Source: an uncultured cyanobacterium (GTDB lineage: Bacteria; Cyanobacteriota; Cyanobacteriia; Cyanobacteriales; CAWCAG01). From it: a DNA stretch of 64,000 nucleotides. The notes beneath the pieces are model-generated. The model was not told where the DNA came from, ran no database searches, and saw only the letters and a list, made by a program, of their open reading frames with translations. The position numbers and the translations under genes were made by a program. The DNA lies in assembly GCA_963793425.1 (NCBI GenBank), contig CAWCAG010000001.1, positions 288,001 through 352,000 of the forward strand. The letters run 5' to 3'. Positions 1 to 64,000 of the stretch are shown one piece after another (positions within the stretch are counted from its first letter, which is position 1; each line of letters starts with the position of its first letter).

Positions 1-1511
1 TGAATAAAACTGATTAAAGTATCCCGTTCAGGACTATATTGAGCTTCAATTAAATCAAGAAGCCTTTTTTTGATCTGACTATAGTATTTTTCATGATAAG
101 GAATACTATGTTCTTGACCAACTAAAATTGAGCGCTTAGCAAGGGCAGGAATACGATTAACTTGAGAAGAAGTAGAGGCAATTAAAATATCTTTAGGTTG
201 TCTTCGTAACAAGCTATATAGTCCTGTGGGATAACCTGATTTATAGGAAAGTGGATCTGCTAATCCTATATCCTGACTTCTTAAAATTAGAGGATAAGTA
301 ATAAAAAGAGCAAGTAAGCTAATGGCAACAGCTAGACGTTTTTGTTGAGTTGTTGCTAAGAGGATTTTAAAGATTTTATCGAACACAACTGTTAAAACGA
401 TGCCTGCTGCAATAGCCATAAAAATACGCAAGCTATATTGGCTATAGCGACTAGGTAGATATAGCTTAAACAGAACAGCATGAGCAGCTAAAAAGAGAAC
501 TGTTGATACCAATAAAAGCTGGGGTAAAACAAATACATTACTATTAACACGTTGAACTAAAGGAAAATAGTTAGGGTATTTTTTAAGTAGAGGTAAACTA
601 AAACCGATAGCTGCCAAAATAGGGAAATAAAAAGCAGGTAAATCTTCCCATTCCACAGGGAAAAATCCTGTTCGTCCTCCATACAACCAAAATTCAATTG
701 GATCATTGATAAAAAGTCTGGTTCGCCCCTCTTCAGAAAACTCAATCATGTTTCTCGCTACATCTGCTGTAACCGTAGGGCCATAGGTAGACGTTTCTAG
801 TAAAATAGGTAGTAAGACCAGAAAGATAACTCCTAACCCCGACAAGCTCAAAAGATAATCTTTTTTGTGACGAGAAAAACTGAGTTTACGGTTTTGATAT
901 TTAATTAAGCGTAACAGTAAAATACCGGCGCAAATGAGTAAAGGAATAGGATAAATTAAACCTAAAAGAAGTAATGATGCTAAACAGGGAAACAAGCTCT
1001 TTTTAAGTAAATAATAAAGAAAAGCGAAAAGCAGAGGGTAAAGAAAAGCCCTTGCTGTAGCGGATGCTAAATCATCTTTCAACCAAATATTTTGATTGAG
1101 TAAAACAGTTGAGACGAAACCAGCAACAGGTACAGGAAATATTTGTAGAACTATATAAAAGCAGTAAGCTGTAGTTATTAAAGCTAGAAGGGGGGGAATA
1201 AGTTTACTGAAGAAAATAGGTTCAATTCCTAAAAAAGCAGCAAACTTATAGATGAATATATATCCAGGTTGTGCTATTGATTGATAATAATCAGCAATAA
1301 GATCATTAGGAAAAAGTTCTGAGTCAACAAAGCGCCAAAACCAGAATACGTGTTGTTGGGCATCATCTTGGATGATAAACTCTCCTCTAAACGCTTCTTT
1401 TAAAGATATAGCACCAAAAAAAAGGCTGATTATGAGACTTAAACTCAACCAAAATAATTGAGCTTGAGTTGAAACTTTGGCTAACGGCATTAAACTTTTA
1501 GAAGTAAGCAT
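1..1511 (-). CDS. Polytopic membrane protein of glycosyltransferase/EPS cluster (3' end outside window)
   Basis: Not in the ORF track because it has no stop in the window. Manual translation from ATG at 1511: MLTSKSLMPLAKVSTQAQLFWLSLSLIISLFFGAISLKEAFRGEFIIQDDAQQHVFWFWRFVDSELFPNDLIADYYQS...; many hydrophobic segments; open in the stretches checked. Confidence 0.75.
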   Translation of the reverse strand, partial: MLTSKSLMPLAKVSTQAQLFWLSLSLIISLFFGAISLKEAFRGEFIIQDDAQQHVFWFWRFVDSELFPNDLIADYYQSIAQPGYIFIYKFAAFLGIEPIFFSKLIPPLLALITTAYCFYIVLQIFPVPVAGFVSTVLLNQNIWLKDDLASATARAFLYPLLFAFLYYLLKKSLFPCLASLLLLGLIYPIPLLICAGILLLRLIKYQNRKLSFSRHKKDYLLSLSGLGVIFLVLLPILLETSTYGPTVTADVARNMIEFSEEGRTRLFINDPIEFWLYGGRTGFFPVEWEDLPAFYFPILAAIGFSLPLLKKYPNYFPLVQRVNSNVFVLPQLLLVSTVLFLAAHAVLFKLYLPSRYSQYSLRIFMAIAAGIVLTVVFDKIFKILLATTQQKRLAVAISLLALFITYPLILRSQDIGLADPLSYKSGYPTGLYSLLRRQPKDILIASTSSQVNRIPALAKRSILVGQEHSIPYHEKYYSQIKKRLLDLIEAQYSPERDTLISFI

Positions 1512-1565
1512 ATTAGAAGCAGATTGTATTGCAAAATTTACTGAATCTTCTTAGATTGAATTTAC

Positions 1566-2804
1566 TCAGGACTTACTCAATAATTGTTGGTAAGTTTCAA
1601 TTAGCTGCTTATTAAGTCGATTTATATCATAGTGAGATTCTACATAAGCCTGTCCCTGTTGACCCATTTCGGGCCAAATGTCTGCATGAACGATTAAATA
1701 GTCTAGCTTTTGTGCTAATGCTTCAGCATTTCTTTGAGGAACAAGAAAACCAGATACTCCATCTTGAACTATTTCTTGAATACCTTCTAATTCAGTACTA
1801 ACTACAGGTAAGCCCATTGCTAGGGCTTCTTTAATAACGTTAGGAGGGCCGTCTTCGTTGCCATCTTTACTAGTTACATTAGGAGATAAAAAAAGATGAG
1901 ATTTGTCAATGATTTCAATCACTTCTTGTTGTTGTTTTGCTCCCCAAAGTTTGACTTTACTACCTATATCTAGTTCCTTAATTAGCTTTTGCAACTCTCC
2001 TCGCAAAGTTCCCTCCCCCACAATATGGTATTCAATATCGGGGTGCTTTTTAGCTAGGATAGCAATGGCTTTTAGTCCGTACTCTAGACCTTTTTTTGCT
2101 TCTAAACGCCCAACTGTGATAATACGAATCGGACTATTAGCAGGAAGGTAACGAGGAGTAAAAGAAAAGCGATCGCAATCAATAGCAGAACGTAACACTT
2201 TTATTTTCTCTTCATCACAACCTAATTTAAGTAAGAGGCGTTTAAAATAATCGCAGTTGGGCAATAACAAATCACCACGGGTAAATAGTGGCTTATAGAC
2301 ATTTTTTCCAGACCTTTTAACATACTCGCTAATATCGTAGCCGCGAAAGGATGTAAGCAATTTAGCTTGAGACAATCCAAGACTACGAAAGTGCTGACAT
2401 TTTAAGCCTAATTCTCCAAACTGACAGTGAATAATATCATAAGGTTGCTTACCAAAAAAGGGTAAAACCCCATAAATTAATTTAAAAGAAATAGCATCTT
2501 GAGAGTATTTAAAGATATTAAGGGTACGTAGGGCAACCAGCGGGGCTTTGTAACTATTTAATAGCAACAAACCTAATCCTTTAATAATGCGCCAGAAGCG
2601 ATTTTCTGGCATTTGACTGGGATAGTAAGTATTTTTTAGTAACTGATATTTTTCTACTTCTGGATGTACCTTGACAGTATCACCTTTGCCATTATAAGCA
2701 TAGATATCTACTTCATGTCCCTGTTTAATAAGAGCGACGATTTGGTTAAGAATAAATGTTTCTGATAAAGTAGGAAACCGCCAGACGACGAAGGCAATTC
2801 TCAT
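1566..2804 (-). CDS. GT4 glycosyltransferase, WcaL/AmsK-like
   Basis: FPTLSETFILNQI N-terminus, HCQFG, SFRGYD, VGRLEAKKG, EDGPPNVIKEALAMGLPVV. Confidence 0.9.
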   Translation of the reverse strand: MRIAFVVWRFPTLSETFILNQIVALIKQGHEVDIYAYNGKGDTVKVHPEVEKYQLLKNTYYPSQMPENRFWRIIKGLGLLLLNSYKAPLVALRTLNIFKYSQDAISFKLIYGVLPFFGKQPYDIIHCQFGELGLKCQHFRSLGLSQAKLLTSFRGYDISEYVKRSGKNVYKPLFTRGDLLLPNCDYFKRLLLKLGCDEEKIKVLRSAIDCDRFSFTPRYLPANSPIRIITVGRLEAKKGLEYGLKAIAILAKKHPDIEYHIVGEGTLRGELQKLIKELDIGSKVKLWGAKQQQEVIEIIDKSHLFLSPNVTSKDGNEDGPPNVIKEALAMGLPVVSTELEGIQEIVQDGVSGFLVPQRNAEALAQKLDYLIVHADIWPEMGQQGQAYVESHYDINRLNKQLIETYQQLLSKS

Positions 2805-2819
2805 AGTAAATAGTTTTTC

Positions 2820-3986
2820 CTATAATAACTCCAAAAAAAGCTCCTTGGCAGCTTGTGCGGCAACTGACCAGTTGAGTCTTTTTTTATATTCTTCAAAGGC
2901 GCGAAAAGCTAGTTCTTGGTATTTTTTGTAGTCACTCATTAGAGGGATAATATAGTTACAATAGTTAGAAATATCAGTATTAATAGGAAAAGTTTTGCCA
3001 TTAATGTTAGTTTTAACTATAGTTGGTATACCTCCTACATTAGTAGTTAAACAAGGTATACCAAAAGAATTAGCTTCACAAAAAACATGGCCATAACATT
3101 CTGCTTGCGAAGGTAAAAGCAAAAAATGGGCTTCAGAGAATAACTGGCTGATCTTCTCCTTTCCTTCAGGTTGAGATTTATCCACAAAACCTACAACTTT
3201 TACAAAATCTGGTAAAGCTTCTTTAACTTTAGGTTTGCACCCCACAACAACTAGTTGTGTTACTATACCAAGTTGATTAAGTTTTTTAGCTACTTTAAGG
3301 GCTATATCACCTCCTTTTCTTTGCCAATCAACACCAAAAAATAATAATTTGCAGGGACTACTAGGGCGAGAATTAATAATCATCCTCACTTCATCTTCAT
3401 TAGGACTGAAATCTAAGTTAGCACCCCAAGGAATGACCTTAATTTTACTTGAATCAATATGATAAAATTCTTGAGCTTTTTGGGCTGCCCAATCCGAGGT
3501 ATAAAGTATAAGTTGGCAGCGTTGTAAGGTTGCTTTTTCTAGCCTACGAATATTGTTAGCTGTTTCAGTGCAAAGATTACTTAAATAAGGATAAAAGTCA
3601 ATCAAAGATGCCAAAGTAGAATCTGTCCATAAAACTAGGGGTTGTTGACAGTTAAGATAAGCTAAAGGTAGAGCATTATCAGGACAAAGGACAATATCAC
3701 TCTTAAGCTTAGCCAACTTTTTGCTAACTTGCTGACCTTGATTTTTGACAACTATTGGTTCTGCCCAACGATAATAGTCTTTGTTGAAAAACTGACGATA
3801 AAAAGACCATTTTAAACGGGTAATTAAAGAGAACCTTTTTTCTAATGGTCCCAGATAATCTAGATTTATACTCTGCTCAGAAAACTCTTGAGCAAGATAA
3901 TAAGCTGCTTGGCACAAACCCGGTTGACTGGTGGGCCAATTAACTTGATCCTGAAGATTATAGGGAGTGAGGTAAGCAATTTTCAT
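2820..3986 (-). CDS. GT4 glycosyltransferase
   Basis: LLFFGVDWQRKGG, PSQAECYGHVFCEANSFGIP motifs. Confidence 0.88.
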   Translation of the reverse strand: MKIAYLTPYNLQDQVNWPTSQPGLCQAAYYLAQEFSEQSINLDYLGPLEKRFSLITRLKWSFYRQFFNKDYYRWAEPIVVKNQGQQVSKKLAKLKSDIVLCPDNALPLAYLNCQQPLVLWTDSTLASLIDFYPYLSNLCTETANNIRRLEKATLQRCQLILYTSDWAAQKAQEFYHIDSSKIKVIPWGANLDFSPNEDEVRMIINSRPSSPCKLLFFGVDWQRKGGDIALKVAKKLNQLGIVTQLVVVGCKPKVKEALPDFVKVVGFVDKSQPEGKEKISQLFSEAHFLLLPSQAECYGHVFCEANSFGIPCLTTNVGGIPTIVKTNINGKTFPINTDISNYCNYIIPLMSDYKKYQELAFRAFEEYKKRLNWSVAAQAAKELFLELL

Positions 3987-5161
3987 GAGCTAACTACCTC
4001 CTTTTCTGCTAAAAGCTTTGCTGCTGCTTTTCCTGCGACTGTCCAATTAAGTCGAGTCTGATATTCACCAAAAGAAGATAAGGCTAATTCTTGATATTGA
4101 GAATAATTAGTAAATAAATTATAGATGTAGTTACTATATTCCCTAATTTCTGCTTCAAGGGGAAAAGCCTTGCCGTTAAAACCTTCTCTAATAACTGTTG
4201 GTATTCCTCCTACTTTCGTAGCGACACAGGGAACCCCAAAAGAGTTAGCTTCACAGAGAACATTGCCATAGGTTTCTGCCCTCGAAGGAGTAATTAAGAA
4301 ATGAGATGTGGCAATAATGTTGTTGAGCTTTGCTAACCCAGATTTACTCGATTTTTTAATATAACCTAAACTATTAATATAATCAGGTATTTCTTGTTCA
4401 CTTTGTACCTGACAGCCAACAACATTTAACTCTACATCTAAATCTGCTTTGTGCAATTCTTTAGCAATTTGTAAAGCCGTCTCTCCCCCCTTACGCAACC
4501 AATCTACTCCTAAAAAAAGTAATTGACATTTCTCAGTTGAGCGAGATGCAACTAAATTTTCAATATCTTCTAAGGTACGATCACAGTTTATATTTGCACC
4601 AGAAGGAATAATTTTTACTTTATGAGGATCGGTTTGATAGTAATTAATTGCTGTTTGTGCTGCCCAGTCTGAAGAGAAAATTACCAGTTGCGATCGCTCT
4701 AATGCCAAACGATCCATTTCCCTTAAGTCTTGCTTCGTTTCTTGAGCAAGATTGCTAAAATCAGAATAGGCATCAATAAGTCCTGGTAAAGAGAATCTGT
4801 CCACAAAACTAATCGTAGAGAACAATCTAAATAAGCAATCAGATTAATATCAGGACATAAAGCAATATCTCCTAGTTGAGTTAACTTGGTTTTAAATCTG
4901 TACAGCGTGTTGTCGACACACTTTTTGTTCTGCCCAAGAGAAATAAATTTTTCTGCAAAAATATTTGATAAAATCGCCTCTTTAGTTTGGGTACCATGAC
5001 TACTTTTGCTTCTAAAGAAGCAATATAATTAAAAGTTGTAGAATTACGCTGTAGCTTTTCTGGCTTGATAACATCTTTCCAGTGCCCTACTGCTTTGGAT
5101 GATGGTCACTTCGAGCCATAGAATTTTAAATATTAAACTCACTAAGATAAGCTATTTGCAT
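3983..5161 (-). pseudogene. Degraded GT4 glycosyltransferase, paralogue of 2820-3986
   Basis: ATG at 5161 gives MQIAYLSEFNI* (cf. MKIAYLTPYNL of the neighbour), followed by further stops/frameshifts. The 3' 280 codons (3983-4825) are intact with GVDWLRKGG and AETYGNVLCEANSFG. Confidence 0.8.
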
Positions 5162-5169
5162 TTCTTAGT

Positions 5170-6141
5170 TTAAAACACTAGCAATAAAATCATGCTAACA
5201 AAAGGACTTAATAATTTGCCAAGTCGCGATTGAAATTCACAAGCTTTACTAATATCTTCTGCTAGTAAATCTCTATGCTTCAAATAGTAAGAACCAACTT
5301 TATAAGCATCTGAAGCTAAGTATAAAGGTAGCAAAAAGATCATCAAAGGTTTTTGCCAAGGCTGCAATCTAACTAAGCGTAATAAATGATTAGAAAGTCC
5401 GGAAGTATAAGCTACCTTTTGTAAATATCCTGCTTCTAACCTTCTGCTGGGAATGTGATGCCAAATCTCCATCTTCGGGTTATGCCACACTTCCCAGTTA
5501 CTGTTTTGAATACGGTACATAACTTCTAAATCTTCGCAAGCACCAAGCAAAGTTTTTTTCGCTTCGTCTCTACCCATCAAAAAGAGTTTGTCGGCTACAC
5601 ATTCTTGCCAAGCTTGCTTCCTAATTACTGAACCTGGGGCTGCGGGGATGCGTCGAGGTTTAGCATTACGTTTGTATTGAAAAGCTTTAGGTCCACGATT
5701 ATAAATAGCGAAAAATAGTTTTATTTGAGAGAAATAAGGGGGTGGAGTTTCGTCTAGCTTGGCATGAATAATACCACCATAGGCTCCCGCTTGAGGATGT
5801 TCTTGACCAAAATAATAAGCTTGGGCTACCCAATTACGGTCAGGAAGGTTATCATCATCCAAAAAACCAATCAAACTATGACTTTTCGCTTCTTTGACGG
5901 CGCGATTTCGGGCAAAAGAAACTCCTTGTTGCCCCTCAAAAATATACCTTAATTGACAATCTTCTCGCCATTGCTTTTGATATTCTGTCACTATTCCAGC
6001 AGTGTTATCTTGGCTGTTATTATCAACCACAATAACTTCCCACTGCAACTTTTCTGTACCAACCTGATTCTGTAAATGTTCTAAAACCGCTGGGATACGT
6101 TTTGCTCCGTTATAGGTACAAATTGTCACCGTAAAATCCAT
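5170..6141 (-). CDS. GT2 glycosyltransferase, HpsE-like (hormogonium polysaccharide type)
   Basis: TICTYNGAKR, VVDNNS, GFLDDDNLP, GACEDLE motifs. Confidence 0.85.
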   Translation of the reverse strand: MDFTVTICTYNGAKRIPAVLEHLQNQVGTEKLQWEVIVVDNNSQDNTAGIVTEYQKQWREDCQLRYIFEGQQGVSFARNRAVKEAKSHSLIGFLDDDNLPDRNWVAQAYYFGQEHPQAGAYGGIIHAKLDETPPPYFSQIKLFFAIYNRGPKAFQYKRNAKPRRIPAAPGSVIRKQAWQECVADKLFLMGRDEAKKTLLGACEDLEVMYRIQNSNWEVWHNPKMEIWHHIPSRRLEAGYLQKVAYTSGLSNHLLRLVRLQPWQKPLMIFLLPLYLASDAYKVGSYYLKHRDLLAEDISKACEFQSRLGKLLSPFVSMILLLVF

Positions 6142-7124
6142 AGATTTCCCCTTCCAAAACCACCATTTACTAAGTTTTGTTTTAAATACTGTTTACCAAG
6201 GTAAAAAGGACTTATCAAGCTGCCGACAATTAACTCCATTTCGCAAGCTGTTACGGTATCGCTTTTAATTTGTTTGCCATACTTGAAAAAATGAGCTATT
6301 AGCTTACGCAGATCGTTGATTACATAAAGAGGAAAAACAAAAGGCCACTGCCAACTTGAAAAACTCAGCATTCGGGTATGATAGCGACTAAGACCGACTC
6401 CCCGACAGAGATTAAGTAATTGCTCTTTTTCTAAACGATGTTGAGGAATTTGATGATCAACTTGCATTTTGGGGTTATACCAGATTTCCCAATCGGCTTT
6501 TTGAATATGCAGTAAAGCTTCTAAATCTTCTCCTGGTAGCTGACAACCAGCCACTCTCCCCTGTAAAAAACAATTTTTGGGTACGCTTGCTAGCCAAGCT
6601 TGTTTACGCACTACTAAACCTGCTCCTGGAGGCAAAACTTTTTTTTCAGGGTAGTAAAGCCTTACCTGTGAACCTCAATCCGTAAGAGCAAGGAAGGCAG
6701 CAATACGCTGGAAATTATCTGGAGGAGAAGTTTCAAATTCTCCATAAATCCGACTACCATAGGCTCCTGCTTGAGGATAATTCCGACCAAAGCTATAGGC
6801 TGCTGCTACCCAATGGAGATGGGGTAAATTATCATCATCAAGAAAACCTATTAATTCTCCCTTTGCTTCTTCTACAGCTTTTTGCCTAGCGATTGCTAAT
6901 CCTTGTTGAGGAACAAAAAGGTATCTTAGATGACATTTCTGTGACCAATTTTCTTGGTGGTTTTTGACTATCTTGAGAGTATCATCACTACTGTTGTTAT
7001 CAACTACAAGAATTTCCCAGTTAATCCCCTCTATGCCCTTTTGAAGCTTCAGCTTTTCTAAGACTTGAGGGAACCTTTTAGCACCGTTATAAGTACAAAT
7101 GGCTATAGTTACATCTATGGGCAT
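6126..7124 (-). pseudogene. hpsE: HpsE-like GT2 glycosyltransferase interrupted by one in-frame TGA (6675-6677)
   Basis: ORFs 6675-7124 and 6126-6635 share a frame; continuous reading ...FLALTD*GSQVRLYYPEKKVLPPGAGLVVRKQAW... Confidence 0.8.
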
Positions 7125-7386
7125 ATTACGTGCATCTACTCACTAACCGGGCGATTAAATGGTTCAAAAATAAATTTCAAACTGCTTTTTTTCTTTAACA
7201 ACTAAGAGTCATGGGCAGATTATTTTGTTCCTCAAACCATCAACTATGGTAGTCTAACTTAGATTTTTTCAATAGAAACTTTCCTAAACCTTTTAGCTAC
7301 TAATTTAAGTCGAAAGGAATAGAAAAATAGAAAAAAAACCCTAAAAGGGTATAGATATATTTAGGGCATTCAAGTTCAATGAATCT

Positions 7387-8436
7387 TTAAGAGGAAGCTA
7401 TCAAAGACCCTTGAGATAAATTATCTTCCAGAGTATTTTCTGTCCAAGGGGAGCCATCTGGAGTTTCCAGAACAAAACCAGCATCCCGAATCATTTCCCA
7501 ATCCTGACTAGCCCCTTGCCCTGGGGTAGTTAAATAATCGCCAATAAAAATAGAATTAGCAGCATAAAGACCTAAAGGTTGAAGCGATCGCAAATGAACT
7601 TCTCTTCCTCCGGCGATACGAATTTCTTGGCTAGGTAGTAGGTAGCGGAATAAACAAAGTATACGCAGACAGCGGCGGGGATTGAGTTGTGAGAAATCAG
7701 CAAAGGGAGTACCAGGGATAGGAATGAGGAAATTAACGGGAACGCTCGTTACTTGTAATTCTCGTAAAGATAAAGCTAAATCAATCACATCTTCATCACT
7801 TTCTCCCATACCAAAAATTCCTCCACAACAACTAGTAATACCAGCCGCTTGGACATTTTTAATAGTTGCCATGCGATCACCAAACTTATGAGTAGTACAA
7901 ATATCCTCATGATGTTCTTGGGAAGTATTCAAGTTATGGTTAACCCGATCTACCCCAGCTTCAGCTAAACGGCAAGTTTGTTCTTCACTCAACAAGCCCA
8001 GGGTAGTACAAACTTTCAAGTCATAATTAGCTTTAATTGCTCGTATTGCCTCTAAAATTTTAGTAAAGACTAGTTCAGAAGGAGAGCGTCCTGAAATAGC
8101 CATACAGAAAGTTCCTGCTTTCAACTGAGCAGCCCTAGCCGCAGCAGCAAGAATCTTATCTTGGGCTAAAAGAGGATACTTATCTATCTCCGCCGTAGAA
8201 ATTTTCGACTGAGAACAGTAATGACAATCTTCTGGACATAAACCGCTTTGAGCATTAAGCAAAAAATGTAGCCGTACTTTATTTTGCCAATAATGGTGGC
8301 GTATACGGTAGACAGCAGCCAGTTGAGAGAGTAAAACCTCATCGGGGGCTTGAAGCACTTCCCTCCCTTGTTCACGGGTTAATACTTCCCCGGCCAGGGC
8401 TTGATCTGCTAGTAAATTCCAGTCTAATTTGCTCAT
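7387..8436 (-). CDS. bioB: Biotin synthase
   Basis: Radical [47 protein letters not shown]. Confidence 0.95.
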
Positions 8437-8554
8437 TATTTATAGGTATTTCGATTATTGACCAATTTCTAGATTAGTATGCAAGAGCAGTTGTCTAGCA
8501 AACGATGTTTTAGAATAAAACAATGTTTAGCTAATATTTAGGTTAATTACAAAT

Positions 8555-9670
8555 ATGTCAGTCCTGGCGGCAATCGGAGTCCTGGCGCTTTTAATAGTTG
8601 TCCACGAGTTGGGTCACTTTTTAGCAGCACGTCTACAAAATATTCACGCAAACCGTTTCTCTATCGGCTTTGGTCCTACATTACTGAAGTATCAAGGCTC
8701 TGAAACTGAGTATGCCATCAGAGCTTTTCCTTTGGGAGGGTATGTAGGGTTTCCTGATGATGACCCTGATAGTGATATTCCCCGTGATGATCCCAATTTA
8801 CTTAGCAATCGTCCCATTCTCGACCGAGCAATTGTAATTAGTGCTGGGGTAATCGCTAATTTAATTTTTGCTTATTTCCTGCTCGTCGGTCAAGCTTTCA
8901 CCGTCGGTATTCCCGTCTTTAATGCTCAAGGTATTCCTGAATTTGATTATCAGCCTGGGGTACAAATCACTCAAGTAACGGCGGAAGATAATTCCCCTGC
9001 TTTCCAAGCTGGTATTGAGCCTGGGGACGTAGTTTTGGCTATTGATGGTCAAGAGTTTGGAGCATCTCGTCAAGCAGTAACTAGTTTCATCGAAAAAGTT
9101 CAAACTTCCCCTCAAGAAACCTTAGAATTTCAACTTTTACGAGGAGAAGAAAAACTTACTGTTGGTGTAACCCCAAGACTAGATGAAAAAAATAAAGGCA
9201 AAATTGATATTGGTCTTGCTCCCAATGGTCAAGCTTTAAAAGATCATCCCAAAAACTTAGCTGAGGGGTTTTCCCTAGGTGCAAAGCACTACCAAAAAGT
9301 GGTTTTTCTCATTCTTGGAGGATTTGTGCAACTAGTTGGTAATTTCGGGGAAACTGCCAAGCAAGTTGCTGGCCCAGTAGCTATTGTCGCTATGGGGGCA
9401 AATATTGCTAGTTCCAACGCTGGGAGTTTATTTGAATTTGCGGCTTTAATTAGCGTCAACTTAGCGATTATCAATATCTTACCCTTACCTGCTTTAGATG
9501 GTGGACAGTTAGCCTTGTTATTAGTAGAAGCCTTACGGGGCAAACCTTTACCAAGCAGACTCCAAGATGGCATCATGCAAACTGGATTTTTGCTTTTAAT
9601 GGGTTTAGGTGTATTCTTAATCGTCCGAGATACGGTTAATTTGACCAACTTACAGCAGTTATTTCAGTAA
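8555..9670 (+). CDS. rseP: RIP metalloprotease RseP with PDZ domain
   Basis: HELGH, NILPLPALDGG, PDZ segment. Confidence 0.95.
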   Translation: MSVLAAIGVLALLIVVHELGHFLAARLQNIHANRFSIGFGPTLLKYQGSETEYAIRAFPLGGYVGFPDDDPDSDIPRDDPNLLSNRPILDRAIVISAGVIANLIFAYFLLVGQAFTVGIPVFNAQGIPEFDYQPGVQITQVTAEDNSPAFQAGIEPGDVVLAIDGQEFGASRQAVTSFIEKVQTSPQETLEFQLLRGEEKLTVGVTPRLDEKNKGKIDIGLAPNGQALKDHPKNLAEGFSLGAKHYQKVVFLILGGFVQLVGNFGETAKQVAGPVAIVAMGANIASSNAGSLFEFAALISVNLAIINILPLPALDGGQLALLLVEALRGKPLPSRLQDGIMQTGFLLLMGLGVFLIVRDTVNLTNLQQLFQ

Positions 9671-9701
9671 TTAGAAGGGAGTAGGAAGCAGTAGGGGGAA
9701 T

Positions 9702-10346
9702 ATGCGTAAACAGCCTGAAAAAACAGAGCGAGCTTTAGAAATTTTAGTTCGCCTCAAAAGGCTTTATCCTGATGCTACTTGTACCCTGGACTATGAAACC
9801 ACTGTACAACTTTTGGTAGCAACTATCCTTTCTGCTCAATGTACTGACGAGAGAGTGAATAAAGTCACTCCAGCTCTATTTAAACGCTTCCCTGATGCTG
9901 CTTCCTTCGCTAAGGCTGATTTAACAGAATTAGAAAATCTTATCCGTTCTACGGGCTTCTATCGCAATAAGGCTAAGAATATTCAAGGGGCTTGTAGCTT
10001 AATTGAGACTAATTTTGGCGGGCAAGTCCCCCAAGTAATGGAAGAATTACTAACCTTACCGGGGGTGGCCCGCAAAACCGCTAATGTCGTGCTGGCACAC
10101 GGCTACGGCAAGAATCAAGGTGTAACGGTAGATACCCATGTTAAACGTCTTAGCAAGCGTCTTGGCTTAACCGCAAGCGATAAGCCCCTACGTATAGAAA
10201 AAGACTTAATGGCATTGCTACCCCAACCAGACTGGGAAAACTGGTCAATTCGCCTAATCTACCACGGTAGAGCAATTTGCAAAGCCCGCAAACCCAATTG
10301 CCCAGAATGCCAGTTAGCCGATCTCTGTCCCAGCGCTGATCAATGA
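9702..10346 (+). CDS. nth: Endonuclease III
   Basis: LSAQCTDERVN, LPGVARKTAN HhH, VDTHV, C-terminal CX6CX2CX5C. Confidence 0.97.
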   Translation: MRKQPEKTERALEILVRLKRLYPDATCTLDYETTVQLLVATILSAQCTDERVNKVTPALFKRFPDAASFAKADLTELENLIRSTGFYRNKAKNIQGACSLIETNFGGQVPQVMEELLTLPGVARKTANVVLAHGYGKNQGVTVDTHVKRLSKRLGLTASDKPLRIEKDLMALLPQPDWENWSIRLIYHGRAICKARKPNCPECQLADLCPSADQ

Positions 10347-10487
10347 TCAATGTTCAATGTACGGCTTGCCTTTGCTGCTGGGCATCAGATCCCCAGCTCC
10401 CTATTCCCAAAGATTCTCTAACATGGCCTAAGTTGGTCTAAAATAGTAAAGCAATATCTTCAAACTGAGAAATAGTACCTAAATTTT

Positions 10488-10790
10488 ATGGCTAAGAAGT
10501 CTATGATTGAGCGCGAAAAAAAGCGCCAAAAACTTATTGACAAATATGAAGAGAAAAGAGCAGCTTTAAAAGAAGAATTTAGAACTGCTCCTTCACAGCT
10601 AGAAAAGCTAGAAATTCATCGCAAAATCCAGAATTTACCCCGTAACAGCGCCCCTAACCGCAAACGCAACCGCTGCTGGGTTACAGGTCGTCCTCGCGGT
10701 TACTATCGTGATTTTGGACTTTCTCGTAACGTCTTTCGAGAATGGGCCCACGAAGGATTGTTACCTGGGGTTGTTAAGTCTAGTTGGTAG
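10488..10790 (+). CDS. rpsN: 30S ribosomal protein S14
   Basis: [10 protein letters not shown]...[20 protein letters not shown]...PGVVKSSW. Confidence 0.98.
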
Positions 10791-10793
10791 AGA

Positions 10794-10858
10794 AAGTAAT
10801 AAGTAATAAGTAATAAGTAATAAGTTAAGAACAGCCTATTACCTATTACCTATTACCT
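10794..10858. repeat. Heptamer repeats (AAGTAAT)x4 and complementary-type (CCTATTA)x3; possible terminator hairpin
   Basis: Seen directly between convergent rpsN and 10933-11268. Confidence 0.7.
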
Positions 10859-10932
10859 AAAAAGTAATCAAACCAGAGCTGCCATAACTGATAACTGATG
10901 CCTAATGGCAACGGCAAGCCCTACATTGATTA

Positions 10933-11268
10933 TTAATTTCCACAGCAATGATCAATGCCGAGGCTATCTAAAATTAGTTCACTAACGGCATTGGCGATCG
11001 CAAACTCACTATAAAAGCTTTCTCTGAAATCAAAAGCTTCCATCTCCGTGACAATGGCAATCACCAAACAACCAAGATCATTTTCTCCTTCAAAACGATG
11101 GCGGAGGTAGATTTGAGAAGCCCTTTGGGCAATAGTTAAGTTAATCTTTTCTGGGATAAACTCTTCGTTAAGCCAGTTATGTAAAGAAGTTTTTAACCAT
11201 TCACCTTCTTGCTCTGGATTTTGGGCTGTAGGTAAGGTGATTGGCGGTATTGGTTTGAATTGTGCCAT
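10933..11268 (-). CDS. Conserved cyanobacterial hypothetical protein
   Basis: 111-aa ORF; WLNEEF, FAIANAVSELILDSLGIDHCCG. Confidence 0.75.
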   Translation of the reverse strand: MAQFKPIPPITLPTAQNPEQEGEWLKTSLHNWLNEEFIPEKINLTIAQRASQIYLRHRFEGENDLGCLVIAIVTEMEAFDFRESFYSEFAIANAVSELILDSLGIDHCCGN

Positions 11269-11391
11269 TTTTCTATAAATAAATAAGCTATAAAATATGA
11301 ATTATAAATCGTCAATTTCTCACGGACTAAGTGGCAACAGCAACTTAATCTAACAGTAACGTTAATATGCCTAACCCTGAATCAACAAACT

Positions 11392-11967
11392 ATGGAATAT
11401 GATCTTCATTCCATAATCGAAGGCTACAGCCAAGGATATTTTCTAATGGCAGGGGAAACTGGTCAACTAGGCTGGTATGCAAGCCGAAAAAGGGCCTTGA
11501 TTCCCCTTGACAAGCAATTCCGCTACCCTAAATCTTTACAAAGGATTTTAAACCAAAATCGCTTTTCTGTAGCTATTAATCGCGATTTTCAAGCAGTATG
11601 TGAAGGTTGTGCAGATCGAGATACGACTTGGATTTCTCCGGAACTTATGGAAATTTACTGGGTTTTACACCAAGAAGGTTGGGCCCATAGCTTTGAAACT
11701 TGGCAGGGCGATCGCTTAGCAGGGGGAATTTTAGGTCTTACCATCCAAGGAGCATTTATTGGTGAATCAATGTTTTATAATATTCCTGACGGCTCTAAGG
11801 TAGCAATGGTTAAGTTAGTAGAACATTTGCGGAAAAGAAATTTTGTCCTTTTTGATGCCCAAATGCAAAATCCTCACTTAGCCCGTTTTGGTTCTTACAT
11901 TATTACTGAAGAAGAGTATCAAGTTTTTCTGAAACAAGCTCTATTAAAGCATTGTTTTTTTGTTTAA
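11392..11967 (+). CDS. aat: Leucyl/phenylalanyl-tRNA-protein transferase
   Basis: TWIS, GWAHSFETW, FIGESMF, GSKVAM, FDAQMQNPHLARFG. Confidence 0.95.
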   Translation: MEYDLHSIIEGYSQGYFLMAGETGQLGWYASRKRALIPLDKQFRYPKSLQRILNQNRFSVAINRDFQAVCEGCADRDTTWISPELMEIYWVLHQEGWAHSFETWQGDRLAGGILGLTIQGAFIGESMFYNIPDGSKVAMVKLVEHLRKRNFVLFDAQMQNPHLARFGSYIITEEEYQVFLKQALLKHCFFV

Positions 11968-12037
11968 AAAAACTTTTCTATTGCAAAAATTCAACTAGAA
12001 TGATCCCAGAGGATGACAAAGAGGCTGTTTCATTTTT

Positions 12038-13231
12038 ATGGCTAACAAAGAATCTTGGGACTTAAACAGATTTTTTAAGACCCTCACCTATTTTGAAATA
12101 ATCCCTTTTATTGGTAGGCTTAAGTGTTTGAGAAGAATGATTCTTGGAGAGGAACAGAAAGCGCCTATGAGTCCTAAGATTAACCAAACAGGTGTGGTTT
12201 TGGTAGCAGGGGCAACTGGGGTTGTAGGCAAGGAAGTTGTTAAGCAACTTCAGAAACTTGATTACCCGGTGCGAGTTTTGGTACGGAGTATTGCTAGGGC
12301 AAAAAGAATTCTAGGAGAAGACTTAGATTTTTATGAAGGGGATATTGACACACCCCAAACTCTGCAACCGGAATTGCTGGGGGATGTTGCAGCGGTGATT
12401 TGTTTTACGGAAACCCAGGTTCAAGTTGAATCAACCCCGCAAACCTCTGAAGACAAGGGAGTGAAGAATTTAGTTGCTTTAGCAGCTAAGCATCTCAACG
12501 AAGCCACCACAACTACTATTTTTGATTTTAATAATCCTAGCCAGGAATTAAAAGATAGTTGGGGGGCTGTGGATGATGTGGTTATGGGGGGTGCGAGTCA
12601 AAGTAGCATTAAGATGTTTGGTCAGACAGCTTTGTTTTCTGGTAATGCTTCGGTAGCTAATTCCGGGGGATTCGCTTCTGTTCGCAACCGCAATTTTGCT
12701 CCTCCCTTAGATTTATCTGCTTATGAAGGTTTTGAGTTGCACCTTAAAGGAGATGGCAAGCGTTATAAGTTTATCGCCCGTTGTGAGGGGAAGTGGGATG
12801 GAATTAGTTATTGTTATTCCTTTGATACTGCAAAGTCTGAGTGGCTAACAGTCCGTATACCCTTTGCTGAATTGATTCCTGTGTTTCGGGCTAAGACTCT
12901 GGCTGATGCTGATAGTTTTGCGGCAGCTAAAACCTATGCAGTGCAGTTAATGTATAGTAAGTTTGAATATGATGGGGAACTCAACCCAACTTTTGAACCC
13001 GGTTATTTTGAGTTAGAAGTTGCTTCGATTAAGGCCTATGGTGGTGAGGCTAAACCTCAGTTTGTGGTTATTAGTCCTGTTGATGTTAATTTAGAAGAAG
13101 AGCCTTCTGCGGTGAAAGTAAATGAGCTTTTGAAGGGCATTTTAACTGGGGAGTTACCGGGAGAAGATACCGTTAGGGAAAGCGGTTTAAATTATAGGAT
13201 AGTAGATATTGAGAGTCAGCAGGGACAGTAA
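12038..13231 (+). CDS. CIA30/NDUFAF1-family protein with NAD(P)-binding Rossmann N-part
   Basis: VAGATGVVG; WGAVDDVVMGG; NSGGFASVR; GDGKRYK; SKFEYDGELNP. Confidence 0.88.
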   Translation: MANKESWDLNRFFKTLTYFEIIPFIGRLKCLRRMILGEEQKAPMSPKINQTGVVLVAGATGVVGKEVVKQLQKLDYPVRVLVRSIARAKRILGEDLDFYEGDIDTPQTLQPELLGDVAAVICFTETQVQVESTPQTSEDKGVKNLVALAAKHLNEATTTTIFDFNNPSQELKDSWGAVDDVVMGGASQSSIKMFGQTALFSGNASVANSGGFASVRNRNFAPPLDLSAYEGFELHLKGDGKRYKFIARCEGKWDGISYCYSFDTAKSEWLTVRIPFAELIPVFRAKTLADADSFAAAKTYAVQLMYSKFEYDGELNPTFEPGYFELEVASIKAYGGEAKPQFVVISPVDVNLEEEPSAVKVNELLKGILTGELPGEDTVRESGLNYRIVDIESQQGQ

Positions 13232-13263
13232 TTATTCTATACAATCTAAATACCTGACAGCTT

Positions 13264-13662
13264 ATGAAATACCACGTAATTTATGATGGCAACTGCAACC
13301 TTTGTACAAACTTGGTGCAGGTTTTAGAAAAACTGGATCGAGGAGAAATATTTGATTATTTACCAATGCAAGATGAAGCAGGTTTAAAGGCGTTTGAGGT
13401 TACTCCTCAAGACTGCGAAATGGGCATGATTTTGATTGATGGTAATAACCCCTCTCGACGCTGGCAAGGTAGCAATGCAGCAGAAGAAATGGCTAACCTT
13501 TTACCCGCAGGAGAGTTATTTATTAATGCTTATCGTTCTCTTCCTGGTGTAAAATCTTTAGGCGATCGCGCTTATGAACAAGTGCGGGATAATCGTTATA
13601 GTTGGTTTGGTAAGCGTACTTCAACTTATCAATCTGCTTATCCGGTGGGGTGTAGTAAGTAA
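13264..13662 (+). CDS. DCC-family thiol-disulfide oxidoreductase (DUF393)
   Basis: YDGNCNLC; RDNRYSWFG. Confidence 0.9.
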   Translation: MKYHVIYDGNCNLCTNLVQVLEKLDRGEIFDYLPMQDEAGLKAFEVTPQDCEMGMILIDGNNPSRRWQGSNAAEEMANLLPAGELFINAYRSLPGVKSLGDRAYEQVRDNRYSWFGKRTSTYQSAYPVGCSK

Positions 13663-13744
13663 TAAGTAATAAGTAATAAGTAATAAGTAATAAGTAATAA
13701 GTAATAAGTAATAAGTAATAAGTAATAAGTAATAAGTAATAAGT
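13656..13744. repeat. STRR heptamer tandem array (TAAGTAA), ~12-13 copies
   Basis: Perfect tandem run overlapping the DCC stop codon. Confidence 0.95.
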
Positions 13745-13753
13745 TTGACCTAC

Positions 13754-14078
13754 CTTTGTAATTGGTTACTCGATGCTATTAGTCCTGTTTAGAGGACTTT
13801 TTGTATTAGCCAAGAAATGAATTTCTTGGTGATTTATGGGAGAGGGTAAAAGTGCGATTATGCGGCAGATTGCTAGTTTGTTAGCCCGTTAGCCCGACAG
13901 TCCGCCCGGAAATTAATTTCCGGGCTAATACCTTAAGTCTATTAAAATAGACTACCGACTAAAATGTACTATTTCAGCGACTTACTAGGAGATTTATAAC
14001 CGATATCAACTCTTTGTAATTGTTTACCGGATGCTATTAGCCAAAACCCCGTAGGGGCGAATGGCCATTCGCCCCTAC
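13754..14078. repeat. Cluster of palindromic REP/SDR-like elements with a 29-bp direct repeat
   Basis: Palindromes at 13781-13798, 13810-13829, 13904-13925, 13936-13953 and a perfect GTAGGGGCGAATGGCCATTCGCCCCTAC at 14051-14078; direct repeat 13754-13782 / 14012-14040 (26/29 identical). Confidence 0.85.
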
Positions 14079-14096
14079 ACCATGACTATCAATTAA

Positions 14097-17000
14097 TTAA
14101 TTCCCTCCTTCGCTTTGCCGTAATTCCTCCATTTCTTCTGGGGTGAAAGGATTATTCCCTTGCTTCAAAGCAGCTAGCCAACGTTGGCGCTTAGCTTTTA
14201 ATTCTTTTCGCTTATCAAACAAATCACTATCTACAACTGCTTGAAAATCTGCGATCGCCCCCGAAATATCTCCAGTTAAAGCCCTTGCCAGTCCGCGAGT
14301 ATCTCGGCATATCTCCTTATTAGGAAGAAGCTTTACTAACTTCTCCCCAGCAAAAATAACATTGGCAGCATAACCATGTAAGCAACCATATTTACAAAGT
14401 TGATACCAAAACTGAGGAGATATTTCTAATTTGGGGTCTAGTAGTTGCGCTTTCTGATAAGCAGGGAGTGCTTTATCAATTTCTCCTTCTTTTGCTAAAT
14501 CATAGCCACGACTCAACTCTATCGCTGCCTGAAAATTGGCTTCTTGGGCTAAAGCTTCAGGAATATTATCTGCTTTGTGTAAACCAATAGCATTTGACCA
14601 ATTTGTACCATTATTCCATTTAATATCGCTGAGGTGGGCGTAACTGAGGTGGGCGTTACTGAGGTGGGCGTCACTGAGGTTGGCGTTACGGAGGTTGGCG
14701 TTACGGAGGTGGGCGTAACTGAGGTTGGCGTTACTGAGGTTGGCGTACACTGAGGTTGGCGTTACTGAGGTCGGCGTTACTGAGGTGGGCGTTACTGAGG
14801 TTGGCGTCACTGAGGTCAATGGGTTACTAAGGTCAGTCGTAACTGAAAAATTTGCCAACTAAGGAAGCAAAACTAAAAACTCCAAGACAGTCAATATAAC
14901 CAATCAAACGCAACAAACGCTGATCATTAAAATCCTCTGTATCAGGCTGACCACAAGGATAAAAAGTAACCTTATCCTTCAACTCTTTCTGCGACTGCCC
15001 ATAACGATGCAACTCCAACAGCAAAATCAAAACATTCAAGCCAGTATAAATATCAACCTGTCGCTGCCCCCTTTCAACATCGTACTTTTGCAACTGCCTC
15101 CCCTTGCGTTGCGGTAAAGTTTCCTCCGTAGACTCAATAAACTCCCCATCACTCCAACGCAAATAAAAATCATGCAACCTCTCAAACAACGCCACGAAAT
15201 CAGGTTGACTTTGAATCAACAAAGGAGTTAAATAACCCACAACTTCCACCGTCAAAGCCCCATAACCAAACAGATCATAAACTTGCCAATCCATCTCCTT
15301 AGTAGAAACAACGTAGGTTTTACGCCGCTTCCCAGCCTTCTGTGTCCATTCTGTCAAACTCTCTACCATCCTTTCAGCACAAAGAAACTCACCAAAACTT
15401 TTATGAAAAAACTCCACACAATTCTCTGCACCGGGACTAGATTTAAGATAAAAAGCCGCTAAAGCATTCTTAAGAGGATTCTTCTCATCCTTTTCTCTTG
15501 CATTTGCTAAAAGTTCCTTCGCCGCTTCATCTTCCTTCGCCGTCAAACGCTCTTCAATCGTCGCCACCGCCGCATATTCCCGCCCCGACTGCACCACACA
15601 TAAACCAGCTTCCGCTAAAATGCTCCGTAAGTCTTCCGATTCTAAACCAGTAATTTCCAGGTTTAAATCCTTGCCTGCTTCCCTTCTCTGTTTCTTCAAC
15701 ACCCAATCAATGGCCCTTTCATAAATTAGCACCTTGGGGTCAACGGGATTATCTTCAGCAAACATCTGGGTTTGTAAAACATCATCCCGGTGCATTGCGG
15801 CGAGAAGATACAGCAAAAGAGGTTCTTGGGCCAGAATTTTTATCTGTTGGGGACAGCGTTTTTCTTTAAGAAATGCTTGGAAAGCTTCTGTTTTCTCCTT
15901 AGCTTTGCTGGCATCTGCATCAACAACCTTTTCCCAACAACTTAACCACTTCCTTTGAATAGTTTCCGACATGGTTAAAATAGCAACCCGCCCTAAATTG
16001 CCATGTCGTAGGGAACGTTGAATACCATAAAGGGCAAAAGGTCTACCCGTAATCACAACCCTATGCCCCCTTTCTTTATTCTCCTTGCATTGTTGCTGAA
16101 ACTTCGCTACTTGGTCTAAAAAACTCTCTAAACCTTGATTCGCCCCCCTTTCTAACAGCAACTCATCAAAACCATCCAACAAAAACAGAAAACGAGTATT
16201 ACGATCTGTCAGCCAACCATGATCACTGGTTGCAAAATCCCTGCCCACTGCTGCTTGCAGAGTTTTATCAAAATTAAACTCAAAAGTACTAACATCCCGC
16301 AACCGAATTAAAATCGGTGTCCAAATCGGATAAAATTCTCGCCCTATTCTATCGGCAAACATCCGACAAAAAACACTTTTTCCTCTACCTGGGCCTCCTT
16401 GAATAAAAAGAACTTGCCCTTGCTTTCCCTCATCCTGTAAGAGATTCAGCGCCCAATCTTCAATACTTTCCGGGTCAGCAAATTTGTTAATTTCCCCATC
16501 TTCTTTAACAGATTTAACCTCCAGGGGAACATAAACATCCTGGAAACTAAACTCTTCATCAAAAACCTTTTCCTGGGGTTTTTTGGCAATAACCTCTTCT
16601 AAATAATCATCAATACTTAAATAAGCTTCCTCTTCCCGTTGCCAATCCCCACCATAAACAAAAGCCAACTTCTTCACCGCATCTCCCGCTTCAACAAAAG
16701 CCCGTTTCAGATAACGATGAGTATTGCGGCTAATTCTTTCTGTAACAATTTCTGCTTCTGTTTCCCTTAACCCCGCTTCCTGGAAACGTTTTGTCAGCAA
16801 TTGGTTAAAAGCCTCGGCTAAATTTGACTCATGAAAACAGAGTAAAACCTTTCTCGCTTCGTTTTCATCTAAAGGAAATTCCTGGCCATTGAGTTCTAAC
16901 TTTTTTCCCAGGTTTTTAATTTCTTTGCCCAGGTTTTTAGAAACCTTTTCTTCATTAAACTGCTGGTGAATCTCCGGATGGGTTTTCAGGAATCTCTGCA

Positions 17001-17343
17001 TACTCTCCAAATATGCCCCCTGACTCACCAAAGCAATGCAAACTTCTAAACTCGGTTCCTTTCTATTTTTCTCGACATAGAAAGTCAAAATACCCGTAAC
17101 CAAAGGCAAAAAGGGCAAACCCGCCTCAACAACTTTCCCCAACGGCGAATCAAGAACATCTAACAGCGAATCAACTTGCCCCAGAAACGGCTCTAACTCT
17201 CCCTTCTTCTCATCTAAAGTCTCCGCCAGTTCAAAAAAGCCCTGAAAAGCTTCAATATAGTCTTTACAAGTATCCTGAGTAAAAAACTCGCTAACATCAG
17301 TATTGAGAACGCGCCAGACATCATGCCAAATATTTTTAACCAT
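14097..17343 (-). pseudogene. NACHT NTPase with pentapeptide repeats and C-terminal TPR-like region; frameshifted within the repeat array as assembled
   Basis: Walker A GGPGRGKS, Walker B FLFLLDGFDE, EFFHKSFGEFL. Three insertions (+1, +2, +1) at ~14745-14840 split it into ORFs 14833-17343 and 14097-14858; A(N/H/D)L(S/R)(N/Y/D) repeats are followed by TPR-like helices. Confidence 0.85.
14628..14846 (-). repeat. 15-nt tandem array encoding pentapeptide repeats (consensus GCC AAC CTC AGT AAC)
   Basis: 12 GCC-initiated units plus two degenerate 5' units, read directly. Confidence 0.95.
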
Positions 17344-17372
17344 CTTTTTTTCAGCAGTTATTCAGATTCAAT

Positions 17373-17405
17373 GGTGCGTTACGTCTACGGCTAACAGCAC
17401 CCTAC
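17373..17405. repeat. GTAG-type REP hairpin (related copies at ~56021 and ~62298)
   Basis: GGTGCGTTACGTCTACGGCTAACAGCACCCTAC; its reverse complement resembles 62298-62330 and 56021-56053. Confidence 0.75.
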
Positions 17406-17589
17406 TTGATTTGGTTATTTATGAAGATTACATAGTATTAATAACGTAAATTTGGTAGGGTGTGTTAGTACGCTTCAAGATATCAAAGTAGCTTCAGAAA
17501 GTTTAGTTCAGCCCGCAGGCGTACCACTTTGTCATTACTTTCCACTCACCCAGTCTCCCCAGTAGCCTACGGCAACGCTTACGCGAACC

Positions 17590-19116
17590 CTAGCTCCCTA
17601 AATCCCTTGCTTCCTGCCTTTTAAGATTCAAAGTATAACCCCGTAAATCTGCTGCCACTTCATTGGAAAGTAGATAGGCTCCAATTAGGTTAGGAAAAGA
17701 CATGGCAAATAACATTGCATCGCTGAAATCAAGTACTGAACCGGGGTTGCTGACAGAACCAATAAAAATAGCCATTAAGAATAAAATTTTATAAACAATT
17801 ACGCTGCCTTCACCAAAGCGAGAACTAAATAGATAATCCCAAGCCTTTTCTCCGTAGTAACTCCAGGAAATCATTGTGGAGAAAGCGAAGAAGAAAACGG
17901 AGATAGAAAGCAAGATCGGGAACCAGTCAATTACTGTACCGAAAGCTACAGAAGTTAAGGCTGCACCGGCGCTTTCCTCTACTAAAGCAGCATTGGCCGG
18001 ATCGTTATAAACTCCGGTAATAATAATCACCAAAGCCGTCATATTACAAACAATGACTGTATCAATAAAAGGCTCTAGCAAAGCAACTAAACCTTCTTTG
18101 ATGGGTGCATCAGTTTTGGCCGCAGAGTGGGCGATCGCAGCGGAACCTAGCCCTGCTTCGTTGGAGAAAGTAGAACGCCTCAAGCCTTGCACCATCACCC
18201 CAACAAAGCCCCCAGCTACAGCTTCTCCGGAAAAAGCCCCCTGAAAAATAGCGGCTACGGCATTGGGAAGTTCACTAATGTTGCTGAGAATAATCCAGAC
18301 TGAAGCAAGAACATAAAGAATACACATGATCGGGACAATAGTTCCTGCAACTTGACCGATGCGGCGAATGCCCCCAATAATCACCATGCCCACCAAACCA
18401 GCTAGAATTAAGCCGTAAAGCCAGCCTCTGCCTTCCAATATGGGGACAACCTCCGACACTGCCACAAAAGACTGTTTGGCTTGGAACATATTTCCACCCC
18501 CAAAAGCCCCCCCAATACAAGCAATGGCAAAGAAGACAGCTAAAACCTTACCCAATGCCCTTTGTCCCAGTCTGGCTAAACCTTGAGACAGATAGTACAT
18601 CCCTCCCCCAGAAACACTACCATCAGGTTTAATAACCCGATACTTTTGCCCCAGGGTGCATTCCACAAATTTACTACTCATCCCCAACAAACCCCCCAGA
18701 GTCATCCAAAAACTAGCGCCAGGCCCTCCAATGCTAATGGCGATCGCAACTCCGGCAATGTTACCCAAACCTACAGTCGCAGAGAGTGCCGCAGCCAGGG
18801 CTTGGAAATGGGAAACTTCCCCTGGTGAATTAGGATCATCATATTTGCCCCGGACAATATTGATAGCATGGCCGAACATTCGCACATTGACAAACTTCAT
18901 GCGGATAGTGAAGAAAATTGCCGCAATTAGCAACCAGAGAACAATGAGAGGGAAACCAGCAATTTCAAAGAAGAGGATCGCAAAAAGAACCTCAGTTACC
19001 TGAGAAAAGACTTGATCAATACTGCTAAGAAAAGCATTCCCTGTTGCTTCTTCTTGGGCTAGTACAACAGTGGGAATTAAACAAAATAAGACCGCTAATA
19101 ACCAGGATCGCTTCAT
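17590..19116 (-). CDS. Sodium:alanine/glycine symporter (AGCS family)
   Basis: ATVGLGNIAGVA, GGPGA, GGGMYY, FSNEAGLGSAAIAH, EPFIDT; ATG at 19116 preferred over 19140. Confidence 0.93.
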   Translation of the reverse strand: MKRSWLLAVLFCLIPTVVLAQEEATGNAFLSSIDQVFSQVTEVLFAILFFEIAGFPLIVLWLLIAAIFFTIRMKFVNVRMFGHAINIVRGKYDDPNSPGEVSHFQALAAALSATVGLGNIAGVAIAISIGGPGASFWMTLGGLLGMSSKFVECTLGQKYRVIKPDGSVSGGGMYYLSQGLARLGQRALGKVLAVFFAIACIGGAFGGGNMFQAKQSFVAVSEVVPILEGRGWLYGLILAGLVGMVIIGGIRRIGQVAGTIVPIMCILYVLASVWIILSNISELPNAVAAIFQGAFSGEAVAGGFVGVMVQGLRRSTFSNEAGLGSAAIAHSAAKTDAPIKEGLVALLEPFIDTVIVCNMTALVIIITGVYNDPANAALVEESAGAALTSVAFGTVIDWFPILLSISVFFFAFSTMISWSYYGEKAWDYLFSSRFGEGSVIVYKILFLMAIFIGSVSNPGSVLDFSDAMLFAMSFPNLIGAYLLSNEVAADLRGYTLNLKRQEARDLGS

Positions 19117-19393
19117 AATTATCAAATTAGGTTTTATCAATTAATTGAGTTTAAACCAAATTAGGCTGGAAGCAAGTAATTTATACCAATTGACAAACAT
19201 TGCTACCCTCTCCACCTCATTTAGCTGAGATTTACTGAATAGGGAGATTTCTACAAAGCAAAACGCTATACTAAACGGGTGAAGTCTAGGTCATGATGTT
19301 TTGTTAACTTTTAAATACATATGTTAATTTAATTCAAACAGAGGGGTTCTAAAACCCTGGCTGATATTACAAATATCGTTTCTCCTACGAACT

Positions 19394-21154
19394 ATGACAA
19401 AGACTACCTCAGCAGTTAAGGCTTTTATTACTACTTATGATAGTGAGCCTCTGACATATCAAAACTTGGAGAATGCCCTTGAAGCCATTTGTGGCAGTGA
19501 GTATTTCAGAAGCTTATTGCTTTCTCTTATTAACAGTCCAGCCTTTTCAGAGGAACTCGGAGAAGAATTTGCTCTAGCGGGTGCGGTTCAAGCTTTATCA
19601 GCTTGTCGCCGGCTACGGAGTTCTCTTAACCTCTCACTCAATAGCTTTTTTGGTTTACTGGCTGAATTAACCTCCGCTTTTGACGAAGCTGTTGGCTCTG
19701 AGTGGTCAGAATTTGCCGAAAGAATGCACCTTGCTAATTTAGGTACAAATAAGTTATTAGATTACCTTTTACGCAGTAAGGAACGAGAATTTTATCAGAA
19801 GTTAGCAGATAATCTCGTTGAGGTCAACCCCCATGGGATCTATCCAACATCCAGCTATCGGGAAAGTCGTGGTCATGTGGTTAGTACTGCCGATGATCAA
19901 ATCATCGAAGCGGTAATGAGGTCGAGTACCTTTACCTCAATTCAACTTATTGACAACTCCCTAGATCCTGAACAACATATCCTCAGAGATTTATACATTC
20001 CCCTCGGACGCTGTGTTTGTTTGGTAGATAAGAATGTAGAACACTATTACGGTGAACAGATTGAACATTACTTCCGTTACCACAACATCCATCTAGAAAA
20101 GCTTGTCTATCGGGCCATGGAAGTGGATAAAGGCATCTACACCGTAGAAAAGATCCTCGGAGATTTTAAAGCCCTTGGGGTTTCTCGCAACGAACCTGTA
20201 TTGATTATGGGTGGTGGTGTCCTGGCTGATACCGCCGGGCTTGCTTGCGCCTTATATCACCGCAACACCCCCTATGTCATGTTGTCTACATCAATTGTGG
20301 CTGGTATCGATGCAGGGCCTTCTCCACGAACTTGCTGCGATGGCTTTGGTTACAAGAATCTTTTTGGGGCTTACCATCCCCCAATTCTTTCCATTACCGA
20401 CCGCTTCTTCTTCAAAACCCTGCGGGAAGGATGGCTACGGCACGGTATCATCGAAATCATCAAAATGGCTGTAGTGAAAGATGCAGAACTCTTCGGGTAT
20501 TTAGAGCAAGCTAAAGCACAGCTTATTACAACTCGTTTCGGGACAATGAACTGTCAGCCAGAAGATGAAATCAATCATCTCTCCCAGAAAATTCTTGGGG
20601 CTGCATTGCGTAGCTATGTAGCGGCGGAATACGATAACCTTTATGAAACCCACCAATGTCGCCCCCATGCCTATGGCCATACTTGGTCACCGGGTTTTGA
20701 AATTGAAGCTGGGTTATTGCATGGCCATGCAGTTTCCATTGGTATGGGCTTTGGAGCTTATTTAAGTTACCGCTTAAACTGGATTACCAAAGAGGATTTC
20801 CACAGAATCATGAGCCTTATTAGTTCCTTTGGCTTGAGCTTATGGCATGATATTCTGCTGAAAAAAGAAACCCTTTGGTTTTCCCAAGAAAAAATTGTCC
20901 AAAAGCGAGGAGGCAACCTCGCAATACCTTTACCCAAAGGAGAAATTGGTCAATGTGCATACCTCAACTCCTTAACCCGTGAGGAACTTTATGAGGCGAT
21001 CGCAGCATATCAAAAGATTTGTACAGATTACCCCAGACAAGGCTTAGGCATTGACCCACTCTGTAGTGATGTCGGCTTAGAAGATCCTTCAACCGTAGCC
21101 CAAGCCCCCGATCAATCGGAACAAACTCCGGAACCCAGATTATCAGTCGTCTAG
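19394..21154 (+). CDS. Sedoheptulose-7-phosphate cyclase, divergent DDGS/MysA-like, with long N-terminal extension
   Basis: DHQS-fold motifs GGGVLAD, KNLFGAYH, EIIKMA, NLYE, AYGHTWSP, HGHAV; the last two are typical of DDG synthases rather than AroB. Confidence 0.85.
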   Translation: MTKTTSAVKAFITTYDSEPLTYQNLENALEAICGSEYFRSLLLSLINSPAFSEELGEEFALAGAVQALSACRRLRSSLNLSLNSFFGLLAELTSAFDEAVGSEWSEFAERMHLANLGTNKLLDYLLRSKEREFYQKLADNLVEVNPHGIYPTSSYRESRGHVVSTADDQIIEAVMRSSTFTSIQLIDNSLDPEQHILRDLYIPLGRCVCLVDKNVEHYYGEQIEHYFRYHNIHLEKLVYRAMEVDKGIYTVEKILGDFKALGVSRNEPVLIMGGGVLADTAGLACALYHRNTPYVMLSTSIVAGIDAGPSPRTCCDGFGYKNLFGAYHPPILSITDRFFFKTLREGWLRHGIIEIIKMAVVKDAELFGYLEQAKAQLITTRFGTMNCQPEDEINHLSQKILGAALRSYVAAEYDNLYETHQCRPHAYGHTWSPGFEIEAGLLHGHAVSIGMGFGAYLSYRLNWITKEDFHRIMSLISSFGLSLWHDILLKKETLWFSQEKIVQKRGGNLAIPLPKGEIGQCAYLNSLTREELYEAIAAYQKICTDYPRQGLGIDPLCSDVGLEDPSTVAQAPDQSEQTPEPRLSVV

Positions 21155-21174
21155 AGCAGCAACTTTCTCAGCCC

Positions 21175-22182
21175 ATGGCCCCAGAAACATTTGACTTTGT
21201 TATCCCTCTTTACCGCATACGTTGGAATACGCAAGCTGTTTTAGAGGGTATTACTACCCATTACCAACCCCGCGCCATCCATGTCATTGCCCCTGGCTTT
21301 GAAGCGCGATCTCTAGCTGAAGCAGCTCAGGAATGGGACATTGCCCCTCTCCATAGCTATGAGGAAGAAACATTCTTTGGCAAGAGCGATCTTACCAAAG
21401 AAAAAATCTGTGCAGAACTTGATTTAGAGTTATCTCTTTATACTCCCGGTTGGTTTTATCAACAGTTATTAAAGCTGGGTGCATTTGAAGGTATTGAGGA
21501 GTTGAGTGAATGGTATGTTGTCTGGGATAGTGATTTACTTCCTGTAAATGCTTGGCCCCTCATTCATGAGAAGGATTCAAAGCTTCAACATACCTTTGCC
21601 CTGATTCAAAACAACGGCTGGGGTAATGCTAACATTGTCTCAAAATGGGATAAGTGGATTTCCTCAGTACTTGGGGTCAAACCTCTCACTGACAAAGAAG
21701 GCAGCTTTGTTCCCCATCATATGTGGTTCAAGCAGGAGCATCTCAAGTCATTTAAACACCAGGTGAACAGATACTACGAATCACAAGATCACTGGCTATT
21801 GTTGATGATGGGTTCAGCTAACGAGTTTGGTACTTTTAGCGAATATTGGTCTTATGTTTCTTGGGTGGCTGCGATCGCCCCCAACGACCTAGCTTTCTAT
21901 CCCTATAAGCAATATGGAGAGACGACTGAACGATTTTTTGATGATGGCACAGGTTTGTTTTCTGCGGCATTGAGGCGTTATCAATCCCTAACATCTCAAC
22001 CTTCCCAGGATAGCTTTTCCCCTTCCTATCAAGAGGTATCCTCCTTTATTCGGGAAGAGTATGGAGAAGATAAAATGCCCTCCTCTTTGTCTTTTGAAAG
22101 CAGTCCCCGACATCTGAAGAAGAACAAAGAGAATATGCACATTGAAGAATTGCGCTCTCGTTGGAATCCACGGGATGACTGA
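21175..22182 (+). CDS. Hypothetical protein, GT-A-like (DUF6492-like) putative nucleotide-sugar transferase
   Basis: DFVIP N-terminal strand, GWFYQQLLKL, YVVWDSD (DxD), FSEY; starts 20 nt after the cyclase stop. Confidence 0.6.
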   Translation: MAPETFDFVIPLYRIRWNTQAVLEGITTHYQPRAIHVIAPGFEARSLAEAAQEWDIAPLHSYEEETFFGKSDLTKEKICAELDLELSLYTPGWFYQQLLKLGAFEGIEELSEWYVVWDSDLLPVNAWPLIHEKDSKLQHTFALIQNNGWGNANIVSKWDKWISSVLGVKPLTDKEGSFVPHHMWFKQEHLKSFKHQVNRYYESQDHWLLLMMGSANEFGTFSEYWSYVSWVAAIAPNDLAFYPYKQYGETTERFFDDGTGLFSAALRRYQSLTSQPSQDSFSPSYQEVSSFIREEYGEDKMPSSLSFESSPRHLKKNKENMHIEELRSRWNPRDD

Positions 22183-22290
22183 TTGCCGTATCTTTGAGTT
22201 AGGGCAGGAATAAGGCTGTCTCTAATCATGTTTCATTATCCCAGTCAGATGGTTGGTAGTTGAACTCAATTAAGAGCAAGTGGTAGTCAT

Positions 22291-23124
22291 CTAAAGTTGG
22301 CCTGGATCTACTCCTAGCTCACGTAATTTAGCAGCCAATAGTTCTGCTCTAGCTTTTTCCTGCTCGGCCCTGGCTTTTTCTTCCTCTGCTCTAGTTTTTT
22401 CCTGCTCGGCCCTGGCTTTTTCTTCCTCTGCTCTAGCTTTTTCTACCTCCACTTGTTCACTACTCCACAGCAAAAGATTTCCCTCACTGTCCCACCATCT
22501 CAGCCAGTTGATGTTTTGCCCTAATCTCTCACCATGCCATATTCCTAAAAATAGCTCTAATTCTGGTATCCACCATCTGCTATTCTCGTCTGCTTCCTGC
22601 ACCACATAACTGCCTTCGGTAAGAATCCTTACTTCTAAGCTCATCTCTTGAGGGTCATAGGTTATGTATGTGGGAACCTCTAGAATCTGCTCATAGAAGT
22701 AAAGCTTTCCATAGGGAGGGGTAGAACGTATTGATAACTCTCCACAATCTGTTTCTGAGAGAAATTCCATCACTACTGCTACTGGTTCTCCTTGTAGGTT
22801 AGGAGTATAACTACGACGAACTACTTCTGGTGCTACTAAATTTACTTGGGGAACGTAAAACCAATCTGGAGCTTTAATTACGGTTTTGTTTCTTACTGTG
22901 GCTACTAGCCCAAAGTTAGAGCCGATGAGCATTTGCGCCTCGATACCCCCTGCTGCTCCTAAAGCATCGGTGAGGGCCGCTGCTAAGGGAGGTTGCTGAA
23001 TGTTTTCCACTGGTTCATCTGGTAATACGAAGTCTTCTGGGAGTGCTTCCCAGGTGACATTGAGTTTTTTCGGAGTTGGTTGAGTCGGTTGAGCTTTTTG
23101 GGCTGGTTGAAGTTGTTGAACCAC
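22291..23124 (-). CDS. Uma2/DUF820-family endonuclease-like protein with coiled-coil tail
   Basis: KAPDWFYV, VMEFLS, KLYFYEQIL, WLRWWD; heptad (EEEKARA/EQEKARA) repeats, 21-nt units at ~22345-22445. Confidence 0.9.
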   Translation of the reverse strand: MVQQLQPAQKAQPTQPTPKKLNVTWEALPEDFVLPDEPVENIQQPPLAAALTDALGAAGGIEAQMLIGSNFGLVATVRNKTVIKAPDWFYVPQVNLVAPEVVRRSYTPNLQGEPVAVVMEFLSETDCGELSIRSTPPYGKLYFYEQILEVPTYITYDPQEMSLEVRILTEGSYVVQEADENSRWWIPELELFLGIWHGERLGQNINWLRWWDSEGNLLLWSSEQVEVEKARAEEEKARAEQEKTRAEEEKARAEQEKARAELLAAKLRELGVDPGQL

Positions 23125-23197
23125 GGAACTACACCAAAGTTTTTAAGTATGGTCTGAATTCTTCTATGTTTTATTTTAAGGGAACTCTTTAACTACT

Positions 23198-23278
23198 ACA
23201 GGACTTACGCAAAAGACATAGAAATAGGTACTCGGAACAATTTCACTTTATGGTTTTTTCTTACTGCGTAAGTCCTGT
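23198..23278. mobile_element. MITE-like element with perfect 14-bp terminal inverted repeats
   Basis: ACAGGACTTACGCA (23198-23211) ... TGCGTAAGTCCTGT (23265-23278); a lone similar end TGCGTAAGTCCTA at ~56285. Confidence 0.7.
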
Positions 23279-23908
23279 TTATTCAAAATCAATAATCGGC
23301 CCTTTGGCAACTAAACCGCTGGGGTTAATGTGGGGATGGCTTTCGTAGTAGTGGCGTTTTATGTGGGTATGGTTGCAAGTTTCTTTAACCCCAGGGTGCT
23401 GATACAAATCCTTAAGATAATTCCAAAGGTGAGGATAATCCCAAATATGACGAAGATTGCATTTAAAATGAACGTAATAAACTTGGTCAAATCGTAACAA
23501 AGTGGTGAACAAACAAAAATCTGCTTCTGTTAAGCGATCGCCACATAAATATCTTTGCTTTCCCAAAACTTCCTCCCAAGCATCTAAAGCAGAAAATAGT
23601 TCTGTTACTGCTTCTTCATAGGCTGTTTGAGAAGAGGCAAATCCAGCCCGATAAACGCCATTGTTAATCGGTTGATAAATTGCATCCATCAAACCCTTTA
23701 ACTTACGTAGCAATAGGGTACGATGGGCCCAAGGACAGGCATAGGAAACATAGAGATGATAGCGCCCAACTTCGGCTTTAAAGCCACTTGAACCTTCTGC
23801 TGTGATGGAATCGCGGAAAGTGGTAGGATTACGCTTAAATCGTCCCTGAGAGTCTTTTTGATACTTTTCGTGATTCCATTTACCCTCAATGAGCATTCCT
23901 GTGGCCAT
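23279..23908 (-). pseudogene. Glutathionyl-hydroquinone reductase (YqjG/ECM4 GST family) with in-frame internal deletion
   Basis: YHLYVSYACPWAHR is followed almost at once by INNGVYRAGFA; the family TVPVLWD/NNES segment is absent; only 209 aa. Confidence 0.75.
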
Positions 23909-24058
23909 AGCTTTTATTAATTATTCAGTTATCAGTTGTCAGTTATCAATGATACCTAATAGGGAGATGGGGGAAGGGAATGATCTTTTCCTTGAAATTA
24001 GAAAAATTGCCAAAAAATCAGTAATATAACTAAGAAATATTATGATTCAACTTTATAG

Positions 24059-24955
24059 ATGGTGCTACGTAATCCCCCTAGTCCTCAACAATTATATTAC
24101 TGGATAGCTAAGGGAAAACCACAGTTTAAAACAAATAAGCTAAAGCTAAACTATAGACAGAAAAGATATTTTATTACTTTTAAAAAATGCTTACAAACAA
24201 GCGTTTATCATTGCTTAAAGTTGATTTTTATCCTAATCTTATTTAGCCAAGTTTTTTCTCATTTTTCTTTTGCTAATGATGGCAAAGTAATCAGAATACC
24301 CGCAGAAAACTTAGCTGAGCATGGTTTGACACCCACCAGTCAAATCTTTTTTATTCACGGTATCGTCAAAGATGATATTAATCAAAGATTTGGGGTAGAA
24401 CTTTCTAAGAAGATTAATTCTACTATTACTGTTATTAATAATGGTTCTTCCTGTCGGAATAATGATTCATCTTGCCGCAAATTAGGAGATTTCTCTAAGG
24501 CTTTCTTAAACCGTTTTGGTAATAGGCTACTCGGACGAGGCAATGAACCAATTATCAAGAGTGTTAAGCAACAATTGAGATTAGCATTAAACAATTCTCA
24601 ACACCAAGAAATTGTCGCCATCGCCCATAGTGAAGGAGGATTAATTCTTGAGGCCGCTATTAGCGATTTAAGCCTGGATTCTCGCCTCAAACTTGATAAA
24701 CTTAAAGTTGTCTTGATGGGGAGTCCTTTACATGAAGCTAAAATTGCTAATTTAAGCAATAAAGTAGGAGAATTGCAAATCTTCTCCAACCCTCAAGATC
24801 CAATCATTTGTTTGCAAAAAAACATTTGGCGTTGGTCAAGTTGGTTTGGTACAAATCCTGAAGTTAAAGACTGTGTACAAAATAGCGATCGCACTCAACA
24901 TTTAGACAGTGCTTATTTTAGTCATCTGGAAAACTATTTAATGAAAAGAAATTAA
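24059..24955 (+). CDS. Putative alpha/beta hydrolase, membrane-anchored or secreted
   Basis: FFIHGI, AHSEGG nucleophile elbow, MGSP, NPQDPI, C-terminal His; hydrophobic segment near residue 55. Confidence 0.6.
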   Translation: MVLRNPPSPQQLYYWIAKGKPQFKTNKLKLNYRQKRYFITFKKCLQTSVYHCLKLIFILILFSQVFSHFSFANDGKVIRIPAENLAEHGLTPTSQIFFIHGIVKDDINQRFGVELSKKINSTITVINNGSSCRNNDSSCRKLGDFSKAFLNRFGNRLLGRGNEPIIKSVKQQLRLALNNSQHQEIVAIAHSEGGLILEAAISDLSLDSRLKLDKLKVVLMGSPLHEAKIANLSNKVGELQIFSNPQDPIICLQKNIWRWSSWFGTNPEVKDCVQNSDRTQHLDSAYFSHLENYLMKRN

Positions 24956-24956
24956 A

Positions 24957-26102
24957 TTACTCTTTTAATTCAGTCAAAATAAATTGGCTGACAGTATTTA
25001 ACCAACTTATGGCTTCGTCTTTAGAAACATTTTGAGGAGGAGTTACAGCAAAAACAATATAATACTTTTCTCCTTCGTCAGTTTCCAGAAAGCTAGTATC
25101 GAGAAAAGTATGAGAAAACAAACCAATTCCACACTTACTAAATAGCTTTCCTATTTGGTTAGCAACTTTTTGGGAAAGTGGTTCTAAAAAGCGACAAAAT
25201 GTATCTTCGTTACTGAACCCTGCTTGTTGAGGGGTTTGTGACATGATCTCTTGCAACCAAAGCCAATCTTCTTCCCTTAAATCAAATTGCTCTTCTGGTG
25301 AAAAAACATCAGGTTGAACTAATCGCATTAAAACCTCTGCTAAGTCAGTTGCACTAACACAGTTTCCTAACTTTTCCCCTATTTCAAAACAAGAGAAGTC
25401 CTGAGATACGTTTTGTTGAGGAGATGTAGTGATTTTAGCTTGGAAACGGAGTTCAAAAGCGGGAGAATCTATAAGTGTACCTTGATTCAACATTAAACGA
25501 TTAACAGAAAAGTTGTTTAATCCTTTAACTCGCATTCTTGAGTTAAGATTCTCAAATCCTAAAAACATAATTAGCCGATTGGTTGCTTCATTACTAGAAA
25601 CTACTAAAGCTTGCTTAATATCTTCACTAATAGAATACCAAGAAGAAGTCCCTGAAATACGATACTCTGCTTCTTTTGGTAAGTTCATTTGCTTTAGCTG
25701 TTCTAAAACCAAGGCGGAAATTCCTACTTTAACAGTAGAAGCAGGATTGAAAAAACCAGCATCTTCACTATCTTGTATCTGGTTTTCATTGGTATCTTGG
25801 TAAATAGCTTGATGATAATAATAGTCAAATTGAGGAGGAGTTTGAGACTCATTCACCTTAATGAAAAGAGCTTTGCCGTTCCAGTTTTTCATCTGCTCAC
25901 TAAAATTCCCCTGCTCTAAAATCACCCCTAATTTTGTCAAATTACTTTTTACCTTACGTTCAGAAAATTTTGCCTCAACTTGATTATTTCTTGTTGAAGA
26001 AGTGACAACTTCCGACTGTTGTTTTGAGGTTTGAGGAGATGTTTGGCTACAACCACCCAAAAAAGATACTAATAACAGCAAAGCTAGATATTTCCTAATC
26101 AT
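24957..26102 (-). CDS. Lipoprotein serine hydrolase, class A beta-lactamase/PBP-like
   Basis: Lipobox-like LGGC; FNPASTVK (SxxK), SSN, KCG. Confidence 0.75.
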   Translation of the reverse strand: MIRKYLALLLLVSFLGGCSQTSPQTSKQQSEVVTSSTRNNQVEAKFSERKVKSNLTKLGVILEQGNFSEQMKNWNGKALFIKVNESQTPPQFDYYYHQAIYQDTNENQIQDSEDAGFFNPASTVKVGISALVLEQLKQMNLPKEAEYRISGTSSWYSISEDIKQALVVSSNEATNRLIMFLGFENLNSRMRVKGLNNFSVNRLMLNQGTLIDSPAFELRFQAKITTSPQQNVSQDFSCFEIGEKLGNCVSATDLAEVLMRLVQPDVFSPEEQFDLREEDWLWLQEIMSQTPQQAGFSNEDTFCRFLEPLSQKVANQIGKLFSKCGIGLFSHTFLDTSFLETDEGEKYYIVFAVTPPQNVSKDEAISWLNTVSQFILTELKE

Positions 26103-26104
26103 AG

Positions 26105-27703
26105 CTATCCCGGATAAGTGTTAATTTCCCACTGCCTTGTACCCATAGGACAATCTGAACCTAAATTGTTAATATCCCACTGAACATAAGCATTGTTGTT
26201 ATTTTTCCAAGTAACAGTGAAGTCACCATTACAGTAACCTGCTCCTCCGGACAGTGCAAAATTCCCTCGCAAAGTATCTCCGTTTCCGCAGCCCCCTGTT
26301 TGGGGGGAAGGAATTGTTACTGTTCCTGTCAGAGGTGGTTTATCATAGCCAAACACAGTTTGTACAGAGTTGAGTTGGCTAGTACCAAAGCAAATTTGGT
26401 CTAAGTTGGCAATCCTGGTTAAATTACTTTGGGAGCGCCAAACTCGGTTAGTTGGCTTAGGAGTAGAGGCAGGAGGAGGTGGAGGGGAAGAAGGAGTTTG
26501 AGGAGATGGGGAAACATTATTAGATTCTGGGGCTGGCACTTTTTCCGAAGGAGATGGAGCAACTTGAGGAGACTCTTCCTCCTCTTCAAGAGATTCTACA
26601 ACTTCTGCTTCCTCAGTACTATCTTCATCTGAAGAAATAGAGGCTACATCGACATCCGCAGAATTATTTCCACTTAAGCCTAAGCCGATAATAATGGAGC
26701 CAGAAACTACCGCCACAGCTAAGGTAATTAAGCCTACCATTAAACCTTTCTGAGAACCTGTTGCAGTTATTTCAGTGGGGGTAGAGATATCTGTAGGGGG
26801 CGGCAGTGTTGGGGGAGAAGTTACCGTAGGAATTGAAACAGGAGTTGCTACTTGAGGTGAGGCAACCGTAGGGGGAGTGGTAGTTTCTCCTTGAAGTGCA
26901 GACAATATCGCTTTAGCACTGGGGAAGCGATCCCGTGGGTGAGACATGACTGTTTTGTCTAACACCGTAGCAAAATCTGCACTAATGGGCTGCACTTCCT
27001 GTTGCCAAATAATCTCTCCGGTTTGAGGATCTGTGGTTAACTCTTGTGGCATTTTGCCACTAAGGAGATAAATTGCTGTTAACCCCAAGGCATATAAGTC
27101 GCTGGAAAATACTGGTCTACCAGCAGCCTGTTCACTGGGCATAAAGCCGGGAGTACCGATAATAATAGAGCTAGTGGTGTTTCCTTGAGAATTTACCGCA
27201 GTTCCCATCGTCTCCCTGACTGCCCCAAAGTCAATTAGCACAGGCAAGTTATCACCAGAGCGTAGCATAATATTCTCTGGTTTTATGTCTCGGTGAACTA
27301 TTCCTTGGCTGTGTACATAGTCCAACACAGGCAAAACATTGAGCATGATTTGCTGCACCGACTGCTCATTCTGCAAGCCCTGTTGTTGCAACCAGGTGCT
27401 TAAATCTACACCATCAACCCATTCCTGCACTAAATAAAATTGCCCTCCTTCAGAGAAATAGGCGTAAAGTTCAGGAATTTGCTCATTACCTTTACCAAGT
27501 TGCTCTAAGATTGCTGCTTCCCTCTGGAAACGTTCCTGCACCAACTGATAAACTTGTGGGTCATTAACTATAGGCTTAAGCTGTTTAATGACGCAACGAC
27601 GGGCTGAGGGCATATGAATATCTTCTGCGAGAAAAGTCTGCCCAAAGCCTCCGTGACCGAGATTTTTGATTGGTTGGTAGCGATTGTTGAGTATTTGTGA
27701 CAT
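26105..27703 (-). CDS. Membrane Ser/Thr protein kinase with extracytoplasmic domain
   Basis: LGHGGFG, VIKQL, HRDIKPEN, DFG, GTPGFMPSEQ; TM helix; Pro-rich linker; Cys-containing C-terminal domain. Confidence 0.93.
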   Translation of the reverse strand: MSQILNNRYQPIKNLGHGGFGQTFLAEDIHMPSARRCVIKQLKPIVNDPQVYQLVQERFQREAAILEQLGKGNEQIPELYAYFSEGGQFYLVQEWVDGVDLSTWLQQQGLQNEQSVQQIMLNVLPVLDYVHSQGIVHRDIKPENIMLRSGDNLPVLIDFGAVRETMGTAVNSQGNTTSSIIIGTPGFMPSEQAAGRPVFSSDLYALGLTAIYLLSGKMPQELTTDPQTGEIIWQQEVQPISADFATVLDKTVMSHPRDRFPSAKAILSALQGETTTPPTVASPQVATPVSIPTVTSPPTLPPPTDISTPTEITATGSQKGLMVGLITLAVAVVSGSIIIGLGLSGNNSADVDVASISSDEDSTEEAEVVESLEEEEESPQVAPSPSEKVPAPESNNVSPSPQTPSSPPPPPASTPKPTNRVWRSQSNLTRIANLDQICFGTSQLNSVQTVFGYDKPPLTGTVTIPSPQTGGCGNGDTLRGNFALSGGAGYCNGDFTVTWKNNNNAYVQWDINNLGSDCPMGTRQWEINTYPG

Positions 27704-27880
27704 GGGAGTATTTCTATAACTAGCTCATATATAGTCAAACGTTCACAGATTTTTTATAGAGCAGATGCCAGCTAAAATTCCCTTCTGAAGAAAGATGTGT
27801 TTTAGTAAACAGTATAAACTATGGTTTCCAGAAAACTGGGTAACAGAAAATTGTTCTAACTCTATGTGCTACTGCTATAT

Positions 27881-28171
27881 TTAGCTATTTAGCTTCTGTT
27901 TGAATAATGGGAGTAACTCTTCATAGCACTTCAGAAACGCGAAGTCACCACCATGCCGAGATGCACGGGCTGCGAAAAATAGTTCGTTACGTAGTTCAGT
28001 AAGAGTTGCCCTCGATTGAAGCTTAGCGGTTTCACAACACTTTTCAAAGGAACCAAAGTGTTCAAAACCGTTAAAAGTCATTGCGAAGCAGAATACAGCC
28101 GAGCGATCCGATAGTTCCGGCAAATCCGAAACGGAAAGATCCTCGTTTCTAATTTGTGTAGGTTCTTCCAA
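27881..28171 (-). CDS. Small hypothetical protein
   Basis: 96-aa ORF (TTG start) filling the intergenic gap; FAMTFNGFEHFGSFEKC and LTELRNELFF look protein-like. Confidence 0.6.
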   Translation of the reverse strand: MEEPTQIRNEDLSVSDLPELSDRSAVFCFAMTFNGFEHFGSFEKCCETAKLQSRATLTELRNELFFAARASRHGGDFAFLKCYEELLPLFKQKLNS

Positions 28172-28245
28172 GGTAAGTCCAAAATCTAGATGATGTTGAA
28201 GTAGTGTTATGAGACGAATTAACTTGCTTTTTGTTTATTCTACAA

Positions 28246-29613
28246 CTACATCAGGCGTTGCAAACATAAATCTCGAAAATGTTTACCTCGATGTTCAAAA
28301 CTCCGATATTGATCAAAGCTAGCACAAGCAGGAGAAAGTAAGACTACAGATGCGCCTTTTTGTTGAGCAACTTCTAACCCTTTACTTACAGCATTGTTCA
28401 TGGTTTCTACAACTTCGTAGTTTTCATAGCCAAACTGTTGTAATCGTGCTGCAAAATGGGGGGCAGCTTCGCCAATTAATAAGACAAATGCAGCTTTATT
28501 AATAATGGTTTTTAGCCAAGGAGTATCATCTGCTTTTTTCATTTCTCCCCCAGCAATTAAAATAGCTGGAGTTGCTACGGAGTTTAAACCAACTATAGCT
28601 GCATCATAATTAGTTGCTTTACTATCATTAATAAAATCAATTCCGGCAATGGTACAAATGCGTTCTAAGCGGTGAGGAACTCCAGAGAAATTTTCAATTG
28701 CTTTGTTGATAGCAGTTTTATCAACTCCTGCTAACTTTGCTGCTGCTACCGCCATTAAGAGGTTTTGTTGATTATGTTCTCCTACCATTTTTAAGGATTT
28801 AATCGGTAAGATTTTTTCTCCGAAAGCTATTACCCAATCATCTTCAAGATAAACACCTTTTTCGGGGTTGCATAATAGTTGACTTTTGCCTTTAATACTA
28901 GTCCAACAAGCATTTGGCCAACTTTCTCTACCTTTATTTCTTAAATAGGGATCATCACCATTAATTATTTGTTGCTGACAACGCTTAAGTAAATTAGCTT
29001 TGATATTGTAGTAATTTTCTAGGGTGTAATGGCGCTTGAGATGATCGGGGGTTAAGGTTGTGAAAATACCAATTTGCGGTGCAAGTTCCCTGGAAGATTC
29101 AATTTGATAACTGCTAATTTCAGCAATGATCCAATCAGGCTTTGCAGACTCAAAATGGGTTTTGATGCCTAAATCGCAGGCTGCATAACCAATGTTACCG
29201 CAAGCAGGGGCAGATAACCCCGCAGCTTGGAAAATAGCAGCGGTTAGGGCAGTGGTGGTGGTTTTACCATTAGTTCCGGTGATGCCTACCCAAGGGGAAG
29301 AGTTAAGGTAACGCCAAGCCAATTCCATTTCACCAATGGTATCAATACCTTTACTTCTTGCTTCTACCAATAAAGGAATGTCCCAAGCTACTCCGGGACT
29401 TACTACCAATAAATCTGGTAGTTGTGTTTCCTCTAAGCTGGGGGTATGCCCCAATTTGACAGAAATACCTTCTTCTTCTAAAGCTTGCTTCTTTGCCTCT
29501 AAGGTAGGGGAGCTATTACCATCGCTTAACTCCACTTCCCAACCCTTAAGTTTCAACAACCGTGCTGAAGTTGTTCCTGATCTACCTAACCCAATAATGT
29601 AAGCTTGAACCAT
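28246..29613 (-). CDS. murD: UDP-N-acetylmuramoyl-L-alanine--D-glutamate ligase
   Basis: GLGRSG, VVSPG, ITGTNGKTTT, EISSYQ, NDSKATN, LLSPACASFDQY; ATG at 29613. Confidence 0.97.
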   Translation of the reverse strand: MVQAYIIGLGRSGTTSARLLKLKGWEVELSDGNSSPTLEAKKQALEEEGISVKLGHTPSLEETQLPDLLVVSPGVAWDIPLLVEARSKGIDTIGEMELAWRYLNSSPWVGITGTNGKTTTTALTAAIFQAAGLSAPACGNIGYAACDLGIKTHFESAKPDWIIAEISSYQIESSRELAPQIGIFTTLTPDHLKRHYTLENYYNIKANLLKRCQQQIINGDDPYLRNKGRESWPNACWTSIKGKSQLLCNPEKGVYLEDDWVIAFGEKILPIKSLKMVGEHNQQNLLMAVAAAKLAGVDKTAINKAIENFSGVPHRLERICTIAGIDFINDSKATNYDAAIVGLNSVATPAILIAGGEMKKADDTPWLKTIINKAAFVLLIGEAAPHFAARLQQFGYENYEVVETMNNAVSKGLEVAQQKGASVVLLSPACASFDQYRSFEHRGKHFRDLCLQRLM

Positions 29614-29668
29614 AAAATCTGATTGCCACAAGTTTTTAGCATTTTACAATAAGGTTTTTGTTTACTCC

Positions 29669-30214
29669 CTACAAAACTAATTCTTTTTCTAAAAATTCTA
29701 TAGCTTCCTGACACCAACCAATATAATTCTCTTCGTAGCGAATACCTTGGCGTAGGGTTAGGTATTGGCATTTGTGAGGAAAAGATAGTTGGTGAGGTTG
29801 AGGAAAATTTTGTTGGGCAATGCCTTTATACACATCTAATTGACGCTTATGTAATTGGCGATGACGTTCTAACTCTCGGATCAGAATTTGTGGCTTAACC
29901 AGATAGCCTGCAAATAATTTAACCAAAACTTCTTCTTTGTGGGGGCTAACTTTGCCTGGTTTAGCTATCCACTCAATAATTTTTTCTTTACCTAATTTGG
30001 TTAAAGAGTAAATTTTTTTGTTGGGACGACCTTCTTGAGTTATGGTTTCAGCAAAGATCCAGCTTTTTTCCTCTAACTTATTTAACTCTCGATAAATTTG
30101 CTGGTGGCTTGCTTGCCAAAAAAAACTCACTGAGGAATCAAACTTTTTAGCGATGTCGTAGCCGCTAGCTGGCTCGTCGGTTAAGGTGGCTAAGATGGCA
30201 TAGGTTAGACTCAT
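29669..30214 (-). CDS. PadR-family transcriptional regulator
   Basis: SGYDI, FFWQASHQQIYREL, RPNKKIYSLT. Confidence 0.93.
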   Translation of the reverse strand: MSLTYAILATLTDEPASGYDIAKKFDSSVSFFWQASHQQIYRELNKLEEKSWIFAETITQEGRPNKKIYSLTKLGKEKIIEWIAKPGKVSPHKEEVLVKLFAGYLVKPQILIRELERHRQLHKRQLDVYKGIAQQNFPQPHQLSFPHKCQYLTLRQGIRYEENYIGWCQEAIEFLEKELVL

Positions 30215-30414
30215 AGTCTAGCAGGAACAGGGAGTAGGGGAGGAATAGTTGCTATGTCTAAAAGTGTGAGGTGTTTATTCTGTCGTTATAGTTGTGGCTA
30301 TTGGTATAATTCAACTCCTCAACATGGCAAAATTCTGCACCTAATTTTAGATATTCACATGGTTGCATAGTATACCATTTGCACAGACCAGAGGGAAAGC
30401 TTAACTGGCAAAAT

Positions 30415-31614
30415 TTACTTTTGTTGCTCCAATACAGGTACTGTTTTAGGAATAGATGAGGGAGGAGGATTATTTTCATTTTCAGGAGGATCAAAGGTTT
30501 GTCCTTCTGGGGCAGTGAAAATTAAGTCTCTAGGCTGATTGGTGGGAGTTTGTTGTTGGTTTCTGGCGGGAGGAGATTGTCCGATGGTCGGTGGTTTTAA
30601 TGGGCGCAAACCCAACCCACTATTACTTTCTGCACCGAGGTTAATTTGTTCTAAGTCAGGAATTTTGGGTTGCAAACTGTTGCTACTTATGGGGGGTGCG
30701 GTGGGAGTGAATTCTGGGGAAGAATTATTGTTATTGATAGTTGGGGGAATGATGCCGACTTCTGGGGCATTGAAGATTAAATCTGGGGGTGGGTTTTCTT
30801 CTTTTGGGTTAGGGGTTGATGGGGTTGATGGGGGAAGAGAGTTACTTGTTGTGGGTGATGGTAGAGGAGTTTGGGAAGGGGGATTTTCTTCTAAGTTGGG
30901 TAGGCTTGAGGAGTCTGTTACTTCTATAGGGGCAGTTATGGCTACAGGAGGGGCAGTATTGGGGTTATTAACTGCTACATTTTCTGTTTCTGTTTCTGTT
31001 TCTGTTTCTGTTTGGGGTTGTGGTGCGATCGCAGCTATATAAGGTAGAGGGGTTTCAATTGCTGTTAAATCCCCAGTTAAGTAAATATGCCCAAGATCCC
31101 GACCATCAAGAACTCTTCTGGTAAAACGCCAACCAGGATTTAAGGTGATTCTTTGGAAACCCTTACCTATACTTTTAGTTCTACCAATTTCGATGGGAAT
31201 AGTAATAGAGCCTTGAGTTGACTTTCCCACTAGGACAAGATCACCATCATCTTCAATGATCTCAATTTTATATTCCGGGGCTAAATCCTGCCCATCTAAG
31301 CGAATTGAGTAATCATTGCTACTATCACGAATTTCGCAAATGCCATCATAATTAGATTGCTGAGGTAGGGGCTTGATGCGTTCAGGGTGAGAATCGCTTT
31401 CTATCCAACAGGCATAAGAGTCGTAGAGTTGTTCAACAATTACCAGCCGATAATTTTGGGGACTATTACCAAAAGGGGCGGCTATAGCCATGAAGTGACT
31501 AGGGTTAACTTCTGCGGTACTAAATTCGATAGTTAAAGCTAAACGAGGCTTACTAAGGCAGAAAAAGCAAGTACTGGCTAGGACAGCAACTAAGAATTGA
31601 GGAACGATTTTCAT
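30415..31614 (-). CDS. DUF3747-like secreted protein with Pro-rich tail
   Basis: Signal peptide; AIAAPFG, SNDYSIRLDGQDL, LNPGWRFTRR, LGHIYL. Confidence 0.75.
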   Translation of the reverse strand: MKIVPQFLVAVLASTCFFCLSKPRLALTIEFSTAEVNPSHFMAIAAPFGNSPQNYRLVIVEQLYDSYACWIESDSHPERIKPLPQQSNYDGICEIRDSSNDYSIRLDGQDLAPEYKIEIIEDDGDLVLVGKSTQGSITIPIEIGRTKSIGKGFQRITLNPGWRFTRRVLDGRDLGHIYLTGDLTAIETPLPYIAAIAPQPQTETETETETENVAVNNPNTAPPVAITAPIEVTDSSSLPNLEENPPSQTPLPSPTTSNSLPPSTPSTPNPKEENPPPDLIFNAPEVGIIPPTINNNNSSPEFTPTAPPISSNSLQPKIPDLEQINLGAESNSGLGLRPLKPPTIGQSPPARNQQQTPTNQPRDLIFTAPEGQTFDPPENENNPPPSSIPKTVPVLEQQK

Positions 31615-31732
31615 GAATCTTGGAGCGGTTTATAACCGACTATTGACTATTCTATATCCCTTTGAATGAGTCAAAAGCCCATAAAAGAACATTTTTCAAG
31701 CTTATTTAAAGTTTCTGTGAAGAAAGACCAAA

Positions 31733-31751
31733 ATTAATCACTTCTTAACAG
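31733..31751 (+). promoter_or_regulatory. Possible Pho box (two TTAA units at 11-bp period)
   Basis: ATTAATCA-ctt-CTTAACAG upstream of an alkaline-phosphatase-like gene; only two imperfect units. Confidence 0.3.
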
Positions 31752-31812
31752 TACCTCTGTAGTCTCGTAAAGGCCAATAGTAAATTTTGTAAAAAGTTTA
31801 AACGTATCTTCC

Positions 31813-33447
31813 ATGCCAAAAATTAGCCAGTGGACTGCATTTTATTCCTTCATTCCCTTGTTTTTCGGGGCTTTAAGTACACCAGCTATAGCTTTTAGCC
31901 TTACTCCTATCGGCACTTTTGAAACCGGAATCTTTGATGAGAGTGCTGCGGAAATTCCTGCCTATGATCCTCTTACGAAGAGTCTTTTTGTAACTAATGG
32001 CGAGAGTAATCAAATTGATGTTCTTGACCTAACAAACCCCTCTTCACCAGCCTTGAAATTTAGCATTTCCTTAGCAGGTGGAGTGAATAGCGTTGCCTAT
32101 AGCAACAACATTATTGCTGCTGCTGTAGAAGCTGATCCAGCACAAGATCCTGGCTTGATCCAGTTTTTCAGCACCGATGGCACTTTCCTTAACCAAGTTA
32201 CCGTTGGGGCTTTACCAGATATGGTTACTTTCACCCCCGATGGCACAAAGCTTTTAGTCGCTAATGAAGGAGAACCCAGTAGTGACTATAATGATGATCC
32301 TGAAGGTTCTGTCAGCATTATTAGCATCCCTGATTTCAGCGTAACTACCGCTGGTTTTAGTAAGTTTAATGGAACTGTTCTTGATGAAAGTATTCGTATC
32401 TTTGGCCCTGGTGCAAGTGTAGCCCAAGATTTAGAACCTGAGTATATTACTGTATCTAAAGACTCTAGTACCGCTTGGGTATCTCTCCAAGAAAACAATG
32501 CCTTCGGCATCCTCGATATTGCTAGTGGGGAATTTACTCAATTAGTTGGCTTAGGTTTTAAAGATCATAGCCTGCCTGGAAATGGTTTAGATCCTAGCGA
32601 TCGCGATGACGGCATTAACATTAACACCTTTGATCACCTTTTTGGTCTCTATCAACCCGATGCGATCACATCCTATCTTGTTGGGGATAAAACCTATATT
32701 GTTTCTGCTAATGAAGGAGATGCTAGGGACTATGATGGTCTTCAAGAAGAGGAAAGAGTCAAAGATTTAGTCCTTGATCCTGATGCTTTCGGTGATGCTG
32801 ACGAGTTGCAAGAAGATGAAGAATTGGGCCGTCTCACTGTGACTACAACCCTTGGGGACACAGACAACGACGGTGACTTTGATAAATTATATGCTTTCGG
32901 TGGTCGCTCCTTTTCCATCTGGGATGAAGACGGCAACCTAGTTTTTGATAGTGGGGATGATTTTGAACAAATTGTTGCTGAGATATTGCCCGATTATTTC
33001 AACGCCAACAACGACGAAAACGATTTCGACAGCCGCAGTGATGCTAAAGGCCCTGAACCGGAAGGTGTTACTATTGGTGAGATCATGGGTCGCACCTATG
33101 CCTTTATCGGTTTAGAACGTGTCGGTGGTGTCATGACCTATGATGTTAGCGATCCTTTCAATCCTATTTTTGAGGGTTATTTCAACAACCGTAATTTTGC
33201 TGGCGATCCTGAAGAGGGAACAGCAGGAGATTTAGGCCCTGAAGGGTTACTTTTCATTGGTGCGGAGGATAGTCCCAATAGTAATCCTTTGTTAGTAGTT
33301 ACGAATGAAGTTAGCGGTAGTACTACTATTTATGCTATTGATCCAGAGACTGAAAAGGTTCCTGAACCTACTTCTAGTTTAGGCTTGTTGGCTATGGGCA
33401 TATTGAGTTGGTTAGGTTTTAAGCGTAAGGTTTTTGCTAATCGCTAA
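31813..33447 (+). CDS. Choice-of-anchor I / PhoA-like beta-propeller protein with PEP-CTERM sorting signal
   Basis: SAAEI, VGALPDM, ANEGEP, DLEPEY, LQENNA, YQPD, FGGRSFSIW, RSDAKGPEPEG; VPEP-TM-KRK tail. Confidence 0.85.
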   Translation: MPKISQWTAFYSFIPLFFGALSTPAIAFSLTPIGTFETGIFDESAAEIPAYDPLTKSLFVTNGESNQIDVLDLTNPSSPALKFSISLAGGVNSVAYSNNIIAAAVEADPAQDPGLIQFFSTDGTFLNQVTVGALPDMVTFTPDGTKLLVANEGEPSSDYNDDPEGSVSIISIPDFSVTTAGFSKFNGTVLDESIRIFGPGASVAQDLEPEYITVSKDSSTAWVSLQENNAFGILDIASGEFTQLVGLGFKDHSLPGNGLDPSDRDDGININTFDHLFGLYQPDAITSYLVGDKTYIVSANEGDARDYDGLQEEERVKDLVLDPDAFGDADELQEDEELGRLTVTTTLGDTDNDGDFDKLYAFGGRSFSIWDEDGNLVFDSGDDFEQIVAEILPDYFNANNDENDFDSRSDAKGPEPEGVTIGEIMGRTYAFIGLERVGGVMTYDVSDPFNPIFEGYFNNRNFAGDPEEGTAGDLGPEGLLFIGAEDSPNSNPLLVVTNEVSGSTTIYAIDPETEKVPEPTSSLGLLAMGILSWLGFKRKVFANR

Positions 33448-33500
33448 TATTAATGATAAATGCGCGGCTTGCCTTTGCTATTAAGCATTAAGGTTTAATG

Positions 33501-34364
33501 TTAAGTGAGAAATGATATAAGGCTCAATTGTACAGTATCCTCAGAAGAGTTTTGTAGAACTTCGTAATTAGCAAGAAATAGTTCTTTTCCTTTAGCCGCG
33601 CTTCCTTGTTTATAGTTATTCATGCCATACTGTAATTCCCATTCGTATAGATTAGCACTCTTGAAGTAATCTCTAATTTCTGGACAATCATCATAAGTTA
33701 TTAACCAAGAAGCAGAACATTCTTTCATAAGTTGGCTAAATCTTTCGTGGTGGAAAGAAGTATGTAAATTACCTTTCTTTCCGTATAACTTTGATTTTGT
33801 AACGGAAAAATAAGGAGGATCTAAAAAGAGAAATACATCTTTATCTTTTGATTGCAATAAATGAGCATAATCTAGGTTAGTGATTTTAATTCCTGGTAAA
33901 ATAGATGCTAATTTTTCTAAGCGTTCTATAGAAGAATGGGTAAATCTTTTCAGAAAGGCTTGTTGAGAAAAGCCGCCTGATTCTACTGTTCCTGAGAAGG
34001 TGATTCTATTCAAAACAAAGAAGCGGATTGCTCTTCCAAATTCTGACAAGTTGTCTACATCAACACTAATTAATTCTGCAAAAAGCTTTTTGCCATTTTG
34101 ATGTTTGTTTTTAATATAGAAAGCTTCTTTGACAAGTTTATCTAAATCAGACTGGGCAATTTTCCAGAAGAAATATAGCTCAGGGTTTAAGTCATTAATC
34201 CAGATTTTTAAATGAGGATACTTTTGTTTTAAATAAATGAATAAAGAACCTCCACCGACAAAAGGTTCTCTATATTCAGAAAAGTTATCTGGTAAATGCT
34301 CAACTATTTTCTTAATTGCTCTGGATTTACCACCGGGATAACGAAGAGGACTTTTAATCATCAA
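33501..34364 (-). CDS. Dam-family (D12 class) N6-adenine DNA methyltransferase
   Basis: SPLRYPGGKS, EPFVGGGS, INDLN, FLDPPY. Confidence 0.92.
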   Translation of the reverse strand: MMIKSPLRYPGGKSRAIKKIVEHLPDNFSEYREPFVGGGSLFIYLKQKYPHLKIWINDLNPELYFFWKIAQSDLDKLVKEAFYIKNKHQNGKKLFAELISVDVDNLSEFGRAIRFFVLNRITFSGTVESGGFSQQAFLKRFTHSSIERLEKLASILPGIKITNLDYAHLLQSKDKDVFLFLDPPYFSVTKSKLYGKKGNLHTSFHHERFSQLMKECSASWLITYDDCPEIRDYFKSANLYEWELQYGMNNYKQGSAAKGKELFLANYEVLQNSSEDTVQLSLISFLT

Positions 34365-34398
34365 AATAAAATGTCATTTTAGAGATAGGACTATCATA

Positions 34399-35538
34399 TC
34401 AGGATTGTGTTCTAAAATTGTTCGATATTTCTACTTCAAGGTTTTTGTTCTTTCTGCTTTCTAAAGATAACTTTCTGATTATCTCAATTTGATTTCCTTT
34501 AAATTTATTAGCAGATAAGAATGATTCTACTCTTTCGTGGTCGTTAGGTAATATAATAGAACCCACAACATTTTTTCCTGTTAATTTTAATTTGCAAACA
34601 AAACCAACAGTTTGTTTGCCTAATGCTAAAGAGTCTAAATTAGAAAACAAAATCAATTTAAATAGACCATCTTGAATATCAGATAGCTTAGGCAAAGAGT
34701 CTTGCGAGGCATTTTTAGATTCCTGAACAATATATATGCCGTTTTTGTAAAAAATTTCATCAGGAGTCAAATAATAAACACCTCCTAAATAATTTTCAAT
34801 GCTCAAAGTTGCTTTAATGCCATCGACCAAATACTCTAAGCTATGTGAAGTAAGGGCTTCTCTTTGACTAGCATATTGAGAACCTTTAAGAGATATATTT
34901 TTAAATTCTTCAAATTCTTCAGTAATTCTCTTTAAATATGTGTCCATTCCTTGTCGTGAATGAATTAAAACTCCCGTTTGCTTAGAAATAGAGTCATAGC
35001 AATCAAGCGCTTTTTTGAAGATTTGCGTAAACCTTTCTTCAAATAAACTATTGTTCCAATGAAGCGCACTTTGACGATAAGCTAATATTTATTCTATTTG
35101 AGCCTTAACGAATTGATTATTTAGTTTTTGATTATTTAATTTTTCTTTATTTTCTTGCCCTTTCTTTTTGCTTTTCTCTGCACTCTCATAATACGCTAAA
35201 ACGATATAGATATTGAGCAAATTCATCCAAGAGATTGTAGAATATTGAATCCGATCTCTATCACCGTCTTTCCCTTCATCTTTAATAACTGGAATAATTG
35301 TTATCACTTTAGATGAATTATAAGTATTATAAATTCGGGCAAAGGGATAACTTCTGGTTCTTTTTGGCGATACCCACTTTGAATAAGCTACTTCTGTTGT
35401 TGTTGACTTTATCAATCCAGATGGTTTCGCTCGATTAACATCGAAAACATCTAAATCAATCTCTTCTAAATTATTAGCTAAGAAAGTCTGATAAGTAACA
35501 CCTCTAATAAATCCTCTAAAATGTAAAACCTCTGTCAT
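34399..35538 (-). pseudogene. Putative type II restriction endonuclease with in-frame TAA at 35089-35091
   Basis: Two ORFs in one frame joined by 47 open codons (KAQIE*ILAYRQSALHWN...); PD-(D/E)xK-like TPDEIFYKNGIYIVQESKN; directly upstream of the MTase. Confidence 0.7.
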
Positions 35539-35550
35539 GGCAAATAACCA

Positions 35551-36192
35551 TTACTTCGCTTCAATTAAATAACCACAAAGATGTTCACCTTCATTAATCC
35601 AGTGAGTCCTTTCTACGACGCAATCAGGTAAAATGGCGCTAAACATTTCCAATTCGTGACCACAAACTGTAGGATAAGATTCTGCTACATCTGCGATCGC
35701 ACAGTTATGTTCTACTAAGACAAACTTTTCTGCTTCAGGAAGGTTGTGTAACTCCGCCATATAACCTTCTTCTTTACGAAGTTGCACTAAGTTATTAAGA
35801 CGCTGGGGCAGTGAACCTTTGCCTAAATACTTGCGATAATTACTCGCTTTTACTTCCCACTGTTTGCGTAAAACTTCACTAACTTGTTCTTCTCCTACTG
35901 TTTCTACTAAAGTATCAAGAAAGGAAACTGCAAATTCACCATGACGGTTGGGAAAGCGATTTCGCCCTTGGCGACTCAGTTTGTATAAATGTTGCGGCCT
36001 ACCCATGCCAGTTTGGGTTGTATGATGTTCTAATAGTTCCGACGACTCTAATTCTTTGAGGTGACGGCGAGTAGCTTGGGGACTAATTTCTAAAGCTTGT
36101 GCCAACTGCTGGGCGCTTGCTTGACCTTGCTTCAGTAAATGGTTCAGAATATCTTGTTTGGTGGAAGAAGTTTCAGTAGTAGTGGTCATCAT
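35551..36192 (-). CDS. sufR: Fe-S cluster biosynthesis regulator SufR
   Basis: HTH (ISPQATRRHL), GMGRPQH, EHNCAI, CGHEL, CGY; divergent from sufB; ATG at 36192. Confidence 0.95.
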   Translation of the reverse strand: MMTTTTETSSTKQDILNHLLKQGQASAQQLAQALEISPQATRRHLKELESSELLEHHTTQTGMGRPQHLYKLSRQGRNRFPNRHGEFAVSFLDTLVETVGEEQVSEVLRKQWEVKASNYRKYLGKGSLPQRLNNLVQLRKEEGYMAELHNLPEAEKFVLVEHNCAIADVAESYPTVCGHELEMFSAILPDCVVERTHWINEGEHLCGYLIEAK

Positions 36193-36246
36193 CTGTGCAG
36201 TTGTGTCTGTGTTACGAGGGCAAGAAAAATTTTTCTTTTGCTTTGA

Positions 36247-36300
36247 CAACACATTTGTTGTTAATGTAACCTAAAATAGACTTAAACAACAAATTTATTG
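36247..36300. promoter_or_regulatory. Paired SufR operator sites
   Basis: CAAC-ACATTT-GTTG (36247-36260) and CAAC-AAATTT-ATTG (36287-36300), 26 bp apart; match the known CAAC-N6-GTTG SufR box. Confidence 0.85.
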
Positions 36301-36419
36301 TTTAACTACTAAAAGCTTCTAGAGTTGTAGGCGATCGCTATAGCGAAAACCCTTACCCCTAAGATGCTGAATTCAAAGCCGAGAACACAGAACAGTTATA
36401 GAGAACACTTAAAATCAAC

Positions 36420-37859
36420 ATGAGTGCCACAGTTAAAACCCTAGTCAATCAACCTTACAAATACGGTTTTGTCACCGATATCGAGGCAGATACTATTCCT
36501 CGCGGTTTAAGCGAAGACGTGATTCGCCTCATTTCTGCGAAGAAAGAGGAACCGGAATTCATGCTGGAATTTCGCCTCAAAGCATATCGTCAATGGCAGA
36601 AGATGACAGAACCAACTTGGCCTCATGTTAAATATCCTGCCATAGATTATCAAAATATTATCTATTATTCTGCTCCGAAGCAAAAAAAGGAGAAGTTGAA
36701 TAGTCTTGATGATGTTGATCCCACTTTGTTGGAAACCTTTGAGAAATTAGGTATTCCTCTCTCGGAACAGAAACGTTTAGGTAATGTGGCAGTAGATGCT
36801 ATTTTTGATAGCGTTTCTGTAGCCACCACTTTTAAGGAAAAATTGGCGGAAGATGGGGTAATCTTCTGTTCTATTTCCGAAGCTTTGCAGGAACATCCAG
36901 AATTAGTTAAGAAGTATTTGGGTAGTGTTGTACCTGTGGGCGATAATTACTTTGCGGCACTTAACTCTGCTGTATTTACCGATGGTTCCTTTGTCTTCAT
37001 CCCGAAAGGGGTAAAATGCCCTATGGAACTCTCGACCTATTTCCGCATCAATGCCGGGGATACAGGACAGTTTGAACGCACTTTAATTGTGGCAGAGGAA
37101 GGTGCTTCTGTTAGTTATTTGGAAGGTTGCACCGCCCCCATGTATGATAGCAATCAACTCCATGCGGCGGTGGTTGAATTGGTAGCTTTGGATAATGCTG
37201 ATATCAAATATTCCACAGTCCAAAACTGGTTTGCTGGGGATGAAAATGGTAAAGGCGGTATTTATAACTTTGTTACTAAGCGTGGCTTATGTAAGGGGGT
37301 TAATTCTAAGATTTCATGGACTCAGGTAGAAACGGGTTCGGCGATTACTTGGAAGTATCCTAGTTGTGTTTTAATCGGGGATAATTCCGTCGGGGAATTT
37401 TACTCTATTGCTTTGACAAACAACTTGCAACAAGCTGATACCGGAACCAAAATGGTACATATTGGTAAGAATACCCGCAGCACAATTATTTCTAAAGGTA
37501 TTTCTGCTGGTAAGTCCAAAAACAGCTATCGCGGCTTGGTAAAAATGGGGCCGAAAGCGAAAGGGGCAAGGAATTATTCTCAATGTGACTCGATGTTAAT
37601 TGGGGACAATGCCGAAGCGAATACCTTCCCTTATATCCAAGTAGATAACCAAGAAGCCAAAATTGAACACGAAGCTTCTACAGCAAAAATTGGCGAAGAA
37701 CAACTCTTTTATTTATCACAAAGAGGCATTTCCGAAGAAGATGCTGTCACTATGATTGTGGGTGGTTTCTGTCGAGATGTCCTCAATAAGTTGCCCATGG
37801 AATTTGCTTCTGAGGCTGATAAGTTATTGAGCTTAAAGTTAGAAGGAACTGTAGGTTAA
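36420..37859 (+). CDS. sufB: Fe-S cluster assembly protein SufB
   Basis: [31 protein letters not shown]. Confidence 0.98.
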
Positions 37860-37867
37860 AAAATATC

Positions 37868-38019
37868 AGTAGGGGCGGGTTTCAAAGTTAAGTTGTGACA
37901 TCAACATTAAACTAAATAAACCCGCACTAACTATGGCTTAGGCTAGATTATTGTTAGGTTACGGCCACCCGTAAGTTATCGTTTTTCTTTAAATACTTTT
38001 GCTGCCTAACCCAACCTAC
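37868..38019. repeat. GTAG/CTAC-ended REP-like hairpins in the sufB-sufC spacer
   Basis: GTAGGGGCGGGTTT...AAACCCGC and TTAGGTTACGGC...GCCTAACCCAACCTAC; a similar element lies at 48572-48613. Confidence 0.65.
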
Positions 38020-38056
38020 AAAAGTGATAAATGATAAATGTTTAATGATCAATGAA

Positions 38057-38821
38057 ATGACTATTTTATCTATTAAAAACCTTACTGCTAACGTTGATGG
38101 AACACCTATCCTTAAAGGTGTAAACCTAGAAGTTAACGCCGGAGAAGTTCACGCCATTATGGGGCGAAATGGTTCTGGTAAGAGTACTTTTTCTAAAGTA
38201 TTAGCAGGACATCCAGACTATGAAGTAACTGGAGGAGAAGTTATTTACCAAGGCGAAAACATCCTGGAAATGGAAGCAGATCAAAGGGCTTTACGGGGTA
38301 TCTTTCTCGCTTTCCAATATCCTGTCGAAATTCCTGGAGTTAGTAATTTAGAATTTTTGCGAGTTGCTTATAATTCTCGTTGTCAGCATTTAGGTTTAGA
38401 AGAATTAGATACCTTTGATTTTGAAGACTTGGTAGAAGAAAAGCTAGATATTGTCAAGATGAATCCTAGCTTTTTGGAAAGAAGTTTAAATGAAGGTTTT
38501 TCTGGTGGGGAAAAGAAACGCAATGAAATTTTGCAAATGGCATTATTAGAACCCACATTAGCCATTTTAGATGAGACTGATTCTGGTTTAGATATTGATG
38601 CTTTAAAAACAGTGGCGAATGGCGTTAATCAATTAACTAATTCTGAAAACGCAGTTATTGCTATTACCCATTACCAACGCTTACTTAATTATATTGAACC
38701 TGATTTTGTTCATGTTATGCAAGAAGGACGTATTGTTACTAGTGGTGGCAAAGAGTTAGCCTTAAAATTAGAATCTCGTGGTTATGACTGGGTGGATGGG
38801 GAAGTAATAAGTAATAAGTAA
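38057..38821 (+). CDS. sufC: Fe-S cluster assembly ATPase SufC
   Basis: [31 protein letters not shown] 38057 (the upstream 33 nt are heptamer repeats). Confidence 0.97.
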
Positions 38822-38854
38822 TAAGTAATAAGTGATGGGTAATGGGTAAATGTT

Positions 38855-40180
38855 ATGACTAGTCAAGTTTCTTCTGCTGCAACTGTTACTAGGGATGAGT
38901 ATCTGCAAAGTTTATTGAGTTTATGCTCTGGGTATTTTCTTGATGCAGATTTGATTAAGGTGGTGCAGAAACCTGCTGCTACTTGGTTATCGCGGTTGAG
39001 AATGCCTAACCGCAAAGATGAAGCCTGGCGGTTTACTGATTTGTCTGAGTTGCTGGCGACTAGTTTCGTGGCCGCAGACAAGGTTACTCCTGAGAGTGTT
39101 GAAGAGTTTGTGATTCCGGAAGCAGCAAGTAGCCGGGTAACTTTTGTTAATGGTGTTTATGCCCCTGATTTATCTAACCTCAAAGGCTTACCAGAGGGTT
39201 TATTTGTTGGTAACTTGGCACAATTACCAGCAGAGTATCAAACTCAGTTAAGTCAATACCTAACCCAGCAAAAAGGGGCAGAAGAAGTTTTCACCTCCCT
39301 TAATAGTGCTGGTTTTGCTGATGTGGCTGTGGTTTGGGCTGATGCTAATACTGTTGTGGAAACACCACTGCATTTGCTTTTCCTTAGTATTGCTGGTGCA
39401 TCTCCTAGCTTCTCTCAGCCCAGGATATTGGTGGTTGCCGAAAGAAATTCTAGCTTACAAATAATCGAACAATATGCCACAAACCAAGATACTGCATATT
39501 TTACCAACTCCGTAGCAGAAATTTATCTGGCTGAGAATGCCGCAGTGCAGCATATCCGTTGCCAACAAGAAGCAACTAGTAGCTTTCATATTGGTAAAAC
39601 TGGGATCGCTCAAGCTAGGGATAGCCGCTACACCTGCCATAGTATTAGTTTGGGTGGCAAACTTTCTCGCCACAACCTGGAAGTTCACCAAACAGGAGAA
39701 CAGATCACCACCAACCTCAACGGCTTGACGGTGGTTAATGGTAAACAGCTTGCAGACTTACATAGCCTCATCGCCCTCACTAAACCTCATGCTACCACAG
39801 ATCAACTCCAAAAATGCTTAGTAGCTGGTAATGCCCGCTCTGTATTTGATGGGCAAGTTTTAGTTCCTAAAGAGGCACAATTAACCAACGCCAGCCAGCT
39901 TAACCGCAACCTCTTACTATCCCCCCAGGCACACGTAGACACCAAACCCCAACTACAAATCACCGCCGACAATGTAAAATGTTCCCACGGCGCAACCGTA
40001 AGCCAGCTAGAAGCCGAGGAACTATTTTACCTAAGCAGTCGCGGCTTAAACGAAGAAGCTGCCCGCAGTCTCCTTATTGAAGCCTTCACCGCTGAAATAA
40101 TCCAACGCATACCCATCAAATCTATACAAAAACAGCTTACTGCAAATATCAAAAAAGCCATAAAAGGCAATAAGCAATAG
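38855..40180 (+). CDS. sufD: Fe-S cluster assembly protein SufD
   Basis: EAWRFTDL, KPQLQITADNVKCSHGAT, FYLSSRG. Confidence 0.96.
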   Translation: MTSQVSSAATVTRDEYLQSLLSLCSGYFLDADLIKVVQKPAATWLSRLRMPNRKDEAWRFTDLSELLATSFVAADKVTPESVEEFVIPEAASSRVTFVNGVYAPDLSNLKGLPEGLFVGNLAQLPAEYQTQLSQYLTQQKGAEEVFTSLNSAGFADVAVVWADANTVVETPLHLLFLSIAGASPSFSQPRILVVAERNSSLQIIEQYATNQDTAYFTNSVAEIYLAENAAVQHIRCQQEATSSFHIGKTGIAQARDSRYTCHSISLGGKLSRHNLEVHQTGEQITTNLNGLTVVNGKQLADLHSLIALTKPHATTDQLQKCLVAGNARSVFDGQVLVPKEAQLTNASQLNRNLLLSPQAHVDTKPQLQITADNVKCSHGATVSQLEAEELFYLSSRGLNEEAARSLLIEAFTAEIIQRIPIKSIQKQLTANIKKAIKGNKQ

Positions 40181-40228
40181 TAAATTCTTTACTTATTACT
40201 TATTACTTATTACTTATTACTTAAGAAA

Positions 40229-41488
40229 ATGCCCCTAACCCAAGAAAAAACCCTCGCTGCCAAAGTTCGCCAAGACTTCCCCATCTTACACCAGGAAGTA
40301 CACAGCAAGCCGTTAATTTATTTTGACAATGCTGCTACCTCCCAGAAACCTAAAGCGGTTCTAGAAGCACTCAACCACTACTATAAATATGATAATGCCA
40401 ACGTGCATCGTGGCGCTCATAGTTTAAGTGCCAGGGCAACAGAAGCCTATGAAGCGACGAGAGATAAGCTTGCTGAGTTTATTAATGCAGCTTCCCGTAA
40501 CGAAATTGTTTTTACTCGCAATGCCACAGAAGCAATTAACCTAGTTGCCTACAGTTGGGGGTTAAATAATTTAAAACCAGGGGATGAAATTATCACCTCA
40601 GTCATGGAACACCATAGTAACTTAGTTCCTTGGCAAATTATCGCCCAAAAAACCGGGGCAGTGATTAAACACGTTGGTTTAACCGCAACGGAAGAATTTG
40701 ACTGGCAAGCATATCAAAACCTCTTATCTGAACGTACCAAATTAGTTGCTGTCGTTCACGTTTCCAATACATTGGGTTGTATAAATCCTGTAGCAAAAAT
40801 TACTCAGTTAGCCCATCAAAAGGGTGCAAAAGTATTAATTGATGCTTGCCAAAGTATTCCCCACTTACCCATTAACGTTCAAGAATTAAACTGTGATTGG
40901 TTAGTAGCATCAGGACATAAAATGTGCGCCCCTACGGGTATTGGCTTCCTCTACGGCAAACTGGATTTACTACAAGCAATGCCACCCTTTTTTGGCGGCG
41001 GAGAGATGATTTCTGAAGTTTATCTAGATCATTTCACCACAGCAGAATTACCTCACAAATTTGAAGCAGGAACCCCAGCCATAGCAGAGGCGATCGCCCT
41101 TGGTGCTGCCGTAGATTATTTAACTAACCTTGGTATGGAAAACATCAATGGTTATGAAGAAGAATTAACCGCTTATTTATTCTCCAAGTTAGAGCAAATT
41201 TCCAGCTTAAGAATTTATGGACCAAAACCAACTAAAAACGGTCAAGGTAGGGCTGCTTTAGCTGCTTTCAATGTGGAAGGACTTCATGCCAACGATCTTG
41301 CTACTTTGATAGATCATGAAGGTGTTGCTATACGTTCAGGACATCATTGCACTCAACCTTTACACCGTATCTTAGATGTTTCTGGAAGCGCCAGAGCTAG
41401 TTTGTATTTTTATAATACCTTTGCAGAAATAGATAGCTTTGTAGTTGCTTTGCAAGAAACCATTGATTTTTTCAACCAAGCAATGTGA
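40229..41488 (+). CDS. sufS: Cysteine desulfurase SufS
   Basis: [29 protein letters not shown]. Confidence 0.97.
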
Positions 41489-41552
41489 TAGCAAATCTGG
41501 TTACTAAAGTACCTTAATAAAATCAACCAATTATCAATTGCTAATTGATAAA

Positions 41553-44009
41553 ATGAAGTTCTGGAAACAGCCTTTAACCACTAAAGTTGCCATCTCCTTC
41601 CTGTTCCTTTCCCTCTTAACTGTAGGCATCGTGGGAGGGGTAGCTCATATTCGGGCCAGGGAGGCTCTCAAAAAGGCTGCCTTTGATCGGCTTAATGTTA
41701 CAGCAAGACTCAAAGAAAAAGAAATCGCCCGTTGGTTTGAAAATCAGCAACGAGATTTTCTTTTAACTACCCAATTTCCTGACGTACAAAAAAACCTACA
41801 AATACTTACCAGCCCCACCAACTCCAAAGCCCAACAACAAGATGCTTATGGGTTACTCTCAAAATACTTAACTCAAGTAATTGAATTTAAACCTAACTTC
41901 AGAAAAATTTCCCTCCTCAACCGCAGCAACCAAATCATTCTCTCCACCAAAAAAGCCAACGAAGGTAACTACGAAATTGGTACTAATTTAACTTATATAG
42001 AAGAAGTTGAATCAGGAGATACCTTTGCACCCATCTTCTATGTTTCCCCGATGACAGGTAAACCTGCCGTTACCTTAGCTACACCTTTGCGGAATAGGGC
42101 TGGGGATCGCCAAGGGATGATTTTAACAGAACTTAACCTCGAACAAATTGACGGCATCGTTAGAGAAAGCATGGGCTTAGGAGAAAGCGGAGAAACATAC
42201 TTAGTTGGTTCATTAGTCACCAAAAATGTCTTTATCTCCAAAGCCAACTCTCCTAATCCTAATCAACAAACCTCTGAAGGCATAACCAGTCAAGGGATTG
42301 ATCGGGCAATGAGTGGCGAAAGTGGTACTCAATTGTATCGCAATTATGCAGGAGTTCCAGTAATTGGGGTTTATCGCTGGTTAAATGACCAAGATATCGC
42401 CTTGTTGGTAGAAATGGAACAGGAAGAAGCCTTTGCCCCAGCCAGACAACTTGCTGCTACCATTGTCTTGGTTGCCTTAGCTGCGGCCGCAATTTTATTA
42501 GTAGGAGTTTATTGGTTATCACGCCAGTTAACCCTTTCTCGTCAGCAACTAGAAATCAAAGCCCAAGAAGCAGATACTGCTAACCAAGCAAAAAGTGAAT
42601 TCTTAGCTAATATGAGTCATGAGTTGCGTACTCCCCTCAATGCTATTCTTGGTTTTGCCCAACTGCTAGATCGCGATACTAGCTTAAGTTCTCAACAAAA
42701 AAAGTTTTTAGCTACCATTAACCGTAGTGGGGAACATCTCCTCGATTTAATTAATGATGTGCTACAAATGTCGAAAATCGAGGCGGGAAGGACTGTTCTC
42801 ACCCCCGATGTTTTTGACTTACATAGTCTTTTGCAAACTCTGCATACGATGTTTCAAGTTCGGGCTGCAGCAAAAGGACTTACCCTCAACTTCCATTTAG
42901 ATCCTGATTTACCCCAATATATTCTCACCGATGAAGGTAAGCTGCGGCAGGTACTAATCAACCTGTTAAGCAATGCCATTAAATTCACTCCAGCAGGAAG
43001 CGTAACCTTAAAAGCAAAGGGTAAACAATGGCAAAAACCCCCTGCCTATCCCCTCACTTCCTTACCTCCTCAACCCCAAAATTTCCGCCTCTCCTTCTCC
43101 CTTGAAGATACGGGCATTGGCATCGCCCCAGAAGAACTAAACCAGCTTTTTCGCCCTTTCGTACAAACAGCTAGCGGTGTTAAAAGCCCAGGTGGTACAG
43201 GCTTAGGGTTAACCATTAGCCGTAAATTTATTCAACTAATGGGGGGAGATATCCAAGTTCAGAGTACCTTGGGAAAAGGGTCTAGCTTCCACTTCACCAT
43301 CAAAGTTACTTTAGCTCAACCAACAGTTAATACAGAACTTGCCCCAGAAAGGAGAGTCTTGAAAATTGCTCCTCACCAACCAACTTACCGCTTATTGGTT
43401 GCAGATGATAAAGAAGAGAATCGTAACCTTTTAGTGCAATTACTGCAAACCGTCGGTTTTCAAACCCGCATTGCCACCAATGGCTCTGAAGCGATCGCCC
43501 AATGGCAGACATGGAAGCCTGATTTAATTTGGATGGATATGCGGATGCCCATAGTAGATGGTTATGAGGCAACCAAGAAAATTAAGCTACAGGCAACTTC
43601 TTCCGGACAAAAAGCTAAAATCATTGCCCTTACTGCCGCAGTTTTTGCTGAACAACAGGAGAAAATTTTTAAGGCTGGTTGCGATGATATTGTCTGCAAA
43701 CCTTTCCGAGAACAAATTATTTTTGAAAAAATAGCTCAACATATAGGAGTTAAATATATCTATGAAGGGGAATCCCAAGGTTCATTGAAAGAAGCAAAAC
43801 CAACTACCTTAAACTATGAAAACTTAAAAGTAATGCCCCAAAAATGGCAAGAAAGACTCCATCAAGCAGCGGTTGAAGTGGATGGAGAGGCAATTACCCA
43901 GCTAATTAAGCAAATTCCTTCTCACCGGGAGTCTCTAGCTACAGGGCTAGCACAATTAAATCGCAGTTATGATTTTGATGGGATTATCGAATTGTTGGAA
44001 GCCAATTAA
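41553..44009 (+). CDS. Hybrid sensor histidine kinase (Cache-like periplasmic domain, HisKA, HATPase, REC)
   Basis: Two TM helices; FLANMSHELRTPLN; DTGIGI, GTGLGL; WMDMRMP. Confidence 0.93.
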   Translation: MKFWKQPLTTKVAISFLFLSLLTVGIVGGVAHIRAREALKKAAFDRLNVTARLKEKEIARWFENQQRDFLLTTQFPDVQKNLQILTSPTNSKAQQQDAYGLLSKYLTQVIEFKPNFRKISLLNRSNQIILSTKKANEGNYEIGTNLTYIEEVESGDTFAPIFYVSPMTGKPAVTLATPLRNRAGDRQGMILTELNLEQIDGIVRESMGLGESGETYLVGSLVTKNVFISKANSPNPNQQTSEGITSQGIDRAMSGESGTQLYRNYAGVPVIGVYRWLNDQDIALLVEMEQEEAFAPARQLAATIVLVALAAAAILLVGVYWLSRQLTLSRQQLEIKAQEADTANQAKSEFLANMSHELRTPLNAILGFAQLLDRDTSLSSQQKKFLATINRSGEHLLDLINDVLQMSKIEAGRTVLTPDVFDLHSLLQTLHTMFQVRAAAKGLTLNFHLDPDLPQYILTDEGKLRQVLINLLSNAIKFTPAGSVTLKAKGKQWQKPPAYPLTSLPPQPQNFRLSFSLEDTGIGIAPEELNQLFRPFVQTASGVKSPGGTGLGLTISRKFIQLMGGDIQVQSTLGKGSSFHFTIKVTLAQPTVNTELAPERRVLKIAPHQPTYRLLVADDKEENRNLLVQLLQTVGFQTRIATNGSEAIAQWQTWKPDLIWMDMRMPIVDGYEATKKIKLQATSSGQKAKIIALTAAVFAEQQEKIFKAGCDDIVCKPFREQIIFEKIAQHIGVKYIYEGESQGSLKEAKPTTLNYENLKVMPQKWQERLHQAAVEVDGEAITQLIKQIPSHRESLATGLAQLNRSYDFDGIIELLEAN

Positions 44010-44169
44010 GTTACAAACAACCTTTGCTCGACTTAGACTCCATATTTATACATTACACTTAATGTTTAAATAGCCAGAAAATGCGTCAATTATTGAGGTT
44101 ATGATTGATAAATCATCTACTATTTAGTTAATCTCTTTTTGTTTTGAATAAAGAGAAAAAATCCAAGTA

Positions 44170-45102
44170 ATGAAAACATCCCAAAATCCATCTCAATGGC
44201 AAGTAATAATAATCCTTTGTATTGGCGTATTATCTATCTCCACAGCCGCCATTTTTATTCGTTTAGCCATTGAAACTGTCCAAATAAGAGGGGTCGGGTT
44301 TAGTCTTTTTATTGCCGCTTCTCGCCTCACCTTAGCTTCTTTGGTACTAATTCCCACTATCCCTTTCTCAAAGCAAAAAACCATCCCAAAAAAAGAATTT
44401 TATTATGCTACGGCTGCGGGAATTTGTTTGGCTTTACACTTTGCTACTTGGATTACTTCTCTGTCTTTTACCTCTATAGCTGCTTCCACAACTTTAGTAA
44501 CCACAAATCCGATTTGGGTAGCTTTATTTTCTTGGTTTTGGTATCAAGTCAAACCCCACAAATTGACCATTATTGGTATTGGAATTGCTTTATTAGGAAG
44601 TATGATCATTGTCGGTGGTGATACAGGGGAAACAGAGGTTAGTACAAATCCTTTATTAGGCAACTTCTTAGCTTTGATAGGGGCTTGGATGGCAAGTCTT
44701 TACTTAATTTTAGCCCGCCAAGCCCAAAACGAAAGTCTTAGTACCCAAAGTTATGTAACCATCGTTTATAGCACAGCCGCAGTAATACTTTTGCCTTTAC
44801 CTTTACTATTCGGAACAAGCTACTTCGGTTATCCAGGCGACGTGTATCTCTACATTTTATTAATGGCGATCTTATCTCAAGTAGTAGGCCACACTAGCTT
44901 AAATTGGGCAGTACGCTGGCTTTCTCCGACTTTAGTAACTTTAGCAATTCTCCTCGAACCCATCGGCTCAAGTTTAATGGGATTTATTGTTTTTGGTGAA
45001 ATCCCTCATAACCTAGTCCTGTTGGGGGCTGGAGTGGTATTAATGGGAGTAGCTTTAGCTATTTTTGGTGTCACAGAAGCAGGGCAAAAAAATTATCCTT
45101 AA
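44170..45102 (+). CDS. DMT/EamA-family transporter
   Basis: About 10 TM helices; HFATWITSL, GHTSLNW, LEPI. Confidence 0.9.
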   Translation: MKTSQNPSQWQVIIILCIGVLSISTAAIFIRLAIETVQIRGVGFSLFIAASRLTLASLVLIPTIPFSKQKTIPKKEFYYATAAGICLALHFATWITSLSFTSIAASTTLVTTNPIWVALFSWFWYQVKPHKLTIIGIGIALLGSMIIVGGDTGETEVSTNPLLGNFLALIGAWMASLYLILARQAQNESLSTQSYVTIVYSTAAVILLPLPLLFGTSYFGYPGDVYLYILLMAILSQVVGHTSLNWAVRWLSPTLVTLAILLEPIGSSLMGFIVFGEIPHNLVLLGAGVVLMGVALAIFGVTEAGQKNYP

Positions 45103-45173
45103 CCAGAAGAATTTGGTTAAAGTCCCACATCGGGTAATAATTAAAAAGATTGGTTGGTAAAAGGAATCATTGC

Positions 45174-46103
45174 ATGGTAACGACGGACGGACGGCCGGCC
45201 TCCTCAAAAACTCCCTCAGTCTTTGATGTTAAGGGTTATTTACAAGAGCAAAAACAGATTGTTAATCAAGCTTTAGACTGCTCCCTATCTGTTACTGAGC
45301 CGGTAAAAATTTATGAAGCAATGCGCTACTCGCTGTTAGCGGGAGGAAAGCGCCTGCGTCCTATTCTTTGTCTGGCTACTTGTAACATGATGGGAGGAAC
45401 ATCAGAAATGGCTATGCCCACTGCTTGCGCCTTAGAAATGATCCATACCATGTCCTTAATCCATGATGATCTTCCTGCCATGGATGACGACGATTATCGC
45501 CGGGGTAAGTTGACAAATCACAAAGTTTATGGTGAAGATATCGCCATCTTAGCAGGGGACGGTTTGCTCTCCTATGCTTTTGAATATATTGCTACTCAAA
45601 CCACAGGTGTAGAAGCATCCCAAATTCTCCAAGTAGTTGCTCATTTAGCCCGTGCCGTAGGCGCAGCAGGTTTAGTGGGTGGGCAAGTTATGGACTTGGA
45701 GTCAGAAGGAAAGTCAGATATTTCCTTAGATACCCTCAAATATATTCATACCCATAAAACCGGTGCTTTATTAGAAGCTTGCGTAATTTGCGGGGCTACC
45801 TTAGCGAAAGCTTCTTCGCAAGATCGGCAAAGACTTTCTAACTACGCTCGTAATATTGGCTTAGCATTTCAGATTATTGATGATATCTTAGACATCACAG
45901 CAACCAAAGAGGAACTAGGCAAAACTGCGGGTAAAGATATTCAATCTCAAAAAGCTACCTATCCTAGTTTATGGGGATTAGAAGAATCAAAAAGACAGGC
46001 CCAAAAGTTAATTGATCAGGCCATTGTTGAATTGGAACCCTATGGGAAAAAAGCTTTGCCGTTACAGGCGATCGCTAAATTTATTACCGCTCGTAAAAAC
46101 TAA
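45174..46103 (+). CDS. crtE: Geranylgeranyl diphosphate synthase
   Basis: [34 protein letters not shown] 45174. Confidence 0.95.
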
Positions 46104-46151
46104 GTTCTTTATTTTTGTTTTGCTGAAATTGCCAATTTTAAATGAGATACC

Positions 46152-46607
46152 ATGCAAGAATTTAACAACATCTTAGACAATAATGTCCTACTGATGGCTG
46201 TCCTTGCTTGTCTGAGCGCTCAAGGATTAAAGTTGGTAATTGAGTGGATTAGACATCGTAAGGTAGATATTAAGTATTTGGTTAGTACAGGAGGGATGCC
46301 TAGCGCCCACTCAGCCCTGGTAGGAGCCTTAGCCACAGGGGTTGGGCAAACGATGGGCTGGTCTAGTCCTGATTTTGCGATCGCTTGTCTTTTTGCGGTA
46401 ATTGTTATGTATGATGCGGCTGGAGTACGCCAAGCCGCTGGAAAACAAGCTCGTATTCTTAATCAAATTATTGATGAATTATTCCAGGAAGATAAAGAAT
46501 TTGATGAAGAAAGGTTAAAAGAGTTATTAGGTCATACTCCTTTCCAAGTTTTGGTTGGTTTGGCTTTAGGAATTGCTATTTCCCTGGTATTAGGAAAGGT
46601 TTGGTAA
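46152..46607 (+). CDS. Divergent PAP2-family protein (DUF212)
   Basis: TGGMPSAHSA, VMYDAAGVR, LGHTP; usual neighbour of crtE. Confidence 0.92.
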   Translation: MQEFNNILDNNVLLMAVLACLSAQGLKLVIEWIRHRKVDIKYLVSTGGMPSAHSALVGALATGVGQTMGWSSPDFAIACLFAVIVMYDAAGVRQAAGKQARILNQIIDELFQEDKEFDEERLKELLGHTPFQVLVGLALGIAISLVLGKVW

Positions 46608-46643
46608 TAAGTAAGCAGTCAGGTATTTAGATTATCTTGCTAG

Positions 46644-46785
46644 GGTAGGGAATAGGGAATAGGGAATAGGGAAATGCTACAGATAAAGTTCTTTTAGTTG
46701 ATCTGTGGATAGATATAGTTTTATTGGGGGACTAGTTCCCCCCAAACCCGCATCTCAGGGAAACAAGTGTTTCCCCACACCCTTT
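46644..46785. repeat. (GGGAATA)x3 STRR plus G/C hairpins
   Basis: TAGGGAATAGGGAATAGGGAATAGGG; GGGGACTAGTTCCCC; GGGAAACAAGTGTTTCCC. Confidence 0.65.
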
Positions 46786-47033
46786 CCTAACCGCTTCGCT
46801 CTTCGTTGTTTGTATTTAGCTAGGGTTATTTTAGGTTGATCTATCGTCGTAAATAGACCTCATGATAGGGCGCATTTGTACTTAGGCTCGTTGTTTATAA
46901 AGTTATTTACTAATAAGCTAAGAGCAAATAGCTTGATTCAAATTATATGTAGCGTACTTTTTTCTATTTCATATTAGTTGGCAAGTAAATTGAATAATCT
47001 GCCAGTGAATTGATCTACTACTTCTTATCACCT

Positions 47034-48535
47034 ATGAATAAAAATCTCTCTGTTATTTCTCTTGCTTTCTTTGTTTCTTTTCTTTCTCCCATTACTGCTG
47101 TTGTGGCAAACCCATCTTTAATAGAGGTTGCCCAAGAAAGTGATGCAAATACTGAAGATATTCGCGCTGTGGCTAAGGAAGCTTATCAGGAAGGGTTGCA
47201 GCTTTATCGAGAGGGGACAGCAGAGTCTTTGAGGCAGGCGATTGTTAAATGGGAGGAGGCGCTTAAGCTTTGGCAGCAGGTAGGAGATCAGTCTCAACAA
47301 GCTTTAATCCTCAACAATCTTGGCGCTGTTTACAAGAATTTAGGAGAAAAGCAAGAGGCACTTAATTACTATAACCAAGCTTTACTTCTACGTCGCGCAG
47401 TAGGAGATAGAGGAGGAGAAGCAGTTACTCTCAACAATATTGGTGCTGTTTACAACTCATTGGGAGAAAAACAAAAAGCACTCGATTACTATGACCAAGC
47501 TTTACCTTTATATCGTGCAGTAGGCGATCGCAGAGGAGAAGCAACTACCCTCAACAATATTGCCCTACTTCAATACAGACAAGGCAACCTCGTTGCTGCT
47601 TCCGAAACCATGCAGCAAGCTATTGAAAAAATAGAATTCCTCCGTAACCAAATCCTTAATCCCCAACTGCAAACTTCCTTTTACGAAACCGTTGAATTCT
47701 ACTACGACTTCCACATCAACCTGCTGATGGAATTGCACCAACAAAACCCCACACAAGGATACAACGCCCAAGCACTCCATTACAGCGAAAGAATCCGCGC
47801 CCGTCAACTTCTCACTGAACTTCAGGAAGCCAGTGTAGATATTAAAGAAGGGGTAGATGCAGAACTTTTGGCAGAAGAAAAACAACTTAATCAACAACTT
47901 ACTGCTGCCCTACAAAATCAAGGGCAACTCCTACGGGGTTCCTATAGCAACAAAGATGCAGAAAACCTTAACAACCAAATTAACAATCTCCTTACTAAAC
48001 TAGACCAAGTGGAAGCATCCATTCGCTTACAAAGTCCTGCCTACGCTGCTATTAATCAACCGACTAAATTCACCCTGCAAAGCCAAGAAATTCAACAACT
48101 TCTTGATGATGATACTCTCCTCCTGGAATATTATCTCAGCGAAAAACGCAGTTATCTTTGGGTAATCAGCAAAGACCAAGTTAGCAGTTACGAATTCCCT
48201 CCCCAGGCTGAAATTGAACAACTTGCCCAACAATTCCGCAACGACATTGCTAGCGAAACCGAAAATAACCCAGAATTAGGACAACAACTCAGCAAAATAC
48301 TTCTTGCCCCTGCGGCCCCAGAATTAGGCAAAAAACGCCTTTTAATTGTCGGCGACGGAACCTTAATGATCGTTCAACTTCTGAGTTGATGAGCAAGTTT
48401 TATGAGAAAATGTACCAAGAAAACCTCCAACCTGCTGCGGCTTTGAGAGAGGCACAATTAGAGATGTGGCAAAGTGACGGTGACTGGCAAGATGCTTATC
48501 ATTGGGCAGCTTTCACTGTGCAAGGAGAATGGTAA
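47034..48535 (+). pseudogene. TPR-CHAT (caspase-like) protein with deleted catalytic core
   Basis: Signal peptide, 120-nt TPR repeats and CHAT start ...RLLIVGDGTL, then another frame gives the CHAT C-terminus NDRSTSELMSKFY...AYHWAAFTVQGEW* (stop 48533-48535). Confidence 0.85.
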
Positions 48536-48663
48536 TTTCCTTGGATATTGAAGTAAGTTTGAATAATAACGGTAGGATCGGGTTTTGGTAAATATTAATT
48601 AATCTGCCCCTACATTCATATTCCAAAAAAGACTACATTAACTTAGTGCTAATTTAGGGGTTT

Positions 48664-49563
48664 ATGGTGAATAAAGAAGTTATCGGTATTGATTTAGGGG
48701 GAACTGCCATTAAATTGGGGCGGTTTCAAGAAGATGGGACTTGCTTACAGTCTTTGAACATTCCCACCCCCCAACCTTCAACCCCAGAAGCAGTGTTAAA
48801 AGCAATGGTGGCTGGGGTGCAGCAACTTAATTGTCAGCAGCAAGCTGTGGCTATTGGTGTGGGTACTCCTGGCCCTGCGGATGCAGAGGGTAAAGTTGCT
48901 CAGATAGCTATTAACTTAGTAGGTTGGCGGGATGTTCCTTTGGGATATTGGTTGGAGGAAAAAACCGCCTTACCAGCTATTCTTGCTAATGATGCTAACT
49001 GTGCTGGCTTGGGGGAAGCTTGGTTAGGGGCAGGTAAAAAATTTACCAACCTCATCCTCTTAACCTTGGGTACAGGAGTTGGGGGTGCGGTGGTTTTGGA
49101 TGGTAAGCTGTTTACGGGGCGATTAGGGACAGCAGGAGAGTTAGGCTTAATCACTTTAAACCCCGATGGCCCACCTTGCAACAGTGGTAACAATGGTTCT
49201 TTAGAACAATATGTTTCTGTGGCTGCTATTCGGCGACAAACGGGGCAGGAGCCTGGGGAATGGGGAAAAAGGGCTGAAGCAGGAGATCCGGTTGCGTTGG
49301 AGTTTTGGCGCAACTATGGTAAGCTTTTAGGGGCAGGGTTAACCAGTTCCATTTATATTTTAACCCCGGAAGCTGTGGTGATTGGCGGCGGCATAAGTGC
49401 TAGTGCAGAGTTTTTCTTTCCTACTGCTTTGGCAGAGATTGAACGGCGAGTTATGGCTAGTTCCCGCCTTGGTTTGCAGCTTGTTAAGGCAGAGTTAGGT
49501 AATGATGCAGGGATGGCTGGTGCAGCAAAGTTGGCTTGGCAGAAGTTGGTTAATGTTGATTAG
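48664..49563 (+). CDS. ROK-family sugar kinase (glucokinase-like)
   Basis: IDLGGT, NDANCA, LTLGTGVGG, GELG, CNSGNNGSLE. Confidence 0.92.
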   Translation: MVNKEVIGIDLGGTAIKLGRFQEDGTCLQSLNIPTPQPSTPEAVLKAMVAGVQQLNCQQQAVAIGVGTPGPADAEGKVAQIAINLVGWRDVPLGYWLEEKTALPAILANDANCAGLGEAWLGAGKKFTNLILLTLGTGVGGAVVLDGKLFTGRLGTAGELGLITLNPDGPPCNSGNNGSLEQYVSVAAIRRQTGQEPGEWGKRAEAGDPVALEFWRNYGKLLGAGLTSSIYILTPEAVVIGGGISASAEFFFPTALAEIERRVMASSRLGLQLVKAELGNDAGMAGAAKLAWQKLVNVD

Positions 49564-49715
49564 ACTTGTGTTTCATACCAACTCCGGTTCATAAAGTACC
49601 TTAGCTACTATTCAATATCACTTTGCAGCACCGACTATAACTATTTCGCCGCCAATTCTAAAAATATACGCAAACCAGAAACTTTTAATTTCTGCTACGC
49701 TAAGACGCATTTAAG

Positions 49716-50537
49716 CTAAATGCGACAGCTTGTTTTTTTGCTCTTAATACTAAGCATAAGCAAACTAAGTAATGCTAAAGCTAGAGTGATATTAGGCTCA
49801 GGTACGGTTTCTGTTAAAGGAGCTTCGGTGTGAACAAAATTTGGAGTAGGCTCATCTTTATAAGGCGCTGAGAGAGTCGCTAAAGCAAGGGACAAGTCCC
49901 GACTAGTTTCATCAATAAGAAGCTGCAAAATGTCCTCATAGTGACGGGGTTGAGTATCTCTTAAATCTGCCATGAGACTATCTGTGAAAATATTGTCAAC
50001 ATCTGGGTTAACAGCACCGCCTTCATACTCGTCATATAATCCCAACATATGTCCAAATTCATGGGCAGCAATCTCATCGTGGTATTCTTCTCCCCAGCTT
50101 GAAGAAAGATCAAGAAACCAATTAGTCATGTTGGTGTGACCAGCCTCAGCATGAATTGTCACAACTTGGTCAGCATCTTCATTAACAAAGTTTACATCAA
50201 ACAGCAGAGGGTAAGCGAAGTTGCCGTCAATAATGTCATATGTGTTACCCCAGGTATTTTCAATGCCTTCTTCCCAGATATTAACCAAATGCCCTGGATC
50301 ATCACCAATAAGAGCAATATCCAGACTAATTTTCATCATTTGATCGATAAATTCCCATTCATATTGGTAATTCCAACCAAAATCTCCAGAAGTTTTGGAG
50401 CCTGATACAATCTGAGACTGAATATTAGCAATAGGCTCTAAAGATGTACCAATATTAAAATCCGCAGCAACTGCATTGTGGGAAATACCCAAAAGAGAAG
50501 CAGCGACGATGCCGGACAAACTACTGATATTTTTCAT
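49716..50537 (-). CDS. Secreted zinc metallopeptidase with PEP-CTERM sorting signal
   Basis: Signal peptide; HEFGHMLGLYDEY and Met-turn SLM; VPEP-TM-KSKK. Confidence 0.8.
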   Translation of the reverse strand: MKNISSLSGIVAASLLGISHNAVAADFNIGTSLEPIANIQSQIVSGSKTSGDFGWNYQYEWEFIDQMMKISLDIALIGDDPGHLVNIWEEGIENTWGNTYDIIDGNFAYPLLFDVNFVNEDADQVVTIHAEAGHTNMTNWFLDLSSSWGEEYHDEIAAHEFGHMLGLYDEYEGGAVNPDVDNIFTDSLMADLRDTQPRHYEDILQLLIDETSRDLSLALATLSAPYKDEPTPNFVHTEAPLTETVPEPNITLALALLSLLMLSIKSKKTSCRI

Positions 50538-50643
50538 ACAAAAACTTCTTATTGGCAGTGTTGACTTATAGATATTTCACCGCCAACCTTGAAAAAATAC
50601 GCAAACTAGCAAAATTTTGTTTTATTGACCCGTAGATGAATTT

Positions 50644-52218
50644 TTATGAATCTTTCTGAAAAAGCCATTGCCAAATTTTAATTACCCTCTCTTCTAACCA
50701 AGCCAAACCCTGATCAAGGAAATCGAGGATAGCTTCTAAGGGGTGTTTAACGTAGCCGACATGAATTCCTTCGGTTTCAATCCAATCAAAAACCGGATCT
50801 AGTTGTTCTTGATTTGAAGTTGCTGCGGCTGTTGCTGGGGTGAAAGTGGTGATGGTTTGGCTAGTTTGTTTAGGTTTGCTTAAACCTGCATTTTTTGAAG
50901 AGAGACGGTTTTTTACTGAACTTCTTCGGGGGTTTTTGGTGGTGCGAGGTTGGCGATTCCATCCTGTTAGTTGAGAGGGGGAAACGAGAGATTCCTCTTC
51001 AGTAATTTCTGCATCTAAGGTATTACCGTACAAGTCACTCCAACTTAACCAAGGATCTGGTTCTAATTCTGGTTTTGTTTGGGGAGTGGGTTGGAAAGGA
51101 GAGAATTTAATTAAGGCGCTTTGTTGCCATAAATTTAATTGTGTTTGCCAAATATCCTTCAGTTTTGTAGGTAAAGAAAAGAAATAATTTCCTGATAATT
51201 CTTCATTTGGGCTAGATTGATTTGCTAGTTTGTGAGAAGTGGTTTTTCCGCCAAAAAAGTATTGGATTGCTGCGGTAATTAAGGCTTTAATTTGCCCCGG
51301 TTGCTGCTGAGAGTTGGGATCATAATTACTTAAGCCTACTTTAAAATTATGCAACTTTCCTCCCCAACTTTCTCTTATTCCAGAAACCACTTTTGCTATG
51401 GGAACTAACCCATTATTTTCTAAGTTAGCAACAACTAAATCAAGATTAGTTAGACTTTCTGGAGATAGTATCAATTGGTTAAAAAGATTTACTGTGGGGG
51501 CAGGAGTTAAGGAAGGGACAGTATGCTTAAGGAAAACCGCTTCTTGAAAAAGATTAATTGCTGTGGCGACGGGGCTAGTTTGCACCCAGTGCATTAAATG
51601 CCAAAATAAGCGAATGGGAGCAAGAATTTGCGTTTTCTCTCTGGGTTGAATTGGTGCATACCCTTTTGAATTAGCACTTTGCAACAAGTGTATATGGCGG
51701 CGATAGTTGGCAATTTCCCAAGCAATACGTTGCTGAAGTTTCTGTTGCTGCTGGGGGGTGAGGATATCGATTATTTCATTGCTATTGCTAATTAATACTA
51801 AGTTACGGCAGTCCAACAGAGTTGCTACTCCTTGAATAGTTATTTTAGTTTTGGTGAGAGTTGTTTCTCTTACTTGTACAGTTTGAGGAGATTGGTTAAC
51901 AATTTTCCCTGGTGGATTTAAAAGAGGTTTAATCTCTTGCAACAAATTTAGAATTGGTGTCGAAGGAATTATCTTTTCTTCAGTAGTCTCCGGTTGAGAA
52001 GAATCTGCTTCTTTGACAGCTTGGCTAAATTTGCGTCCCGTTGCCCGTCCACTTTGCACCAATAGGTAAAGAGGATAAAGTAAAATCTGCCCTCCCCAAG
52101 TCGCTGCCACCTTGAGGTTACGCAAACCACGCCCAATGGAATCGCCCCAACGCAGAGATTGCCGATTAATAAAGTTGAATAATCGGCTTTTATAGGGGCC
52201 AAAGGATGCAGAGGACAT
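50644..52218 (-). CDS. Conserved cyanobacterial hypothetical protein
   Basis: 524-aa ORF; YKSRLFNF N-terminus, DWIETEG..GYVKHPLE C-terminus. Confidence 0.75.
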   Translation of the reverse strand: MSSASFGPYKSRLFNFINRQSLRWGDSIGRGLRNLKVAATWGGQILLYPLYLLVQSGRATGRKFSQAVKEADSSQPETTEEKIIPSTPILNLLQEIKPLLNPPGKIVNQSPQTVQVRETTLTKTKITIQGVATLLDCRNLVLISNSNEIIDILTPQQQQKLQQRIAWEIANYRRHIHLLQSANSKGYAPIQPREKTQILAPIRLFWHLMHWVQTSPVATAINLFQEAVFLKHTVPSLTPAPTVNLFNQLILSPESLTNLDLVVANLENNGLVPIAKVVSGIRESWGGKLHNFKVGLSNYDPNSQQQPGQIKALITAAIQYFFGGKTTSHKLANQSSPNEELSGNYFFSLPTKLKDIWQTQLNLWQQSALIKFSPFQPTPQTKPELEPDPWLSWSDLYGNTLDAEITEEESLVSPSQLTGWNRQPRTTKNPRRSSVKNRLSSKNAGLSKPKQTSQTITTFTPATAAATSNQEQLDPVFDWIETEGIHVGYVKHPLEAILDFLDQGLAWLEERVIKIWQWLFQKDS

Positions 52219-52348
52219 TTGCTTAAGGGAATGGTTGAGGATAACTTTTATTTTATCTGGTTAGTTGTCAAAAGTAGCAGTTATTTCCAAACCTCTGATC
52301 ATTGAACATTAAACATTAAACATTGAACATTTTAGCCCTCGACATAGA

Positions 52349-53077
52349 TTATTTACCTATTACTTGCTTCTTACGACGAGTATAAGCGGCAAAGCCGCCC
52401 AGTAGCCCCAGAGAAAGCAGAGAAGTAGGTTCAGGTACAGGCTTAGTCATTGACCCCACCTTAATCTGATAAGCTAGCCTAGAACCCTTGGGTAAATCTC
52501 CATTCCAAGACAGAGTAGATGTACCAGTCATGACAAAGCTATTACCAATATCAGTGACCTTGAGATAATCAATAGTATCACCATCTTCAGAACGTACTAC
52601 ACCGTTATAAGCCATACCGTCTACAACTATATCGCTTAGTTCCATAACGCTACCATCATTATTGGAACGGGTGCGGATTAACATAGAATTGATCTTAGGA
52701 AGTTCCTGAAGATTATTCCCGACTAAAACCTTATTACCAACAGTATAAGTAAGCTGAGAGCCATCGTATTCTAGCTTAAACGCCACAGGTACACCATTCT
52801 GCCAGAGAAACTGTGATGTATCCACAGGAGGCCCTCCAGGACCAGGTGGTATCACATCTTGAATATCTATTTCAAAGTCTCCAGAAAGCCCATTTCTGCC
52901 ACCACGACTTTCAGCAATAAAATCTTCAGCAAACAACCCGTTAGTCAGCAAGTCATTGAACTGTTGATCTGTTAAATTTGGTAAAGCTTCAAAGCTGGCT
53001 GCATTCGCCGTAGTAGCCCCTAGGGTAATTCCGATTGTTGCTACAGCTACTGTAGAAATTGCTTTTATTTTATTCAT
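52349..53077 (-). CDS. PEP-CTERM surface protein (choice-of-anchor W-like)
   Basis: Signal peptide from ATG 53077 (MNKIKAISTVAVA...ANA); FIAESRGG, WQNG, SRLAYQIKVG; VPEP-TM-RRKK. Confidence 0.8.
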   Translation of the reverse strand: MNKIKAISTVAVATIGITLGATTANAASFEALPNLTDQQFNDLLTNGLFAEDFIAESRGGRNGLSGDFEIDIQDVIPPGPGGPPVDTSQFLWQNGVPVAFKLEYDGSQLTYTVGNKVLVGNNLQELPKINSMLIRTRSNNDGSVMELSDIVVDGMAYNGVVRSEDGDTIDYLKVTDIGNSFVMTGTSTLSWNGDLPKGSRLAYQIKVGSMTKPVPEPTSLLSLGLLGGFAAYTRRKKQVIGK

Positions 53078-53096
53078 TATTAATATTAACTTTTTA

Positions 53097-53156
53097 GATG
53101 AGGAACTTTTTTTTCTAATCCTCATCAATCTAGACAGAGGCAAAAATAGATGTCAA
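53097..53156 (-). promoter_or_regulatory. sigma70-like promoter and hairpin upstream of the PEP-CTERM gene
   Basis: TTGACA (53156-53151), 18-nt spacer, TAGATT (53132-53127); 8-bp stem GATGAGGA/TCCTCATC at 53097-53126. Confidence 0.5.
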
Positions 53157-53551
53157 GAGGAATTCGTTAATTTCACACAATCTTCATTAAACAAAACTTC
53201 TGCGTGAATTAACTGATTAACTTTTTCTCGCTCAAACTCTATTTTCTCTTTACTCTGTCTAACTTGCTTTAAATCCAACCCTTGCTTAAATATCTCTGCA
53301 ATAGGTAGCATTTTCCCAGCTTGGGTCATAAACTTATGGTCTTGGGTTGCCTTGATTTTTGAACCATCTTCTAAAAGATATTCAAAAACTGCTTGTTCTC
53401 CACGATCATGCCATTGAGAGATGGGTTGAGTATAAATAAAGCCATTTTCATCAACACTATAAACCTGGCAAACTAATTCTTTTTCCACAATTTTTCCAAT
53501 CGCCACAGCCCCATATTCCACCGTTAAAACTTCAGTTTCATAACTCAAACA
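53153..53551 (-). other. DnaE split intein N-fragment (132 aa)
   Basis: [14 protein letters not shown]...QWHDRGEQ...ATQDHKFMT; Cys1 codon at 53551-53549. Confidence 0.95.
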
Positions 53552-55870
53552 GTATTCCGCAAACTTAATCATTTGCCCAAACAAATCTTCAGCAATGGCA
53601 CGCTTAACCCCATTTTTACTCGCCCCATCGATAAACATTTCCTGATGTTTCTTCATCTCAGAAATCTTCTTTTTGCCCATAGCACGGCGCAACAAATCCG
53701 CCTGACCTAAAGAATACCCGGCTAAGTCTTGAGCCATTTTCATGATTTGCTCTTGGAAACACAAAGTTCCGTAGGTTTCCTTAAGAATTGGCTCCAACAA
53801 AGGATGTTGATATTCAACTTTTTCACGACCATGTTTGCGGTTAATAAACTTAGGAATTAAACCAGCATCTAAAGGTCCCGGTCGATATAAAGCTAAAATA
53901 GAAGAAATATCTTCAATACCAGAAGGCCGCAAATCCCTAACAATTTGTCGCATACCTTCTGATTCTAATTGAAATATACCTTCTAATTCTCCTCTTTCCA
54001 ACAACTTATGGGTCTTTTGAATATCTTCAGGTAACTTGTTAATTGTACCTTTCTCTAAAATTTGTAGGGCTTTTCTTTCTTCTAAAGGTAACTGATCTAA
54101 ATTCAGTTCATCCCCTCTATTCTCTTTAATTAAATCAGCACTTCTTTGAATTAAAGTCAAATTCTTTAACCCCAAAAAGTCCATCTTCAACAAACCCATA
54201 GACTCAATATCTTCCATAAAATATTGAGTAATTACCGCCCCGTCATTATTCTTTTGTAAAGGTACAACTTCATCTAATGGTTGAGAAGAAATAACCACTC
54301 CCGCCGCATGAACCCCGTAGGTTTTGTTAGTACCTTCAATACGCATAGCCATATCTAACCAACGGCGAGTTTGCGGATCTTGTTCATATTTTTCTTTAAA
54401 TTCTGGTGCAGGGGTTTTATCGGAGATCATCACTTTTAACTTCGCCGGCTTCCCCCTGGTAACAGGAATTAATTTCGCCATGCGATCTGATTCTGCATAG
54501 GGAATATTCAATACCCTAGCCACATCTTTCAACACCGCTTTAGAAGTCATACGGTTAAAAGTGATAATCTGAGCAACCTTATCTTTACCGTATTTTTCCG
54601 TTACATATTCAATAACTTGATCTCGCCTTTCAATACAAAAATCTGTATCAATATCCGGCATAGATTTCCGTTCAGGATTAAGGAAACGTTCAAATAATAA
54701 GCCGTGATGAACCGGATCTATATTAGTGATTTTTAAAGCATAAGCAACCAAAGAACCGGCCGCCGAACCTCTTCCTGGCCCCACGGGAATATGATTATCT
54801 CTAGCGTATTTAATATAATCCCAAACTACTAAAAAGTAGGTGGAAAATCCCATACGCTGCATCATCTTTAATTCATATTCCAACCTTTCTTTATAAATAG
54901 AATCAATTTCTGAACGGCGGCATTTTAACCTTTCTTTTAAGCCTTCCCAAGTAACTTCCTCTAAATAACTATCGGCTGTATGCCCTGAAGGGACAGGGTA
55001 ATCTGGTATCCGTGGCTCTCCTAAAATTTTGTAAGGACGAATCTTTTCGGCCACTTCTAAAGTAGTAGCGATCGCCTCTTCAATAATCTCTTGCGGAAGA
55101 TGATCCTGAAACAATAAAGCCATCTCTTCAGCAGACTTTAAATATTCCGTTCCGCTGTAACGTAAGCGCTTATCTTCAGTAATTAACTTATTAGTTTGAA
55201 TGCACAATAAAGCATCGTGAGCCTCGACATCATGACAAGATATAAAATGAGAATCATTAGTGGCAATAATCTTAATATCTAATTCACGGGCAATCTTAAC
55301 AATCTCAATATTAACAATCCGATCTTCTTGAGAACCATGATCTTGTATCTCTAAATAATAATCTTCTCCAAAAACCTTTTTGTACCATTTAGCAGTTTGA
55401 CGAGCTAACTTCACATCTCGCCTGAGAATTGCCTGGGGAACTTCTCCCCCCAAACAAGCACTCGTAACAATCAAACCTTCATGATACTCTTCTAAAAGTT
55501 CTTTGTTAATACAAGGTCGTCCAAACAACTTGTTACCACGAAAGCCTTGTAAATGAGAAATTGTCGTTAGTTTAACTAAGTTTTTATAACCTTGCTTATT
55601 TTTCGCTAAAACAACCTGATGATACTTTTTCAACTTACGTTTATCATCAAGTTCACCATTAATCACATACATTTCATTGCCAATAATCGGCTTAATACCC
55701 TTATTACGGCAGACTTTAATTAATTCCACCGCACCATACATAACCCCGTGATCCGTAAGGGCGATCGCCGGCATGGCTAATTCTACGGCCCTTTCTACTA
55801 AAGGATTAAGTTGAGAAGCCCCATCTAAAAGGCTATAGTCGCTATGGATATGTAAACCAACGAAAGACAT
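53153..55870 (-). CDS. dnaE: DNA polymerase III alpha subunit, N-terminal split gene with N-intein
   Basis: PHP domain [25 protein letters not shown]; ends ...[12 protein letters not shown]... Confidence 0.98.
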
Positions 55871-56372
55871 AAAAAAGGCACAACGCTATATATGGTGTTT
55901 GTTAATTTTACTGCAAACTATATTTACAGAGCCAATTAATTTTTTTCTTTGTAGCTCTTTAATTTAGTATAAATGTATTGAATCAATATTTGTCCTACTC
56001 GTCGATAATAAATTAAAAATATAGGGTATCGTTAGCCCTGGGCATAAGATACCACAAACTTTGATATTCCGTGGTTACACTATAGCCCATCCATCCTACG
56101 AAATAAATAATCGCAGGCGTTTCTAATTCTACAGCCCTTTCTAGCATAATTAATTAGTAACTACGGCCAAACAATATTTCTAATACAACCTCTGTAACCC
56201 CCTGTTCCCCGTTCCCCGTAGCCTACGGCAAGGCTAACGCCAACCCTGTTCCCGACGGCTGAAACTATTGATTTTTCCTTTCACTGCGTAAGTCCTATTA
56301 TGATAGCGAGAATAGTTTGATCACTCTCTTTCATCGGTTTAAGATTAGTTGATTTGTGACTCTAGAAACCAT

Positions 56373-57542
56373 ATGATGAGACTTTGTTTTTTGACAGAAT
56401 ATAACTTGAATGAAACAGTCGGAGGCGGATTGTTAAATGCCATTAAAAGCACAGGTGAATTTCTAGCTAAACATCACCAAGTATCATTTGTATCACTCGG
56501 TAATAAAACACAAATTATCAAATTAAATAGTTATGAGAATCTAGAAGTAGAAAGTACTCCTGCCGACGGTCAATTAGATTCAAATGGCAAATCCCAAGAA
56601 AATAGAATCGCAGTTTTTAATAGTCAAAATCTTAAAACAATATCTAATTTTTTAGATAAAAATCAACCTGAAGTAATTGTTGTGCATTTTGATGCAGTAT
56701 TTGGATACTTAGCTTTGAATTGGGCCAAGAAAAATAACAAAAAGGTTTTGTACTGGTCTCATATGCTGGTTGATAGAGGACATGAATTTCACCAAGAAAA
56801 CAAAAAAATACTTAAGTTACTAAGCATCTTTGCTTCTCGATTTCTAATCTTGATATTTTGTAAACAAATCGCTGGCGTTATTGCCATAAACAATGCAAGT
56901 GTACAAAGTTTTAGAAATATTGGCTATAAGGGTCGAGTTTTCGTGATGCCAAATGCCAGAGATATGGATACCTTTAACAATTCCAATAACTTGAAATCTT
57001 TTCAAGCAGAAAACTTGGTTTTTATTGGTCATATTTCTAAAAGAAAAAATCAAGAATTTTTGATTAATTCGATGAAATTCATTAAAAAAAAATATAAATT
57101 GAAATTGATAGGTAAGATTTTTGAGAAGAAAACTTACTTTAAGCTCAAGAAAATAGTTGAAGATAATGGCTTGAATGTTGAATTTGTTGATAGAGTTGAT
57201 TACTGTCAAATACCTAACATACTAGAAAATACAAAGCTATTTTTGAGTGCTTCAAAAACCGAAGTCCAAAGTTTAGTGGTTTTGGAAGCTATTGCATCAG
57301 GAATCCCAATTGTCGCTCTGGAAAATGAAACTACAAAGGAATTTAAGGAACAGCAGTTCATTGAAGTTTTGCCTCCCATAACTTCACCACAAGATTTCGC
57401 TAGAATTGTTAATCGGAAACTAAAGATGGACGAAGGAGAATACTTAGAGCTATCAAAATTAGCCAAGGATTTCTCTGAAAATTTTAGTTTTGAAAATCAA
57501 GAAAAAGTATTTAAAGACATATATTTTCAAATTAACTCTTAG
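56373..57542 (+). CDS. GT4 glycosyltransferase, AT-rich
   Basis: FIGHISKRKNQ, SASKTEVQSLVVLEAIASGIPIV. Confidence 0.85.
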   Translation: MMRLCFLTEYNLNETVGGGLLNAIKSTGEFLAKHHQVSFVSLGNKTQIIKLNSYENLEVESTPADGQLDSNGKSQENRIAVFNSQNLKTISNFLDKNQPEVIVVHFDAVFGYLALNWAKKNNKKVLYWSHMLVDRGHEFHQENKKILKLLSIFASRFLILIFCKQIAGVIAINNASVQSFRNIGYKGRVFVMPNARDMDTFNNSNNLKSFQAENLVFIGHISKRKNQEFLINSMKFIKKKYKLKLIGKIFEKKTYFKLKKIVEDNGLNVEFVDRVDYCQIPNILENTKLFLSASKTEVQSLVVLEAIASGIPIVALENETTKEFKEQQFIEVLPPITSPQDFARIVNRKLKMDEGEYLELSKLAKDFSENFSFENQEKVFKDIYFQINS

Positions 57543-57733
57543 TGCCATTACTTTACACCAATCTTCCTTCTGCTTTTCACACTTTGCAACCGTAGTCAAG
57601 CTTAAATGTTCTAGTCCCAAAGTACTAAGAGCAAAAGGTACTTCAGAACTATTGATCTTGGGAAAATAGTACCATGCTGTTCCTTTACAAGGTCGCCTAA
57701 GCTGTAAGCAGGCAATCTTTGGGGATAAGAAAA

Positions 57734-58600
57734 ATGCGAAAAATGCTTCCGCTATTTGTAGCAACTCTTCTGCTACTGGCAGTTTTTTCACCAGTCTTTG
57801 CTAATGAAAATAGTAATGGAGCTTTTCTCCTCGGAGATGGTAAAATAAGCAACCAGCCCAAGCGCGGTAGTGTTATGGCTTGCCAGTCTATGTTTCCGGG
57901 TGGAGGCGGGGCCCATCGAGTTGGCGAGTGGATTAAGAACGGCTACTGGTATCCTGAAGAAAAACCAATGGTTGAAGGGCGTATCAATTGGTCTAATGCA
58001 GAGATTTCAGTTTCTGTGGAGGGTGACTTTCGTGTGTTCCGCTCTAATAAATTGCCTGTGCATTCAACTGGCAAATTTCCCATTCAGCCAGGGACTGAAG
58101 CCTACAAATATGACCGCAATCCTAACTCAATTCGTGAACAAAGCCTAGTATTAAAATTACCAGCTACCCCTGTGGTTGCAGAAACACCAGACTGTGTACC
58201 AATGGGGCTAATTGGCTATTCTCTCACAGGATCAGCAATCTTCAATGCTTTTGACGCTGCTGGGCGAGATGCACCCGCCTATGAAATTCAAGACCACTGT
58301 AACGCTCACCCAGAGAGGGGTGGGACTTACCACTACCATGACTGGTCTGAATGTATTCCAGATAAGTCCGGCGACTCAGGAAACCATAGCGACATTGCTG
58401 GGTTTATGCTCGATGGTTTTCCTATATTCGGACCGAAGGGTGAAAATGGAGTTACTGTCACCAATAATGAGCTTGATGAATGCCACGGACATACCCATAA
58501 TATTGTCATAGACGGCAAGACAGTTTCTCTGTATCACTACCACTTCACCCACGAATTTCCCTACACTATTGGTTGTTTCCGAGGGAGTAATGTTGCTTAA
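57734..58600 (+). CDS. Secreted YHYH-family protein
   Basis: Signal peptide; DHCNAHP, YHYH twice, GFMLDGFPIFGP, LDECHGH, FPYTIGCF. Confidence 0.88.
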   Translation: MRKMLPLFVATLLLLAVFSPVFANENSNGAFLLGDGKISNQPKRGSVMACQSMFPGGGGAHRVGEWIKNGYWYPEEKPMVEGRINWSNAEISVSVEGDFRVFRSNKLPVHSTGKFPIQPGTEAYKYDRNPNSIREQSLVLKLPATPVVAETPDCVPMGLIGYSLTGSAIFNAFDAAGRDAPAYEIQDHCNAHPERGGTYHYHDWSECIPDKSGDSGNHSDIAGFMLDGFPIFGPKGENGVTVTNNELDECHGHTHNIVIDGKTVSLYHYHFTHEFPYTIGCFRGSNVA

Positions 58601-58760
58601 GCTGAGACTATCTGCATCTGTGCAACTCCGAAAATAAAGTCTTCATTCAAACCAGAAACAGCCATGAAATCACATCTGGCGTGGAATCCCTCTCAATTCT
58701 AGCTCACCCATAAATTCATCTGAACTCTCAGTCAGCAACGATTATCCGTAAGCAAAAACT

Positions 58761-61700
58761 ATGTCTTTCCCTGCAATAAGACTATTAACAGTCTCTCTTC
58801 TCCTTTCCCTATTAGGATCAAACCTCAAAGTTACCGCCCAATCCATCACCGCCACACCAGATGGTACAGGTACAATCATCAATTACAACGGCAATACCTA
58901 CAATATCACTGGAGGAACACAAGCTGGGGAAAACTTATTCCACTCCTTCACTGAATTTGGTTTAAACCCCCAGGAAATAGCTAACTTCCTTTCTAATCCA
59001 GCTATCAACAACGTCTTAGGCAGAGTAACCGGAGGAAATCCTAGTGTTATTCAAGGGTTAATCCAACTAAGTGGGGGCAACTCCAACCTCTTTTTAATGA
59101 ACCCTGCGGGTTGGGTATTTAACCAAGGGGCAAGTTTAGATGTGCCGGGTAGTTTTGGTGTCACTACCGCCACGAGGATGGGTTTTGGAGATAATTACTT
59201 CAACGCTTATGGAGACAACACCTACAGTGAATTAACAGGAGATCCCACTAGCTTAATCTTCGACCAGAATAACCCCAGTTGGATAATTAACGAAGGGAAC
59301 TTAGAAGTTAACTCAGGAGAAAGTCTCTGGGCTGTGGGAGGGGGTATTATTTCCACAGGTACAATCACAGCAGAGGGAGGGCAAATAACCTTAGCTGCTG
59401 TACCGGGGGAAAGTCAGGTGAAACTTTCCCATGAGGGTATGATATTAAACCTGATCCTCGAAGCTGCCCCAGTAAGCGGGAGTAACATCTTACCCAATAC
59501 CGTAACTGGGATTCGGGCAGTAGATATACCCCGTTACTTAACGGGTGGTAGTAATGTTGGTCATGTTAACAATGCTATTGTCGAAGTAGATGGTACTGTA
59601 CGCCTTGTAAATAGTGATACGGTTATTAACGGAGGGGATACAGTAATTGCTGGGGCAGTTAACGCCCAAGATATTGTTTTTACCGCAACAGAGAAGGTGA
59701 AACCCACCGATAATAACTTAGTTAGCAACAATCCTCTAGTAGTTTTGTTCCCCGAAGAAATAGGAACTAATGTAGAAACTACCTTTATTGATGAAGGGGT
59801 AGAAGATTATCAAAGCTTCCTTTACGGCGGGAAAAAAGGGACGATTTCTCAAGTAGTTACCCACCAAGAAAATGGCATTTCAGTTATCAGTGAGCAGTTA
59901 GCAGTTATCAGTGACAATGGGGGAGATGTTAGTGCTGTTCATCTGCTTACGGAAGGGAATGAAGGGGAATTTTGGTTAGGGAGAGATTATGTATCCTCAG
60001 AAAATATTGGGAATTATGAACAGCAATTAAAAGCTTGGGCTGGGGTTTTAACTGCTGAGGCGGATTTGCTGCTTTATAGCTGTTTGACAGCTTTGGGTTA
60101 TGAAGGAGAAGAGTTAGTCAATGCCCTAGCTGGCTTTACTGGGGCTGATGTGGCGGCTTCTACCAACTTGACTGGTAGTGAGGCTTTAGGGGGAGATTGG
60201 GTTTTTGAGTCTCAAACCGGAACTATTGAGGCGGGGTTAGGGTTTGAACAACAGGTATTAGAAGACTTTGCAGGTAAGTTGCAGGTGTTTACTGCTAGTG
60301 ATGCGGCGAGTTTAATTAGCGCAATTGATACAGCAAATAGCAACAGTGAGACGGATACAATTAATTTAGCCGGGGATATTACTCTGACCACAGTAGAAGA
60401 TAGTACCGATGGGCAGAATGGCTTACCTTCGATTACGGCATCTGAGAAACTAACCATTAATGGCATGGGGAATACCATTGCACGGGATACTTCTGTATCT
60501 GCTACTTTCCGTTTGCTGCATATTGCAGGAGAAGCCGAGGTAGAGATTAATGAGACTACTTTTTCTGGTGGGGTAGCTGATGGTAGTAATCTAACTCAAA
60601 AGAGTGGTGGGGCAATTCTTAATCGAGGAAATCTCACCCTAAACGATAGCACTATTTCTGGTAATACATCAGATTTCGGCTACGCTGGTGGCCTCTTTAC
60701 TGTTAGGACTTCTAGAGATGATACAACGAGTTTAACTTTGAATAATAGCACTGTCTCTGGTAATACGACAGAGGGCGGTCCTGGTGGCGGCATCGCCATC
60801 TTTGGTCGTTATCAAACGAGTTTGACATTAAATAATAGCACCGTTTCTGGCAACTCTTCTATTGTAAGTAGCAGCGTTGGTGGTTTCGGTGGTGGTATTT
60901 TCAGCGCTGGATTAAGAGCTAATGCCGTTACGGTGACATTGAACAATAGCACTATTTCTGGTAACACTGCTACGCGAGATGGCGGTGGTATTTACAACTA
61001 TGCAAGTGCAAATTCTGGAGTGAAGTTGATTGTTGGTAACAGCATTATTGCTGATAATACCGCTAATAGATCAGAACCCGATGTCGCCAGAAATAACACC
61101 TCCAGAGTACCCATCACTGACCAAGGAAACAATATCATTGGTATTGACACTACAGGGGCATTTACCACCAGCACCCTGGTAGGAAGTTCAAGTACACCTG
61201 TTGATGCGAAACTTCAACCCTTGGGAGACTATGGCGGCTCTACCCAAACCCATGCCATCCTTTCTGATAGTCCGGCTTTTGATGCTGGAAGTGATACCCT
61301 AGCAACAGGATTAAGCACTGACCAACGTGGGGAAAGTCGCACTAGTGGCAAAGCCTTAGATATTGGGGCGTTTGAACTGCAACAACTATTAAGTATTTCG
61401 AGAGGTGATAACCAAGAAACTACCGTTAATACTACTTTCAGCAATAACCTAGAAGTTAAAGTCACCGATGAATTTGGCAATGCAGTATCAGGAGTAACTG
61501 TTACCTTAACGCCTCCAGGCACAGGGCCGACGGCTAGCTTAGGTAGTACCTCTTTGATAACGGATGCTACCGGTGTTGCTACTACTACCGCCACAGCTAA
61601 CATTGTAGCAGGAGACTATCAAGTTGAAGCTAGTTCTACTGGACTCACAGAAGTCAATTTTGATCTTACCAATAATCCTGGTGCAGCTAATCTCCTTAGT

Positions 61701-62294
61701 ATTCTGGGAGGCAATAACCAAGAAACTAACGTTAATACTGCTTTTACCGATAATTTGGAAGTTAAAGTTACCGACGAATTTGGCAATGCAGTATCGGGTG
61801 TAACCGTCACCCTAACTCCTCCAGGTACAGGGGCAACTGCTAGCTTAGGTAGTACTTCTTTGACCACCGATGCTTCCGGTGTTGCTACTACTAACGCCAC
61901 AGCTAACACTGTAGCAGGAGACTACCAAGTTGAAGCTAGTTCCACAGGACTCACAGAAGTCAATTTTGACCTCACTAATCTTGCTGATGACTCCGATCTT
62001 ACCATAGATACTGGAGATTCTCAGACAACGATGGATACTAGCGACACTGACCCAATTGCTGATACTAGCACCTCCGACACAGACACTGATTTAACTGACT
62101 TTATACCTATCTGGCAGTCAGTCTTAGATAATTTATCAGAGTCAGATTCAGAACAGGTTATTTGTCAATCTCCCCCAGAAATAGCCATAGAATTTACTGA
62201 AGATGATGAAGAAATCATCGTAAATGAGGAAATAGAAGAAGAAATGCAATGGGATGAATATTGTCGGCCCATTACTAATGAGGAGGAAAAGTAA
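58761..62294 (+). CDS. Filamentous haemagglutinin-like exoprotein (TPS domain, DUF4347-like, choice-of-anchor Q-like, 2x Ig-like)
   Basis: NLFHSF..FGL, NLFLMNPAG; LLLYSC..GADVAAS..GGDW; NSTISGN repeats; DYGGSTQTH..DQRG..DIGAFE; two 102-aa repeats. Confidence 0.88.
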   Translation: MSFPAIRLLTVSLLLSLLGSNLKVTAQSITATPDGTGTIINYNGNTYNITGGTQAGENLFHSFTEFGLNPQEIANFLSNPAINNVLGRVTGGNPSVIQGLIQLSGGNSNLFLMNPAGWVFNQGASLDVPGSFGVTTATRMGFGDNYFNAYGDNTYSELTGDPTSLIFDQNNPSWIINEGNLEVNSGESLWAVGGGIISTGTITAEGGQITLAAVPGESQVKLSHEGMILNLILEAAPVSGSNILPNTVTGIRAVDIPRYLTGGSNVGHVNNAIVEVDGTVRLVNSDTVINGGDTVIAGAVNAQDIVFTATEKVKPTDNNLVSNNPLVVLFPEEIGTNVETTFIDEGVEDYQSFLYGGKKGTISQVVTHQENGISVISEQLAVISDNGGDVSAVHLLTEGNEGEFWLGRDYVSSENIGNYEQQLKAWAGVLTAEADLLLYSCLTALGYEGEELVNALAGFTGADVAASTNLTGSEALGGDWVFESQTGTIEAGLGFEQQVLEDFAGKLQVFTASDAASLISAIDTANSNSETDTINLAGDITLTTVEDSTDGQNGLPSITASEKLTINGMGNTIARDTSVSATFRLLHIAGEAEVEINETTFSGGVADGSNLTQKSGGAILNRGNLTLNDSTISGNTSDFGYAGGLFTVRTSRDDTTSLTLNNSTVSGNTTEGGPGGGIAIFGRYQTSLTLNNSTVSGNSSIVSSSVGGFGGGIFSAGLRANAVTVTLNNSTISGNTATRDGGGIYNYASANSGVKLIVGNSIIADNTANRSEPDVARNNTSRVPITDQGNNIIGIDTTGAFTTSTLVGSSSTPVDAKLQPLGDYGGSTQTHAILSDSPAFDAGSDTLATGLSTDQRGESRTSGKALDIGAFELQQLLSISRGDNQETTVNTTFSNNLEVKVTDEFGNAVSGVTVTLTPPGTGPTASLGSTSLITDATGVATTTATANIVAGDYQVEASSTGLTEVNFDLTNNPGAANLLSILGGNNQETNVNTAFTDNLEVKVTDEFGNAVSGVTVTLTPPGTGATASLGSTSLTTDASGVATTNATANTVAGDYQVEASSTGLTEVNFDLTNLADDSDLTIDTGDSQTTMDTSDTDPIADTSTSDTDTDLTDFIPIWQSVLDNLSESDSEQVICQSPPEIAIEFTEDDEEIIVNEEIEEEMQWDEYCRPITNEEEK
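61408..61979 (+). repeat. Tandem 306-nt duplication encoding Ig-like (Big-1) domains
   Basis: ACCAAGAAAC at 61411 and 61717; near-identical VKVTDEFGNAVSGVTVTLTPPGTG units. Confidence 0.9.
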
Positions 62295-62624
62295 AAAGCA
62301 GGGTGTCGTTAGCCGTAGGGGTAACGCACCACAAACTTAAATATGCGGTCACTAATGAGCATTTCTTGGCTAGTTTGACGAGTATTATTTATTCTCCCGT
62401 TAAGAAGTAAAATCTACGCCTCGACTTTACTTTACCTTCAATAAATATTAGCGATTGCAGTTCTAATCTTCAAGATGAGGGTTTTTGTAATAATCACACA
62501 GCAAGCAACAGAGAATTTCTCAATTAACCCAGTAAAATCAACTTTAGTAACTTGTCTTCTAGGATAGTAGTTAGGAAGTCTGTAAATATAACTTCTTAAC
62601 TTGTAACTTTCCTCTTCCCTTTGT

Positions 62625-64000
62625 ATGTCTGTTACTAATGCCCTCTACTGTATTAACCCTGATTGTCATGGGCCTCACCAAGCGGGAAACAATCGCTTTT
62701 GTACCACTTGCGGCACATCTTTGTGTTTAAATAACCGCTACCTTCCGCTCAAAAAATTGGGGGCAGGAGGATTTGCTGCGATTTATACAGTCTGGGATCT
62801 TCAGTCCCAAGAAGAAAAAGTTCTCAAAGTACTTACGGTAACTTCTCCTAAAGCTAGGCAACTATTTGAGCAAGAAGCAGAAGTTATGGCTACTTTAAAC
62901 CATCCTGGCATCCCTAAAGTAGAAAGGGGAGGTTATTTTTATCTTAAACAAGGCGGCAATCAACTTTCTCAACTACCTTGTTTAGTCATGGAAAAAATTA
63001 ATGGTCAAACCTTAGAAGATATTTTAGACAAATACCCCCAAGGCTGCCCAGAAGAATTGGTTTATGATTGGTTACGCCAGGGCATTGAAATTTTACAGGA
63101 ATTACATCAACGGCACATCATCCATCGCGACATTAAACCATCTAACTTAATGTTGCGTACTCCTTCACCTCCCAGGGCAACAACCCCCGGTAAAACCATA
63201 CCGCCCCTATCTCCCTCTGCCATTGGTATGGCCCAATTAGTCTTAATTGACTTTGGTGGTGCAAAACATACAGGTTTGGTACAAGGAGAAATCAACAACA
63301 CTTCCACCCGTTTATTTTCCTCTGGTTACAGTCCTCCGGAACAAATTTCTGGGCATCGAGTTGCACCAGCAACAGATTTTTATGCTTTAGGACGTACCGC
63401 CATTCATTTACTCACAGGCAAGCATCCCCTGGAATTAGAAGATATCATGACCGGGGAATTGCAGTGGCGACAAGAAGCAAAAGTTGGAGACGAATTAGCC
63501 AACCTTCTCGACAATTTAGTCCGTGTAGATGCCCGCCAAAGACCCCCTACAGAAGAAATTAGCCAACGCTTAAATAGGCTACCCCAACCAGCATCTACCC
63601 ACTCTCCTTCCCCCACTTTAATAATTTCTGCCCCTGCCTTTACTCAATTTGGCCAACAAGTTGGCCAACAAATTACTCAAAAATCGGGGAATCTTCTTGC
63701 TGGGGTAGGCAAAGCGATCAAAAAATCACTGCGCTTAAGTTGGGACTTAGTTTGGGGAACTACCGTTGGTTTAATTGATACCATCGGAGAAATTATTTTT
63801 GGTATCTTAGGAACCAGCATTGGCGCTACCGTAGGCTTTGTGTTAACCTACGCCACAGTTTTGGGTAGCAGGATGGAATTGCTAGCCAGTACTCTTTTTC
63901 CCGGAGGAGTAATCAACGAAGGCGCAGAAGCAATTATCTTCGCTATGGCAGGGTTAGGGGCAGCTTGGGGCTTAACTTTACCCGGTGGATTCGGTCAGCG
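62625..64000 (+). CDS. Ser/Thr protein kinase with N-terminal 4-Cys zinc-ribbon prefix (3' end outside window)
   Basis: Manual translation MSVTNALYCINPDC...FCTTCG...LGAGGF; HRDIKPSN, LIDFGGAK, GYSPPEQ. Confidence 0.92.
   Translation, partial: MSVTNALYCINPDCHGPHQAGNNRFCTTCGTSLCLNNRYLPLKKLGAGGFAAIYTVWDLQSQEEKVLKVLTVTSPKARQLFEQEAEVMATLNHPGIPKVERGGYFYLKQGGNQLSQLPCLVMEKINGQTLEDILDKYPQGCPEELVYDWLRQGIEILQELHQRHIIHRDIKPSNLMLRTPSPPRATTPGKTIPPLSPSAIGMAQLVLIDFGGAKHTGLVQGEINNTSTRLFSSGYSPPEQISGHRVAPATDFYALGRTAIHLLTGKHPLELEDIMTGELQWRQEAKVGDELANLLDNLVRVDARQRPPTEEISQRLNRLPQPASTHSPSPTLIISAPAFTQFGQQVGQQITQKSGNLLAGVGKAIKKSLRLSWDLVWGTTVGLIDTIGEIIFGILGTSIGATVGFVLTYATVLGSRMELLASTLFPGGVINEGAEAIIFAMAGLGAAWGLTLPGGFGQ

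What the first reader, a model, noticed from the sequence alone, without database searches (positions are those of the whole stretch)
14628..14846. Pentapeptide array varying only at adenines: candidate hypervariable (DGR-like) receptor region
Seen: in the 11 central 15-nt units (consensus GCC AAC CTC AGT AAC) every difference falls on consensus adenines. Position 4 is A/C/G (N/H/D), position 10 is A/C (S/R) and position 13 is A/G/T (N/D/Y). All changes are non-synonymous, with no third-position or non-A change. Two of the frameshifting insertions look like merged alleles at codon starts (GTAC = GAC+TAC; GACT = GCT+ACT), as a consensus over a heterogeneous population could give. Known: DGRs produce A-to-N changes in AAC-rich codons; pentapeptide arrays are not a classic DGR target to my knowledge. 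Caveats: the second A of AAC never varies, and no RT or template repeat is in this window. Slippage or gene conversion plus diversifying selection is the alternative.
Basis: partly seen in the sequence, partly recalled or inferred. Interest (0 to 1): 0.72.

Follow-up and report, generated by a model that had tools for sequence, protein, structure and literature searches.

The report
Self-shuffling repeat sensor, not a DGR
The variable 15-base repeat array lies in the likely sensing part of a cyanobacterial immune-receptor-like gene and is probably reshuffled by recombination between its own near-identical repeats, not by a diversity-generating retroelement; its adenine-only pattern likely arises because asparagine codons sit at the exposed, variable positions.

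Summary
In the 11 central 15-nt units every substitution is non-synonymous and falls on consensus adenines 4, 10 or 13. The DGR reading fails. The genome's real DGR (contig C6) has a template unlike the array, and no template-like copy exists elsewhere. That DGR changes both As of AAy codons (16 and 15 of 24); the array changes only the first (9 and 0 of 22). In 12 homogenised orthologous arrays the same residue positions vary whatever base is there (alleles per site: G 1.30, A 0.78). Sediment strains carry non-A alleles.

The array belongs to an NNH3-NACHT-pentapeptide-TPR gene; an intact orthologue's model matches NLRP3/NOD2. It behaves like the highly conserved, concertedly evolving repeats of fungal HET-E: inward residues fixed, outward residues mixed, unit number and consensus turning over (14 versus 33 units in a congener). 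The frameshifts are probably assembly errors.

Selection for ligand recognition is inferred only: phage stand-alone pentapeptide genes show the same pattern. The scan noted this protein family and a WD40 analogue before, on other DNA.

The parts
14833..17343 (-). 5' part of the NLR-like gene (836 aa as assembled; ends at the first insertion in the array)
   Evidence: orthologues continue in frame into pentapeptides
16543..17196 (-). NNH3 N-terminal helical domain (PF22735, residues 50-267)
   Evidence: E 3.9e-57
15955..16413 (-). NACHT NTPase domain (PF05729, residues 311-463); Walker A GGPGRGKS 16375-16398 and Walker B LFLLDGFDE 16162-16188 intact
   Evidence: motif labels from established knowledge
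14625..14838 (-). Pentapeptide array, 14 units of 15 nt, consensus A-N-L-S-N
   Evidence: PF00805
14640..14805 (-). 11 central homogenised units varying only at unit positions 4, 10, 13 (residues i-1, i+1, i+2)
14806..14838 (-). Two irregular first units (16 and 17 nt, +3 nt in all); the extra bases are absent from sediment contigs that cross the junction
   Evidence: X1, X2; X3
14745..14760 (-). 16-nt unit with one extra base (GTAC); the base is left out in 3 of 3 runs whose contigs cover it
14097..14624 (-). C-terminal cap, linker and TPR region of the same gene (TPR match about 14430-14513)
   Evidence: same tail in frame in L011, L013, L055, L057, L058, L060, L062

Best explanation
The array encodes the pentapeptide beta-helix that likely serves as the sensor of an NLR-like NNH3-NACHT-pentapeptide-TPR protein, and it is likely kept near-identical and reshuffled by recombination or slippage among its own 15-nt units (concerted evolution), not by reverse transcription. 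Shown: the architecture; the homogeneity; turnover of unit number and consensus between close relatives; fixed inward residues (A at i-2, L at i) and mixed outward residues (i-1, i+1, i+2). Inferred: exchange between misaligned units at any register makes hybrid units, so a small palette of alleles is recombined. Neutral synonymous variants are purged by homogenisation while selection keeps several amino acids at exposed positions, as in fungal HET-E/HET-D WD40 sensors, so each allele would display a different surface to a ligand that switches on NACHT oligomerisation. The A-only look arises because this lineage's consensus has Asn (AAC) at the two most variable residues, and N/D/H/Y differ only at the first codon base. 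The frameshifts are likely consensus errors in the assembly.
For: Architecture. The model of intact orthologue L011 (mean pLDDT 82.7, 5-residue strand periodicity over about 830-920) has NLRP3, NOD2 and NLRC4 as best PDB matches (E 1.6e-10 to 6e-10, TM 0.27-0.32). Homogenisation: 13 of 40 orthologous arrays have unit identity >=0.78 (threshold chosen after seeing the data), with lineage-specific fixed Ala codons (GCC, GCA or GCT). Turnover: congener G001, 92-99% identical across the NACHT part, has 33 units ending mostly AGG/AGC against 14 units ending NAC here. Shuffling: all four allele combinations in 2 of 3 site pairs here and in at least one pair in 13 of 13 arrays; neighbouring units are more alike than shuffled order (lag 1 z=3.1) and there is no 4-unit face periodicity (z=-1.1); sediment contigs reuse the same alleles at positions 4, 10, 13 in new places. 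Selection: pN at outward codons exceeds pS in 13 of 13 arrays and pN at inward codons is near 0; alleles seen in >=2 units per site are 0.70 outward non-synonymous, 0.16 synonymous, 0.04 inward. Residue geometry: PMC7337050, passage (i-1 and i+1 point outward, i forms the core, i+2 takes polar or charged residues). Frameshifts.
Against: No function was tested and no ligand is known. No PADLOC match, NCBIfam antiphage models are far below cut-off, and the neighbours are housekeeping-type genes. With singleton alleles counted, the outward excess is weak (1.19 vs 0.86 per site, P=0.07; 0.98 vs 0.57, 11 of 13 arrays, with terminal units dropped), and the arrays are not independent. Four phage stand-alone pentapeptide genes without NACHT show the same homogenised, non-synonymous pattern (picked by a pattern that favours such codons), so the selection may be biophysical rather than recognition. 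27 of 40 orthologous arrays are not homogenised. Duplicated multi-unit blocks were not longer than in shuffles. In this array alone, zero synonymous alleles of 5 is not significant. Four-allele combinations can also come from recurrent mutation.
Confidence: 0.6

Rival explanations
1. Same recombinational homogenisation, but the mix of outward residues is kept for biophysical reasons (charge balance, solubility, avoiding misregistered or aggregating perfect repeats) or is nearly neutral. The beta-helix is then a spacer or scaffold between NACHT and TPR, not a specificity determinant.
For: The same pattern occurs in 4 of 4 phage pentapeptide genes and in a non-NACHT cyanobacterial gene (L075). 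There is no face periodicity. Unit number varies widely (14 to more than 40). The palette is small and polar. The all-allele test is not significant.
Against: Within this genome only the NACHT-linked run is homogenised (0.85 against <=0.63 for 44 others, including the paralogous NACHT gene's array at 0.51). Palettes differ strongly between lineages (Y/K, T/F/H, C, R/G), which a single biophysical optimum does not predict. The position matches the predicted sensor slot (Kibby et al. passage).
Confidence: 0.33
2. The array is a variable repeat of a diversity-generating retroelement acting in trans, with an unassembled or self-contained template.
For: 5 of 5 alleles at A; 13 of 16 contig differences at consensus A sites; the genome has an intact-looking DGR with Avd and RT; DGRs do target NACHT proteins, through CLec domains (PMC10907252 passages).
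Against: The TR (C6:10400-10521) matches two CLec VRs and aligns to the array no better than shuffles (score 8 against mean 8.4). There is no second copy of the array and no 30-nt stretch obeying the template rule with fewer than 3 non-A mismatches. The second A is never changed (9:0 against 16:15 in the real VRs, Fisher P=0.015), although G at that position of codon 5 is the commonest state in relatives. Non-A alleles T and I occur in sediment strains (3 of 16 rows), and G/C alleles in G001 and L016. There is no A bias in 12 orthologous arrays or in other homogenised arrays of this genome (A 0.22 against G 0.39 per site). No DGR-type RT was found with this query in 8 of 12 genomes with homogenised arrays. 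No RT lies within the fetched flanks of 8 loci that share the unit.
Confidence: 0.03
3. The unit variation itself is an assembly artefact of a perfect repeat read with noisy long reads.
For: The array has indel errors typical of unpolished repeats, as do 7 of 17 other arrays and the G001 array (5 one-base deletions).
Against: Short-read contigs from independent samples match 14630-14696 with no difference (X1 record of 67 nt) and show the same alleles. Errors would not avoid synonymous and inward sites.
Confidence: 0.03

Closest known systems
Fungal HNWD NLRs (Podospora het-d, het-e) with high-internal-conservation WD40 repeats (PMC12222747; abstract and passages)
   Same: NACHT protein with a C-terminal repeat region of 80-100% internal identity, length polymorphism, variability confined to a few non-synonymous positions, and assembly errors in the array.
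   Different: Bacterial; 15-nt pentapeptide beta-helix units instead of WD40 blades; followed by a TPR region; NNH3 instead of a HET effector; unit number seems loosely constrained; no ligand or phenotype known.
Bacterial NACHT (NLR-related) proteins with superstructure-forming repeat sensors, including pentapeptide repeats (Kibby et al., bioRxiv 10.1101/2022.07.19.500537; passages)
   Same: N-terminal helical domain, NACHT, C-terminal repeats; cyanobacterial; pentapeptides are named there as a predicted antigen-receptor-type sensor.
   Different: The passages I read do not discuss DNA-level homogenisation or shuffling of the pentapeptide units.
Bacterial NLRs with highly internally conserved WD and TPR repeats (Dyrka et al., bioRxiv 10.1101/2020.01.06.895854, passages; Hu et al., PMC5587647, passages)
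   Same: High internal repeat identity in bacterial NLRs; the authors suggest a fungal-like regime of rapid diversification.
   Different: 'Pentapeptide' occurs 0 times in the Dyrka text; the regime was proposed there, not measured, in the passage read.
Cyanobacterial and clade-5 DGRs targeting CLec domains of STAND proteins (PMC10907252, passages; PMC7159879, passages)
   Same: Variable C-terminal region of a STAND/NACHT protein in a cyanobacterium; this genome has such a DGR on C6.
   Different: No TR for this array, no CLec fold, no adenine specificity across the family, second adenines untouched.

Membership tests
Diversity-generating retroelement target | DGR reverse transcriptase with accessory gene in the genome | tested here: met
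   C6:9264-10334 RT frame; Avd NF033474 E 1.4e-38. It is on another contig and has its own targets.
Diversity-generating retroelement target | Invariant template repeat homologous to the variable region | tested here: not met
   assembly 98.6% complete in 9 contigs, so an unassembled template is not fully excluded
Diversity-generating retroelement target | Random change at template adenines, including both As of AAy codons | tested here: not met
   9 and 0 of 22 in the array against 16 and 15 of 24 in the true VRs; non-A alleles in strains and orthologues
Diversity-generating retroelement target | Variable region in a CLec or Ig-like fold | tested here: not met
   Pfam gives pentapeptide and TPR only
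Bacterial NLR-related NACHT protein | NACHT NTPase with intact Walker A and B | tested here: met
   fold matches to NLRP3/NOD2/NLRC4 for orthologue L011
Bacterial NLR-related NACHT protein | Tripartite layout: N-terminal module, NACHT, C-terminal repeats in one chain | tested here: met
   In frame in orthologues; interrupted by indels in this assembly, and those bases are absent from sediment contigs
Bacterial NLR-related NACHT protein | Ligand-triggered activation with defence or cell-death output | not testable with these tools
   No PADLOC match; no enzymatic effector domain recognised
NLR with high-internal-conservation repeats (HNWD-like regime) | Repeat units 80-100% identical at DNA level within a gene | tested here: met
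   0.85-0.90 here; 13 of 40 orthologous arrays >=0.78
NLR with high-internal-conservation repeats (HNWD-like regime) | Concerted evolution with length polymorphism | tested here: met
   14 against 33 units with a different consensus in G001; lineage-specific fixed synonymous codons; sediment strains differ at the 5' junction
NLR with high-internal-conservation repeats (HNWD-like regime) | Diversifying selection at a few surface codons | tested here: inconclusive
   pN outward > pS in 13 of 13 and a strong excess among spread alleles, but weak with singletons, arrays not independent, and the same pattern in phage non-NLR genes
NLR with high-internal-conservation repeats (HNWD-like regime) | Repeat alleles determine recognition specificity | not testable with these tools
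   Needs swap and binding experiments
HNWD gene family proper | HET effector domain and WD40 repeats | tested here: not met
   NNH3, pentapeptide and TPR instead

The most novel reading that the evidence does not exclude
A widespread cyanobacterial NLR subfamily uses a pentapeptide beta-helix as a combinatorial receptor. Recombination among 15-nt units reshuffles three exposed residues per unit fast enough to change recognition specificity within populations: an RT-free counterpart of DGR-diversified sensors, and the shortest-unit version of the fungal HET-E mechanism.
Probability: 0.35. Interest if true: 0.62.

Novelty: new variant of a known kind. Interest (0 to 1): 0.36.

Why it matters
It removes a false DGR lead. 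It also shows that pentapeptide arrays of one cyanobacterial NACHT subfamily evolve like the concerted, variable repeat sensors of fungal NLRs. The functions of cyanobacterial pentapeptide proteins are almost unknown (PMC8145042, abstract). Natural alleles that differ almost only in array length and exposed residues give a ready series for testing whether the beta-helix is a ligand sensor. Practically, these arrays break or corrupt assemblies (contig ends, N gaps, frameshifts), so such genes are likely mis-annotated as pseudogenes.

Tried and rejected
DGR template: blastn of the gene region against the genome found no second array copy. A scan allowing any base to be A in the template gave 18 hits of 30 nt, all with the maximum 3 non-A mismatches, and 1 hit of 45 nt with 6; I judged these chance. 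The other six RT matches look, from their sequence and context, like RT-Cas1 fusions (3) and stand-alone retron- or defence-type RTs (3) (labels are my reading, not tested); none is on the array's contig.

Phage-borne template: a two-unit pattern found 4 viral contigs, all in coding pentapeptide genes with no RT in the fetched flanks. It was found in 3 of 300 other genomes of the order.

Raw reads: only Logan contigs of 5 DNA runs were listed and no RNA holder was listed. I laid 4 of the 5. No contig spans the array, so within-sample allele frequencies and unit numbers could not be measured.

Higher-order block duplication: not above shuffles in any of 13 arrays. Four-unit face periodicity: none. 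Mobility of the gene: G001 has it in another context, but all neighbouring genes are scattered there too, so this is uninformative. PADLOC: no match.

Literature: nine searches listed no paper that, from title, abstract start or passages read, describes concerted evolution of NACHT-linked pentapeptide arrays. The library lacks most subscription papers. The journal version of Kibby et al. was not held and bioRxiv supplements are closed.

Rows dropped: the 11 weaker loci L024-L026 and L030-L037 (distant paralogues) and 5 loci without an array (L039-L041, L059, L061) were not in the 40-array table. Units with indels were left out of G000 and G001 counts. 3 of 21 arrays were dropped because the TRF consensus length differed from the period; the 21 were hand-picked. 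In one search two of ten arrays gave no usable units and some others include frame-shifted units.

Full report
What is there. The window is C1:288001-352000 of a 5.28-Mb, 9-contig assembly; the gene content, heptamer repeats and relatives point to a cyanobacterium. The array lies on the minus strand between an 836-aa ORF (14833-17343) and a 253-aa ORF (14097-14858). Pfam gives NNH3 and NACHT for the first and pentapeptide and TPR for the second. Orthologues show these are one gene: 18 of 40 related genomes have a match at E <= 1e-20, and most close ones run in frame from NACHT into pentapeptides, several with the same TPR tail. A model of the intact orthologue L011 (mean pLDDT 82.7) has NLRP3, NOD2 and NLRC4 as its best PDB matches. 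So this is an NLR-like NACHT protein with the array in the slot that Kibby et al. predict to be the sensor (passages).

The observation. There are 14 units over 14625-14838. In the 11 central ones, substitutions occur only at unit positions 4, 10 and 13, all consensus A and all non-synonymous; three units carry +1, +2 and +1 extra bases. Five distinct alleles underlie this. All five at A has P=0.004 on uniform sites, 0.02-0.10 if change is limited to the exposed codons, and 0.04-0.08 on the position profile of orthologous arrays. No synonymous allele among five has P=0.33. The pattern is real, but mild once protein constraint is allowed for. What is exceptional is the homogeneity: 0.85 mean unit identity against at most 0.63 in 44 other pentapeptide runs of the genome.

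The DGR test. The genome has seven RT matches, one of them a DGR on C6 with Avd, a TR at C6:10400-10521 and two CLec VRs. It serves as an internal control: 17 of 18 and 17 of 19 VR differences fall at TR adenines, and the first and second As of AA-starting codons change 16 and 15 times in 24. In the array the counts are 9 and 0 of 22 (Fisher P=0.015 for the ratio). The TR does not resemble the array, and no template-like copy was found. Among 12 other homogenised orthologous arrays, distinct alleles per consensus site are G 1.30, A 0.78, C 0.62, T 0.58; positions 4 and 13 vary whether the consensus there is A or G. Other homogenised TPR, LRR and HEAT-like arrays of this genome also show no A bias. 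A DGR-type RT (>=55% identity to the C6 enzyme) was found in 4 of those 12 genomes and not found with this query in 8 (divergent RTs or incomplete assemblies could be missed).

Related strains. Contigs of four sediment runs from one study hold the locus. They are other strains, since they differ by about 3% just upstream of the array. Of 16 listed differences within the array, 13 are at positions 4, 10 and 13 and use only alleles already in the window's palette; 3 are at consensus G (A to T once, S to I twice). All mapped ones are non-synonymous (15 mapped by script, the 16th adjoins the indel). Some differences may be units laid in the wrong register, but the T and I alleles do not exist in the window's central units. 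The extra base at 14748 is left out in 3 of 3 runs that cover it, and contigs crossing the 5' junction lack 18 bases, a multiple of three. With 1-nt frameshifts in 7 of 17 other homogenised coding arrays of this assembly and 5 one-base deletions in the G001 array, the indels are most likely consensus errors. That is inferred, not shown for this strain.

How the array evolves. The congener G001 is 92-99% identical across the NACHT part but has 33 units ending mostly in AGG or AGC, so unit number and consensus have both turned over. 13 of 40 orthologous arrays reach 0.78 unit identity, with different synonymous Ala codons fixed in different lineages: the signature of concerted evolution. All four allele combinations appear in 2 of 3 site pairs here. 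Adjacent units are slightly more alike than expected, and there is no four-unit periodicity and no excess of duplicated blocks; this fits fine-grained exchange. Inward codons barely change. Outward codons keep pN of 0.19-0.35 while pS is 0-0.25, and pN exceeds pS in 13 of 13 arrays. Alleles that have spread to two or more units are 0.70 per outward non-synonymous site against 0.16 per synonymous site; with singletons the excess shrinks to 1.19 against 0.86. The arrays are kin, so these P values overstate. The outward and inward assignment follows PMC7337050 (passage) for i-1, i and i+1; i+2 is described there only as polar or charged.

What this does not show. Four phage genes encoding stand-alone pentapeptide proteins have the same homogenised arrays with almost only non-synonymous variation, as does a non-NACHT cyanobacterial gene (L075). 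They were found by a pattern that favours such arrays. Still, they show the regime is not peculiar to NLRs, and selection for mixed surface residues could be biophysical. There is no PADLOC match, no recognised effector and no defence-island context. I put about 0.9 on recombinational shuffling over DGR action, and 0.6 on the full reading with a sensor role.

Comparison with what is known. It works like the fungal het-d/het-e sensors: repeats over 80% identical, kept so by concerted evolution, with a few diversifying surface codons (PMC12222747, abstract and passages). It is not a member of that family. [quoted passage not shown] NACHT-pentapeptide proteins are catalogued. Nine searches listed nothing on concerted evolution of NACHT-linked pentapeptide arrays; supplements of the bioRxiv papers could not be seen and may bear on this. 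Earlier notes of this scan reported the same protein family in Trichodesmium, a WD40 analogue and a near-identical pentapeptide array in an exported protein; I treat them as leads only.

Verdict. Observation confirmed; DGR reading rejected; a new repeat-type variant of a known kind of NLR sensor evolution, with function untested. Interest 0.36.

Noticed in passing
G000:C6:7150-11521 (L005): A complete classical DGR: Avd, RT, TR at C6:10400-10521 and two flanking CLec (FGE-type) target genes whose VRs differ from the TR almost only at adenines. G001 has a 96% identical RT.
   Followed up: yes
G000: C1:356438, C5:1990458, C9:51110, C5:1765085, C7:1255, C9:634503, C5:1941377 and others: Many other homogenised coding arrays (TPR 120/126/102 bp, LRR 66/69 bp, HEAT-like 93 bp) with variation concentrated at a few residues per unit; several carry 1-nt frameshifts in this assembly. 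One LRR array precedes a P-loop domain (Roco-like, from recall).
   Followed up: partly
L070-L073 (viral contigs): Phage stand-alone pentapeptide proteins of 190-260 aa with 18-23 near-identical 15-nt units that vary almost only non-synonymously; two related contigs (L070, L072) differ in array content.
   Followed up: partly
G000: C6:51757-53730, C2:2727-4736, C8:29199-31196: Three long RT frames whose C-terminal halves look like Cas1 (RT-Cas1 fusions, my reading); C2 and C8 copies are nearly identical, and one sits near a Cas2-like ORF.
   Followed up: no
window:14097-14624 versus L009: The TPR tail is only 83% identical to the congener's at DNA level while the NACHT part is 92-99%; the tail is absent from many orthologues. 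It may be a second fast-evolving or exchangeable module.
   Followed up: partly
G000:C7:28081-32655 (L037): A paralogous NACHT-pentapeptide gene (29% identity) whose array is not homogenised (0.51) and ends in an acidic tail; a conserved sister clade useful as a control.
   Followed up: partly
window:19394-22182: A 586-aa dehydroquinate-synthase-like sugar-phosphate cyclase with a long N-terminal extension, followed by a DUF6492 gene; possibly a small-molecule biosynthesis pair.
   Followed up: no
window:13652-13744: 13 copies of a 7-bp repeat (GTAATAA) downstream of the DCC1-like gene; similar heptamer arrays occur across the window and in G001.
   Followed up: no
L076 and L047: Orthologues with rearranged C-termini: L076 has two pentapeptide blocks each followed by the capping motif; L047 has small Cys-rich inserts in and after the array.
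   Followed up: no
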